Part shown: positions 1 to 64,000 of the stretch, piece after piece | How the letters are laid out: every line of letters begins with the position of its first letter | Numbering within the stretch: position 1 is the first letter of the stretch | Origin: Laetmonice hystrix | Lineage: Eukaryota | DNA length: 64,000 nt | Direction of reading: 5' to 3' | Assembly (NCBI GenBank): GCA_965235115.1 | Contig: OZ249451.1 | Coordinates: 10,292,001-10,356,000, forward strand | Notes under the pieces: generated by a model | Seen by the model: the letters and a program-made list of their open reading frames with translations, nothing else | What the model was told of the DNA's origin: nothing | Database searches by the model: none | Position numbers and translations under genes: made by a program

Positions 1-1384
1 ATAAATGACCCTAGAATTTCAACCATTTTATTCTATTTCGTCTCAATATGTAGTTTGTGCGATTATGACGTCCACCTCTATTTTCGTAATCATTTAGCTG
101 TCACTATCCACGGGCCTGCAGGATAGTTATGAAAGTTTTCAAAGTATTTAGATCAGTGTTAATTAGTTATATCTTTATAGGCCTACACCTGCCTTCTGTA
201 ATTTTCCTTTAGTTTAAAATTCCGATGTGGTCTGACAGCCCCCAACACATGGCGGATCCGATCCGGTCATCACGACGCTGTCTTTATGAGATATAATCTT
301 GTGTTGTGGACCACTGTATCTACTGACTGGCGTTATCACTTTAATCCTGGTCATATCTATACATTTCCATTTTTAATAACTCCTGTCGGTGCCATATAGA
401 TTTATCTAAAGACCTACTAGATTAACCTTTGCAGAAGTTACGGTCAATATCTAATTTCTAAATAAAACCAATAGAAGCCTTTATTTTCAATTGATACTCT
501 CGTTTTGCGCTAATGTAACTATGTTATGACAAATAATGCAGATTATTCCTAACATTGTACCGCGTTCCCCGGTCCCGTCCAGTCGACGTGTCTTCAGCCA
601 CAAGGGCGCCGTCTGGAGAGATAAGCCTGAACTAACGTCTGTTGAAATAAGGCAGGAAGTGGACACTTTGAAAATTATAGGCCTTCACACAAAAAGGACA
701 AACATCATACGTACTTCTCTCACATGTTTATTGATTTCTTCAGACACTTACAGCGTCTCCGCGGGTTTGGCCATAAGAAATTCTATGTTATTTCAAGATA
801 TTTTTAGGGCATTAGGTGCGGCGAACCTATTCCGTCAGTCGCAATGGAAACGGCTCTTAGACATGTTTTGGACTTAACTTTTTTAGACGAATAAACGGAA
901 ATACAAAGACATCAGATAAACATATGACCTCTCAAGGCGCCCGCTATCGTGGAGTTGTCACCTGGCGGGACATAGCTAACACACAGCTGGCTGGCAATGG
1001 ACTGACAGGAGGCCATTTGTACGAAGGATAGACAGAGATATAATAAAGAGCTTACTAGTAGAATCATATAACAACAGAAATTGAGAGATGAAAGTATCTT
1101 GTGTCTTGAACAGACAGAGCTACAACACAGGCCTCAAAATATTTCAAATTCCCTTCACGAGACTGTTTTTTCAAGTTTTGAATGCTTGAATCAATAAATG
1201 AAGTAAAAGGGCGAGCAAGTCACTCCAGAAAATGAGGCCCCAGATGTCGAGAATTTCAAACTCTAACACCCTTTTGTTATCTCTTATTCTGATCCGGTGT
1301 TTTTCAAGATGGCATTTAGAAAACACAGAGGATTCTAGTGTTACTGGTATGCGTATAGTTCAGATTGCCCACCCGGAACGGCCT

Positions 1385-4300
1385 TTATTTGACTTCAGTG
1401 TTGATTTTTATGCAAGGGATACACGCAAAAAGCCCTCCTCGGGTTGAGCCCTCTTCTTTGCTGGTCGCCATGGGAACATCGTTGTCGGGATCTGAACGCC
1501 GTGCCCCAGGCACAGCTGAGGCCTCCTCCTGACCTTCCCCGGGCCTGACCGGGGATTCTTCATGGGGATCCGATGTTGATGGCGAGGCCTCCTCTGTATC
1601 TGATTCTGTATCTGATTCTTTTGATGGCAGCACATCAAACATAGAGTACGCGTCATCGTTTTGGCTGAGGCAAAGATCCGAACCCTGGTCCACAGATAAA
1701 TAGTACGCTGTCAAAATAATTAAAACATTTCACATAGAGCAATACAAACTAACAGGTATTTAGCAGAATTCTAAACAAAAGTAATTGAGGTTTTTATCCG
1801 TTTTAATGTGTGTTGGCCCGTGTCAACATCCCACCTGTGTGTTGGAATTGTGTCAATCTCCCACATAATGTGTGTTGCCCCGTGTCAACAATCCCAAATA
1901 ATGTGTAATGGCCCGTGTCAACATTCCGCATAATCAAATGTGTGTTGGCTTTGTATCAATAGCGTATATGAGTATTTAGCTGTTGTTGGTTGGATGACGT
2001 TAACTCACCTGCATTCTCAAAGGCTCTCAGTGTGACCGACCTGAGGCCAGCTCCCACTGCGTAGTAAAACAGATACTTCCATGGAGGGTCATCAGCGTTG
2101 AAGGTGGAAACCTGCTTGGAGAGCGGTACAGTGACGGTATCATAATAATAGAATAATGCTTCCCCACATCATGTTAAAATGTCAGGTTCGAGCTATGAGT
2201 GAAAGTAGTTTAAAAATCGAATGGAAAGTATGTCTCCACTGTCCTACAGCAGCAGGGACCTGCCTGGCTTCCACTTCGACTCCGCTGCCATATTTGGACA
2301 TAACTTATGCCTAAAAATAGATTACGGCTAGCTCCCAGCCAGTGCTGGCTTCAGAAAATAGCGGTCAGACCGAACGGTAACTTGGGGCGCTAACATAACT
2401 CCATTTTTAAAATACTTTCGCCTATCTCTTGAACCTGAAATTTTAATATGGTTTCACTAGTCTTCAGAGGTAAGCATTTAAATAATTTGGGGTGGCACTT
2501 TAAAGGCGCTCATGCTGTTAATCAATTTCTGAATTGACAACGTAACTGAACTGGCCAAGGAGTTCCGAGTAAGCTGTATACTTGCCGAGCTGTCCACGGA
2601 GGGAGGATCCGTGTTGTTAAAATAGACGTAGACGTCCGAGGCGTGATTGACCGTAGTCGCCAGGCCAGATTCGCCGGAGCCGGCTGGCCACACAAGGTAC
2701 ATCAGAAGGTTCATCAGGTCATCTAGTCAACACAGTATTTGATCATGTGGGAGCGGATCATGTGGGAGCGGACTGGGTGACGTCCGCCCAGACAGAATAA
2801 AAGGTTTCAGTCGCTGAGTTTTGTCTGCATAAATAACATTATTCATTTACATCGTCTTGTGTTCAGTCTTGGTGCCGATTCATTCACCAACTGCTCGATC
2901 AACAACCCATCCACCCGTACTCACCTGCGTCTTCTTGTAGCCATCCCTTCACCAACTGCTCGATCAACAACCCATCAACCCGCACTCACCTCAGTCTTCT
3001 TGTAGCCATCCCTTCACCAACTGCTCGATCAACAACCCATCAACCCGCACTCACCTGCATCCTCTTGTAGAGGCCCTATGAATATGTACGTGTCGTTTCC
3101 CCTCATTGCATTCGCTGGTTTGCCCACCGATTTAAGGTAAATGTCGGTCAGGTCGGATGATGGCCATCGTATGACGGATGTGTCGTCTGATGACTTGCTA
3201 ACAATAGCCTTCACCGTAATACTCCTGACGGGAACGTCCACTGTACACAGAACACGGACAATAATTGTACCTCATCAGGCGGTCCATGCATTTCGCCTCT
3301 TTAAAAATAGCAGGCCATGACGTTGAATCTTTAAAATGCGTCGAATTCACGTTCATTTCCTGGCTTATCGCATGTATTGGTGTCAGATTATTGTGCCCTA
3401 AGAACATTGAGATAAACTCTATCCCAGTATTGACAATAACTTTGGAGTAGATAATGTGACTTTCACCCTGGCAGTGGGCCAAAACTGCGTGTAATTTTCA
3501 GAGGAATCCCAAATCAGTTTCCCAAATTACTAATGAACATATTGTACAATAAAAAAACCCTGTTAATTAAAGTGGCCCATAAGTTTGTTAAGAACTTGCC
3601 AGTGTCAATGTCGAGCGTTGCTTCAACAGCTGTGTAGTGATATCTGAACTTCCCGCCCGTAATAGGCCGTCGGTATAACTAGAGAACATATAATGAAGTG
3701 CATGGATATGTCGGTATAACTAGAGAACATATAATGAAGTGCATGAATATGTCGGTATAACTAGAGAACATATAATGAAGTGCATGAATATGTCGGTATA
3801 ACTAGAGAACATATAATGAAGTACATGAATATGTCGGTATAACTAGAGAACATATAATGAAGTGCATGAATATGTCGGTATAACTAGAGAACATATAATG
3901 AAGTACATGAATATGTCGGTATAACTAGAGAACATATAATGAAGTACATGAATATGTCGGTATAACTAGAGAACATATAATGAAGTACATGAATATGTCG
4001 GTATAACTAGAGAACATATAATGAAGTGCATGAATATGTCGGTATAACTAGAGAACATATAATGAAGTGCATGAATATGTCGGTATAACTAGAGAACATA
4101 TAATGAAGTACATGAATATGTCGGTATAACTAGAGAACATAATATTATTATGAAGTGCATGAATATGTATACGGTACAGACACAAACTTCCTGTATTAAA
4201 TACAACATTTTCCTGTGTTTAACACCCACACCCACGCGTGTGTGCACTGAGATGTTTATTGTCTTACACCCACACATACATTTATGTGTGTATGTCACCA

Positions 4301-5472
4301 CCAGGCCATGGTAATACAGGAAATATGCCTTTGATATCAATGGAAATAAGTCAATATGCTGAGGTGATTTGCTAAACTCACAATGCGAACACACTTTCAC
4401 ACTTTACCATTCTTAAATCAAAAAGAATTCAGTATTCCGTATAATTATATCTTCACAAGCCAAGCACTATATAATTCGGATTATCGAGGTTTATTCTAGC
4501 AACCATCGTTGGATAGGACCGAAGGCAAATCTCATACACCGAAAAGATCATGCAATATCCAAGTACATATATCTACTGGGCTTGACCGAGGGGGAGGGAT
4601 TCTCGCCTCTAAGATACAGGTTCCGTCTCCTCCTCCTCCCCTGCTCCTCCTCCTTCTCCTCCTCCTCCTCCCCTCCTATAGGCCTATGATGTAAGTAACC
4701 CATGGTATACGTACAAGCAACATGTTTGACTTGAGACCGAAGAAGAGTTCGACGACGACCTGGTGGCTTCGGTTGACAAGCGGCACGAAGTTCAACATGA
4801 GGAGCTCATCATTATCGCTATGACCCAAACGTCAGTCATGGGTGGAGATGTGTACATAGTATAATAAAAAATGAATGTATTGGTTGTATTTGATCAAATT
4901 ATGTAAAATTGACTCTGTAGTATGTGGTACAATTCTCTACTTTGGGGCATTCTCAAAAGTAGCATTAGCCTGGTACCCATTGCATAGTGGGGATAGAGCC
5001 CCCTTCTTACCCTAAATTATACATAAAAAAGGAAAATATACCTAAGTGAGGCGCGATAGTTATAAATTGCTAATTTCCAACTCTTACCGTAGCTGTAGTT
5101 TATCCTTGACGAGATCTAGAGATATTTCCTCACAGAAGTGTCTCAGGTGACCATCCACCAAGAGCGTCCGTATTTTAAATCCCAGAAAAGGAATAAGCGT
5201 TTCCTGAAGAAAAAAAATCATAACATAATCTAACACAAGACTGAAGGTCAAAATAAACATATAAATTTATGCAGCTTTGCAGTATCGTGTATACGTTTCA
5301 CAAAATCTATCATGACTTATTTAGTTTCCCCCCTGATCTGGGTCCCGACAACGACCCAGGGAGCTGAATGAATACCCACCTTCTCATGGTCTTCATTGTC
5401 CGCGGGCGGATATGTGGTGCTCTCGGATTCTGAGGGTCTCTCGGCCGCGGTTGATGTCTCTGAATCATCCAT
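1385..5472 (-). CDS. Leaderless protein with putative IL-1-family-like beta-trefoil domain, acidic low-complexity N- and C-terminal tails (~354 aa, 7 coding exons)
   Basis: Hand-spliced exons (minus): 5472-5380 (MDDSETST...DHEK), 5203-5088, 4817-4711 (or 4715), 3240-3055, 2722-2586 (GC donor GCAAGT), 2111-2009, 1707-1385 (stop). Phases are compatible at every junction; the exon3-exon4 link is the least certain (weak donor GTATAC at 4710, or stronger GTACGT at 4714 plus an unidentified exon). The exon structure is well supported; the IL-1 fold call rests on visual alignment only. Confidence 0.6.
2885..3070. repeat. 65-bp tandem repeat x3 that copies the exon end and 5' splice site of the IL-1-like gene
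   Basis: Units start at 2885, 2950 and 3015; each contains actcacct (GTGAGT donor on minus) next to the exon-end sequence. Confidence 0.85.
3670..4140. repeat. 41-bp minisatellite, ~12 copies (intronic)
   Basis: Unit tcggtataactagagaacatataatgaagtgcatgaatatg; cggtataact recurs at 3671, 3712 ... 4081, 4122; no unique spacers. Confidence 0.95.
4627..4675. repeat. (CCT)n microsatellite
   Basis: ctcctcctcctcccctgctcctcctccttctcctcctcctcc. Confidence 0.85.
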
Positions 5473-6181
5473 GATGGACTTTGACCTATCTATGGAATCG
5501 GTCCTTCTGAGGGTAAATTGTCAGAAGATGTCGGCCTGTTGTGAATATCTGAACTGGCACTAGTTTTCAGATCTCTGCCTTAAGTATAGCCTCCTGTCAG
5601 ACGCTCCCTATACCAGCAGATCCCTTCTGATGGCAATAGTGCCTTTCTAGAAATCAAGTACACTTCCCAGTCAGGAACAGTACCGCTGTAATTGTGTCAG
5701 ACCAAACGGTATCCGGGTTAGCGGCCCATTGTGGACCACTTACAGTGGACCACCACCGGATGCATCTGTTTACATCACTAAATAGGTAGGTAACTACTTG
5801 CAGAGTCATGTCGCTTCCGTGTCATGGCTTTTCGGTCAGCGGTTTTATAGCCGCCGGAGATACATGTGGTTATACTCGTCTCCCGCTATTTGGATTTAAA
5901 TTTTCTGGGCCTCCCGGAAAACTCAAGTAAATATAGAGATTTTTATGTACAGTCCTGAGTTGCTAAGCAACAAAAACAATACCACATTATAATTCAATTT
6001 ATAATTTAATAACACAGCCCCACTCTTAGATATCAGAAGAAGAACCGCCGGACTCCTTCAAACAATCCTTCAGAATCCTTCCTTCCGGGAGCTGTTATTT
6101 TTTCTATTCTATTCCATTTGAAACAAAAAACAAAGTACGCGAGAGATAGTGGCTAGTACAGAGCCCTGTTGGGGAAAACAG

Positions 6182-6372
6182 AAAAAAAATTGTGGTGATC
6201 TCGAAATTACCACTATGACGTCACTAAGTGGTAATTTCGAGATCATCACAATTTTTTTCTCTGAAACGAACGCGATGAACTCGTAATAACGAATTAGTTA
6301 CGTCATTAACTCGTTATTACGACTTGATGACGTCACTAAGTGGTAATTTAGAGATCACCACATTTTTTTCTC
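6182..6372. mobile_element. Small palindromic/foldback element (MITE-like)
   Basis: aaaaaaaattgtggtgatctcgaaattaccac ... gtggtaatttcgagatcatcacaattttttt forms a ~30-bp-arm hairpin at 6182-6258; the right arm is repeated at ~6330-6372. Confidence 0.55.
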
Positions 6373-6694
6373 TGAAACGATTTTTCTTTTCTTCATGTCC
6401 CCAACAGGGCTCCGTAGGCTAGAAATGTTTGTAAGCATAAATAAAAATAACTCTTTCTTGCGGCGACACCGTAGGCGAAAGATGGCCAATACTGAAAGTC
6501 TATTTCCCGAAAGGTCAAATGTGGTGGAAATGGGAGAGGAGTTCCGGTATATAGAGTTCTCAGTGTAGAGCCGCCTGCTGCCCGGAATGGTTTCTGCTGA
6601 GCTCTGCACGGCTGACATAAAAAAAACGTTTGTGGTAAACGATGACACATTCAATGTGCCGCCACGCTTGGATGGGGAAGATGCTATTCTACGT

Positions 6695-7003
6695 TGGCCT
6701 CACAGACATTGCCCGATTTTATCGGCCAACTTAGGAGTCGGGTGCTAAAATCTAAAATAAAATAATAATAAACTCTAAAAATCGGCCGTATTTGGGGTAA
6801 AATCGGTCAGTGTAAGACAAATCGGGTCGGCAAATAAAATCGGCGTCGCTAAGAGCCTGATAATATCAGACTTTTATCCCGGCGACTTTGTCGGCCGATC
6901 CTGTAAATCGGTCAATGTGAGGCCGGTTGATTTTACATTTTTTAAAATATTTTATCGCCCGACTACTAAGTCGGCCGATAAAATCGGGTCTAATGTGAGG
7001 CCA
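6695..7003. mobile_element. MITE with ~55-bp terminal inverted repeats and internal aatcgg/ccgat subrepeats
   Basis: Left tggcctcacagacattgcccgattttatcggccaacttaggagtcggg matches the reverse complement of right cccgactactaagtcggccgataaaatcgggtctaatgtgaggcca. Confidence 0.75.
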
Positions 7004-7050
7004 GCTTATAGGCACGCCCAATTCGATTCGGCAACACAACTGACACGGGA

Positions 7051-7657
7051 CCCTGACTGTATTTTTCTTTTTGAAAATGCACGGGCATCAGGGGTAACCC
7101 AATTACTTTGACAATGTCCCTAAAGAGAAAAGTTGTATAGTCCTCTACAGGAATCGAACCCAGCCCCTAAGATTACTGCACCCATTCGCATAGCATAAGG
7201 TGTCGACATCCATGCCCACTGTGATTACTCCCCTGACTGTATTTTTCTTTTGAAATGCACGGGCATCAGGGGTAACCCAATTACTTTGACAATGTCCCTA
7301 AAGAGAAAAGTTGTATAGTCCTCTACAGGAATCGAACCCAGGCCCTAAGATTACTGCACCCATTCGCATAGCATAAGGTGTCGACATCCATGCCCACTAG
7401 GCCACCGCCACTCCCCTAAAAAAGGAGCTTTGGTGGTCGAGCAGGACAATGGACCCTCCCCCCTACACACATCTTTTTGAAATGAGACGGAATCCATATT
7501 TTCCTAGTTAGAGCTACACATGATTTCTACCGAACATTGACTGTTAAGGTAATCCTGGCACTGGCGTAGACTGTATTTTTCTTTTGAAATGCACGGGCAT
7601 CAGGGGTAACCCAATTACTTTGACAATGTCCCTAAAGAGAAAAGTTGTATAGTCCTC
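7051..7657 (-). mobile_element. tRNA-derived SINE, three tandem/partial copies
   Basis: Minus-strand Pol III A box TGGCCTAGTGG (7394-7404) and B box GGTTCGATTCC (7328-7338); the body is repeated at ~7051-7220, 7232-7416 and 7570-7657; there is no tRNA acceptor stem. Confidence 0.7.
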
Positions 7658-7881
7658 AAAAAGTGATTAGGCCGCTATATACCCCACCTGACGGTAGTGA
7701 TTAGGAACATATAGCCTAGGTTCCTAATCACTACAGGCAAAACAGTCTCTTCTTCACCTGGGAGGAGAACCAGATATTGTAAAGTCCGATACCGAGGATT
7801 TCTACATGGCACGGCGGCACCGCGCGAGTTTGTTGTTGTCTACATCCGGGCCAGTGGTCCCGACCTAGCCACCCCCCCCCC

Positions 7882-8018
7882 CTAGTGGCGTACCCAGAAA
7901 CTGAACCCAGGGGGTGCTGGAAATTGGCAACAAGCGCACCAAAAAACAAACAAACAAAAATTGGCAAATTGAGGGGGGTGCTTGAGCACCCCAAGCACCC
8001 CCCTGGGTACGCTACTGC
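7882..8018. mobile_element. Short MITE with cagtggcgtacccag-type termini
   Basis: tagtggcgtacccag at the left end; ctgggtacgctactg at the right end. Confidence 0.55.
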
Positions 8019-8426
8019 CCCCAACATGGCGACCTTCGTCGTACAGCCGAGACCAATCGGAACGTCCGAGGTCATTTCATTTCCGGTTGCGTGTTTTGCG
8101 TAGGCCTACGGAAAGCACGAGATGTTGCGATTGAGCCGAGACATGACATCAGTCGGTCGAAGCGTGTGCCGAGTGCTCCGTACCGTCGAGAAAATGAGCA
8201 ACCGTCAGGTAGCGCCGTAGTAACTTATGTATACAGAGGCGTCTTCTAGCGGGTACGAGATGCCAATATAATGTTTACTTGACGAATATGGAATCGAAAT
8301 AGAGGAATCGCCAGGTGGCGCCGTAGTAACTTATGTAGACAGAGGCGTCTTCTAGCGGGTACGAGATGCCAATTAATATGTCCACTTGACGAATACACAA
8401 GAACCACAGTCTTGTAAAAAAAATAC

Positions 8427-8816
8427 NNNNNNNNNNNNNNNNNNNNNNNNNNNNNNNNNNNNNNNNNNNNNNNNNNNNNNNNNNNNNNNNNNNNNNNNNN
8501 NNNNNNNNNNNNNNNNNNNNNNNNNNNNNNNNNNNNNNNNNNNNNNNNNNNNNNNNNNNNNNNNNNNNNNNNNNNNNNNNNNNNNNNNNNNNNNNNNNNN
8601 NNNNNNNNNNNNNNNNNNNNNNNNNNNNNNNNNNNNNNNNNNNNNNNNNNNNNNNNNNNNNNNNNNNNNNNNNNNNNNNNNNNNNNNNNNNNNNNNNNNN
8701 NNNNNNNNNNNNNNNNNNNNNNNNNNNNNNNNNNNNNNNNNNNNNNNNNNNNNNNNNNNNNNNNNNNNNNNNNNNNNNNNNNNNNNNNNNNNNNNNNNNN
8801 NNNNNNNNNNNNNNNN
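8427..8816. other. Assembly gap (N run)
   Basis: 390 N bases. Confidence 1.
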
Positions 8817-10111
8817 AGAGAGGAGTATTCATATTATTGTCAGTATACGCCCACAGGTATGTCACACGTCACAGAAAGGGGTAGGTGTGATTGAGTACCC
8901 AATGACCAACTTATTGTTGGTTAAAAAAATCAATAGGCCTATAGGCTCAAACAGTGATATTGGTTATATTTTCAACATTTTTTTCTGTTTTTAAGGTATA
9001 TCGTACGATTTTTTAAACGCTCTCATTTATGACTATAGGCATAGGGACCTTCCAGTAGGCCTATTTGTGATTACTGCGCTTCTCCGCGTCATCACCGTGT
9101 GACCACCTTCCTAAACCGTGTAACCACCGCACATTACGGTCAACCGTGCTTCAACCGTACTGAACCGCAACACAACTCCCTCTGAACCGTATTGTGACCT
9201 ACTAGCTACCTCACTGTCACCTTGTTGTCACCTATATTCACACCTTCCCAAATCGCTAGCCATTTTTAAGAGGTTCTGGAGGATTGTGAAAGACGACAAC
9301 AAGGTAGCAAGTCGCTGATGCATGGTTTTGAGAACAGCCGTGAAATTTTCAAACATTTTGAAAATCGCGCGGTTTCATAAACGAGGTGGCGGTCAATGGC
9401 GAACACCCTCACGGTGTCTTGGCGATGTCATTTAAGGTTCAGCACAGTTCAAACCCGTGCTGGATCGGCTTCAAAACCGCCCCCGTGTGAGGCACATGAC
9501 CTTCTGGTGGTGTATATGGTGCGGTGTAACCGCCACTTTGCCGCAGTCAACCACAAATTGAATTGCAACCGCAGTGGATCAGCCAATAAACAAAATACCA
9601 CAGTGTGACTGGTGGTGCCCCCTGTCTGTCATAAGCTGCAGCATGGAAACCATTGCCTTGTCATTACAATATTATTGTCTTTCATTAGTTGATGGAGGTT
9701 AGAGTTTCCGGGCATGCATTTCGAACCAGTCGACCTAAAATATAGATTTTACGAGAGTAGCGATGGTTGTATATATACATCATGCCCTCCAATACAGCAT
9801 GCCTTCAATACATAGAATCACAAATTAGCCATATTTATACTAAATGTCCTGTCGGCCTTTCAGTGACATTAACACAAATGAACAGAAATCCTTTGTGTTT
9901 TCCAATAAGATTGGAATAAAATGTATACACTGCACGTGAGCAGGAATGCCTATTTATAAATAATCTCTAGGACTGGAGGGTGGGCGGGTGAGGGTGAGAG
10001 TTCTGAGGGCTACATGCATTGGGCCCCTCGAAGAAAATCGACCGATGGCACCTTTCAGAAAATATCAGTCTCCTCCATGTGGGCAGCCCCCTCCTATCAA
10101 AGTCTATACAG

Positions 10112-10506
10112 ACCCGCCATCATAGGTCCTGTGACTATAGACGTCACATGGGACGCGCCATCATAGGTCCTGTGACTATAGACGTCACATGGGACGCGCC
10201 ATCATAGGTCCTGCGACTATAGACGTCACATGGGACGCGCCATCATAGGTCCTGTGACTATAGACGTCACATGGGACGCGCCATCATAGGTCCTGTGACT
10301 ATAGACGTCACATGGGATGCGGATCCGGCATCATAGGTCCTGTGACTATAGACGTCACATGGGACGCGCCATCATAGGTCCTGTGACTATAGACGTCACA
10401 TGTGACGCGGATCCGGCATCATAGGTCCTGTGACTATAGACGTCACATGGGACGCGCCATCATAGGTCCTGTGACTATAGACGTCACATGGGACGCGGAT
10501 CCGGAC
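10112..10506. repeat. 41-bp minisatellite, ~9 copies, with internal hairpin
   Basis: Unit cgccatcataggtcctgtgactatagacgtcacatgggacg; tgtgac...gtcaca is an internal inverted pair. Confidence 0.92.
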
Positions 10507-11432
10507 GTGTCAAAGATCTTGAACATTCCCGAGAACTTGTCGCAAATAGACTATCCTGCTGGGACCCACCATTCACTCATTCTCTCGGCAAAACGAACCA
10601 CATGTCATACTTTGTGAGCGCCGTGGTGGGATAGCTCTTCATCGAGGCAGGGTGATAGGTGAGGTCTTAACTGGGAAATCTTCGTAAAAATGTCTCGATT
10701 GTACAAAAAAGGTCCTGATTTTCATTTTTCCCTCCTAAATATAGGGACTCTTTTCGGAAAAATCGTGACCTTTGGCCTTTATACTATAGTCTTGCTGTGA
10801 CCCCTACTCATTCTCTGTCGCGACGCCTGCGTTGAGAGCGCCACAAGCATGACCGCATACAGCTATGATTAAATAATCATACAGCCATTCCTCGCTCTAG
10901 GATGTGCATGTGCTTCAACGTAGGCATTTCACCAGAGGCCACGTCCTACCATTACTAATTTATGTTAATGGTAGTTTATACTACAGACCTTTCTTGCATA
11001 TGACATTCACAAATAGGCCTAGAATCTATGTCTCTCAACCTTGTTCTTGTCATAGTGTATAGGCCTACTCTTTCTTTGCATACTCCAAGTTCATCCTGTC
11101 AAAATGTGGTGCCTTGAGGTCGTTTATATAGTAACCGATCTTTTTATAAACAGGGGCGGGGGGGGGGGGGGCGATAATCCAGGTCTAAGACACATTGAAA
11201 CCAAGCCGTTGCCGATATTGAGTCGAGTATTCTAGAGGTGGTGTGTGTGAGGTGTGACGAAGGAAAGTCCTTCAGGACTGGCGGGTGGGCAGCCGACATC
11301 CCTTGTTCAAGAAGAGAGTTTCACCCGACGCGCTTGGTGGTGGGTGCAATGGGTGAAGAATTCAAATTGAGACTAACCTTAAATCTAACCTTAGCCTAAC
11401 ACTCCGTGATTGGCTAATGATTTAGGGACTTA

Positions 11433-12443
11433 GAGTAGAGCGGGGCGAGACGCCCCCTTGAGGAAAGACGCCCCCCAGTGTTAACTCAGTTATTTATCCT
11501 TGAATTGGGATTCCCTAGCGGTTATTTTATGCACTAATGGACGTAGTGTTGACGCCAGGCCAGACAAGACGATTTGCGATATTTTCATGAAAGTAGGTCA
11601 ACATTACATTTTATGAATATTTTCGTATAAGGTTTGTGCAACACTCTTGTCCTCTGGTCACATTTACTTTGTGTGATTCAGCCTAAGTACTATCATGATA
11701 ATATAACAGAAGTAATTATCTGTAAATGGGGGAAAAGAGTTCGACCATCCACGCCGAAGATTTTATGTCACGCTCGCCTCGGTAAAAAATATACCCGTGA
11801 GGCAAGACGCCCCTAGGGGGGGCCTCATGCCCCAATGGTCATTCGTATATCAAAGGATAAAACTGGTTAAAAATCAAATAAAATGCTTGGGTGCAAAAGG
11901 GCGTTTAGAATTGGGCTAATTAAGCTAGCCTATAGGCCTAGGATGACAGGCCTACTTTGTCCTGGGTCCTATCGATCTTGGACCTAGGCCCCCACCCCCA
12001 AAATAGCCATTTAAAATAGGAAAAGGGGGCCAGCCAGCCCCCCTTTGGAAATTTGGGGGCTTTTCACAGTCCACAAATGCACCTTATTGAAAATTCAACA
12101 TAACAGATGGAAGACCCACATTCAAAAGAAACGAAAACTCGAGAAATAGAAAAAGTAAAAAGAGGAAATCTGCCAGGCTTTTATGGCTTGGATATAGGCG
12201 GGTGGGGCAAGACGCCTCCAGGGGGGCGTCTTACCTCTGGTATGGGGCAAGACGTCCCTTTGCAATTTTATTCGAAATAATTCATTTTTTAAATGTTGTA
12301 AAAAGGATACAGCTAAAGAATATTAGCAATAAGTAGCTAAAATATGTATGTTTCTTTCCACAAAAAAACTACTCATTCTGATAACACGGGGCGGCCTGGT
12401 AATGCTTTGACCCTTAATGGGGGCGTCTCGCCCCGCTCTACTC
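11433..12443. mobile_element. ~1-kb non-autonomous TIR DNA transposon with TA target duplication (Tc1/mariner-type)
   Basis: TA|gagtagagcggggcgagacgccccc ... gggggcgtctcgccccgctctactc|TA; internal ggggcaagacgccc subrepeats; it is nested in a degenerate relative of the 52518-53001 element. Confidence 0.8.
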
Positions 12444-12564
12444 TATCTATCTCAGCCCACCACTAGAGCGGACTCCTTGAAGGAGAGGCCAAGAGATTTC
12501 TCTTCTCTTGAAGAAAGCGAGAACATGCGTATCGGGTGCACCGGGGGACCGGGGGACCGGGGGG

Positions 12565-13000
12565 GGGGCCTATAGGTGACTAGGCGGGTCCCCTGTCTAA
12601 CAGACGCGTCCACTATGTTAGGACAGGTGCTGGGTAATTTCATTGTCAGAAAACCGACAAGCAGAAGGAAGTTGCTCAGTCTCCAAGCACTTCCGCGCTT
12701 CCGTTGCGTTGGTCAGCGTCAACGGAGTGAACGATTGCTGCTTGGAGTGTGGGTAGCATGCGTGATCCAGACCGTAAACCGATGACATTATGCCATGTCT
12801 ACACCCAGAAGAGCCGGAACATTTAACACTTGCATTGTAAAAAGATTGACAAAAATATCTGTATTTTGGAAAAATACGGGGGATACGGAACTGCCATCGA
12901 CGTTTGCGTCCATGTTGTCAATGGGCGTGGCCATCTTAGACTCCTTCCAATCACAGCGCTCCTTTCAATTAGACTTCTATACGTAGTCAATAGAGATGGG
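12565..13000. mobile_element. Dispersed non-coding repeat (second copy at ~46840-47460)
   Basis: Shared blocks cagacgc..ctatgttagg..caggtgct, ctccaagcacttccgc, acatttaacacttgcatt and ccaatcacagcgctc...tacgtagtcaata; superfamily not determinable. Confidence 0.65.
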
Positions 13001-14108
13001 AACCAGCCCAGTATAGTCGTCACATACTAAAGGTGACCTTCACTCATATCTAATGTAACACCGATGGCACTAATGGTGACTTGTATACTGATGGCCAGTG
13101 CAGAGGTCAATTCATGGTTTATGATATGCTATAGCAGAAATCATCTCAATTTCATGCATTTAGCTTTTGTTCAGTAGAACCAAAACCATGTACCACATGC
13201 AGGCGAGTCCCACTCTGTCGTATAACTTGAGCACCGAGGCGACTACAAGGTGTTTAATAAAAAAATCTCACTCCCTTATCTACACAAATACTAGTAATAA
13301 CAACACGTTTCTAATAATTATACACGCCCGTGGCCAGGCGGTTGGGCGGTCCGAACCTCCCCCCTAAACCGGCAGATGTACATTTTTTCGTGCAAAAAAG
13401 TATGTACAGCAATTTTATTTTCTTGTAGGTTTTCGGTGAACCGCCGTCAATGGAAGCCCTGGTTGGAAGTCTATTTTCGTCCAAAACGTCCACTCTTTAT
13501 AGAATAATAGTCTACTCCTTCACAAAAGTCTACTTTCCACCCCATGGGCTACTGTATGTCTACTGGCCTGTTACTGGCCTGTTACTGGCCTGTTGTAACA
13601 AGTACATTTGTTAAGCACATTGTCTACAAATATCATTGGAACTGATTGAGTTGTAACAATCTTATACGACACATCATGTTACCCCCAAAAAGTTAACGTT
13701 TTTATTATATTTCTTTACGCTATATTTAAGCCTGCTGTATCTTATCAGTATCTTAAACGGTATCAGCAATGGTAATTCCATGAAAAAAAACCGCCACTTA
13801 ACATCTATACTAAAAGTCTCCAAATATATGAGCCGTCATTCTGGTAAGGTGAAACCAATTTATTCGCACGCTCACAAAATGAGAATTCAACTCTTCACTG
13901 TGCATGAGTTATTGGTGATTTATGATATAGCCTGTCGGCTAACTAACGGCTCGTCGTCCCTCGCCTCTGAAGCAGACATTGTACATAACCCTATAGGATA
14001 CTCATAGTATTCATAGTATTACACCCGACTCTGATTTCTTAATCACTATTCACGACCCTAAGGAATACGCCTCAGAAGATTACGCAGACTAGAATGAAGA
14101 TCTCTGTA

Positions 14109-14451
14109 CTGTGGCCAAAAAGTACAAACATTCTCAGCTGGGAGATTTCGATCCTCGGGGCACAATTTCATGTGTCGCTACTCGGGTCACAGATTTCGCT
14201 ATTCGGGTCAGATGTTGCTACTTAGCTCGCCAATTTCGCTACTCCGGTCAAATGTTGCTACCCGGATCGTCGATTTCGATCCGCGGCTCGCAGATTTCGG
14301 TACTCTGGTCCAATGTCCAGAGTATCGAAATCTGCGAGCCGAGGATCGATATCGACGAACCGAGTATAGCAACATCTGACCGGAGTAGCGACATTTGTGA
14401 CCCGAGGATCGAAATCCCCCAGCCGAGAATGTTTGTACTTTTCGGCCACAG
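14109..14451. mobile_element. MITE with ~50-bp TIRs and TA target duplication (Tc1/mariner-like)
   Basis: TA|ctgtggccaaaaagtacaaacattctcagctgggagatttcgatcctcggg ... cccgaggatcgaaatccccagccgagaatgtttgtacttttcggccacag|TA; explains the spurious ORFs here. Confidence 0.85.
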
Positions 14452-14651
14452 TATTTCTGGCAGAAAGCGTTGTTCGCGCCCCGAGGATTCATTGAGGCGG
14501 GCATGCAAGCTTCGAGTGCGCGACCTCTATCGGCAAGGAAGGGAACCTGCGGGCCAAGTGATAAATATTCAGTACGTCGAGTGGTATATAAGTTGTGTGT
14601 CATAAAAGGGCGCCGGGCATTCAGACAGATAGAAGTCGTAGAATTGACAGC

Positions 14652-15796
14652 ATGGCTAACCACACCCAACTACTGACTCTCTTGGTGGTCATCACCATGA
14701 TGACTTTGGCATCGGCAGGATGGGGAGGTTACTTCGGTTCGCATCGCTACCATAATGACGGTAAGGGAGCCCGGTCCACGTTTGATCACTTCTTAATCAG
14801 TTTTACAGCGAAGATGAGTGGAGAGAAGCTTCATGAGACTTATAAATTCAAGTAATTTACTTACAATCCAGTAAATATTATGAAAAAAGACTTTTCATTC
14901 CGTATTCAGTAAGCAAACGTAAACATTTTCAGTATACAAAAGGAAATTTAACGGATTGTGGCAAGTTGACTTATTGAACATAAGTGAACAGATAAAACTC
15001 GGTGTCAGTTATTAAATATGACATAACATTTTTCATTTGTTTGGTATTTAGTCTGCGACCCTAATCCGTGTAAAAATGGCGGTACGTGCTGGGACTACTA
15101 CGGCTACCCAAGCTGTAAATGCGTTGCTGGATTCGCTGGAATATTCTGCGAGAACGGCAAGTTTTAATTCTTTACACGCCCCCTTAGGGAGGATTCACCT
15201 TTCACGTGTTAGCATTCACGATTCAAAATTAAAAAAAGAAAGAATATGCTTGTTAGGTCTACTTGACTCATGATATGAAGGTCAAACGTGTCACGTGAAC
15301 GCCTATAACAGCCTGCACTTGCGGAACTTGAATCATGACATGTGAAAAGTGTTTCTATGGAAACCCAGCCTTAATAAAGACTCGGTCCTCAGTTTTACAT
15401 CCTCTCTCTTAATTTCAATGTATTCCCGACTTACAGAACTCGTTATAATAGATTATAACGTTTCTGGAACGTTTTAGAACTGTTCTTTGCTGGCTGGGCG
15501 AGGCGCATAGTCCTGAAATTTGCCTAAAACAGAGAGAAAAAAGGATACTTGGATGTTTCACTTGAAACTCTGTCGATGAGTCTTAAGCTCGCCTGCTCGT
15601 TGGGTGTCAAATATTTTCCTTGAAATCCTGTAACCATTTATGGATAATTCTAACAATAATTGTGTTATTTTTCTGATAATATAAGGAATTGTTTTGGGCG
15701 GGTGATTTCACAGATGGCAACCAGTGTAGCGGTACCAACCCATGCACGGGCAATTTCGAGTGCGTTAACACGAGCCCAGGATACTGCTGCAAATGA
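14652..15796 (+). CDS. Small secreted EGF-like domain protein; second EGF truncated by TGA (possible pseudogene or allele)
   Basis: Exons 14652-14760 (signal peptide MANHTQLLTLLVVITMMTLASA), 15052-15156 (VCDPNPCKNGGTCWDYYGYPSCKCVAGFAGIFCEN, GC donor) and 15714-15796 (DGNQCSGTNPCTGNFECVNTSPGYCCK*); phase-1 symmetric EGF exons. Confidence 0.8.
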
Positions 15797-16266
15797 GGTC
15801 GTCCCCGGAATATATCTGTAACCATGATGGCACTGGGATCATGCGGAACTAATGTACACAAAGTTTATCTTATCTCGCCTCCAATGCATGTCTGGGATGA
15901 CGGAGATTGGTACGTTCACTCCAACTTAAGCCCGAGTAGTAGACAGCTGGCCGGGCTGACTCGGACACTGTCGGAACCACCACAGTGGCTACGCTGTCCA
16001 CCACTGTAAGGTAGCATGTGGGTCGGGGGTCATGAATATCTGCCAGCTTAAGTTGGAGTGAACGTACTTGGGGGGCGGGGGTGTACAACCGTAACATAAA
16101 AAAGTTTTAAAATAATTATTAGCACTCAGTATTTCACATGTTGCTTTGTGCAGAAGCCACATATTTCAATAGTTCTTTTTATTATGTTATCATCAACCTT
16201 TCCCTTTGAACGACTTAAATAAAATGTATTTTTGTATAATTTGGATTTGTGCTTATAAACGCACGC

Positions 16267-16358
16267 GCTCTCTCTGTCTCTCTCTCTCTGTCTCTCTTTT
16301 TCTCTCTGTCTCTCTCTCTCTGTCTGTCTCTGTCTCTCTGTCTCTCTATCTCTCTCTC
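16267..16358. repeat. (CT)n/(CTGT)n microsatellite
   Basis: Long ctctctctgtct tract. Confidence 0.9.
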
Positions 16359-16854
16359 ACCCACCCACACATACGAATGTACAAACGATTGCTAATAATA
16401 ACGTTTACTTCAGTTATATAATAGAGTTCGTCAGGCGAGAGTTGGTATCACTCCAAGTACTGGCGGCGAATCACGCGTCGCAGACAGCTGTGTATCACTG
16501 CGCCGATCGCCACGCACGCCGCCACTCTGGGAAAAACCAACTCCCAGCCACCCTGATACTCGCATCTTTTCACTACGTTGTTGTTTCATGAATAAAATTC
16601 TTTAAGCGACCTTCAAATACACATTTTATTTAACACAGCTCATTTAGACTCTACAACTTTTACCTATTCAGAGTGCCAGATGTGTGGGGAATCTGTTGTT
16701 TTTTGACGGTCTTTGATAGTTAATAAATTGGTCCACGCTTTCGAACTGAACAGCCGCCCCTAGCCAGTTCGTTAACTGGAAACCGATGATGACGGGAGAG
16801 TTTTATTATATGGTGTATTAAACCTAAAGAAATCCACGACTATCTCTTATTTCA

Positions 16855-17170
16855 ATGACTCCAAAATGAAGACATGGGATGTTATTACTAGATAAGGCCT
16901 TAGACTACATAGATCAATAAATGTATAATCTAATGAAATTCAACATTCCAGTTAACCTGGCATTGACTTGAACAGCCAATGAGGCTGTTCAAGTCAATGC
17001 TTGGTGAACGAATTTGTCAACAATCAGCCATAAGACCATCGCTTAATAGCGACAACAGGTAACTGGAATATTGAATTTCATTAGATTTCTCCATTTCTGT
17101 GGGTATACATGTATTGATTTATGTAGTCTAAGGCCTAACCTAACATCCCATGTCTTCATTTTGAGATCAT
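16855..17170. mobile_element. Foldback/MITE with long inverted arms just downstream of the NLR stop codon
   Basis: caaaatgaagacatgggatgtta...aggccttagactacata...tcaata pairs with tattga...tatgtagtctaaggcct...taacatcccatgtcttcattttg; the core is related to 28250-28470. Confidence 0.7.
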
Positions 17171-17231
17171 TGGAGTAAGACATAATCGTGATTTGAATTA
17201 AGAAACGCAGATAAAGATGAGAAGGGCTACT

Positions 17232-20200
17232 TTAAGTTGATTTAAAATTGAAGGTCAATATATGATCGGACTCATGGGCAGTCATATTAACACACCCTCC
17301 ATGTTTCTTGATCGTATCCACAATGTTTTGAACAGAGACACTGGAAGACATCATTTCAAAGTTCTTCCACTCATGGTTAGTCCATGCTAATACTGGTACG
17401 ATATCATTGAGGAACGTCGACAAACTATCGTCAAACGTGACGTACGGTAGACGTATCGTCTTACCAACGGTACCTGCACTGCCAGAGATGTGACTGGAAA
17501 TCATTTTCCAGGTGTTTGGACAAACACGCAAGTTTGTCCAGTCGTACAGAAGCATAAGTTCTGATTGTTCAGTCATATAACGGATGTTTCTTTTCGCAAT
17601 TAGCCTACAGTTTTGAAACGTGCACTGAGGCATCTGGAGGACTAGATGGAAGGTTTCCAAATGTTCTATATTAATGATATCAGCATCTTTGAAAACAACA
17701 TATTGACTAATACTATTCTTCAGAAACTCTTCCATGACACATGCCTCGACTATGCAGTAGAAGAATCTAATTCTGATGTTCTTGACGTTTCTCTGCAAAT
17801 CATCGCCTTGCTTTGTAATCGCCTCAAGTGTCTCCTTACAAAGGTCGCCTATCAGGACTTTTAGAATACTTCCAAGGGTAATATCAACTTTATAAACTCG
17901 ACATGACGCTATGTTTGTCAGAACCCTATCGGCGTTTTCACCGTCTACTCTCCACGCGTGAATACAAAGTTCGTTAAGAGTTTTACCTTGCGGTAGTATG
18001 CCAGCGATGGATCGGATCTGTTCACACTCTAGCGTTATTTTCTTTAGACCTTCATCACATAACATGCCTAGTTGTTGTCTTATTGTCCGGACGGTTTGTT
18101 CAGTCGGGCCATTTTCGTCTCCCACTGACGCCATATCAATGACCACCTCGTTTATTGGGTAGCCCTGTTCGCGATGTAACAAAGCCCATGCCAACCCTTC
18201 AGCATTTCGACAGTCAATGCGAAGACTTTCGCTTTCGACATTGGTGGTCACGTACACACACTGCCACCTACCGGCAACAGGTAGAACTTGGTTGACCTTG
18301 GAGAGTTTTTCACGGGTTAATTCTTTCCTGTAGCCAGGGAGAAACTCGTTGAGAATCAACCTTTTTTCAGTTCGTTTCGATTCTTCAGTTGGTAAGGAAA
18401 ATTCACAGTTCAATTTCTGGCACCAAAATAAGCACTTCCCGATGGCCCGCCGCTCTAGGCTCCCCTTTCTACAGTCTTCGCAAACTTTCTCTGTTATTAA
18501 TGTGGCACACAATGTCATGACGTCACCGAGGACATTGACCGATTTATCTGCGGCTTTCAGAGATTGGGTGCCCATGATGAGTTTATCCAGTTCGTCCAAG
18601 TCCCAACAGCTATATTTCTTGAGTTGCGATTGGGCCTGTTTCAATGCCTCAACACAGTGTTCATGAGCCATACTGTCCGACAACGATGGGTTTTCTGTGG
18701 ATAATAACTTGCACACAAACAATGAATTCCGAGATAATTCGGCAAGCAGGCCCGCCAAATACATGCAGACGTTGGTGTAGACATCTTGGCACGACATCAT
18801 TGTAATGAACATGAGCTGGGATTCCTGGTCTAGTTGCTCAACCCCTTTGGCTGCGAGATATTCTTGCATACTCAAGTGTGGGAATGAATAGTAGATCTGC
18901 TCTCCATCTTCGTCTGCTGTCACAGAGTATTCCCTTGTCAGGAAGCCCAGCCGCAGCGACCTGCTATCGTCGTCGATGTCAAACTGAAGGAGGGCCGCGG
19001 GTGAGAACTGAAACTGCCCATGGACCATGCCATGAAGGGCGACGCGATAAAGCTTCTTCATTTCTACCACAATGTCGTCTGGTATCTTACTTTTCTCACA
19101 GTACCGACGCAGAATGCTGCGTTCCATCATGGCGTAAAGTGCGGTCATGGTTACCCGACCGGACGGCAGTTTCCTGTGAGGGTCACTCCACCAAGTACAC
19201 AGCATGAAACACTTCAAGGGCGTTTGCTGTATGTCCGATGAAATATCTTCACTGTCCTGCAGAAATCTCAGTAGGGACTCTCCTTTTTCCTTCTCATCTT
19301 CAAAGAATGATCGAATATATCGTTTTGCCTGTGACAAAGTGAAACCTAGATTCTTCACCTCTTTCTGGAAGTATTCAGAAAACTCATTCGCCATGTTTGA
19401 TCGACACGTGGCCAATATGTACGCCCCAGAGAATTCTGTGCCGGATAACAAGGCATGTAGAATACTTCTAACCTCAGGGTAGCAACCCTCATCTAGGCCG
19501 TCAATGATAAACAAACACTGTGACGGATGTGTCAACATGTATTGAAAGGCGAGTTCCTTTTGTTCAGGGGTACCACATAGAAGACTTTTAACTGCCTGTT
19601 CAAAGCCTTTGCGCATGCTCCTGACATCTATCAAGATGACGAACTCGAACGTGTGGGTGAAGTAGAGTTTATTGGTGGTCGGACATCCCCAGTCGTAGGC
19701 GATCTTCCTACAGAGGAATGTCTTACCGACACCAGGGTCCCCTTCGACCAGCACACGTTGTGGCACGGTACCGCAAGTGTCAGCCGAGAATAGCTGCTCA
19801 AATTCCACGTCACCAACGTAGTTCCTGCAAGAAAAACAACAACATTGTATTCCTTGTATGTACTTAGCATTTGCTAGGTTGATTTCAGACAGACACTACA
19901 ACTTGTGAAAGCTTTTAATCTGAAAGCAAGCCCCATGACACAGATAGGACATGCCGTATTTATGAAAGATACAATTTGTATATATATACCATCTGAATAT
20001 GAGCCTAAATTCAGAATATAACCTAAGAGTTAATGCATGAAGACTTTTCTTGTACGTCATTGTTGTTTTTGTCTATAGTGAGAATAAAGAGAAAGAGAAA
20101 GTTAAACTGACCCTTTAATTCTGGACTTGAGTACTAAACGATTGAAAAGTTTGGCGACATTTAGGTGTGGTGAACGTTCCGCCCATGGATACACCTTGAC

Positions 20201-21617
20201 GACCAGCGCGTTGTTATGGTAACGCTCTTTTAGCGCCGCCTGTGCTTTTAATATATCTGCATCTAAAAAAGAACAATAATTTCTATTGTGACAAATTTTT
20301 AAATTGCGTTGCGTTATAAAAATTATCTTAGTCTATTAGAGCCAAGAATTTGATAGCACCCTTTCTGAACATACCCCTGAACCTACCGTGGTTTTCATGA
20401 GAAACAGACGTCACCATAGCGCCCCCTGTGAGCATACCCCTGAACCTACCGTGGATTTTTTATGAGTGAGCAGACAGATGTCCCTTTAGCGCCCTCTGTG
20501 AGTGTCCACCTGAACCTACCGTGGTTTTCATGAGACAGACGTCACTATAGCGCCCTCTGTGAGTGTCAACCTGAACCTACCGTGAGTGGTCTTCATGAGT
20601 GGAGAGACGTGCGTCTCTTCCAGCGTCTTGCACAAGTGGGGGTAAGTATCAGAGAGAGCGTCCAGAAACGTCCGGTAGGCGTCAGGACCGCGCCGAACGA
20701 TAATCTGCAGTAGCCTGAACGTAATAAACGACACGGACAAGGTTAGAAGAAGTGAAACCGTTGAGCATATGGAGGATAGCCTAAGTCCTAGGCCTACTGA
20801 TTTAATCTGATGCTGATTCGAGCCCCCACCACAGATGTTTTGATAAGACTACAGTCTACATTTCCACATAGGCCTATCATACTCGTATATATTTCACATT
20901 GTCGCAAGGAATATCGCGATAAATTCATAAATGAGATCAGGGAGGCGTTTCACAACCATCGTTATTCTGTCGTGTGTTAAAATCCCCATTGAAAATACAT
21001 TGGTGTTAACGATACGATAAGCTAACGACAGGCTGTGAAACAGTTATCTAATAGAGGCCAGCTCCTGCATGGTTTCGCGAGTCAGTCATAGCGTCTAAAA
21101 CATCCGAACCTCACTTTGCCAACGTATAGGCCTACGTGGGTGAGTTGCAAAGGAAAATTAAAGGGGTTATTATAATAATAAATAATAATAATAGTTATAT
21201 ATCGTAAAATCCACCGAAGTGTTCTAAAATGCTGTAACAAAACAATAAAAATCCAATACTGAAATAAATACTAAATAATTACACATCACAGATTATCACA
21301 GCTACCATATGTCTTAGTAATAATTTAAACGGCTTTCAGTCAGAGTATTGCACAAACAGATAGGTCTTTAAATTCTTTTTAAAAGTGGCTAAAGTATGAC
21401 TTTGCCGTAGCTCTAGTAGGAGTGATTTATGAGTGATTATATGTGCCGACCTTCTGACACACTCCTTTCGGGTGACATTTCCTGCGTATATCTGGTCTCT
21501 ATCGTCCAATGTCAACACTCCCTCCTGAATCAACAAATCTTGAACATCATCAACGCTCAGATCTTCCACCAGATGGCTCCACCCTCGCTGTAACTTGATC
21601 CGTTCAGCCGGTTCCAT
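17232..21617 (-). CDS. NOD-like receptor: N-terminal CARD, NACHT NTPase, winged helix, divergent C-terminal region (~1014 aa)
   Basis: Exons 21617-21451, 20714-20581, 20262-20112 and 19824-17232, phases 2/1/2 consistent. CARD-like MEPAERIKLQRGWSHLVEDLSVDDVQDLLIQEGVLT...RLLQIIVRRGPDAYRTFLDAL; Walker A GDPGVGKT; Walker B LFIIDGLDE; FPHLSMQEYLAA motif. Confidence 0.92.
20375..20590. repeat. ~60-67-bp tandem repeat x4 that copies the NLR exon-2 end and donor site
   Basis: ctgaacctaccgtg (CACG|GTAGGTTCAG on minus) occurs four times. Confidence 0.8.
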
Positions 21618-24592
21618 CCCTGTAACGTATCACTGTCACTTGTAGGCTAACTTATCCGTGATGTAGAGAAAATTACGCCTGCCAACTTATACTTAATCAT
21701 TGTCTTGTTCAGATTGATATAACTATTTAAAAATCTAGAAATACCAGAAATACCTTTCAATATCATAAGCATAGGAGAATAGGACACATTCCCTAAGCTG
21801 TCAAAATATATCTTACCGTCCTGTGTCGACCAGCCTCCCAGGGCGAATAGCGAGAGTCTTAGTGTTATATCTTGACTGATCTAGTTGGTGGTAAAGGTTC
21901 TCCTAGCATCTTCCTGATTTGGTTCACCAAACTATACGTGTTCAGTGCAGTGACGATCCAGTGCCGGAGTATTTATAAGTAACAACGGCCGGTAAATCTA
22001 GGCCACCGGAGGCCGGCAGTTCGACTGGTTTTCAGTGGTACTCAAGCGCCAAGCACTCGTCCCATCACCGTCCTTGGAAGTTATACTCCGTGACTGTCGT
22101 CACAGCACGGAATCATGGCCAATGGTCGCCAGTGTTATCGCAGACACAAGCCTAGTACTCGCCTAGTACAGCCTATACCAGTATAGCCTAGTGTATATAA
22201 CAAGTCCTTGTTCTGCTGCCAAACGTAACTGCCGTGAGGTCAACCCGTGAGGAATTCTTGATATATTGATACCAGTGGCTAGTCTCGCAATGTCAAGGGG
22301 AACGAGAAATGGAGCAAGACCTAGATATAGTGCCCAAAGTGAGGCTTTATAGGAAGTTGCGATGTTCAAGTCAAACGGAAACGAGATGATATCAAAATCC
22401 GGCGGATCCAGGGGGCTTTAAGGGGGCCTCAGCCCTAAAAAAAATACCGGAATTTCCTTTTCCTAAACGCGAGTTCCTTACTCCGTCCAATATTGAGCCT
22501 CAAACTCAAAGTCATACCCGGATTGACAGCCATGTACCGACACAGAATGCCCCAGAGCCACCTCCCCTGCAAAAAGTGCCTACACATTTATTTCAGCCAA
22601 GCTACGCCCCTGACTGGCGGATCCAGGGGGCTCCAGCCCCCCCCCCCCCCCCAAAAAAAAAAATTCTGGACGATGACATATTTATCTAAAAATACATCAT
22701 CCTTTTCGTTAAAGTGCATTATGTTATGGATCAATTTTATTAAGCCTGCATGCAATGTAAAGGCCGATATTGCATCACCATGCATGTTAGACCGCTCTAG
22801 GCCTATTTATGCAGGTTATATGCCGGTGACGTATTTTCGAGGGAGAACAAACCGAGGTACATTTCTAAAAAGCCCTGGACAATAGAAGCCAATGAACCGT
22901 GACCCGACTCCGCCAATGCTCATATACATAAACATAAACATAACCATGCTGTTTCCCTCCAAATGACGTCACTGCATAACTTCAATAGAGCTTACATCAC
23001 CTCTGGTACATTGTGACGATTTGGGGCTAGCCATGGAAGAGGAATTCTTGAACTCGTTTAAATCAGTAAGTCAAAGGTGAAATTTATAGCAACAGATCGA
23101 GCTCTATAAATGGAAGCAATTTGGAAAGATGTTAATTTTTCTACCCCCTACCCCCGACGTACACATGTGCCAGAGGGTGTCTACAGGGCATTATGATATT
23201 TTAACAGCTGGGACATTATATTTACACCATATGAAGGTGGGTCCATGCATGCTGAAATAGTGGAAGAGGGGAGGGGGTCGAGTGAGCCGGCGCCCCAAGG
23301 GCCTGATTGCCTTCTGCAACCCCGCCCCCTCGAGAATCCCTTTCTGAGTCTGACTGACAATAACGTACCGTTCTGCATCGGCCTGTAGTGTCAATTAAGT
23401 ATTTGTCCACTGCCAACGTTGGATACATAGTCGCTATCCCTGACCTTTCCAGTAAACAGAGCGTGAAAGTGTAACTTCTAGAGATGGCATGGACAACCAG
23501 GAGCATTGGGCCTACATACCTATGTAGCCATGTACATGTACTTCGTACACACAGGGACCCGGACCTTGGACCAGGTAAGTAGGACTCCTTACACCTTCCG
23601 GGTTCATACTACACTGGGAGTGGTTGCGTGCAACACATAATATTCAATAGGTGGAGTTATCAATGTTCACATGCACATATAGTCGCCAACTTTTGGTTAT
23701 ATAGACAAAGAAAGCCAATTAACACATAAAGACAGTTGTATAGGGGCTGCAGGGGTTCCCTATATAATTGCAATGGCTTCCCCTCGACAGAGCACAAAAC
23801 ATATGGTAAAGCATGGTCCTCAGTTGTTATTTAAGCCCACACTGTGCATACAGAACCGCAATGACGATATCTGAACAACAAAAACAAAACACCATGTCAT
23901 AAAACAGAGCGGCTGCGGTCTTTACTGTAGTTTGCGGTTTCCTGTCAGCAACCTAAACCGGACACCTAACTCCCAGTATAGGACACCTAACTCCCAGTAT
24001 AGGACCAACTCGGCCAATCAGCGACATCCCCACAAATCATGCAGAGTTAACCTACTTTACCAAGGCTGACCGAATGTAGACTATATGCAAAGGGATCACG
24101 ACCGACTGAATATCCAATAAGAGTTACCTGGGCTCGGACATAACTGTGACTATATAGGCATGGTCTACCAGAGCGGCTCAAGTCGGTGCCTGGCCCTGTC
24201 CGTAGGCCTACACAGTCTAAGTGACTTATTCTGTCTACGGTAACACCGGGTAACGTTTGAGCGTAAAGTATAAGGGGGGGGGGGGGGAGTTAAAATTGAC
24301 CCCCTTTCTGAAATGCTGGATCCTCTCCTGATGATTGCTCTATTGGAGTAATGACAGAGCATTGCTCCAACCAAAGATCTATGAGGTCTTTGCTCCAATA
24401 GAGCATCAGTATGAGCGATAATAGGGGGCACCAGAGCATACCATTTTCATGACATCTGGCGCCTCGTTTCCCGAGACTTGCACGCCTGTCATACCTGTGA
24501 GAGCACAATACATAAGTATCAGCTTTCCTATACTGCATCAATTTTTCAAATCTGAGCAGCAGTAATGATGGGTTTGCTGGGTCTGCAGGATC

Positions 24593-27500
24593 ATGAGCAC
24601 TATGACGTTTCATTGGATGGTTGGGGCCGCGTTCCTCCTCATCGCATACAACGCATGCGCAGATCCCATTCAAAGTGAGTAGTCTTCTTCTTCTTCTTCT
24701 TCTTCTTCTTCTCCTTCTCCTTCTTCTTCTTGACATATTTAGAGACCAACATGCTTTCAAAGATGTAAGAAGTACCATGATTGTAAAATAATGGCCCTGG
24801 TTGATATATATATAACATTTTATGGAAACAGGAAACAAACTAAGTGACGATGAGATCGAAACTTTGCTCCGACGGGTCATCGGAGGTCAAAAGGTCAAAG
24901 AAGGGGCGTGGCCGTGGCTCGTGTCACTCAAGGTACTGCAACCAATCAGAATTATGGCAACAATCCACGGATGTAAACAAACTATACCAGTTCTGTTGCA
25001 AAAGATCGTATACGCAGTTTTCACTTGTTTCCGTTCGGATATAAAATATTATTAAGATTACTGGAAACGGACGGACGTACGTACCTGAAGTTACACAGGA
25101 CCGTGTGTGTTACCGTTTGTAATTACAAAAGTACGGAAATATTCGACTTGGAATACTTATTACCGATCGGAGCCTCTGTCTCACCTCTCCCCCATAGGCT
25201 AAGATTCCCACCAGGACGTTTTTTGGGGTTGGTTATCGACACTCGACCTACTATTGTGGAGCATCCCTCATTAATAAACGATGGATCCTGACGGCGGCAC
25301 ACTGCGTCGTTCATCCGGAACTCCGGTACGTCTTCTCTATACTGCGCATGTGCATGGATATTTCGCAACTGAACTCTTTACTCCGGAAAGGAACACACGA
25401 AATGTCACTCAAATAATCACTAGGCTCACATCTTCTGAGGCTCACATCTGCTGAGGCTCACATCTGCTGAGGCTCACATCTGCTGAGGCTCACATCTGCT
25501 GAGGCTCACATCTACTGAGGCTCACATCTTCTGAGCACAAGTTGTATTTTGTATGGCGAGTATACTTGTAGCATGCCCTCGATATTCGATAAATTATTTG
25601 GTTGTCAATCGTATCTATCACATATTTTTATACTGCAGTGGCAAAGGACCAGTTGCCAAGTATTACGAGGCACGACTTGGTGACAAGGATCTGGAGGTAA
25701 ACTAGATTATGGTACGACTTGGTGACAAGGATCTGATTACGATCGGATCTGATCTGAAAACTAGATTATGGTTAAACTCCCAAATCCCTTTTACCGAGGA
25801 AAACACTCCAAGTATACTTATTAGATTATTACAACACTAAATACTATATAAATATTATACTAATTTTGAAGAATGCGGTATTTTTGTTTTCAGTCATCAG
25901 TTTGGGAGGATTTTAAGGGTTTCATCGGAGATATTTTCAACAAAGACAGCTGGAAGGACTGGGTGATTAAGGCTGAGAAGATTATAGTTCATCCCAAGTA
26001 CAACCCCTCTCGTAAGTACTACTTTCCACCACACACGACGTTCAACAGATGCACGCCCTAGTATAATATTATATTTCAAAAACGATACGAAGGGGAAGAT
26101 GGGATGAACAAGAAGATAGGGGCTTATACTCAGCATATAGACTTTTGAACCTGCTTGGGCAATGGTACCCTTAAGTGGCCCTGAATCAAGGGATATTAGA
26201 TTGAGTTTGCCCTATAGCTTCCTTAAATCTGAATATCTTTCGGCACATATATATAGACCTTTGCTTAAAGCGATCGATGTGCTATTTATAGACGCAGTTC
26301 CTATGCTGTAGCGACTACCAAGAGAAGATAGGAAATTGGATACTAATAAATCTAGATATTGTTACTGTTTTCCACAGAAAAGTGGTTGAACGACATAGCT
26401 CTGGTCAAACTGAGCGAGGACGTGCCAAGCCAGCCGGATAATGTCGAGGACATCCAGGAGGTGGCGCTGGCGGAGCAGGGTGACGTCACCTTCCCCAGTG
26501 ACGGGCAGCAGTGTATCTTCAAGGGATGGGGCTGCAGGGCTCACGGTACGAACCCTGTTTAGAGAGTAAATCTGTGTAATCCCAACCCTCATTCAAATAT
26601 AAATAGGCCTACCCTGGGGGCCTAACCGAGGGGTGACCGAGGACTGTTGACTTCCCATGAACCCTTGCTGGAGTAATGACTAGGCAAAATCATCTCCAAG
26701 GCCTTAAATTTCGTGACGTGAACGCCTTATTATTGTTAACTTGAGGAGAAGTTCTCGTTTTTTAAAAGTGAAAGTTTGTATTCCCAGAAATATATCATTT
26801 TTTTCTTCTGGACTTGCCAATAATCAGGGCTGGATTCACACAGACTAGATTATCTAGGCCTAAATGCTGTTTAAGAAATTTGGCAAGGAAAGGTAGGCCT
26901 ACTTAACCAGACTGCCTGGGGAGCCGAATGAGTAGTTGTCAACATAGCTCGTGTGGAGTTACTTCTAATCACTAAAACATGTAGGCCTATTTGAGAAGAG
27001 GACCACGTGAATGATGTGAAATATTTCTACGCGCTTGAGCGATAATTAGTGTAATGACCGTGGTGTTGCAGGGAAGGGTGTTTCGGGCACTGCCTTCCAG
27101 GTGGCGCTGCCCAAAGTAAGCGACAGAAGCTGTGCCCGACTGTGGAACATTGACACGACGACCCGTCTCTGTGCAGGACATGACCTTGGAGGCAAAGGAA
27201 TCTGTTCGGTCAGTACCAGCGGAGGTTTACCTGTAGTGGGGGGGGGGGGCTTCTTCCTTACTTAATTTAAATTAGGCCTACTATAATGTAGCTATATGCA
27301 ACGAGCAATATCGACATGAATTGCTTCCAATGCTGCAATTTTTAAGGTGCAAGATAACGCTAAAAGGAGAATGAACAGCAACACGTATAGGCCTAGGCCT
27401 ACCTACACGCCATTATATCATAGACGTAAACGTCTATGATTATATGCATAAATACATGTAAGAAATCTCAGTATTCTCATTTGTATCCAACAGGGGGACA

Positions 27501-27655
27501 GTGGAGGCCCTCTGGTGTGTAAGAAGGGAAACAAATGGGTGCAGGTCGGGATCGCCTCGTTTACGGCAGCGGATGCACCAGAAAGTTACCCAGGAGCCTT
27601 CACGCGGGTCAGCCACTACACAGACTGGATCAAGAATACGATCAAGAAAAACTGA
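24593..27655 (+). CDS. Secreted S1A (chymotrypsin-like) serine protease, ~317 aa, 8 exons
   Basis: Exons 24593-24674, 24832-24932, 25198-25325, 25639-25696, 25894-26011, 26378-26545, 27072-27208 and 27494-27655. Signal peptide; activation site RR|VIGG; catalytic TAAHC, NDIAL and GDSGGP all intact. Confidence 0.95.
24683..24732. repeat. (CTT)n microsatellite in protease intron 1
   Basis: tcttcttcttcttc tract; source of the poly-Arg spurious ORF 24290-24880. Confidence 0.9.
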
Positions 27656-28249
27656 CGACATAATAATAATAATCGAAGTCAGGGAAAATACAACAGCTAT
27701 ATCATGTACTTTAAGTGAGCAATAACGGTAATATGGGCTCTTTTGTGATCATAATAATTGTGCAATACTACCGTCTAGAGATTTCGGGAAGGGTTATCTT
27801 ACAAACCAAATCTTAAGGCGGGCAATGATATTTGAAGGCTGGTGTAGGGTCCATTTGTTCTAGGTCAATGAAAGGGATGTACAATCTACGGCAGCTCCTA
27901 GAGTATGACTGACCATTGCAGGGAACGTTCTGTGATATTGAAATATCGTAGGCTTTGAAATAACCATCTCATCGATCACTTTATATGCATCCAGGATCTC
28001 TGTATTATGGTGAGCATAACAAACTTGTCGAACTTTGATGTTAAAGTAAACACCGACTATCTCTCATTTCAAGGACTAGAAAATGCATCCATTTGTAGGT
28101 TAGATAAGGCATTATACTACATTTATCAATAGGGCCTATACACCATTATCAGGATTTGGGAGGTGTCCCTCTTTGTCGCCAGGGGGCAGTGTAGATTCAG
28201 CGCCTCCAAGGAGAGAATAACCGGACAATATACGAATAAAAATATATAC

Positions 28250-28470
28250 CAATGGAAATGGAGAAACTAATGAACTGCAACATTCCAGTTGCCTGCTGTG
28301 GTTATGAAGCGATCGTCTTATGACTGGTTGTTGACAAAATCGTTGACCTGGCATTGATTTGAACAGCCAATGAAATTCATCGGGCGATGAACCGATGAAT
28401 TTCATTGGCTGTTGAAGTCAATGCCAGGTCAACACCCAGCCATAAGACGATCGCTACATGGTAACAACAG
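28250..28470. mobile_element. Palindromic MITE-like repeat related to 16855-17170
   Basis: gacctggcattgatttgaacagccaatgaaattcatcgg...ccgatgaatttcattggctgttgaagtcaatgccaggtc hairpin. Confidence 0.6.
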
Positions 28471-28878
28471 GCCCCTGTTAGCGGCGTGTTACGCATGCGA
28501 GAAAAATCATCAACAGTGATTCGCTCATTGTTAAACTTCACTTTTCAAAAAACGCATAATAAAGGAAGCGTGTAGCGCATGTCTTTACGATTCAACAGTG
28601 GTTGAGTTATTTTTGTTTTCACATTTATTAGATATACTTCCATTCTAGTAGGTGGTTATATCTCAATTTGAAAGCTTCTTCCACGATAACTGCAAAACCA
28701 GCAAACAACTGGTAGCAGGGCCAATTTTAAGATCTTGCTTGAGCTTAGGCTTAACGCTTCTGATTGGCTGGCCTGCATCAACCAGCCAATGAGAGGCATT
28801 TAATTAAAACTTCAGTAATATCTGTTTAAAAACTGGACACAGGCTCGAAATGACAGCATTCGAGTTGTTGAAGGTCCC

Positions 28879-29889
28879 TTACAGCTGCGTTGTCCGGACT
28901 AACTGGTGATGGCCAACCTCCTTCGTTGTGCAGCGAGTGTCAAAAAACAGCACCAGTATTCTTCAAAAGATCAAAATATAGCAACTTACATCAAAATTAT
29001 CACTTATGTTATTTAGAAGAAGAAAATAAGGGTACCGTTGGAGGTTGGCCCCTACAGTCGTTTTTGTTCGGCATAATTCAACATCAAAAGGGTAGAATAC
29101 ACACTCCCTGACATATCTGGGTATCAGCACAAACACTTATCCCTACCTTACCCTCTAGATTTAACAGGGCATGAAAAATATCATATTTCGGGGTGAATTT
29201 AATGCCAAATACAATTTCCTTTAGATAATTTGGATGGAACATTCGTACACGTTCACATACCTTTCTCGGTCAACATGGAGCTGGTTTATAAGAAAATCTG
29301 CAAACTTTTGTCCAACATCTCGTTTTGTCTTCTCGTCTATCGTCTCGCTGGAGTGGTGGATTTCCAGGTTGACCATAGTTTCCCGTGTTCCGTTTCGTAT
29401 CATCAGAACAGACGGGTGCAGCTCGACCAAGGTCAACTGATCACATGGCAAGGTCAAAATGAGATGGTAAAGACGTGTGACATGGATAAATATATGTCAC
29501 TGGGTGTTTTCGTGCCACTTCATTCCACTTTTTTTTATAACCAACAGCTGCATCACTGGGGTTTAAATAAATTGAAGTTTGAAATTTAAAGTTTATTCCT
29601 GTATCAAAAGTGTCAAAAGCATTTAAAAACAGCAGGTCCAAAATCAATAGCTTTTTGTCAAGGAAAGGGAATGTCGTTCCTTACGATCTGATAAAGAAAT
29701 GCATCCACACCAGCATCACGTGAACAAGATGCAGACGGCCATTACGTGAAAACAAGACACTAAAGTTCTTCATAAACTTACCGACTTTTTGCAATTGAAC
29801 ACATCCGTGGTTACGTTAGAAAGCCTTTCCATAAAGTCCCTTGGTATATTCTCCTGAAGTAAGTTAGTCCTGACTACAGCAAGCGGCAT
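28879..29889 (-). CDS. MIF: Macrophage migration inhibitory factor / D-dopachrome tautomerase-like protein, 121 aa
   Basis: Exons 29889-29782 (MPLAVVRTNL...CKKS), 29436-29261 and 28960-28879 (RILVLFFDTRCTTKEVG...). N-terminal Met-Pro; three exons with phases 0 and 2 as in the MIF family; a divergent member. Confidence 0.88.
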
Positions 29890-31402
29890 GGCAGTGTCCT
29901 CTAGTAAAGCCTTGTGTGTGTAGAATAGTGCCTGAAGTATTCCAGTTGGTAGATCGCGAATTGAGCAGGTACGCTCATGGAAATGTCCTCTCAATGTCGG
30001 GATATCCGATGGAACCGTGGTTCTACATTATACAGTGAATAATCAATGCTGTGGCCTTGGTTGGTCCTCCATTGTCCCGAGTTAATCATGTCCCTGTCTG
30101 CTGCCAGTGGGAGTTTGGTTGTGGAAGGTTTGACCCTGGGCCAGACGAGTACCTCCAGACGTATCCGATGACAGGGTCCTAGTTTTTAATTTCAGTGGTG
30201 TATCCAGTTCGAACAACGCAAGGTGGATTCAGTTTCCGGCATATAAAACTCACAAAGTAAGCCATCTCTGGTGGCCAGTTAGGGCTGCTTTGAATCCCTA
30301 ACCCCATTTTATTGCAATATACAATATACAGAAGTAAATCTCAATTATTATCCGTCTAACGTGCTTGGATCTGAACTTTAGCTGAACACTTGGCCTCTCA
30401 TTTTGAATGTAAATATAATCTCGGTTACACGTCCAATTCCTCATGCATGGAAAGGACACAGGTCTGGGAGAGACAAGTAGGCCTATATATATACAGCATC
30501 AATTGAACACCAAGCGGGGTGTGTTTGTATGTGTGTTTGCCTATTGTACAAAATGGTCATGCATCTTCATAGCGCTTTGTAACAGGACTGAGAAAGTTAC
30601 CTCGATCTTGCAACAGTTTCCTATGAAATGACCAAAATTGATCCTATATATATTCCTATTATTTTGGTTTGAAAATTTCTATATTCCTATTATATTCTTT
30701 TATTAAACTGCTGGACACCCTGACAATGTGAAAAAGAACAACTAACTTTGATATTAAATTTTATTTTATTATACCAATAAATGATGAATCCATAAATATG
30801 TCTAGTAAACCAGTAGACATATTTATATATAACTATAACCAGTAATTCCTTAGCATATCCATAAAGCTTGGGTCAATATGAATAAAAAAAATTAATTCAT
30901 CATGATTTTTGAGAAGCTCTCTCTCTCACTGGACTATATGAGTGAGTGGTGTGTACATCGGGGGCTTACAGTACGTCCCGTCAGCAGTATTGTTGCCATA
31001 GGTGAGAATTCAACATTCCATTTGTTCAGACATGGGACTTCTAGTCGGGGTCGGGGGGAGGGGCATGAACTTGGAGGTAGTTGCCTTGGTACTGTGTGTC
31101 ATGAACTGACTGACTTTAGGCATTTTGTCAGCCTTGAACCCATTTTTGTCGACCTTACCTGGTGGACCCCGTGTTTTTTTTCAAAATGCTGGATTCGTTT
31201 TTGTATTAGGCGAAATAGATCTACAGTGATATGATAGAGCGATATAATCTATATGATTGCTCCTGACGTAGATCTACTACTAAATGTTTTCAAGGTTAGT
31301 GAAGGTTATAATAATTCATGATGCACGTATAGAATGACGTCACTATGGGGCGGGGTGGGGGTAGGTTGTCATGCGATGACGTATGCCATCTTACAGGAAG
31401 TA

Positions 31403-34400
31403 TTACGTCATGTTGACGAAGGCGAGAGAGACGCACAGAAAGATGGCGGCCCCCACAGCGCCCAGGACGAGGAGTGTCACGTGAACTACACTGACCCGGG
31501 TTGACCCGCTAGGGTTTCCTGTCCCGGCATCCTGCACGCTCAGCGTTCCTTTCGTACCTGAGGGATCCGGTTCGCTCGCCACACCTGGAGTAGAGAGAAA
31601 TCAGAGGTGAAGCAAGATCTGAAGTTTTTACAAACTGGGTCCTGGCCTATCATCATGTGCTCCACACGGAAGAACTGATTATCTGGTTGCGAAAATGATA
31701 GGCCTACTTACGGTCGTTACGACACCGGACGATTTCAAGGACGATGTCCCATATCACATAGAATACAAGCCACAGCGACACGATGATCGTACCGTTCGTA
31801 CGCAAACTGTCATCCAGCAGTTTGAGACGCAAAGCAATGAAGATGCAAATAACTGAAATAAAACCAATCAATAGGGTGTGCAAGTGGGTCAAGAAAGAAT
31901 AGCCGTATTTGGTCCTAATGTTGTCGTAATCTCGTCACTTTAGCATTGTAATCAATTCCGAATCCCATAGGAGCCGGCAACTGTCAATTTTTTAATATTA
32001 TTATTTCATGGTTAGGGGGGTTTTAATTTTTGTATACCTTACAAAACAAGAGCACCAACCTATTTTACGTATGAAAGAATACTTTTCATTTTCTAGATGT
32101 TTCTAGAACAATGTTAAATCAATCGGGAAATTGTGACGTAACGATCGTTTACTTTAGGTACCTTTGTGACGCGTTTCGTTTAGGTACCTTTGTGACGCGT
32201 TTCGAGGCTATATCTCTGCTCATTTACATATATCTAGGACACGAGACTTGATGGTAGTAGGCTATATTCTCAATCAACTGACGGCACCAAACAAGGGGGC
32301 GTGGTCTAATGGAAGACCACACATACCTGCACATGTCCACCCGATAAGACCCCCAAGGCGGTGTATCCAGTTAAAGATAGGTCTGCGAGGGTGTGTGATT
32401 CCAGGCCGGAGTAACCCCTCCAGGATCTGAATGACGCCCATACCGACAGCAACCAATCCAAACGCTCCGTGTATAGTGGCGTGCTGCAGTATGAAAGGAC
32501 ATTATTCATTGGCTACTTGTAGGCGTATGGGGACAGCAGTGTGTGGGGATACGGGAAAAAGCTGCGTTAACTTATTTAATAATGAGTTTCATGGGGCTCA
32601 GAGGCCTCTGCTGCATCTGGGTCAAGGGATCCCCCTCCCCTTTACCTAATAAGGAAATGGAGACGTGACTTACGTCTCTCCAGCCACGGTTGTAGGCCAG
32701 AATGAGGATTACCCCAGTCATCGATATGATAAACATTAGCAGCATGGACGCGCGATGAACCTGAAATGTTTACAACCAAATATTAACTTTCCTCCGTGCT
32801 ACGGTATCCGGTATCTGCCCACAGAAACGCAGATATCAATGTAGAGCTACTTTAAATATTATAACCCCGCGCTTGACCTGCTAAAACAACCCTCTCCCAG
32901 TTGGTAATCTTCATCCACAGAGGGTACACATAACTTTCTATAGACTGGGTCAGGATCTCGTCGCCACCAGATGTCGCGCCAGTTTACTTTGAAGCCTACC
33001 TGGAACCACCATGCGGCTCCACACACGTGACGACTGAGCGTCGGCCGATAGTGTCGGGCGATTATTGCTGCCACCGCTGCGAGCGTCATCCAGGAGGCGA
33101 GTCCTAAGGACGCTGTAACCGGAAATGCCGGCGTTCACCGAGGGAAACCGTGATTGATTGTTCAGGCCTGCTGATATTTTGACCTATTCGGGTTTAACTT
33201 TTTCACTTCTCGAAAGCGAACAATGATAAATACAAGCCTTTCCGTGGGATTTTTCTTGAGACAATTTGAGGCCTATCAATCGCAAAAAGTGAATCTCCAT
33301 GGCTAATGGATGTGGTCACGCATCATTTCCTATCCTATGATACCGTGTGTACAAACAAATAGACATCAATCACTACGTAACCAGGGCCCAGTTTTCCGTA
33401 AGCTTAGAGTCTAAGCTTAAGGGTTCTGATTGGTTGTTCTCAGCAGACCATCCAATCAGAAGCGTTAGGCTATTAGGTTTAAGCATGAACTGAAGTTTTG
33501 AAAAAGCTTGCCACGGTCTCTTACCATGAGCTCTCAATGCCGGGTACAAAGATCGTGCCCGTACGATCTCTGACGTCACCAACTTGACCTTCCGGTTTGA
33601 GATGAGTGGCAACGCGTCGTGTTTCTGGGGGTCATCACTTCCTGTTGTACAAAGATGTAGGTGAAATTGGAGAAATACCTTAGTTACAGTGACTGAAATA
33701 ACAGTTACAACGGTTTTCTTTTCAATATTACGGCAGAAGTAAAATTTTCCTTCAGCATAAGATTTGGGTCTCGCCTACAGCCGAACTCTACAGGAAGTAC
33801 CGTATCCTAGTTTTCTCTAAAACTAGATCAATCAGGGAGATTTTATAACATTTGCATGGAGAGGTCAGGGGAGAGGGCAGAAGGATTGTGGATTTTGACC
33901 ACTTTTAGGTCCTACAGATCGACATACAAGACCGATTTGGGAAATCACGGACTTAGTCTTTACCTTCATAAACGTATCCGGTTGCTAGGAAAAGGTACCA
34001 ATCATCGTTCAGATCAAACGGAACGGCGATAGCTTGGGGCGGATTGACGCCGCCATTGACGTTTATAACGTCCATCCTCATTGGTCGAGTGAAGCGACAC
34101 GTGACTCGGTCACCGGAACGGTCTACCTGAAGGTTCGTCATTCCGACCTGGAATTTCGTCAACAATAGTAACATGTTGCATGTCATGAAAATCAAATCAA
34201 AATGCAGGAAATGGCACTCTGAAGGTATATTTGACTACTAAAAATTATCCTAAACTACTCAAAAAGTGTCTCATTCAGTGCTTTCACTACCAGGACAGTA
34301 GGCTGGAAACTCTGTATTCAATATGTCTTATACAAATACAAATGTTTTTTTTCCAATGCACACAGAAATAATTTTAGTGTGAGCGGCTTGAATGCTAATC

Positions 34401-37063
34401 AAATAGTGCATAGTTATGTACCGTGGCACGCATACTTACCACAGGTCGTCGGCTATGATGGAAGGCAGGCAGGAAACCATTCTGTATGCTCCTAATATCG
34501 CCTATTGCCACACAGGTCACCGTTTGGGCTATCGGCTGAAGGTAATTATAATTACGCTGAGTACGCAGGCCTTCTTTCATGTCGGTTCGTCATGAATAAA
34601 ATCTACAAATCTCTTACATGGGACGTAGTAACCAAGGTAGTCCAAGGTCCATATAGTTCTTATAATAGGCCTTTGCTATAAACTTCTGCCTCTATTAGTT
34701 GACGATTTAATATTTATTTATTCATTAATATAACTACATCCCTCACAGTTCGTCGTCATTGTGATTGAAGTTTTATTTCAGCTCTACCGATTCCAAATAG
34801 TTTTCTATTTTCAAATCATTCCATGAGTGGTTGATTCAGGAGAGCGTAACCAAGCCTACCATGGCTGTATCCATGGAGATACCGAACGATACGTATCCAG
34901 GAGTAACCGCCGTTACCTCGATGTCAACACTCGATCCTGATTGGTCAGGTTTGAAAGATACAGCATACCGGCAGTCGTTCCCGGTACACCAATCAGGATA
35001 CAGGAGACAACCTTTCGTTCGGCCACATTCGCCATCCAGTGATAGCGCTGGCGAGATCGTACCAGAAACCTACAAACGCAAACATGTGAAAAGAAACGGA
35101 GAAATAGAAATGAAACTGAGACTTACAAATTGTTTTCCACAAACTGATTCATATACAGATTGCAGAATTGTGAAAAGGGACGAAATCCGACATGGAAAAC
35201 AGGCAAAATTTGGGCCCAGCGCGAAACCCAAACCAAACGAACAGGCATGACCTCAGAACTGTAAGCCATTAGGACAAATTTACCCAGATCCATTGAATGC
35301 GGCCAACCATACCTGATAGGGGTGTGGGGTAATGGAATTGTCTGGTTGAGTGGCCTGCAGTATAGCCTCGATCCCGTTCAGCCAGAACTTCTCGTAGTGC
35401 TCCACCACGGTGGCTCTTCAATATTCAAACGATCAGCTACGAAATTATTAAAACCGCCCCCTACTCTCGGCAATTTGCGCGTTGCCAATTATACATATAT
35501 AATATATCTGTTACATATATGCACACAATGACCTAGATCATATATACATGTATACTAGTAGTAGATTTATGTCTCCATGGTAAGTACTAAGCATATACAA
35601 CATGCATTAGGGTCATGTCACATTGACGTTATCAATACTATTGAACTGGGTTGGTGGGATTCACTGACCGGAAAATGAGATCTCCTCGAGAGACGCCTGG
35701 AGCTTGCCAGGAAACAGTTACCGACTTCCGGTTCGCCGGGTACATGTGAGTAACACAGTTCTAGACATGGAAAAGAGAAAAATGAAATTCAAAACACATT
35801 AATCGGATTATAAAACGTCGTACATGCTTTAAATAATATGAATAGATTCTTTTAGTGAATGATTGAAAACGTGATTTGTGTAGATTCTGTATATGGGGGT
35901 ATGTCTGACCATATCCGCTGCATTCAAAAGTATTTTATGCATGCACATAATTCTCTTGTTTCTCATGCATATTGCAAGAAGGTTTATTTTACTGTAGATT
36001 AGATTATATAAGATCTTCCTGTCTTATGAAATGTTGTTATGTACTATATTCTATTAATTCTGAANNNNNNNNNNNNNNNNNNNNNNNNNNNNNNNNNNNN
36101 NNNNNNNNNNNNNNNNNNNNNNNNNNNNNNNNNNNNNNNNNNNNNNNNNNNNNNNNNNNNNNNNNNNNNNNNNNNNNNNNNNNNNNNNNNNNNNNNAGGG
36201 TGGCTCCTGTCCCGCAAGAGCCTGTGAGTCCGCCCCTCACGTAGAAATCCTCACATTGATCCTGGGTAGGTTGGTAGTAATGGGCCAGAAGAATACACCC
36301 TTTATCCCCTCTGGGACGGCAATAAACTCGCCCATCAGATCTTCATTTTGACGCTGGTGCTGCAGAGCTCGGAGGACAAGTCCCCTAATCTCCGCCCCAG
36401 ATACTGACGTGATGGTCACTGGAAATGTACAAAAAATATCATTAGATTCTTATCGGAAATAACCCTTCATAGAACTCCGAGAAGTTTAGCAGAGAAAAAT
36501 GAACTTGGGGATTTGTTTTGGTGGGGAAGGCTTGAAGGCCCTCTGTATACTTTGAACGCCGTGTCGTAGAGAGTTGGATATCGGTCCCAAGTCGGTTGAG
36601 TGTTCTATATGTGGGGAACTATGTTCTGGGCGGAGGTACACTTCCGGTGCAGCCCGGGCTGTGCGAGGCGGCCTTGAGCAGAGTATCATGGTTATTTATA
36701 GAACAGTCAACCGACTTGGGACGGATATCCAGGGGGCGCCACTCTCTTCGATACGGCATTCAAAGTATACAGTGGACCTTTAATTCCAATCACAGCCAAA
36801 CTGATGTATTTGGCTATGTGTTGTAAAGTTTTTGGTCATGCTATTTCAGAAAGAGACATGTCCAGCTGCGCATGCTCACCTGTGATGACGTCACTGGGGT
36901 TGTAGGTTGGCTGAGAGAGTCGGAGTTCATACGGTGCTTTCGTTGTCTGCCGCTGGGCGCCACTGTGGTGGGGAACTCCACTAATGCATGTCGACGCCGG
37001 CGCTCCAGTGGGGAAACTCTGAACTAGACAAAATAATAAAACATGTTTTGTCAGTGTTTTCAT
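31403..37063 (-). CDS. FRRS1: Ferric-chelate reductase 1-like (signal peptide, reeler, DOMON, cytochrome b561), ~609 aa, 13 coding exons
   Basis: Exons 37063-36880, 36418-36255, 35760-35669, 35415-35313, 35069-34860, 34535-34440, 34147-33964, 33641-33525, 33112-33000, 32760-32674, 32483-32327, 31852-31712 and 31584-31403, all phase-compatible. Reeler VTH...VSWQAP; CGRTKGC; DOMON Met (SMDTAM) and His (QKH); four b561 His (RAHG, QVHR, IHG, WIHR). Confidence 0.93.
33380..33515. mobile_element. Short MITE with cagggcc termini and central ctgattgg/ccaatcag palindrome (relatives at ~28715-28845 and ~62155-62337)
   Basis: accagggcccagttttccgtaagcttaga...tctgattggttgttctcagcagaccatccaatcaga. Confidence 0.5.
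36065..36196. other. Assembly gap (N run) within FRRS1 intron 2
   Basis: 132 N bases; the gene model is phase-complete without sequence from the gap. Confidence 1.
36540..36778. mobile_element. MITE with ~70-bp inverted arms in FRRS1 intron 1
   Basis: ctgtatactttgaacgccgt...cccaagtcggttgagtgttctata pairs with tatagaacagtcaaccgacttggg...acggcattcaaagtatacag. Confidence 0.7.
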
Positions 37064-39833
37064 GGAGAGGCTGTAGAAGAGAAACAGTACTCAGTATAGG
37101 GCATACCCCCTCCCCTGGCATTGACCAGTCTGTGGTGAAAAGGTTATTACCCTAACCCCGTTTGCACCCTAGCGTCCAACCCCCTAAATATTAATCTAAC
37201 CAATGCTCAAAAGGTTATAAATACTTTGCCCTTCAGTTTCAGACTCCTTTTTAAAAGGGGAGACCACCCCACAGTGCACCTTATATTTTAATAGGGATTT
37301 CATAAGCAAATTATTGCTTCCTATCCCCGATGAATCTCAGCGACTTTTTTCTGCCTAATGGGCAAGCGACGTTGCTGTCAGTTGCCTATTGTACATTGTG
37401 TCAGAAAAGCGGGAGCCGAACCGCCTGGCTACAACATGTAGGACCTATAATTTATTATAGTATTTTTTAGATGGCATTCATACCCATGTGTATGACACAC
37501 AGTTTTCATGTTCTCGTCAGTGAAATCAAATATCAATTTGTGAATGTGTGTCTGATTTTTTTACTGTCAGAATAACAAATAGCTGGCCACAGGGACCAGT
37601 GCGGCCATTGTGTCGTCCATTGTGTCACTGTCCAGGCCGGGGAAGGTAGCAATCTTTTATCCATACAATCGGCGGACAGTCAATGGAACTAATAATAGGC
37701 GGGACGGATCGGATGGAACTAGCACGACGTCCAAGGTATAAGGCGTACTGTATGGATCAGGAAAAGTTTTTATACAAAGTAACTATGATGTGAAATCCGT
37801 GGGAATAGGGAGGACCGAAGCACGTTACGACAGTTAAAAAAATGTACATCAACAGAACACGATGCCTAAACTAAGGCCGTTTTTCAACTGAAGCTAAAAC
37901 ATTTGTCGTGACTTTCCGGTCTAGATGTCCTAATATTCAATTAAGGAAAAGACGTGATATTAGCAAAAAGAAATTTGTTATAACGATAGATATTATAGTC
38001 CAAAGACCATGTCGGACATTTAGCCACAGGCTCAGTTTGCTTCGGGGTCGAGTGGCTTAACCTGTTCCGGTATGAGTTCGTACAACGGTCGGAAAAAAGT
38101 TACGTAAGGGTATCACACTGTTGCGAGACGGGATATCTGGATAACCTCGAGGCGAAGCCGAGAGGTTATTCAGATATCCACGCGAGCATCATGTTTGCAT
38201 CATCATGCATGGGTCAAACCTGATGTTTAACTTGTAGATACATTTCTCAGAGATTAGTGCTGTGGCCTGGTGGGGGAAACATCCACCTAGTATACAGTGG
38301 CGCCTGACATGTTCACAAAAAGCAAGGTTAGCCAACGCATACCTCGACGGTTTTTTTTGTAACGTGAATACGGGACGTGAATTCACAATTAAATATGAGT
38401 CAGATAAAACAATAAGCCATTTGTTCTAAAATGGATATTAATTTTGCGGTCAGATATGGATTGTTGGATTCCACTGTATCCTCTGAGTCCCACGGCCGTA
38501 ATACGCCTAGATGTCTGACTAGACCACCAGACGTCTTCGTTCACTTTGTTTGTATACCCAGACCCAAGCAATCAGGGCCGGTGTCGCGGTCTCACATCTC
38601 CGCGGGTCTCACATCTCCGGGAGTATGGGTTCTTATTGTTTACATGCTGAATCTGTCTCAGTGAGCAATTTTTGCATGCGAGTCCATATAGTTCAATAAG
38701 AACTATATACAAATACACACAACTATGCATCTAACCTTCGGGAGATGTGAGACCTCGACACCGGCATAGTTCCTGAGGACACATATGCTGAGCATGCTGA
38801 TAAAGTGCTGCATCTGTCCCTCTAGCAGTCTCAGTTTAAGTACTGCTTTATTTACTGTTTTTTAATGTACATGTATATATATATAGTCAACATTCTTTAT
38901 GGTTTTGTAATTGATGATGAGGACGTGACCTAGATTGACATAGACAAGAAGTCATATCAAACAGCTATGTTATGACTAGCAATGAAGATATGCAATATGT
39001 TTAGTGTTGTTCGGAGATGCATGCTCTATTCACCGACCTCTGGTCTGTAGTATTAATACCATTTTATAAGTCCATAATATAAATGGAGTGAATTTTGCGT
39101 AGCTACGACATGTCTGTATTCTGCCGCTGGGCATGTCACAACCACATTCACTACTCCGCCCGCCAGTGGTGTCAATGCCCTCTCTTTAATTCGTCATCGC
39201 TGGTCGTGCCATCTCCTACAACTTTTTATATTTGAACTTCTCGATTGGTTTCAAAATACGGCTTGTCATTCTCTCTAAAGCCGACGTTAGTGTCCCTTAA
39301 ATGGGTCCAATCGAATCCTCGTTTTATATAGATCCACCATTGAGATTAAAGGCAAAGACTTCGTCGACCGGCAATTCTATAATCATGACCTCATAGAGGT
39401 ATGAAACCTCATGTCAAAAAACGTACTGATTTACGTGCTGATGCTACAAAACTATAACAGGTTACAGTGGTACAGGGTACAGGTTACAGTGGCACAGGTT
39501 ACAGTGGTATAGGTTACAGTGATATAGGGGTTGGACCTTAATTTGGAAATGGCCGCCCCCAACAGAGCCACCATCCTCGCACTCCCTCGTCCCCATCCGT
39601 TAAACATATACGGGCGGCACTAACTATAGGCTAGGCTATGTGTAACACGCTTTCCATGATAATATGTGATAGTTTTTTCACTGACCTTGGACTGCAAGTA
39701 CGAGAGAAAGTAGAATCCAGCGAGTTGAGCCAGCAACCACGAGATCCATCTTCTGTCTGTTTGTGGTATAAGTGTACTCTTATCGCCACGCTGCTTGAAG
39801 TGAAAGCACCACGTGTCGGCAGAACATACCCTC

Positions 39834-39835
<2 letters not shown>

Positions 39836-39889
<54 letters not shown>

Positions 39890-39900
39890 TCTGTCTCTGT
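39836..39900. repeat. (CT)n microsatellite
   Basis: Long ctctctct tract. Confidence 0.9.
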
Positions 39901-40779
39901 CAGTGACTGGTCCCGCGTGGACGGAGAGGTTGTCGTGGATACAGGAGATACGGTGAGTGTCGGTGAGAGGTCGCCCTAGGCAACACACAGTCAGCCCACC
40001 ACTTGTCCTGCCGGTGTGATCCCGAAATCTCTCCACACACAGGGTTCTCACTAAATCTATTTGTTTGTCGTATTTACCCGCGAGAGGGGTGATGTCTAAA
40101 TACACCTGTTTCATGCTCTCGATTTCTCAGTGTGGGCAGAACCCTAACCCCAAGGCGGTGTCAGCCAGGCCCCCAGGGCCGTTCCGTATGTGGATATTTC
40201 CCGACTTTCTCGTCCGTATTCAGGTCAGGATGTAGCCTATAGCCCAGACACCTGCAATACGAATTTACTACCTGACATCTTGTGTGGGGGTTCCTCCAGA
40301 GGAATGTGACACGGGCTTTGAGCTAGGGGAAAGTTATGTGCGCTCTTTCTTTGTTTCTTTCTTTGTTTGTTTCTTTGTTTCTCTTTCTTTCTTTCTTTTT
40401 GCCTTTCTTTTATGAAGTTATGGCGGTCGACCCAACAAGAGAACTCGGGATGCCCCTAACCTCCCATAACAGTTCTGTTCGTGCTTTTAGTAGTTTAAAC
40501 ACTCTTAAAGTTTTAGTTTTAAAAAATTAAAAAAGGAAGAAAATACGCCCAGCATTCTCCTGCTTGTACTGGGCGATGTAGGCCTATTGCGACCAAAATC
40601 TGGGTCGTTACTGGCGACATTTATTTTTGGAATTGGCACAATAAAGTATCGCTTTACATATTGCCTTCGAGGAACAATAGAATTGAGAAGATGTCTCCTT
40701 CCAAAATGTTCACGTAGACCTATTTTTAATAGTTTCATTAATACGCCCGCTGTGAGCCGCAGCATATTGAACAACCTCT

Positions 40780-43700
40780 CTAGGGCAGGGACCTAGCAGC
40801 CTCCACCATATTTGCGAGCTTCTGGCGAAGGACGCCATGTGGCAGGAGTGCCAGCCCGCAGTCGGGTGCCAGGATGAGACGCTCAGAGGGTAGGTGTTTT
40901 AACGCCTCCAATACACGAGAGCGAATCTCCTCCACCGTTTCCACGCGACTCTTGGCGATGGCGACGACTCCGAGTATGACAGTTGTCTTGGAGAACTTGT
41001 CCAGCAGAGACAGGTCATTATGGCGATGTGCATCCTCGATCGACACTGAAATATAAGTTTCATCAATGTGTCAACAAAGACCTAAATCAAAAAGTAAACC
41101 ATCTCATAAAATGAACAAGGCCTGCAACATTCCACAGATTCCTCACTGCAAACGTGGGTATAACCAACTTAAAACAGACGTCAGTAATAAAATGTGACGA
41201 ACACAGTGTTCCGCGGCTTTCAGTTCTTTGCCATTTTAAAACAAACTGGACCATTTAGCTCTCCACTCCGGTGCCATTGAGTTGCTTAGGTTGGTTTCTC
41301 TCGCCCCCGCCAGGGATCACCGCCGGCAGCTCAGCCGGAAGTCAAGTTCTACTGGGCTTTGAAATCGGTTGCTGCATGCCACGGCCACATTATGTGTTTG
41401 CGTAGCTCTATTCCCACCCCGTATATACTCATCAACGCTCCATTGACAGCGATCTGTCCTTCCAAACACTGTAAAGCTTTTTGTCTTGTTTCCTTTCAGT
41501 TCCTTTTGTATTATTTACCGTGAATTATCCATATTGGGGAATGAAGAGATGCGATCACGCGAATGGTCCATATGCGATTTCTATGGCGATTTGGAGAATT
41601 GTGATTTTCATTTGAAAGGAAACCATTTCCAGAATCAGCAGAATCAGAATCCAGAGCCAGAAAACTATAAATTCTCCCTCAGTATTAACCCAACAATAAT
41701 AACACACTGACCAGCATCGAACCCTGCGTCATCCAATCTCTCAGCCAATCTCATGTAACAGTTGTTGTCAGCTTTCTTGTAGTTTGCCTCGTCCTGATGC
41801 AGATATAGGGTATACAGGTTGATGTCAAAGGGTTGGAGAGATTAAGCATGGCGCGCATATAGGTATATTTATCAGATAATAAATTGTACATTTTTCAGTA
41901 GCCTATATCTTTACGAACGCTCATGTGCACATAAGGGGTGGTCCAGTTTTAATCTTTGATAACATTGGAAGACAGTCTCTTGCCTCTCTTGATGAATTAG
42001 TGCAACGAATGTGACACTGTCTTATGCTTTGAGTAAATGATACAGGGGAAAAATAAACATTCAAAACGCACCAGTCTAGTCGGGTAGCCACAGCACAGAT
42101 GAACAATTTTCTGCACCTCCGGTCCTACCCCCTGTAATGTACGATAGAATAGATATTTGAAGCAAGAGGTGTCAGTGTCGCCTTAGTAGTGGCAGATTAC
42201 ACAGCTAAATCTCGGACATGGACCTTGAAACCGGAAATCTTTGGCGTATCATTAGAATTTGTTCATAAGATCAACATCAAACTATCCGGGAGGGTCTCAT
42301 TTCTTGGCTCATTCTTTCAATTATTACAGAGGTCTGTAGGACTTCCTGCTGTGAAGAATCCGGTTGCGCCCCTCTTCGTTTTCCTTTAGATCTATTCTGT
42401 ACTCTTTTGTTAAGTTACTGCTCGCACCTTGAAGCATTCCGTCAGAATTTCCAAGCCGTAATCGAGAGCATCCTGCGTCTTGCGCATCAGGACGGGCTCA
42501 TCCACTTGGATGTGTTTACATCCCGCCGCCGCCAGGGCGCGCACCTCGCGGTTGATGCACGCCGCTAGCGCTCTGAGCATGCGCGGGCGTTCCTCATAGT
42601 GACGGTCTGAAAGATGACAATTAATGTTAATATGCTTTTACTCCCGTAGGACATGTCATAAAAGATTTGATGGGGACAAGAAGGCCTATATAAACCTAGC
42701 CCTATATTTTGCCGCAAATATCGCTCTAATCACCGCAGGCTAATTTAATATAATCGTCAGCCTATTGGTTAAAGGCTACATGAATAGTCAAGTGGTAAAA
42801 ATCAATGTAAACGGTGAGACTGGAGTTTATTTATTATGAATCACTAATTGATGCGTTGACCTACTTAGTGTCGTGTCGCCGATGGTCATTGGACCGGGGA
42901 TGGTGTATTTGACCGGGGTTGACGTCAAATCCTGTGTCTCCCGCCATTCCGCAGCGCACCACGGTTCAGCGTCCATTGGTCTGATGTCGTCTGCTATCAC
43001 CGGAATAATCCATTGTATAGCCGCCTGGCGGCCAGTCGTCAACTCGGGCTGGTCGAAGTTAATTCCCGTCAGATGGCGACTGTGATCAATTATCGTACGA
43101 ATAAGTTATGATGTTCCAGGGCATTTTACATTATGCTTTTTGAAGCTAACTGTGTAGCCTTAGTGACTTAGTGACTGGATACGGGCGGGCATGCATTGTA
43201 TGCAGAGGCCCTACTTTTGGTATGATATACATAAGGAATAGAGAACACTCTGGCCGCTAGGCAGCGCCACCATATCTATGGCTGTCAGGCCAACTTTGAG
43301 TATAGGCACTAGCGTGAGTAGTACGACTTCATGGCTACTGCATGGTTGAGATGAAGAGCGCTTTACGTCTGAGTAGCACGAATACATGCACCTTTGCACC
43401 CTTTTATCAGATCCTGCGAATTTGAAATATAAAGTCAATAAACTATATGAATTGAATGTGTCAAGGCTTTCACTTTAACCATTGTAGACGTTAGAAGTAA
43501 TCCTACACACCAGAAGTGGTGAACGTAATTCTCCCGGCGGACCTCCCCGTCCGTGATGACGTCAATGCCAAGCGCCACCTGTTGGGAAATGACGTCGGCA
43601 GCGGCGCGACGCGTTTCCTCAAGCAGAACTGAACAAAGAGCAGGTTAAGAGTTGTGGTTAGACGTACGGCATGTTGGCAACAATCCTTTCGGTTATCATT

Positions 43701-44373
43701 CATGCCACAAGTTATGGGCACATACAAATATTTTTAATTGTTATATTGACTGTAGACTACAAAGTGAACCAAGTCTTTGCTTTGCCACATAGGCCTAATT
43801 ATAATTGGCTTAATTTAGAATTGAATAGAATTGAATTGGGCAGGGGGTTGGGTTAAGGTCAGTGATAGGGATAGGGAAAGGATAGGGGTATGTTTCTGTG
43901 AGGTGTAGGGACCGGGGTTGGGGTTAGGGATAAGGTCAGGGCTATGGATCTCTATTTTCGACATTAATTTCGTGGGTTTAAGTTATTACGGGCGATGTAT
44001 CCCGCCAACTCTCATTGCTCTCTCGTCTTCAATTGTGCAATCCAAAAATACAATACGAAGGGGTTTCAATCAAAGTATCCTGTTTTTGCGCGATTTTAGT
44101 AGAAACCAAGGAATTTCTCCATCTTGACCCCTCTTGCAGTACCTGAATGGAACATAGGCCTACATGTACAACACTAAAATGAGTAGGCCCTATAAGACAA
44201 TAAATGAGCGACTCGCCTTTTTTATCTGCCTGTTGAATGAAGGCGTTGGTGGTACGGACGTCGTAGTTAAGGCCGGTATCATCCTGGTATTTGGCCTGGT
44301 ACCCAAACCAGTCAGGCATACTCAGGTAGTCTGGCTTCGGGAAGGCCCCAATTACAGTCGTTTGCAGCGGCAT
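40780..44373 (-). CDS. metE: Cobalamin-independent methionine synthase-like protein, single (catalytic) barrel, ~358 aa, 7 exons
   Basis: Exons 44373-44217 (GC donor GCGAGT), 43628-43511, 43079-42865, 42606-42428, 42131-42072, 41793-41712 and 41045-40780. Motifs TTVIGAFPKP, DVITDGEVRR, PVKYTIPGPMT, IQVDEP; Zn ligands HLC (HxC), SIED (E) and APDCGL (C). Confidence 0.93.
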
Positions 44374-44914
44374 TTTTATCCTCTGTGAAACTGACAACAA
44401 ATAGATATGTAGAGGATAGCATTGTTTAGCAGTTAGCTGAGGATATTGCAAAGTGATGAGGGTCATTTCACTTCGTCAAAAGTGTCACCACTTAACCCTA
44501 GTGGCGACTTTTATTTTTTTAGGAGGGACACCTGTCAGCCCATGCTTTGGTCTCACTGACCCAGGTAGTCAGATTGGGATGAAGGCCATGTTCAGATATT
44601 TATGATTTCTTTCAGAAAGTCTAAAAAAGGGCGAGGACCTTATGACCTTTGCTTTTTAAGACTAGTGCATGATAGACACACACAAACTCTCTCAGAAGTT
44701 ACCCCTATAATGATTAAGAACATACCTGAAATGTCCGGCCTGTGTGTAGGACTGTAATTTGCCGACCGCCGGTAAACAAGTGGAGGCCCAGGTTATTGGG
44801 CAATGGTTAAACCGGCCGGACGCTGGCGACCGTTGGTCAAGGACAAGGACGAGGCATACATCTCTCTCTGATAACCTGCCTGTAAACATATTTCAAGGTC
44901 AAACTTATAGATTA

Positions 44915-45235
44915 CAGGATTGCCGACCTGCCAAATCTTTTTGCCTACCAAGCGGGAGAATCTCCCACTTGAGGTAATCTCAAGCGGGAGATAAACGGTA
45001 CCAGTGATCAAACGTCTTGCAAATACAAGTATTAATATTCTTATCCATAATTCACGAGGGGGCGCATGCAAAGATAGGCCAAAGAACGGCAGAGAGGCCA
45101 CAAGTGTCTTTTTCTACAAATGAATGCAGGCGGGAGATTACAGAGGGCAGTCGGGAAATCGGGAGAAAAGGGCAAATAACCCCCAAATTCGGGAGTTCTC
45201 TCGCCTAAGCGGGAGTTTGGCAGGTCTGGGATTGG
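44915..45235. mobile_element. MITE with gacctgccaaa/tttggcaggtc inverted ends and gcgggag subrepeats
   Basis: caggattgccgacctgccaaa ... tttggcaggtctggg. Confidence 0.5.
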
Positions 45236-46039
45236 CAGTCTCTATCACTATATCCGATCTGCCTGGTGGGACGTGCAAATCTTCACAAGCACGATAAGCG
45301 AAGGTAAAATGCGAATTGTGTGGGGCGGGTTGTGAAACCTTGGACCACATTTTTATATTCTGTCCTCCTGTTCTCCCGGTTTTGAGGTAGTCCATCTGAC
45401 GGACCCACCAACGACATGGGTAGGTCCATAATGCAGCAGCTGTAGCAGAGCGCGGATTGGCTGCTCTATATATAGAGAAGTTCACGGCGACGTCATTCAC
45501 AGGGATTCCCCCGATTCTGCCCTCGCGAGGGGCTGGCAGAAAGCATGCTTGCTGGCACAGTGTAGAACTGTAGAACATTAGCAACATTGGGAAAATATAT
45601 AATTATTAATATAGCAATGTAAAAGCATGACGCTCGCGAAGTTGCAGTTTCGACGGCGATGTACACCGCGACGGTGCCGCCTCCCCTCAGGCTGGCCATG
45701 CAGGTTAGTCTTCGCTAACCTTAGAGCTACACACACGCTGACACAGGGCCAGACCAGGCAACACGCCGAAGAGAGAGGCCGGGCATCGTGGCTTTATGGC
45801 CGGGTGTGTACCTCTAGTGTCCACCAGAGTGTCCGTTGAGGTTGAACTGACAAGCGTGTTTCTCTGGTGTGGCGGAGCCGGGCGGATCCCTGTGAGCAGC
45901 GTTTCGACTGGTCCCCAGCTCTTTTGGCAAAAGGGCGGGGACCAGTCTCAGTGTGCGCATGCGCACAAGCCCACTTCCGTAACGGGAATTCCGTATAAAA
46001 TGGCGTCCAAAATGGTCCTGCATTACAGTCCCACTCTGC

Positions 46040-46500
46040 GCATAGCGAGTGGACTGTTTCCAGTCTAGGTTTTGAGGGAGGTCGAAAAGCTTTTGTCACG
46101 GATTACGGGTAATCCTATCTTTCTGGACAGAAACATGATCCTTTTCCATAGTCTGCCACGAATGCCCGACCAGACATTAGGCCTTGTGCTTCTTATTTTA
46201 AACTCCTTTAAGAGGGAAGTGTGGTTCCATAGAAACGAGGTTAGGATGCCCAGGAGTAAACTGACGCGCAGAGAATATGGGCCTACCATGGCATGGGCCT
46301 ACCTAATAACAGGTCTTAAATGGCGATTTTCTATGGATGGACACCGTAGCAGACCTGACAAATGGATGAGGATCTGGACGGTAACAGCTGGACGGTGAAC
46401 GGGGTTTGTGGACAAAAGGTTGGTGAAGATTATGTTTTTCTATTGTAGTTGATGGGAAAGGAAGTGTAAACGTTCATTTAATTTTTCCCCCTTCTTTTAA
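46040..46500 (+). mobile_element. 3' remnant of an L1/Tx1-clade non-LTR retrotransposon ORF2
   Basis: DCFQSRF(W)REVEKLLSRI...ILFHSL...LVLLILNSFKREVWFHRNEVR resembles the C-terminal Cys/Trp region of L1-clade ORF2; frameshift at the first Trp. Confidence 0.55.
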
Positions 46501-46744
46501 AGGCTGTAAAGTGCCAATGTCAGGATCGTACTGGAAACAGTTGCCTACTTGACTAGTTTCTTGTAACCGTTTCATCCTTTTTACGGTGCTTCATTTACTC
46601 CATGCTATGCTAAAGTAGCTTACTTAGGTTTTCAGAGTCTTTAAAAAAATAGAGGTGGGCCAAGACAAGAGGGTGTACGCCTGAGTGTTGAGGTCCAAAG
46701 AGGTTGATGAGTTGCACAAGCGAGTGGCGGTCTTAGTAGACAGC

Positions 46745-46838
46745 TATATTCATCATGACGCTTGTTATTCTTCTTGTGGCGGCTGGGTCATTTACGTTTG
46801 CAATCCTCGATCGTAAAAAGACCCGCCACCACATGCAT
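46745..46838 (+). pseudogene. Isolated ~95-bp fragment of MFS transporter exon 3
   Basis: ttcatcatgacgcttgttattcttcttgtggcggctgggtcatttacgtttgcaatcctcgatcgtaaaaagacccgccac is nearly identical to 49427-49510 and 59323-59405. Confidence 0.85.
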
Positions 46839-47201
46839 AGCCCGGTCTCCTGCCTACCAGACGCATCCGCTATGTTAGGCCAGGTGCTAGCTGGCAGAAA
46901 AACCGCGAAACGGAAGTGACCAAACTCCAAGCACTTCCGCTTCCGTACCGTTCGTCAGCGTTAACGGAGTGACCTACCTCTGTTTGGAGATTGGCCAACA
47001 TGCCCGTGCGTATGCAGACCGTAGCAGGTGTGGGGACCAATGACGCTATGTTTACATCCAGAAAAGCGAGGACATTTAACACTTGCATTTTTAAAGCGAT
47101 TGTCGAAAATATCTGTATCTTGTTGGAGAAATACGGAGGGTACGGAACTACCTCGTTTGCGGCCTTGTTTTCGATGGGCCAATCACAGCGCTCTTTTCGA
47201 T

Positions 47202-47462
47202 TAGCCTTCACCCAGGCTCTATATACGTAGTCAATATAGACCTGAGGACCAGGCTAGCCTTCACCAGGCTCTATATACGTAGTCAATATAGACCTGAGGA
47301 CCAGGCTAGCCTTCACCAGGCTCTATATACGTAGTCAATATAGACCTGAGGACCAGGCTAGCCTTCACCAGGCTCTATATACGTAGTCAATATAGACCTG
47401 AGGACCAGGCTAGCCTTCACCAGGCTCTATATACGTAGTCAATATAGACCTGAGGACCATGC
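47202..47462. repeat. 52-bp tandem repeat x5 at the end of the dispersed repeat 46840-47460
   Basis: Unit tagccttcaccaggctctatatacgtagtcaatatagacctgaggaccaggc. Confidence 0.92.
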
Positions 47463-47725
47463 TACCAAATGCAGAGAATTCTCGGGGATTCCACCAGGTG
47501 GCCCACACCACGAGACTGAAGGGCGCCACTAATCCCGCCCACCAACAACTTCACCCTTTCTCTAGAATACATTTACATAATTTATATAATTAATTTTTGT
47601 GAATTGGCGCCATACATACATCAGGTGTGCAAGCAGCAGGTGTACGGAATGTTTTGTATTAAGTTCTTTACGCGTCAGTGGGGCCCACCTGTTCTCCAAT
47701 CCGGCCACTCTAATCATTAGACACC

Positions 47726-50247
47726 ATGGGAGAGAAAACTTTACTGGTTACAGCTAAGGAAACTGAAGAACCTTTCACCTATCGACAGAAGGTCACTCGG
47801 AGTGGGTTACTCGCCGGAATTACGTTCAGTATAGTCAGTATTAATATACACATGTTGACTGGCCATTAGGGCACGTCTGCTCCCCCCCCCCCCGAGGGCC
47901 AGTGGGGGATCCAGGATTTTGATAAGGGGGCTCGCCAAAAAGATTTCTTAGCCTCGCTACGCTCGGCATGCTTTGATTGTGCCTGTATTACACACACACA
48001 AAATAATTGCTATTAACACACTTCTAAATGTTTTATTTTATTCAAATACTATAATCTAAGGGGGCCCTGGGCCCCCTGGATCCCCCAGTGTACGCCTATA
48101 TGTTCCGGCCACAATGCTCATGTTCCCGTTTATATTTGTCAGGGTCTGTCTGACGGCGTGATCGGCCCGACCCTGTTAGACCTACAGGTCCTCGTAGGGA
48201 CAGACACTGCCGGGATATCGTGGGTGTTCGCCGCACGTAGTATTGGCGGTTTTGTCGGGACTCTAATCGCTGGAAGACTCTTGTCTCTGATCAACATCTG
48301 GTTGACCGTTTTTGGAGCACTCATATTGTGCGCCGTCACAGTGGCAGTTGTGACGTCATGTCGTCAACTCGTGACCCTGGCTTTCGTTTTTACCGGCATA
48401 GGCGTCTCTGCTGGCTATCTCAACACTGGTTGGTTGATTTCTCATTAATTTCATTCACAACCATAGTTTTATTCCGATTATTACATGAACAATAAGGATA
48501 TATAATTTATGTGATATTTGGTTAAAATAACACTTTAAGTATTACGAGGAATTGACGACATATACATGGCCTATGCTCTAAGAAGGTGGGACAACACTCC
48601 AACGGAGACAGATATAAAATTTACCATTTTAATATTTCAACTTTGGACTGCTATTCTAGGAAGGCATTTATTAGAGCCATTTAATCTCTCGTTTTAAACT
48701 GTCGTGTTTGCATAAGCATTTCAATACTTGAGAGATGCATATGGATTGGTTATATTTTAATATTTCTTTTGGTTTTGAGTTTTTCGATCAACCCCAAGAT
48801 TTTCCTTGCACAAGTACACATCCTACAATACAATAAAATGAGTGTCTTTGTGAATAAAGGAACAATAAGAATCATACATTAATAGTATATCATATAAACA
48901 TAAAGGTTTTTCAAACATTTGAAAAAAGTTGCATATTACATGGTGTACTTTTCACTAGCGCTTTCAGAAGCATGGGAAAACTCAAAATGTATATTTTCTG
49001 AGGGACTGCCGTTACACGCCAGAAGTAGATCCTATCAAAGATGGTTGTTAAATTAGGCCTTCTCCCAACGATTGTCTACAAAACCGAAAATTTCTGAGAA
49101 GAATTGAACATTATTCCAACACTAAACCCCCAGATAGTTGTCTATTGAGCACATTAAAACTTCTCCGACAGGATTTTCCATCCTTGCAACAGCACTGTGG
49201 GATAAAGACAACGGACCGTGGGTACAAGGCATACAATTTTTTTTTGGTGTTGGATCTCTCATCGGCCCTCTGGTGGACAAAGCGTTCCTGTCAAGGTCAC
49301 CAGACAACATTGGAGACACCAGTTACGTGGGAAGCAACAGAAACAATACCGTGAACCAAACGGTCAGTGACCTGCAAAACGCTTCCGTCGGCGCAGTTGA
49401 CCGGATGCAGTTATTTTGGGCATATTTCATCATAACGCTCGCTATTCTTCTTGTGGCGGCTGGGTCATTCACGTTTGCAATCCTCGATCGTAACAAGACT
49501 CGCCACCTCGTGCAGAGACATCATGACCAAGGGCCCCCCAATGAAGACAACATCGAAAAGGAAAATGTCGCCCTTGGCAAGTACAACAGAATTCAGGGTT
49601 TCCTTAGACAGATGTGTAGGGATATAAATATGTTCAAACTCAAGCTATTAAGTGCCCTCCTTGTTCTAATCTTCACGAGCGCGTTAATACAAACTAATTA
49701 TGGCTATTTTCTCTCACCCTTCGCCGTAAAGAAACTGGGTTGGACGAAACAGGTGGCCGCTTCAGTGACGTCATTGTACTGGGGGTCGTTAACAATTGGA
49801 AGGGGTCTCAGTGTTGTAATTATTAAGTTCGTCCATCCTCGGATCGTTATAGGGGGATTCGTCATCGTCATTGTGATTGTCCTCGTGCCCTTGATGGTTT
49901 GTCCCGATGCCGACGTGAGCGTCCTCTGGGTGTGTAGCGCGGTACTAGGCTGTAGCGTTGGTCCATTGCAGGGCGCTGTTCTCACGTGGACAGAACGTTA
50001 TGTGGTGGTCACTGGTGCTGTTGGAGGCGCGACTTGTGGTTTTGGCTATGCTGGGGACATAATTGGGGCAATTTTGATGGCGAACGAGCACATCGGTCCT
50101 GATTCCCTTTCTTTCCTCATCTTTGGCGCAGCTTGCTTTGCTCTTCTGGCATTCATTGCTGCGCTAATTGTCATCCATGGTTGTGGAGAAAAGGGGGCTG
50201 AAAGCAAAGAGGAAGAGAAGAGGAAAGCTATAAGCTTTCAGGGATGA
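47726..50247 (+). CDS. MFSD4: MFS transporter, MFSD4/Na-dependent glucose transporter-like, copy 1 (intact, 489 aa)
   Basis: Exons 47726-47833, 48143-48428 and 49172-50247; family motifs GPTLLDL and GPWVQGIQFFFGVGSLIGPL; about 12 hydrophobic segments. Confidence 0.9.
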
Positions 50248-51088
50248 CTGTTTGATGGTATTTAACACCAGACTCTTCAACTAACGCTGTACGTTGTTTT
50301 TAGTCATACAATTCATCATTTTAGTCGGAGAGGAGCGAATTTCCACTCAAAATTACGTTTAAGCATTGTGTAAGGACTGCACATCTGCAATAAAAAAACG
50401 CCTAGCCAAGGCTTTGTGTCAATAGCGTCAACTTCATTTTTAACCCTGCCGAGAAAATATCCGTAAGCCCAGATAATTATACGAGCCCCCTTTAAATAGC
50501 CTCCAAAATGAAGAAAACCTTCATGTCATGTTGTGCACACTGATACATTATAAATGCAGTTTAGGAATGCGGTATGGTCTCTTCATGCAGGGTTGCCTCA
50601 CCGGCAATGTGTGTAGAACCATTAGCGCCACCTATATGTTAGCGCTGGAATGAGTACCAGCACGCTCACGATCGCGCCAATTTGCTGAAATGACAGCTCA
50701 CAGATCCCGCACAGGACCCTGGGTTAGGCACTAGGTCGTATAAGTACTGAGGACACCGCTTGCCGAACTAGGCCTATACTTCTATTGAGAAGCTATCACG
50801 AATTTCTCCGTGGCACCAGTCAGACCGGTGGTTAGTGCAAAGACAAACGACCGGCGTAAGTTTAAATAAAGAAATATCACTGCTTGACGCACCTCTTCGA
50901 TAACAGCAACCATCTTACAGACACACACTATAGTTCTACTTTGTGTCACCGGTGTAGTAATCTATCGGGTGAGGCGGTGCGCATGTTTCTATTTGGGCCG
51001 TGAGTGATATGTAATTTGTGAGAGTCCTTTCTAACGACGGCCCGAATACTTCGATACGCATTTAAATGTCCACTTCCGACTCAACAGG

Positions 51089-51420
51089 GGTTAATTTAAT
51101 AAGATACTTGCCACTAATTAATTTAATAAGATACTTGCCACTAATTAATTTGGTAAGATACTTGCCACTAATTAATTTGGTAAGATACTTGCCACTAATT
51201 AATTTGGTAAGATACTTGCCACTAATTAATTTGGTAAGATACTTGCCACTAATTAATTTGGTAAGATACTTGCCACTAATTAATTTGGTAAGATACTTGC
51301 CACTAATTAATTTGGTAAGATACTTGCCACTAATTAATTTGGTAAGATACTTGCCACTAATTAATTTGGTAAGATACTTGCCACTAATTAATTTGGTAAG
51401 ATGCTTTCCACTAATTAATT
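51089..51420. repeat. 27-bp minisatellite, ~12 copies, inside a spacer insertion unique to the copy1-copy2 interval
   Basis: Unit aagatacttgccactaattaatttggt; source of the INLVRYLPL repeat ORF. Confidence 0.95.
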
Positions 51421-52281
51421 AATTTTAGAGATTTATGGTTCGTTCTAACTAAGGATACAATGTCACCAACTACCTTTTGTTGCCATAATTTCGCGGTGAT
51501 AACCTGTGCCCCCTCCTAACCCCCAAGATGTTTTTAATGGGGCAGTGACCCAGCAGTTACTTTGGGAAGGGGTCTCATCACCATGGACAAGAAAAAATAT
51601 TCTCAGGGTGCAACTTAAATTAGGGGGATATAAACAGTTAGATTTTGTAAGTTGGCCTGTGCACATGGTTTGTGCGAAATTCTCATTGAAACCGTTGCGT
51701 GTCTCTAGTTTTCAAAAATATACCACCATTTCTCCAGAATAAACATAATTTATATAATAAATGTAATTTCCTATATTTTAATTACTTTAAGTTTGTTATT
51801 ATTATTGACGTCTTCCAATACAAATATAGGGAACAGCTGGTGATGGCAGCTGTTGAATTTAACATTCGTATTTTTTATTCATTACGAAAAGGATTTGTGG
51901 GCGCCATGTTGTGTTTTCGTCGAAACATCCATCTCTGTGGAAATACGATAGCATGGCCGCGTGCAAACAATTATTAAACGTTACGTTTTATATGTTATAC
52001 TATTCAAGCAGATCTAGAGCTATTCTTCTAACTTTTACATGCCATAAGGCGTACAGGTGGCAGGTGTAGGGAATGTTTGTATTAAATTCTCTACTCGTCC
52101 GTGGGGCCTATGAGTCCGGTTATAGGCATCCAGTTTAAAAAATATATATATAAAAAATGTGAAAATGGCCTCCTGCATAAAGAAAGTTTTAGCTGGTGTG
52201 GACCGGTAACAATTTACATCTGGATCCGCCACTGAATGCCCATACGACACGACGCCCAATCCGGCCACTCTATTCGATACC

Positions 52282-55200
52282 ATGGGAGAGAAAACTTTAC
52301 TGGTTACAGCTAAGGAAACTGAAAAACCTTTCACCTATCGACAGAAGATCACTCGGAGCGGGTTACTCGCCGGAATTACGTTTATTATAGTAGGCCTAAG
52401 TAGCCTAGGCAATTCATCTCATTTTCTGTTCACTTCAAACAATATTTTCTTCTGACTATGATATAGGCTACATACCAGTCTCAGAAAACAGAACTGGATG
52501 GCAGGACTATATCTGTTCACCCGATACGCACTGGTCTCCTCTTCTTCAAGAAGAGAGACTGGCGTTAGTCTCCACTCCTTCAAGAACAGAGACTTTGTCC
52601 ATTCCGCCCAGTGGTGGGCGTAAGAAATGGAGACTTTCTTCTTTCAATGGAGACTAGCTGCTGGTGCCCAATCACCTTGCCGCCTCGGTGCCGCTTCAGC
52701 GAGCAGGTCAGCAGGTGAATATCTCACCTAGGTAGTTAAGCCAATGGGTTCTTCCCCCATGATAACTTTCCAAGAAATGTTTGGGCAGGGGTTAGGGTTA
52801 AGGTCAGGAATAGGAATAGGGATAGGATAGAATTTAGTTTCCTTGTCAGAATGTATACACCTGCTCTCATTTTTCAAGAAGAAAGTCTCCATTTCTTACG
52901 CCCACCACTGGGCGGAATGGGCAAGGTCTCTGTTCTTGAAGGAGTGGAGACTAACGCCAGTCTCTCTTCTTGAAGAAGAGGAGACCAATGCGTATCGGCT
53001 GATCTGTTCTCGGCACGATCGCGGATTTTTCAAAAATTATGCGTATACCTAGGCCTCCCATCCTTTATGTAAAAAGTAAGCCTCTTTGGTAGGGCCTAGG
53101 CCTATAGGCCTGTAAGTAGGCTACTATTGTGGAATGCAGTAGGCCTAAATCTTTCGAGAGATGCTCTTATGCCTTTGCTGTCGCAAACGTCATCAGGACG
53201 TTACCATAGGCTGCAGTCGAAACCTTAGAGTTTCTCTGTTTTCAGGGTCTGACTGGCGGCGTGATCGGCCCGACCCTGTTAGACCTACAGGTCCTCGTAG
53301 GGACAGACACTGCCGGGATATCGTGGGTGGTCGTCGCACGTAGTATTGGCGGTTTTGTCGGGACTCTAATCACTGGAGGACTCCTGTCTCTGATCAACAT
53401 CTGGTTGACCGTTTTTGGAGCACTCCTATTATGCGCCGTCTCAGTGGCAGTTGTGACGTCATGTCGTCAACTCGTGACCCTGACTTTCGTTTTCACCGGC
53501 ATAGGTGTCTCTGCCGGCTACCTTAACACTGGTCGGTTGATATCTCATTAATTTCAGTCACAGCCCTCGTTTTATTTCGATTATTACATGAACAAAAAGG
53601 ATATATAATTTATGTGATACTTGGTTAAAATAACACTTTAAGTATTACGAGGAATTGACGACATATAAATGGCCTATGCTCTAAGAAGGTGGGACAACAC
53701 TCCCATGGAGACAGATATGAAATTTACCATTTTATTATTTCAACTTTGGACTGCTATTGTAGGAAGGCATTTATTAGAGCCATTTAATCCCTAGTTTTAA
53801 ACAGTCGTGTTTGCATATCCTTTTAGTACTTAACAGATGCATAGAATAGCTATATTTGTTCCAAAAATAAATTTAATATTTCTTTCGGTTTTGAGTTTTT
53901 TAATCAGTCCTGTAGGCCTACTGGTCTATTGTTAGAGATTTTCCTTACACCAGGACACATTCTTCAATTAATTTAGGCTTTCGTCTTTACAGATTTTCCG
54001 AATGAAATGACTGTGAATAATGAATCAATAAGAACCATACATTTATATAGTATCATATAAACATAACGGTTTTCCAAACATTTGAAAACAGTTCCATATT
54101 ACATGGTGTAATTTTCAGAAGCATGGACAAACTCACCGGCTTTCAAATGTATATTTTCTGAGGGACTGTCGTTAGTAGTTTCCTATCAAAGATGGCTGTT
54201 AAATTAGACCTATTCCCAACGACTGTCTACAAAACCGAAGTTAGGACGAAAATTTCTGAGAAGAATTGAACATTATTCCAACACTAAACCCCCAGATAGT
54301 TGTCTATTGAGCACATTAAAACTTCTCCGACAGGATTTTCCATCCTTGCAACAGCACTGTGGGATAAAGACAACGGACCGTGGGTACAAGGCATACAATT
54401 CTTTTACGGTGTTGGATCTCTCATCGGCCCTCTGGTGGCCAAAGCGTTCCTGTCAAGGTCACTAGACAACATTGGAGACACCAGTTACGTGGGAAGCAAC
54501 AGAAACAATACCGTGAACCAAACCGTCAGTGACCTGCAAAACGCTTCCGTCGGCGCAGTTGACCGGATGCAGCTATTTTGGGCATATTTCATCATAACGC
54601 TCGTTATTCTTCATGTGGCGGCTGGGTCATTCACGTTTGCAATCCTCGATCGTAAATAGACCCGCCACCTCATGCAGAGACATCTTGACAAAGGTATTCC
54701 CAATGAAGATAACATCGAAAAGGAAAATATCGCCCTTGGCAAGTACGACAGAATTCAGGGTTTCCTTAGACAGATGTGTAGGGATATAGATATGTTTAAA
54801 CTCAAGCTATTAAGTGCCCTCCTTGTTCTAATCTTCCAGAGCGCGTTAATACAAACTAATTATAGCTATTTTGTCTCACCCTTCGCCGTAAAGAAACTGG
54901 GTTGGACGAAACAGGTGGCTGCTTCAGTGACGTCATTGTACTGGGGGTCGATAACAATTGGAAGGGGTCTCAGTGTTGTAATTATTAAGTTCGTCCATCC
55001 TCAGATCGTTATAGGGGGGTGCGTCATCGTCATTGTGATTGTCCTCGTGCCCTTGATGGTTTGTCCCGATGCCGACACGAGCGTCCTCTGGGTGTGTAGC
55101 GTGGTACTAGGCTGTAGCATTGGTCCATTGTTGGGCGCTGTTCTCACGTGGACAGAACGTTATGTGGTGGTCACTGGTGCTGTTGGAGGCGCGATTTATG

Positions 55201-55427
55201 GTTTTGGCTATGCTGGGGACATAATTGGGGCAATTTTGATGGCGAACGAGTACATCGGCGTCGTTTCCCTTCCATTCCTTATCTTTGGCGCAGCTTGTTT
55301 TGCTCTTCTGGCATTCATTGCTGCGCTAATTGTCATCCATGGTTGTGGAGAAAAGGTAGCTAAAAGCAAAGAGGAAGAGAAGAGGAAAGCTATAAGCTTT
55401 CAGGGATTACTGTTTGATGGTATTTAA
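52282..55427 (+). pseudogene. MFSD4: MFSD4-like MFS transporter, copy 2, with an in-frame nonsense codon in the central loop
   Basis: Exons 52282-52389, 53246-53531 and 54334-55427. TAG at 54657-54659 where copies 1 and 3 have AAG; the normal TGA has become TTA, so the C-terminus extends to TAA at 55427. Confidence 0.85.
52518..53001. mobile_element. 484-bp MITE with ~115-bp TIRs and 7-8-bp target duplication (hAT-like), in copy-2 intron 1
   Basis: atctgtt|cacccgatacgcactggtctcctcttcttcaagaag... ...cttcttgaagaagaggagaccaatgcgtatcggctg|atctgtt; absent at the equivalent site in copy 3 (~57125). Confidence 0.85.
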
Positions 55428-56901
55428 CACCAGACTCTTCCATGGTTTAAACCAACGCTGTATGTTGCTTGTAGTCATACAATCATATTAGTCGAAGAGG
55501 AGCGAATTTCCACTCGTTACGTTTAAGTATTTTGTAAGGACTGCACATCTCCAATAAAAAAAACGCCTAGCCATATAGGCCAAGGCTTTGTGTCAATAGC
55601 ATCAACTTCTTTTTTATCCCTGCCCAGAAAATATCCGTAAGCCCAGATAATTATCCGAGCCCCCTTTAAATAGCCTGCAAAATGAAGAAGACCTTCATGT
55701 CATGTAGTACACACTGATACATTATAAATGCAGTTTAGGAATATGGTCTGTTCATTCAGGGTTGCTTCACTGGCAATGTGTGTAGAACTATTAGCGCCAC
55801 CTATGTGTCAGCGCTGGAATGAGTACCAGCATGCTCACGATCGCGCCAATTTGCTGAAATGACAGCTCACAGATCCGGCACGGGACCCTGGGTAAGGCAC
55901 TAGGTAAAACGTCACCAACCACCTTATGTTGCTATAATTTCCTGTGCTACCTCCTAACCCCCAAGATGTTGTTAATGCGGCAGTGGCCCATCAGTGACTT
56001 TGGGAAGGGGTCTCATCACCATGGACAAGAAAAAATATTCTCAGGGTGCAACTAGGGGGGTATAAACAGTTAGATTTTGTAAGTTGGCCTGTAGTTTGTG
56101 CGAAATTCTCATTGAAACTTTTGCGTGGTCTAGTTTTTAAAAATAAAAAAAAATGTACATTTTCCAATTTCTCAATTTTCGGGTAACTGAAATTCTATGA
56201 GAATTCCAAGATTGGGAACCAGGTGGCGCACCCCACGAGTTGAAGGGCGCCACTCTTGAAATCCCGCCCACCCACAACTTCACCACCTGTCCAGAATACA
56301 TAAACATAATTAATATAATATATATAATTTCCTACATTGTTTGTTATTATTATTGACGTCTTCCAATACAAAGTGGGAATGGCTGGTAATGGTAGCTGTT
56401 GAATTTAACATTCATATTTTGTTTTTTTATTCATTAATTTGTGGGCGCCATGCACCAGGTGTTGTGTTTTCATCGAAACATCCATCTCTGTGGAAATACG
56501 ATAACATGGACGCGTTCAAACAATTATTAAACGTTACGTTTTATATCTATTCAAGCAGATCTAGACTATTCTTTCAACTTTCACATGCTATAAGAGGTGT
56601 ACAGGTGGCAGGTGTAGGGAAGGTTTCTATTAAGTTCTCTACGCGTCTGTGGGGGCGGGGGGGGGGGCATGCCTGTAGCCCTTCTTCAATGATGACAGGC
56701 GCGGATCCAGACCGATTTACACCGTTTCACGTTAACCGGTCAGGCATCCAGTTAAAGAAAATTAATTAATGTAGAAAATGTGGAAATGTACGGGCCTCAT
56801 ACATAAACGGTTTTAGCTGAACAGGTAAAGAACATACATCTGGATGCGCCCACGGATTTCTATTCGACACGACGCCCAATCCGGCCACTCTATTCGATAC
56901 C

Positions 56902-59900
56902 ATGGGAGAGAAAACTTTACTGGTTACAGCTAAGGAAACTGAAGAACCTTTCACCTATCGACAGAAGGTCACTCGGAGCGGGTTACTCGCCGGAATTACG
57001 TTTATTATAGTAGGCCTAAGTAGCCTAGGCTATTAATCCCATTTATTGCTCACTTCAAACAATATTTTCTGCTAACACTGATATAAGCTACATACCAGTC
57101 TCAGAAAACAGAACTGGACGGACTATGTGTTCTTTGTGCGATCGCGGATTTTTCAAAAATTATGCGTATAGGCCTCCCATCCTTTATGTAAAAAGTAGGC
57201 CTATATGGTAGGGCCTAGGTCTATATAGGCCTGTAGGTATTGCGGAATGCAGTAGGCCTAAATCTTTCGAGAGATGCTTTTATTCCTTTGCTGTCGCAAA
57301 CTTCATCAGGTCGTTACCATAGAATGCGGTCGAAACCTTAAGGTAGTATCCCACTGGGCTGCGACAGCTCGCGAAGAGTTGGAGATACGAAATTGCGAGA
57401 AAATACGCGAATTAGCGACAATTTTCACGTGGAATCACACTGAATTGGTACTTACGACACATTTGCGTATGTCGCACTGCGAATAAATTGCGACATTCGT
57501 ACGACATACACATGACATTCGCGCGAATGTGGTGCAATTCTTTTGTCGCAATTTAGTCACAAAGTGTCTTAGTTATGTCGCAAATTGTTCGCAATTGATT
57601 CTCAATTGATTCACAATTTTGTCTCCAATCAGTCACAATTTAGTTTCATAGGTCGCCACCCCCTCACAAAGTTGTCTCACATTTCTCGCAGTTTCTGACT
57701 CACGGAAACTAAATTGAGAAGGGTTCGAGACGGGTTCGAGACACCCGCGACGACTCTTCGACTATTTTGAGAGAGCATTTGTCGCACCAAATTTTTAAAG
57801 ATGTTCAAAATTCCAGCGACACGAGTGCGAGGCCCTGCGACTCACGCGAGGGAATTGGGAACCCCGCGAACGTTTCGAGACATTTTGGAAACTCCTTCGC
57901 AAATGCCATTCACAATTTGTCACCAACATTCGCAGCCCAGTGAGATACGGGCTTAAGATGTTCCATGTTTTCAGGGTCTGTCTGGTGGCGTGGTTGGTCC
58001 GACCCTGTTAGACCTACAGGTCCTCGTGGGGACAGACACTGCCGGGATATCGTGGGTGTTCGTCGGACGTGGTATTGGCGCTTTTGTCGGGACTCTAATC
58101 GCTGGAAGACTTCTGTCTCTGATCAACATCTGGTTGACCGTTTTTGGAGCACTCCTATTGGGCGCCGTCACAGTGGCAGTTGTGACGTCATGTCGTCAAC
58201 TCGTGACCCTCGCTTTGGTTATCACCGGCATGGGTGTCTCTATTGGCTACCTTAACACTGGTCGGTTGATTTCTCATTAATTTCAGTCACAACCATCGTT
58301 TTATTCCGATTATTACATGAACAATAATGATCTATAATTTAAGTTATACCTGGTTCATATAACACTTTAAGTATTACGAGGAATTGACGACATATAAATG
58401 GTCTATGTTCTAAGAAGGTGTGACAACACTTCCATGGGGACAGATATGAAATTTAGGCCTACCATTTTATTATTTCAACTTTGCACTGCTATTGTAAGAA
58501 GGCATTTATGACAGCCATTTAATCTCTCGTTTTAAACAATCGTGTTTGCATATCATTTCAATACTTGACAAACGCATAGATTGGCTATATTTGTTCTAAA
58601 AATAAGTTTAATATTTCTTTTGGTTTTGAGTTTCTCAATCAATCCTGTAGGCCTACTGGTCTACTGTTAGAGATTTTCCTTACAAGAGGACACATTCTTC
58701 AATTAATTTAGGTGACCTTTCGTGGTTACAGATTTTTTCTAATGAAATGATTGTGAATAAAAGAACAATAAGAGCCATACATTAATAGTATATTATATAA
58801 ACATAAAGGTTTTCCAAACATTTGAAAAGTTACATATTACAGCGCTTTCAGAAGCATGGACAAACTCACCGGCTTTCAAATGTATATTTTCTGAGGGACT
58901 GTCGTTAGTAGTTTCCTATCAAAGATGGTTGCTAAATTAGACCTATTCCCAACGACTGTCTACAAAACCGAAGTTAGGACGAAAATTTCTGAGAAGAATT
59001 GAACATTATTCCAATACTGAACCCCCAGATAGTTGTCTACTTAGCCCATTAAAACTTCTCCGACAGCATTTTCCATCCTTGCAACAGCACTGTGGGATAA
59101 AGACAACGGACCGTGGATACAAGGCATACAATTCTTTTACGGTGTGGGATCTCTCATCGGCCCTCTGGTGGCCAAACCGTTCCTGTCAAGGTCACCAGAC
59201 ATTATTGGAGACACCAGTTACGTGGGAAGCAACACAAACAACACCGTGAACGAAACGGTCAGTGACCTGCAAAACGCTTCCGTCGGCGCAGTTGACAGGA
59301 TGCAGCTATTTTGGGCATATTTCATCATAACGCTCGTTATTCTTCAAGTGGCGGCTGGGTCATTCACGTTTGCAATCCTCGATCGTAAAAAGACCCGCCA
59401 CCTCATGCAGAGACATCATGACCAAGGGAGCCCCAATGAAGATAACATCGAAAAGGAAAATGTCGCCCTTGGCAAGTACAACAGAATTCAGGGTTTCATT
59501 GGACAGATGTTTAGGGATATAGATATGTTCAAACTCAAGCTATTAAGTGCCCTCCTTGTTCTAATCTTCCAGAGCGCGTTAGTACAAACTAATTATGGCT
59601 ATTTTCTCTCACCCTTCGCCGTAAAGAAACTGGGTTGGACGAAACAGGTGGCCGCTTCAGTGACGTCATTGTACTGGGGGTCGTTAACAATTGGAAGGGG
59701 TCTCAGTGTTGTAATTATTAAGTTCGTCCATCCTCGGATCGTTATAGCGGGGTGCGTCATCGTCATTGTGATTGTCCTCGTGCCCTTGATGGTTTGTCCC
59801 GATGCCGACACGAGCGTCCTCTGGGTGTGTAGCGCGGTACTAGGCTGTAGCGTTGGTCCATTGGTGGGCGCTGTTCTCACGTGGACAGAACGTTATGTGA

Positions 59901-60142
59901 TGGTCACTGGTGCTGTTGGAGGCGCGATTTATGCTTTTCTCTATGCTGGGGAATCAACTGGGGCAATTTTGATGGCGCTCGGGCCCATTGGCCTTGATTC
60001 CTTTTCTTTTCTTATCTTTGGCGCAGCTTGCTTTGCTCTCCTGGCATTCATTGCTGCGCTAAGTGTCATACATGGTTGTGGAGAAAAGGTGGCTGAAATC
60101 AAAGAGGAAGACAAGAGGAAAGCTATAATCTTTCAGGGATGA
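56902..60142 (+). CDS. MFSD4: MFSD4-like MFS transporter, copy 3 (intact, 489 aa)
   Basis: Exons 56902-57009, 57975-58260 and 59067-60142; open reading frame throughout. Confidence 0.9.
57342..57952. mobile_element. 611-bp MITE with TTAA target duplication, in copy-3 intron 1
   Basis: TTAA|ggtagtatcccactgggctgcga ... tcgcagcccagtgagatacgggc|TTAA; empty site in copy 2 (~53225). Confidence 0.85.
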
Positions 60143-60869
60143 CTGTTTGATGGTATTTAACACCAGACTCTTCAACCAACGCTGTATATTTTTGTAGTCA
60201 TACAATTGATCATATCAGTCGGAGAGGAGCGAATTTCCACTCAAAGTTACGTTTAAGCATATTGTAAGGACTGCACTTCTGCAATAAAAAACGCCTAGCC
60301 ATACAACGGTTTGTGTCCATAGAGTGAATTTCATTTTTAACCCTGACGGAAATATCTGTAAGCCACAGACAATTATCCGAGCCCACTTTAAAATAACTAC
60401 CAAAATAAAGAACACCTTCATGTCATGTATACACACTGATATATTATAAATGCAGTTTAGGAATATGGTCTCTTCATTCACTGTTGCCTTACGTGTACAT
60501 GTATAATAGATATAGCCTTCCATGTGTCATCCAATGCTCTGCCATCAACTGCTCAACATAATGTAGATCTATGGCCTAAACGAAGAAGAAACGAACCCAG
60601 GCCATTACTTTTTAAAGAAGCTGATACGGACATCCGGCGAATTACGCTCAGAGACATCTCCGCGTACGAAGCCGGTCACGCAGACCTTAGACACTTTATA
60701 TGGTGTTACTGGGGTTCAAAGGTACGTTAGTGAGGAACTTGTGCTGTAGGTTTAAGTAACAGTCAATCAGAAGCCTGCAAGTTTACTTACAAGCAGTACC
60801 TGGTACCCGGCATAAATTTAACCCCATTTCTTTTACGGCTTAGCGTATATAACAGACTGTCGTACATTT

Positions 60870-61330
60870 CAACTCTAAAAATTATTTGGACATGATACCG
60901 ATAGGCCTAAACGTGTCCATTGGAAATGAGGTCCAAATTCTACAGGGATGGAACTTAAAAAAGCACAGCGCCAGAGCATCATAAACACGAGGCAAGTTGG
61001 TGTAACCGTCAACAGAATCGTGCAGCAGCTGAATGTCTCTAGATGGATCGTTTCAAGAGTATATGGAGAAGGTTCCAGGAAACGGATTGTGCAGCTCGAA
61101 AAAGTCGGTCCGGTCGGCGGCCAAAAACAACAGCCAGGGATGAGCGAGTAGGCCTACTCCGACGCTTGGTGATGCAGCTTCGATTTGCACCTGTTGCAAG
61201 AATCAGCGCTCTGTGGAATGAAATAATTCAAGTTCAAACCTTGATAAAAACAACCAAACGTCGTATGAAAAGTCTAGCCGCATTCAACTCTGGCAATTCT
61301 TTTCACTTTGGTTCTTGCAACAGGTGCATA
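60870..61330 (+). mobile_element. Degenerate Tc1-like transposase N-terminal (paired-like HTH) remnant
   Basis: MELKKAQRQSIINTRQVGVTVNRIVQQLNVSR plus the frameshifted IWRRFQETDCAARKSRSGRRPKTTARDER...LRRLVMQLRF; no DDE domain seen. Confidence 0.75.
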
Positions 61331-62516
61331 CCGAGTCTGCATTCTGGCACTGTGGTTCAGTCATATTCACTTTACATGGCTGTAGAATTTGGACCTCATT
61401 TAGTGGATCCGTTTATCAGTATCATGTCCAAGTAACAACAGTGGTGTTCTAAACAAAGGGTCTTAAAACAAAGTTTTAGAGTTGAAATTGGGCTAAATTT
61501 ATGTCCAGTGTCTGTAAGTAAGCATTACTCAAGTTGAGAAGAAACTGGGCCCTGGTTGATCATTGATTTATATCTAAGTCCACTAAACTAAGTGGCTGTC
61601 CAGGACGGACCAGACGGAGTCAACAATGAAGTGTTATCAATACCGACTGCCCAACCATGGGCTCTGCTGTCTATCAACACACCATGACTATTGCATTAAT
61701 TGCGATGGTTGTTTTCTCATTCTCATTGCAGCGATGCGCAGTGAAATTGCTTGCATTGATGGGTCCTGGGTGAATGACGACCGACAAGCTGGGTGGATAA
61801 TCTGCGGAAACTGACCGACCTTTAGTAAACAGTGATAACCATATATGATGGGAAATGATATTCAGGGCCCGGTTGGCAGTCTATGGGAGTTGGTTGTGTA
61901 CCCATCATTCTGCTCTTATTCATTGTCTACCTTGGCTCCCACCACTGTGATTGAAGACAGATATACTCTTCAGGATGAGAATCTTCCTATCGTATGTGAC
62001 TTGTGTATTGTCGACCATAACACACGGTAAGCAGGTGCCAACCCTTCTGTGACATCTCGACCTATATGTTAACACTTAGGCCAGCAGGGCGCATATAAAA
62101 ACTACTGGGGGGGGGGGGGGCTCCCAAGGGGGACTAAACAACTAGTAAAGCCCATGGCCCTGGTTTTTAGTTTGCAAACCGAGTCTTAAGATTCAAATCT
62201 TAAGACTGAACTCTTGTTTCAGAGCTTCTGATTGGTCCTTCAAATCAAGTCAGTCAATAAGAGAGCATAACACATGTCAGTCTTAAAATTCCAGTCTTAA
62301 GATTGGTAAAATGACGAACTAAAAACCGAGCCCTGGTCCTCTGGACTTTCTTCCTGCTATTTATAACAGTGGCCGAACCTAAGGAGGGTGGCCACCGTAA
62401 CTCCCAGAATCTGTCAATGTAACCTCCCAGCTGGGGGGTTCGAGTTAACAAAGTGCTGTGATTATCCAACCCTTTTATGGAAAGGGCACTAGGGCAGTGA
62501 TCACGTATATAGAAGG

Positions 62517-64000
62517 CCTTGTTTGATAGCCTGTGTGTGGATCTCTGTGTGTCAGCAGTTCACGAGTGGAGATAGGAAGTGTTTGATAGCCTGTGTGTGG
62601 ATCTCTGTGTGTCATTCACGAGTGGAGATAGGAAGTGTTTGATAGCCTGTGTGTGGATCTCTGTGTGTCAGTAGTTCACGAGTGGAGATAGGAAGTGTTT
62701 GATAGCCTGTGTTTGGATCTCTGTGTGTCAGCAGTTCACGAGTGGAGATAGGAAGTGTTTGATAGCCTGTGTGTGGATCTCTGTGTGTCAGTAGTTCACG
62801 AGTGGAGATAGGAAGTGTTTGATAGCCTGTGTGTGGATCTCTGTGTGGCAGCAGTTCACGAGTGGAGATAGGAAGTGTTTGATAGCCTGTGTGTGGATCT
62901 CTGTGTGGCAGCAGTTCACGAGTGGAGATAGGAAGTGTTTGATAGCCTGTGTGTGGATCTCTGTGTGGCAGCAGTTCACGAGTGGAGATAGGAAGTGTTT
63001 GGTAGCCTGTGTGTGGATCTCTGTGTGTCAGCAGTTCACGAGTGGAGATAGGAAGTGTTTGATAGCCTGTGTGTGGATCTCTGTGTGTAAGTAGTTCACG
63101 AGTGGAGATAGGAAGTGTTTGGTAGCCTGTGTGAGGATCTCTGTGTGTCAGTAGTTCACGAGTGGAGATAGGAAGTGTTTGATAGCCTGTGTGTGGATCT
63201 CTGTGTGTCATTCACGAGTGGAGATAGGAAGTGTTTGATAGCCTGTGTGTGGATCTCTGTGTGTCAGTAGTTCACGAGTGGAGATAGGAAGTGTTTGATA
63301 GCCTGTGTGTGGATCTCTGTGTGTCAGCAGTTCACGAGTGGAGATAGGAAGTGTTTGGTAGCCTGTGTGTGGATCTCTGTGTGTCAGCAGTTCACGAGTG
63401 GAGATAGGAAGTGTTTGATAGCCTGTGTGTGGATCTCTGTGTGTCAGCAGTTCACGAGTGGAGATAGGAAGTGTTTGATAGCCTGTGTGTGGATCTCTGT
63501 GTGTCAGTAGTTCACGAGTGGAGAAGGAATTGTTTGATAGCCTGTGTGTGGATCTCTGTGTGTCATTCACGAGTGGAGATAGGAAGTGTTTGATAGCCTG
63601 TGTTCGGATCTCTGTGTGTCAGCAGTTCACGAGTGGAGATAGGAAGTGTTTGATAGCCTGTGTGAGGATCTCTGTGTGTCAGCAGTTCACGAGTGGAGAT
63701 AGGAAGTGTTTGATAGCCTGTGTGTGGATCTCTGTGTGTCAGCAGTTCACGAGTGGAGATAGGAAGTGTTTGATAGCCTGTGTGTGGATCTCTGTGTGTC
63801 AGCAGTTCACGAGTGGAGATAGGAAGTGTTTGATAGCCTGTGTGTGGATCTCTGTGTGTCAGCAGTTCACGAGTGGAGATAGGAAGTGTTTGATAGCCTG
63901 TGTGTGGATGTGTGTCAGCAGTTCACGAGTGGAGATAGGAAGTGTTTGGTAGCCTGTGTGTGGATCTCTGTGTGTCAGCACTTCACGAGTGGAGATAGGA
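62517..64000. repeat. 60-bp satellite/minisatellite array running off the window end (~25 units, some shortened)
   Basis: Unit gaagtgtttgatagcctgtgtgtggatctctgtgtgtcagcagttcacgagtggagatag. Confidence 0.97.

What the first reader, a model, noticed from the sequence alone, without database searches (positions are those of the whole stretch)
1385..3240. Candidate invertebrate interleukin-1-family (beta-trefoil) cytokine with IL-1-like intron phases
Seen in sequence: spliced exons give DVPVRSITVK...LTDIYLKSVGKPANAMRGNDTYIFIGPLQEDA|DDLMNLLMYLVWPAGSGESGLATTVNHASDVYVYFNNTDPPSVDSS|VSTFNADDPPWKYLFYYAVGAGLRSVTLRAFENA|AYYLSVDQGSDLCLSQNDDAYSMFDV, with no signal peptide. From recalled knowledge of human IL-1beta (APVRS...ELKALHLQGQDMEQQ|VVFSMSFV...IPVALGLKEKNLYLSC...PTLQLE|SVD...[29 protein letters not shown]...PVFL...ITDFTM), the hydrophobic strand pattern lines up segment by segment (YLFYY~FVFNK, YYLSV~WYIST, SMFDV~TDFTM). 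Two introns fall at corresponding places with the same phases: a 186-nt phase 1-1 exon then a 137-nt phase 1-0 exon, versus IL1B exons 5 and 6, which I recall as 165 nt (1-1) and 131 nt (1-0). Inference: a divergent IL-1-superfamily member in a non-vertebrate, a family classically treated as vertebrate-restricted. I recall structure-based reports of invertebrate IL-1-like proteins, so novelty must be checked.
Basis: partly seen in the sequence, partly recalled or inferred. Interest (0 to 1): 0.85.

Follow-up and report, generated by a model that had tools for sequence, protein, structure and literature searches.

The report
Expressed PDZ plus IL-1-like gene
The flagged exons are the back half of an expressed eight-exon invertebrate gene whose protein joins a PDZ domain to an all-beta, IL-1-like C-terminal domain, the layout published in 2025-26 as "ancestral IL-1" (IL-1anc), so it is probably a new, very divergent member of a known family.

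Summary
The four minus-strand exons (3240-3055, 2722-2586, 2111-2009, 1707-1385) splice in frame with the stated phases. One spliced contig in a transcriptome-like run of the same sample confirms every junction, including both GC donors.

The stretch is only the 3' half of the gene. Four upstream exons (5472-5380, 5203-5088, 4817-4715, 3678-3600) complete a 379-aa leaderless protein:
- an acidic N-terminus;
- a PDZ domain, whose family profile hits solved PDZ domains at E 3.8e-5;
- a linker with DxxD sites;
- an all-beta domain of about 170 aa;
- an acidic tail.

Five further intact-looking paralogues lie on contig C7, and a broken partial copy lies on C21.

PDZ plus IL-1 trefoil, trefoil intron phases 1,1,0 and an FES-like motif are the published marks of IL-1anc (PMC13736523) and fish nIL-1F.

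No piece matches Pfam IL1 or solved IL-1 chains. Conserved synteny is absent. I could not predict the fold, because the spliced protein has no reference.

Verdict: likely a divergent IL-1anc member (about 0.65). The invertebrate-IL-1 idea itself is already published. This scan had noted the stretch before only as this same finding and as a neighbourhood note.

The parts
5380..5472 (-). Coding exon 1: ATG at 5472, 31 codons, ends in phase 0. It encodes the acidic, leaderless N-terminus. The same exon continues as 5'UTR to at least 5700.
   Evidence: Splice logic. Contig joint 5203|5380, with one unbroken piece over 5379-5700. No upstream ATG and an in-frame stop in the 248 nt before it.
5088..5203 (-). 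Coding exon 2 (116 nt, phase 0 to 2): first half of the PDZ domain, with the FLGF carboxylate-loop motif (ETLIPFLGFKIR...RHF).
   Evidence: tblastx against the C7 paralogue. Six-paralogue alignment A6. Joints 4817|5088 and 5203|5380.
4715..4817 (-). Coding exon 3 (103 nt, phase 2 to 0): second half of the PDZ domain (DNDELLMLNFVPLVNRSHQVVVELF...).
   Evidence: Profile A5 hits solved PDZ domains: MAGI-1 at E 3.8e-5, Par-3, MPDZ, and about 30 of the 38 hits overall. The paralogue piece hits Pfam PDZ_6 at E 0.04. Joints.
3600..3678 (-). Coding exon 4 (79 nt, phase 0 to 1, GC donor GCAAGT): linker LYRRPITGGKFRYHYTAVEATLDIDT. Its acceptor is the last unit of the 41-bp tandem repeat.
   Evidence: Same length and RRP..F.Y.T.V pattern as the 79-nt mini-exon of the C7 paralogue. 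Joints 3240|3600 and 3678|4715.
3055..3240 (-). Coding exon 5 (186 nt, phase 1 to 1): DTVD|VPVRS site region, then the conserved block (I/V)x(L/V)KSVGxPxxxMxG....I.(I/L)GxL, read as strands 1-3.
   Evidence: Alignment A1. Genome profile search. Joints.
2586..2722 (-). Coding exon 6 (137 nt, phase 1 to 0, GC donor GCAAGT): LLMYLVW...GLATTVN...VYVYF, read as strands 4-7.
   Evidence: Alignment A2. Joints 2111|2586 and 2722|3055. The three allelic differences here are all synonymous.
2009..2111 (-). Coding exon 7 (103 nt, phase 0 to 1): ..NADDPPWKYLFYY...SVTLRAFENA, with the FES-like motif (FEN).
   Evidence: Alignment A3. Joints.
1385..1707 (-). Coding exon 8 (phase 1 to stop TAA at 1387-1385): AYYLSVDQGSDLCLSQNDDAYSMFDV, then an 80-aa acidic Ser/Glu/Asp-rich tail. 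The 3'UTR continues to about 740, with AATAAA at 732.
   Evidence: Alignment A4. One unbroken contig piece over 1101-1707 that runs on about 360 nt further. polyA signal.
3669..4168 (.). 41-bp tandem repeat, 12 copies, inside intron 3. Each unit carries an acceptor-like TTCTCTAG.
   Evidence: and sequence. Skipped by the transcript.
2883..3070 (.). 65-bp tandem repeat, 2.9 copies, that triplicates the exon-5 donor region. Only the first donor (3054) is used.

Best explanation
The stretch is the last four coding exons of an expressed eight-exon gene on the minus strand (CDS 5472 to 1385, mRNA about 2.0 kb). It encodes a 379-aa protein without a signal peptide. The parts are an acidic N-terminus (1-31), one PDZ domain (about 32-104), a linker with two DxxD-type sites (LDID/T and DTVD/V, residues 126-132), an all-beta domain of about 170 aa (132-299) and an 80-aa acidic tail. 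This layout is that of the 'ancestral IL-1' family (IL-1anc; fish nIL-1F), and the gene is most likely a very divergent member of it. It belongs to a lineage-specific expansion of six intact-looking genes plus one broken copy. Shown here: the gene model, its expression, the PDZ domain, the paralogue family and the intron phases. Inferred: that the C-terminal domain is an IL-1-type beta-trefoil. Also inferred, by analogy with the lamprey and sea-urchin IL-1anc proteins of PMC13736523: the protein is made in the cytosol of immune cells, cut by a caspase between PDZ and trefoil, released without a signal peptide, and acts on IL-1R-like Ig-TIR receptors.
For: Gene model: all seven introns are skipped exactly by one 2023-nt contig of run X4 and by no contig of DNA runs X1 or X3. 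The ATG at 5472 is the first in the transcript and has an in-frame stop upstream. PDZ: the exon-3 family profile hits MAGI-1, Par-3 and MPDZ PDZ domains at E 3.8e-5 to 6e-3, at PDZ positions about 55-80. The FLGF loop is in exon 2. Family: exon profiles find the same exon series on C7 at 8.32, 8.34, 12.28, 12.30 and 20.72 Mb. Intron phases 1,1,0 at E4|E5, E5|E6 and E6|E7 equal the last three IL-1beta introns (PMC4880838). PMC13736523 reports conserved trefoil intron phasing, PDZ + trefoil, an (F/L)ES motif and length under 500 aa as the marks of IL-1anc. Motifs: window RAFENA|AYYLSVDQ; paralogue C7c VSFEALNLPG; others ..S(F/L)xP....(P/D/S)G | YY(L/V)S(T/V)D...L.L....MF(D/E)(V/I)L. Exon 6 of the paralogues reads YYL.LS....AVAIRLS...VYLEV. 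A crude Chou-Fasman profile of the alignment gives about 12-13 beta segments and no helix (weak evidence). Allelic differences: three of three in exon 6 are synonymous.
Against: No exon piece of the window or of the paralogues matches Pfam IL1 PF00340 at E up to 10. The genome-wide PF00340 search does not pick these loci. Exon profiles A2-A4 hit no solved IL-1 chain. phmmer with exon 5 against 1.84 billion representatives finds only one 81-aa exon-level ORF (P0002) and no annotated IL-1-like protein. The window copy has FEN, not (F/L)ES, and lacks the PG that follows it in IL-1. EIF2A, ESD and GRIP-domain genes lie on other contigs (C10, C1, C3, C8), and no TIR gene among the 42 best hits lies nearer than about 0.9 Mb. 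The fold was not predicted. The internal three-fold repeat is not significant (hhalign self-comparison, E 0.6).
Confidence: 0.65

Rival explanations
1. A PDZ scaffold or adaptor protein whose C-terminal all-beta domain is a lineage-specific fold unrelated to IL-1. On this view the intron phases and the FES-like motif are coincidence.
For: No statistically significant sequence link to any IL-1. No conserved IL-1anc synteny. A phase series 1,1,0 has a chance probability of only a few per cent, not negligible (my estimate).
Against: PDZ followed by an all-beta domain of about 170 aa, in a leaderless protein under 500 aa, is the architecture used to define IL-1anc. Intron positions as well as phases fall where IL-1beta has them. 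The paralogues carry an IL-1 signature-like S-F-E-A-x-x-L-P-G / YY-V-S-T. The authors report that sequence searches also fail for accepted IL-1anc members.
Confidence: 0.22
2. A PDZ domain fused to a beta-trefoil of another superfamily (FGF-like, ricin-B-type lectin, Kunitz-STI-like).
For: About 12 beta segments and a domain size of about 170 aa fit any trefoil. Trefoil lectins are common in marine invertebrates (papers listed).
Against: No Pfam hit to FGF, ricin-B or Kunitz families on any piece. No QxW repeats and no clear three-fold sequence repeat. The intron phases match IL-1. No PDZ + FGF or PDZ + lectin family is known to me.
Confidence: 0.08
3. A transcribed but functionless, decaying copy of the family.
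For: The window copy has the most eroded motifs: LNF instead of (V/L)NG in the PDZ, FEN with a shortened loop, and two GC donors. A broken sister copy exists at C21:17.076-17.078 Mb.
Against: The 379-codon frame is intact across eight exons. All splice sites are used. The contig depth is about 110 in a 58-Mb transcript assembly. Allelic differences in exon 6 are all synonymous. GCAAGT is the normal strong GC-donor context.
Confidence: 0.05

Closest known systems
IL-1anc proteins of invertebrates and lamprey (Fontenla-Iglesias et al., Nat Ecol Evol 2026, PMC13736523; preprint PMC12338702)
   Same: N-terminal PDZ and a C-terminal domain of about 150-170 aa. Under 500 aa, with no signal peptide. 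The trefoil region is encoded by 3-5 exons with conserved central intron phases. There is an FES-like motif. The family shows lineage-specific multi-gene expansion and is not findable by BLAST or HMMER with IL-1 queries.
   Different: The motif is FEN in the window copy. An 80-aa acidic C-terminal tail follows the domain. The reported EIF2A/ESD/GCC2/IL-1R neighbourhood is absent. The trefoil fold, caspase cleavage and immune induction are not shown here. Whether this species or gene is in the paper's Supplementary Table 2 could not be checked.
Fish nIL-1F (lumpfish, 352 aa, PDZ + IL-1 domain, seven coding exons; PMC7144542)
   Same: PDZ + IL-1-type domain, similar length (379 against 352 aa) and a similar number of coding exons (8 against 7). 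A predicted caspase site lies between the domains.
   Different: InterPro recognises the fish protein as IL-1 family. This one is not recognised by Pfam IL1.
Vertebrate IL-1beta
   Same: Leaderless pro-protein. The last three introns have phases 1,1,0 (PMC4880838). An Asp-containing site lies directly before a (A/V)PVRS-type start of the beta-rich part (resemblance recalled, not tested). Strand patterns resemble ..VALGL..LYLSC and FES..WYIST (recalled).
   Different: IL-1beta has an IL-1 propeptide instead of a PDZ. This gene has one extra phase-1 intron, splitting the equivalent of the last IL1B exon at the FES motif. There is no significant sequence similarity.

Membership tests
IL-1anc (PDZ + IL-1 trefoil; PMC13736523) | N-terminal PDZ domain | tested here: met
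   Exon-3 family profile against PDB: MAGI-1 PDZ E 3.8e-5, Par-3 4.9e-4, MPDZ 5.8e-3, and most of the 38 hits are PDZ domains. Pfam PDZ_6 at E 0.04 on a paralogue piece. FLGF loop in exon 2.
IL-1anc (PDZ + IL-1 trefoil; PMC13736523) | C-terminal 12-strand beta-trefoil, with IL-1 as the structural match | not testable with these tools
   The spliced protein has no reference, and no full-length relative is in the protein collections, so structure prediction and fold search were left out. The only evidence is a crude beta-propensity profile: about 12-13 beta segments and no helix.
IL-1anc (PDZ + IL-1 trefoil; PMC13736523) | (F/L)ES motif in strand 9 | tested here: inconclusive
   Window has RAFENA. 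Paralogues have VSFEALNLPG, ISLEVFNKG, VSFTPCILSG, MSLSPVQLPG and IGFSPVQSDG. These are related but not exact.
IL-1anc (PDZ + IL-1 trefoil; PMC13736523) | Conserved phases of the central trefoil introns (IL-1beta: 1,1,0) | tested here: met
   E4|E5 phase 1, E5|E6 phase 1, E6|E7 phase 0, all used in the transcript. Reference phases come from PMC4880838. One extra phase-1 intron lies at E7|E8.
IL-1anc (PDZ + IL-1 trefoil; PMC13736523) | Short (under 500 aa) leaderless protein | tested here: met
   379 aa. The N-terminus is acidic and non-hydrophobic. This was judged by inspection; no signal-peptide predictor was run.
IL-1anc (PDZ + IL-1 trefoil; PMC13736523) | Microsynteny with EIF2A, ESD, GCC2 or an IL-1R-like gene (reported for the most conserved paralogue only) | tested here: not met
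   eIF2A lies on C10 and C1, ESD-type esterase on C10, and GRIP on C3, C10 and C8. The nearest TIR hit on C21 is about 0.9 Mb away. The paper notes that further IL-1 genes lie outside these loci.
IL-1 superfamily as defined by Pfam IL1 (PF00340) | Match to the PF00340 profile | tested here: not met
   No hit on any exon piece of the window or of the paralogues at E up to 10. The genome scan picks only two weak, unrelated places. This was tested exon by exon only, which lowers sensitivity.
IL-1 superfamily as defined by Pfam IL1 (PF00340) | Sequence similarity to solved IL-1 family chains | tested here: not met
   Exon profiles A2, A3 and A4 against 177,635 PDB sequences gave no IL-1 chain at E up to 10.
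Other beta-trefoils (FGF, ricin-B, Kunitz-STI) | Profile match or family signature | tested here: not met
   No such Pfam family on any piece at E up to 10. A fold-level comparison was not possible.

The most novel reading that the evidence does not exclude
This would be a fast-evolving, lineage-specific IL-1anc subfamily (six genes plus a broken copy) that has left the ancestral EIF2A/ESD/GCC2 neighbourhood. The window copy lies head-to-tail about 11.5 kb downstream of a CARD-NACHT NLR gene. If that NLR, through a CARD caspase, processes this protein at the LDID/DTVD sites, the locus would encode the sensor and the cytokine substrate of an invertebrate inflammasome side by side.
Probability: 0.1. 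Interest if true: 0.65.

Novelty: new member of a known kind. Interest (0 to 1): 0.38.

Why it matters
If the C-terminal domain is an IL-1 trefoil, this genome adds a seven-locus, highly divergent branch to the recently described IL-1anc family. The window copy comes with a transcript-verified gene model. That extends the evidence that IL-1-type cytokines predate vertebrates. It gives a concrete set of genes for testing caspase processing, leaderless release and receptor pairing in this animal. It also shows how far IL-1 sequences can drift while keeping architecture and intron phases. The principle is already published, so this does not open a new question.

Tried and rejected
- Pfam on single exon pieces of the window and the paralogues: nothing for IL1. 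Only weak PDZ hits on one paralogue.
- phmmer with exon 5 against 1.84 billion representatives. It returned only P0002 (an 81-aa exon-level ORF, 42% identical), a repeat artefact (P0001) and a 4802-aa protein (P0003). No full-length relative was found, so there was no protein id to fold. The P0002 contig could not be fetched.
- Pfam IL1 on the whole genome. The best place, C18:16803536-16803715, scores E 3.9e-4 as a single piece. It is an isolated open frame that needs a frameshift and stops soon after, so I did not pursue it as a bridge.
- Exon profiles against PDB for IL-1: no IL-1 hits. The exon-2 PDZ profile also gave nothing.
- ESM Atlas look-alike search with exon 5: no usable hit.
- hhalign self-comparison for three-fold symmetry: not significant.
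- Synteny test with EIF2A, ESD, GRIP and TIR: negative.
- The supplementary sequence tables of the IL-1anc paper and its preprint are not held.
- Structure prediction, fold search, and whole-protein Pfam or HH comparison were left out. The spliced protein exists only as a string built in /scratch, and long sequences may not be typed.
- The organism could not be identified, because names are coded.

Full report
**The observation**

- 3240-3055: AG acceptor, donor GTGAGT.
- 2722-2586: AG acceptor, donor GCAAGT.
- 2111-2009: AG acceptor, donor GTGAGT.
- 1707-1385: AG acceptor, ends in TAA.

Their lengths and phases are 186 nt (1-1), 137 nt (1-0), 103 nt (0-1) and 323 nt. The joined frame gives exactly the peptides quoted.

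Exon 3240 begins in phase 1, so the coding sequence had to continue upstream.

**The rest of the gene**

A first paralogue on contig C7 was found with the exon-5 peptide. A tblastx of the upstream window against it showed two conserved exons with PDZ-like sequence, at 5209-5063 and 4810-4706.

I read the splice sites in both copies. I also searched for a phase 0-to-1 exon. Together these gave four upstream exons:
- E1, 5472-5380: carries the ATG.
- E2, 5203-5088.
- E3, 4817-4715.
- E4, 3678-3600: 79 nt, the same length as the paralogue's mini-exon and sharing the pattern RRP..F.Y.T.V. Its donor is GCAAGT.

The full CDS is 1140 nt, or 379 aa.

**Transcript evidence**

No run is on record as RNA. 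However, run X4 differs from the DNA runs X1 and X3 of the same sample. X4 holds 58 Mb of contigs, against 517-599 Mb for X1 and X3.

X4 contains one 2023-nt contig, at depth 109.5, with seven joints:
- 1707|2009
- 2111|2586
- 2722|3055
- 3240|3600
- 3678|4715
- 4817|5088
- 5203|5380

These are exactly the model's introns, including both GC donors. X1 and X3 show none of these joints, so X4 carries the spliced transcript.

The contig covers 5379-5700 without a break. The 248 nt upstream of 5472 contain no ATG and carry an in-frame stop. Downstream, the contig runs to about 740, next to an AATAAA at 732.

The contig is the other allele. Its three differences in E6 are synonymous, and one in E1 changes P22 to R.

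**What the protein is**

Residues 1-31 are acidic and not hydrophobic, so there is no signal peptide (judged by inspection).

E2 and E3 encode a PDZ domain. E2 has the FLGF loop. The six-sequence profile of E3 hits solved PDZ domains: MAGI-1 at E 3.8e-5 and 7.5e-5, Par-3 at 4.9e-4 and MPDZ at 5.8e-3. About 30 of the 38 hits are PDZ domains, and they align to PDZ positions about 55-80.

E4 and the start of E5 hold LDID/T and DTVD/V.

E5 to E8 encode about 170 residues. A crude Chou-Fasman profile over four paralogues gives about 12-13 beta segments and no helix. This is weak evidence. An 80-aa acidic tail follows.

**The family**

Exon profiles find the same ordered exon series at five places on C7: 8.318, 8.339, 12.283, 12.295 and 20.716 Mb.

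There is also a partial copy at C21:17.076-17.078 Mb. It is nearly identical in E6 and E7, but E7 is split by an insertion, and neither E5 nor E8 was found.

Identities to the window copy are 18-48% per exon.

Outside this genome, the only relative found is P0002, an exon-level ORF from an ENA assembly, 42% identical over exon 5.

**Comparison with known families**

Fontenla-Iglesias et al. described IL-1anc as an N-terminal PDZ plus a C-terminal IL-1 trefoil (PMC13736523; preprint PMC12338702). According to that paper:
- The family is present throughout Eumetazoa.
- It cannot be found by BLAST, PSI-BLAST or HMMER.
- Members were recognised by PDZ, length under 500 aa, an (F/L)ES motif and predicted structure.
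- The central trefoil introns have conserved phasing.
- Echinoderms, bivalves and crustaceans show lineage-specific expansions.

Fish nIL-1F has the same layout: 352 aa and seven coding exons (PMC7144542).

IL-1beta genes typically have last three intron phases 1,1,0, and their twelve strands lie in the last three exons (PMC4880838). Here the phases at E4|E5, E5|E6 and E6|E7 are also 1,1,0, and one extra phase-1 intron lies at the FES-like motif.

The paralogue alignments show three conserved patterns:
- E6: YYL.LS....AVAIRLS...VYLEV.
- E7: ..DPP...LF......(V/I)S(F/L)......(P)G. Copy C7c reads VSFEALNLPG.
- E8: YY(L/V)S(T/V)D...L.L.....MF(D/E)(V/I)L.

From my own knowledge of IL-1beta, these resemble ..IPVALGL..LYLSC.., FES...P.WYIST and the final strand. 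That resemblance is a lead, not a test.

**What does not fit, or could not be done**

- No piece matches Pfam IL1 or a solved IL-1 chain.
- The window copy has FEN and a shortened loop.
- EIF2A, ESD and GRIP-domain genes lie on other contigs. No TIR gene among the 42 best hits is close.
- The fold, which is the decisive feature, could not be predicted. The spliced protein has no reference and no full-length relative has a protein id.

**Verdict**

The gene model is settled.

The protein is a PDZ-containing, leaderless, all-beta protein with the architecture and intron phases of IL-1anc. I put membership at about 0.65.

The main rival is a PDZ protein with an unrelated lineage-specific beta domain, at about 0.22.

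The mechanism is inferred by analogy only: a cytosolic pro-form, a caspase cut between PDZ and trefoil, leaderless release, and IL-1R-like receptors.

This is therefore a new and unusually divergent member of a known kind.

**Context**

On the same strand, 11.5 kb upstream of the transcript, lies a CARD-NACHT gene:
- CARD in two exons, 21617-21339 and 20740-20531, at E 1.7e-5 and 2e-4.
- NACHT in the 858-aa exon 19808-17232, at E 3.5e-23.

This fits the earlier neighbourhood note s1-327658. It is association only.

Noticed in passing
window 17232-21617 (-): A CARD-NACHT (NLR-type) gene on the same strand, about 11.5 kb upstream of the IL-1-like transcript. The CARD is split over two exons (Pfam CARD positions 4-50 and 51-84). 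The NACHT lies in one 858-aa open exon.
   Followed up: partly
window 3669-4168: A 41-bp tandem repeat of 12 copies in intron 3. Every unit ends in an acceptor-like TTCTCTAG. The last unit supplies the real acceptor of exon 4, so the array is a string of decoy acceptors that the transcript ignores.
   Followed up: partly
window 2883-3070: A 65-bp unit repeated 2.9 times that includes the exon-5 donor (CAG|GTGAGT). It creates two extra donor copies in the intron. A 95-nt low-depth X4 contig lies on 2929-3023.
   Followed up: no
L033 (G000:C21:17075914-17079009): A partial, near-identical duplicate of exons 6 and 7 of the window gene, 6.8 Mb away on the same contig. Exon 7 is interrupted by an insertion of about 500 nt, and neither exon 5 nor exon 8 was detected. 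It is probably a pseudogene fragment.
   Followed up: partly
L009 (G000:C18:16803536-16803715): An isolated 60-aa open frame that scores E 3.9e-4 against Pfam IL1 (positions 30-85). It is followed, in another frame, by HRLYYISVNQLYR and a stop. It is either chance or a decayed IL-1-like remnant.
   Followed up: partly
L020:9231-9674 and L021:8983-9180: The open frames of the last exon in the two C7 paralogues at 12.28-12.30 Mb end in ..SCVRI* and ..TCVQF*. These hydrophobic-x-hydrophobic C-termini look like class II PDZ ligands, which raises the idea of a tail-to-PDZ contact. The window copy ends ..NTEVK* and lacks this.
   Followed up: no
window 49138-50247 and 59144-60142 (+): Two long open frames with Major Facilitator Superfamily matches (E 1.5e-8 and 7.2e-8). 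They are likely tandem transporter genes.
   Followed up: no
G000 genome-wide: At least 42 TIR-domain places, most inside single open frames of 770-1200 aa, with a cluster of 11 on C12 at 21.12-21.49 Mb. This looks like an expanded intronless TLR-like repertoire.
   Followed up: no
window 8427-8816 and 36065-36196: Runs of N (390 and 132 bases). I left them as they are.
   Followed up: no
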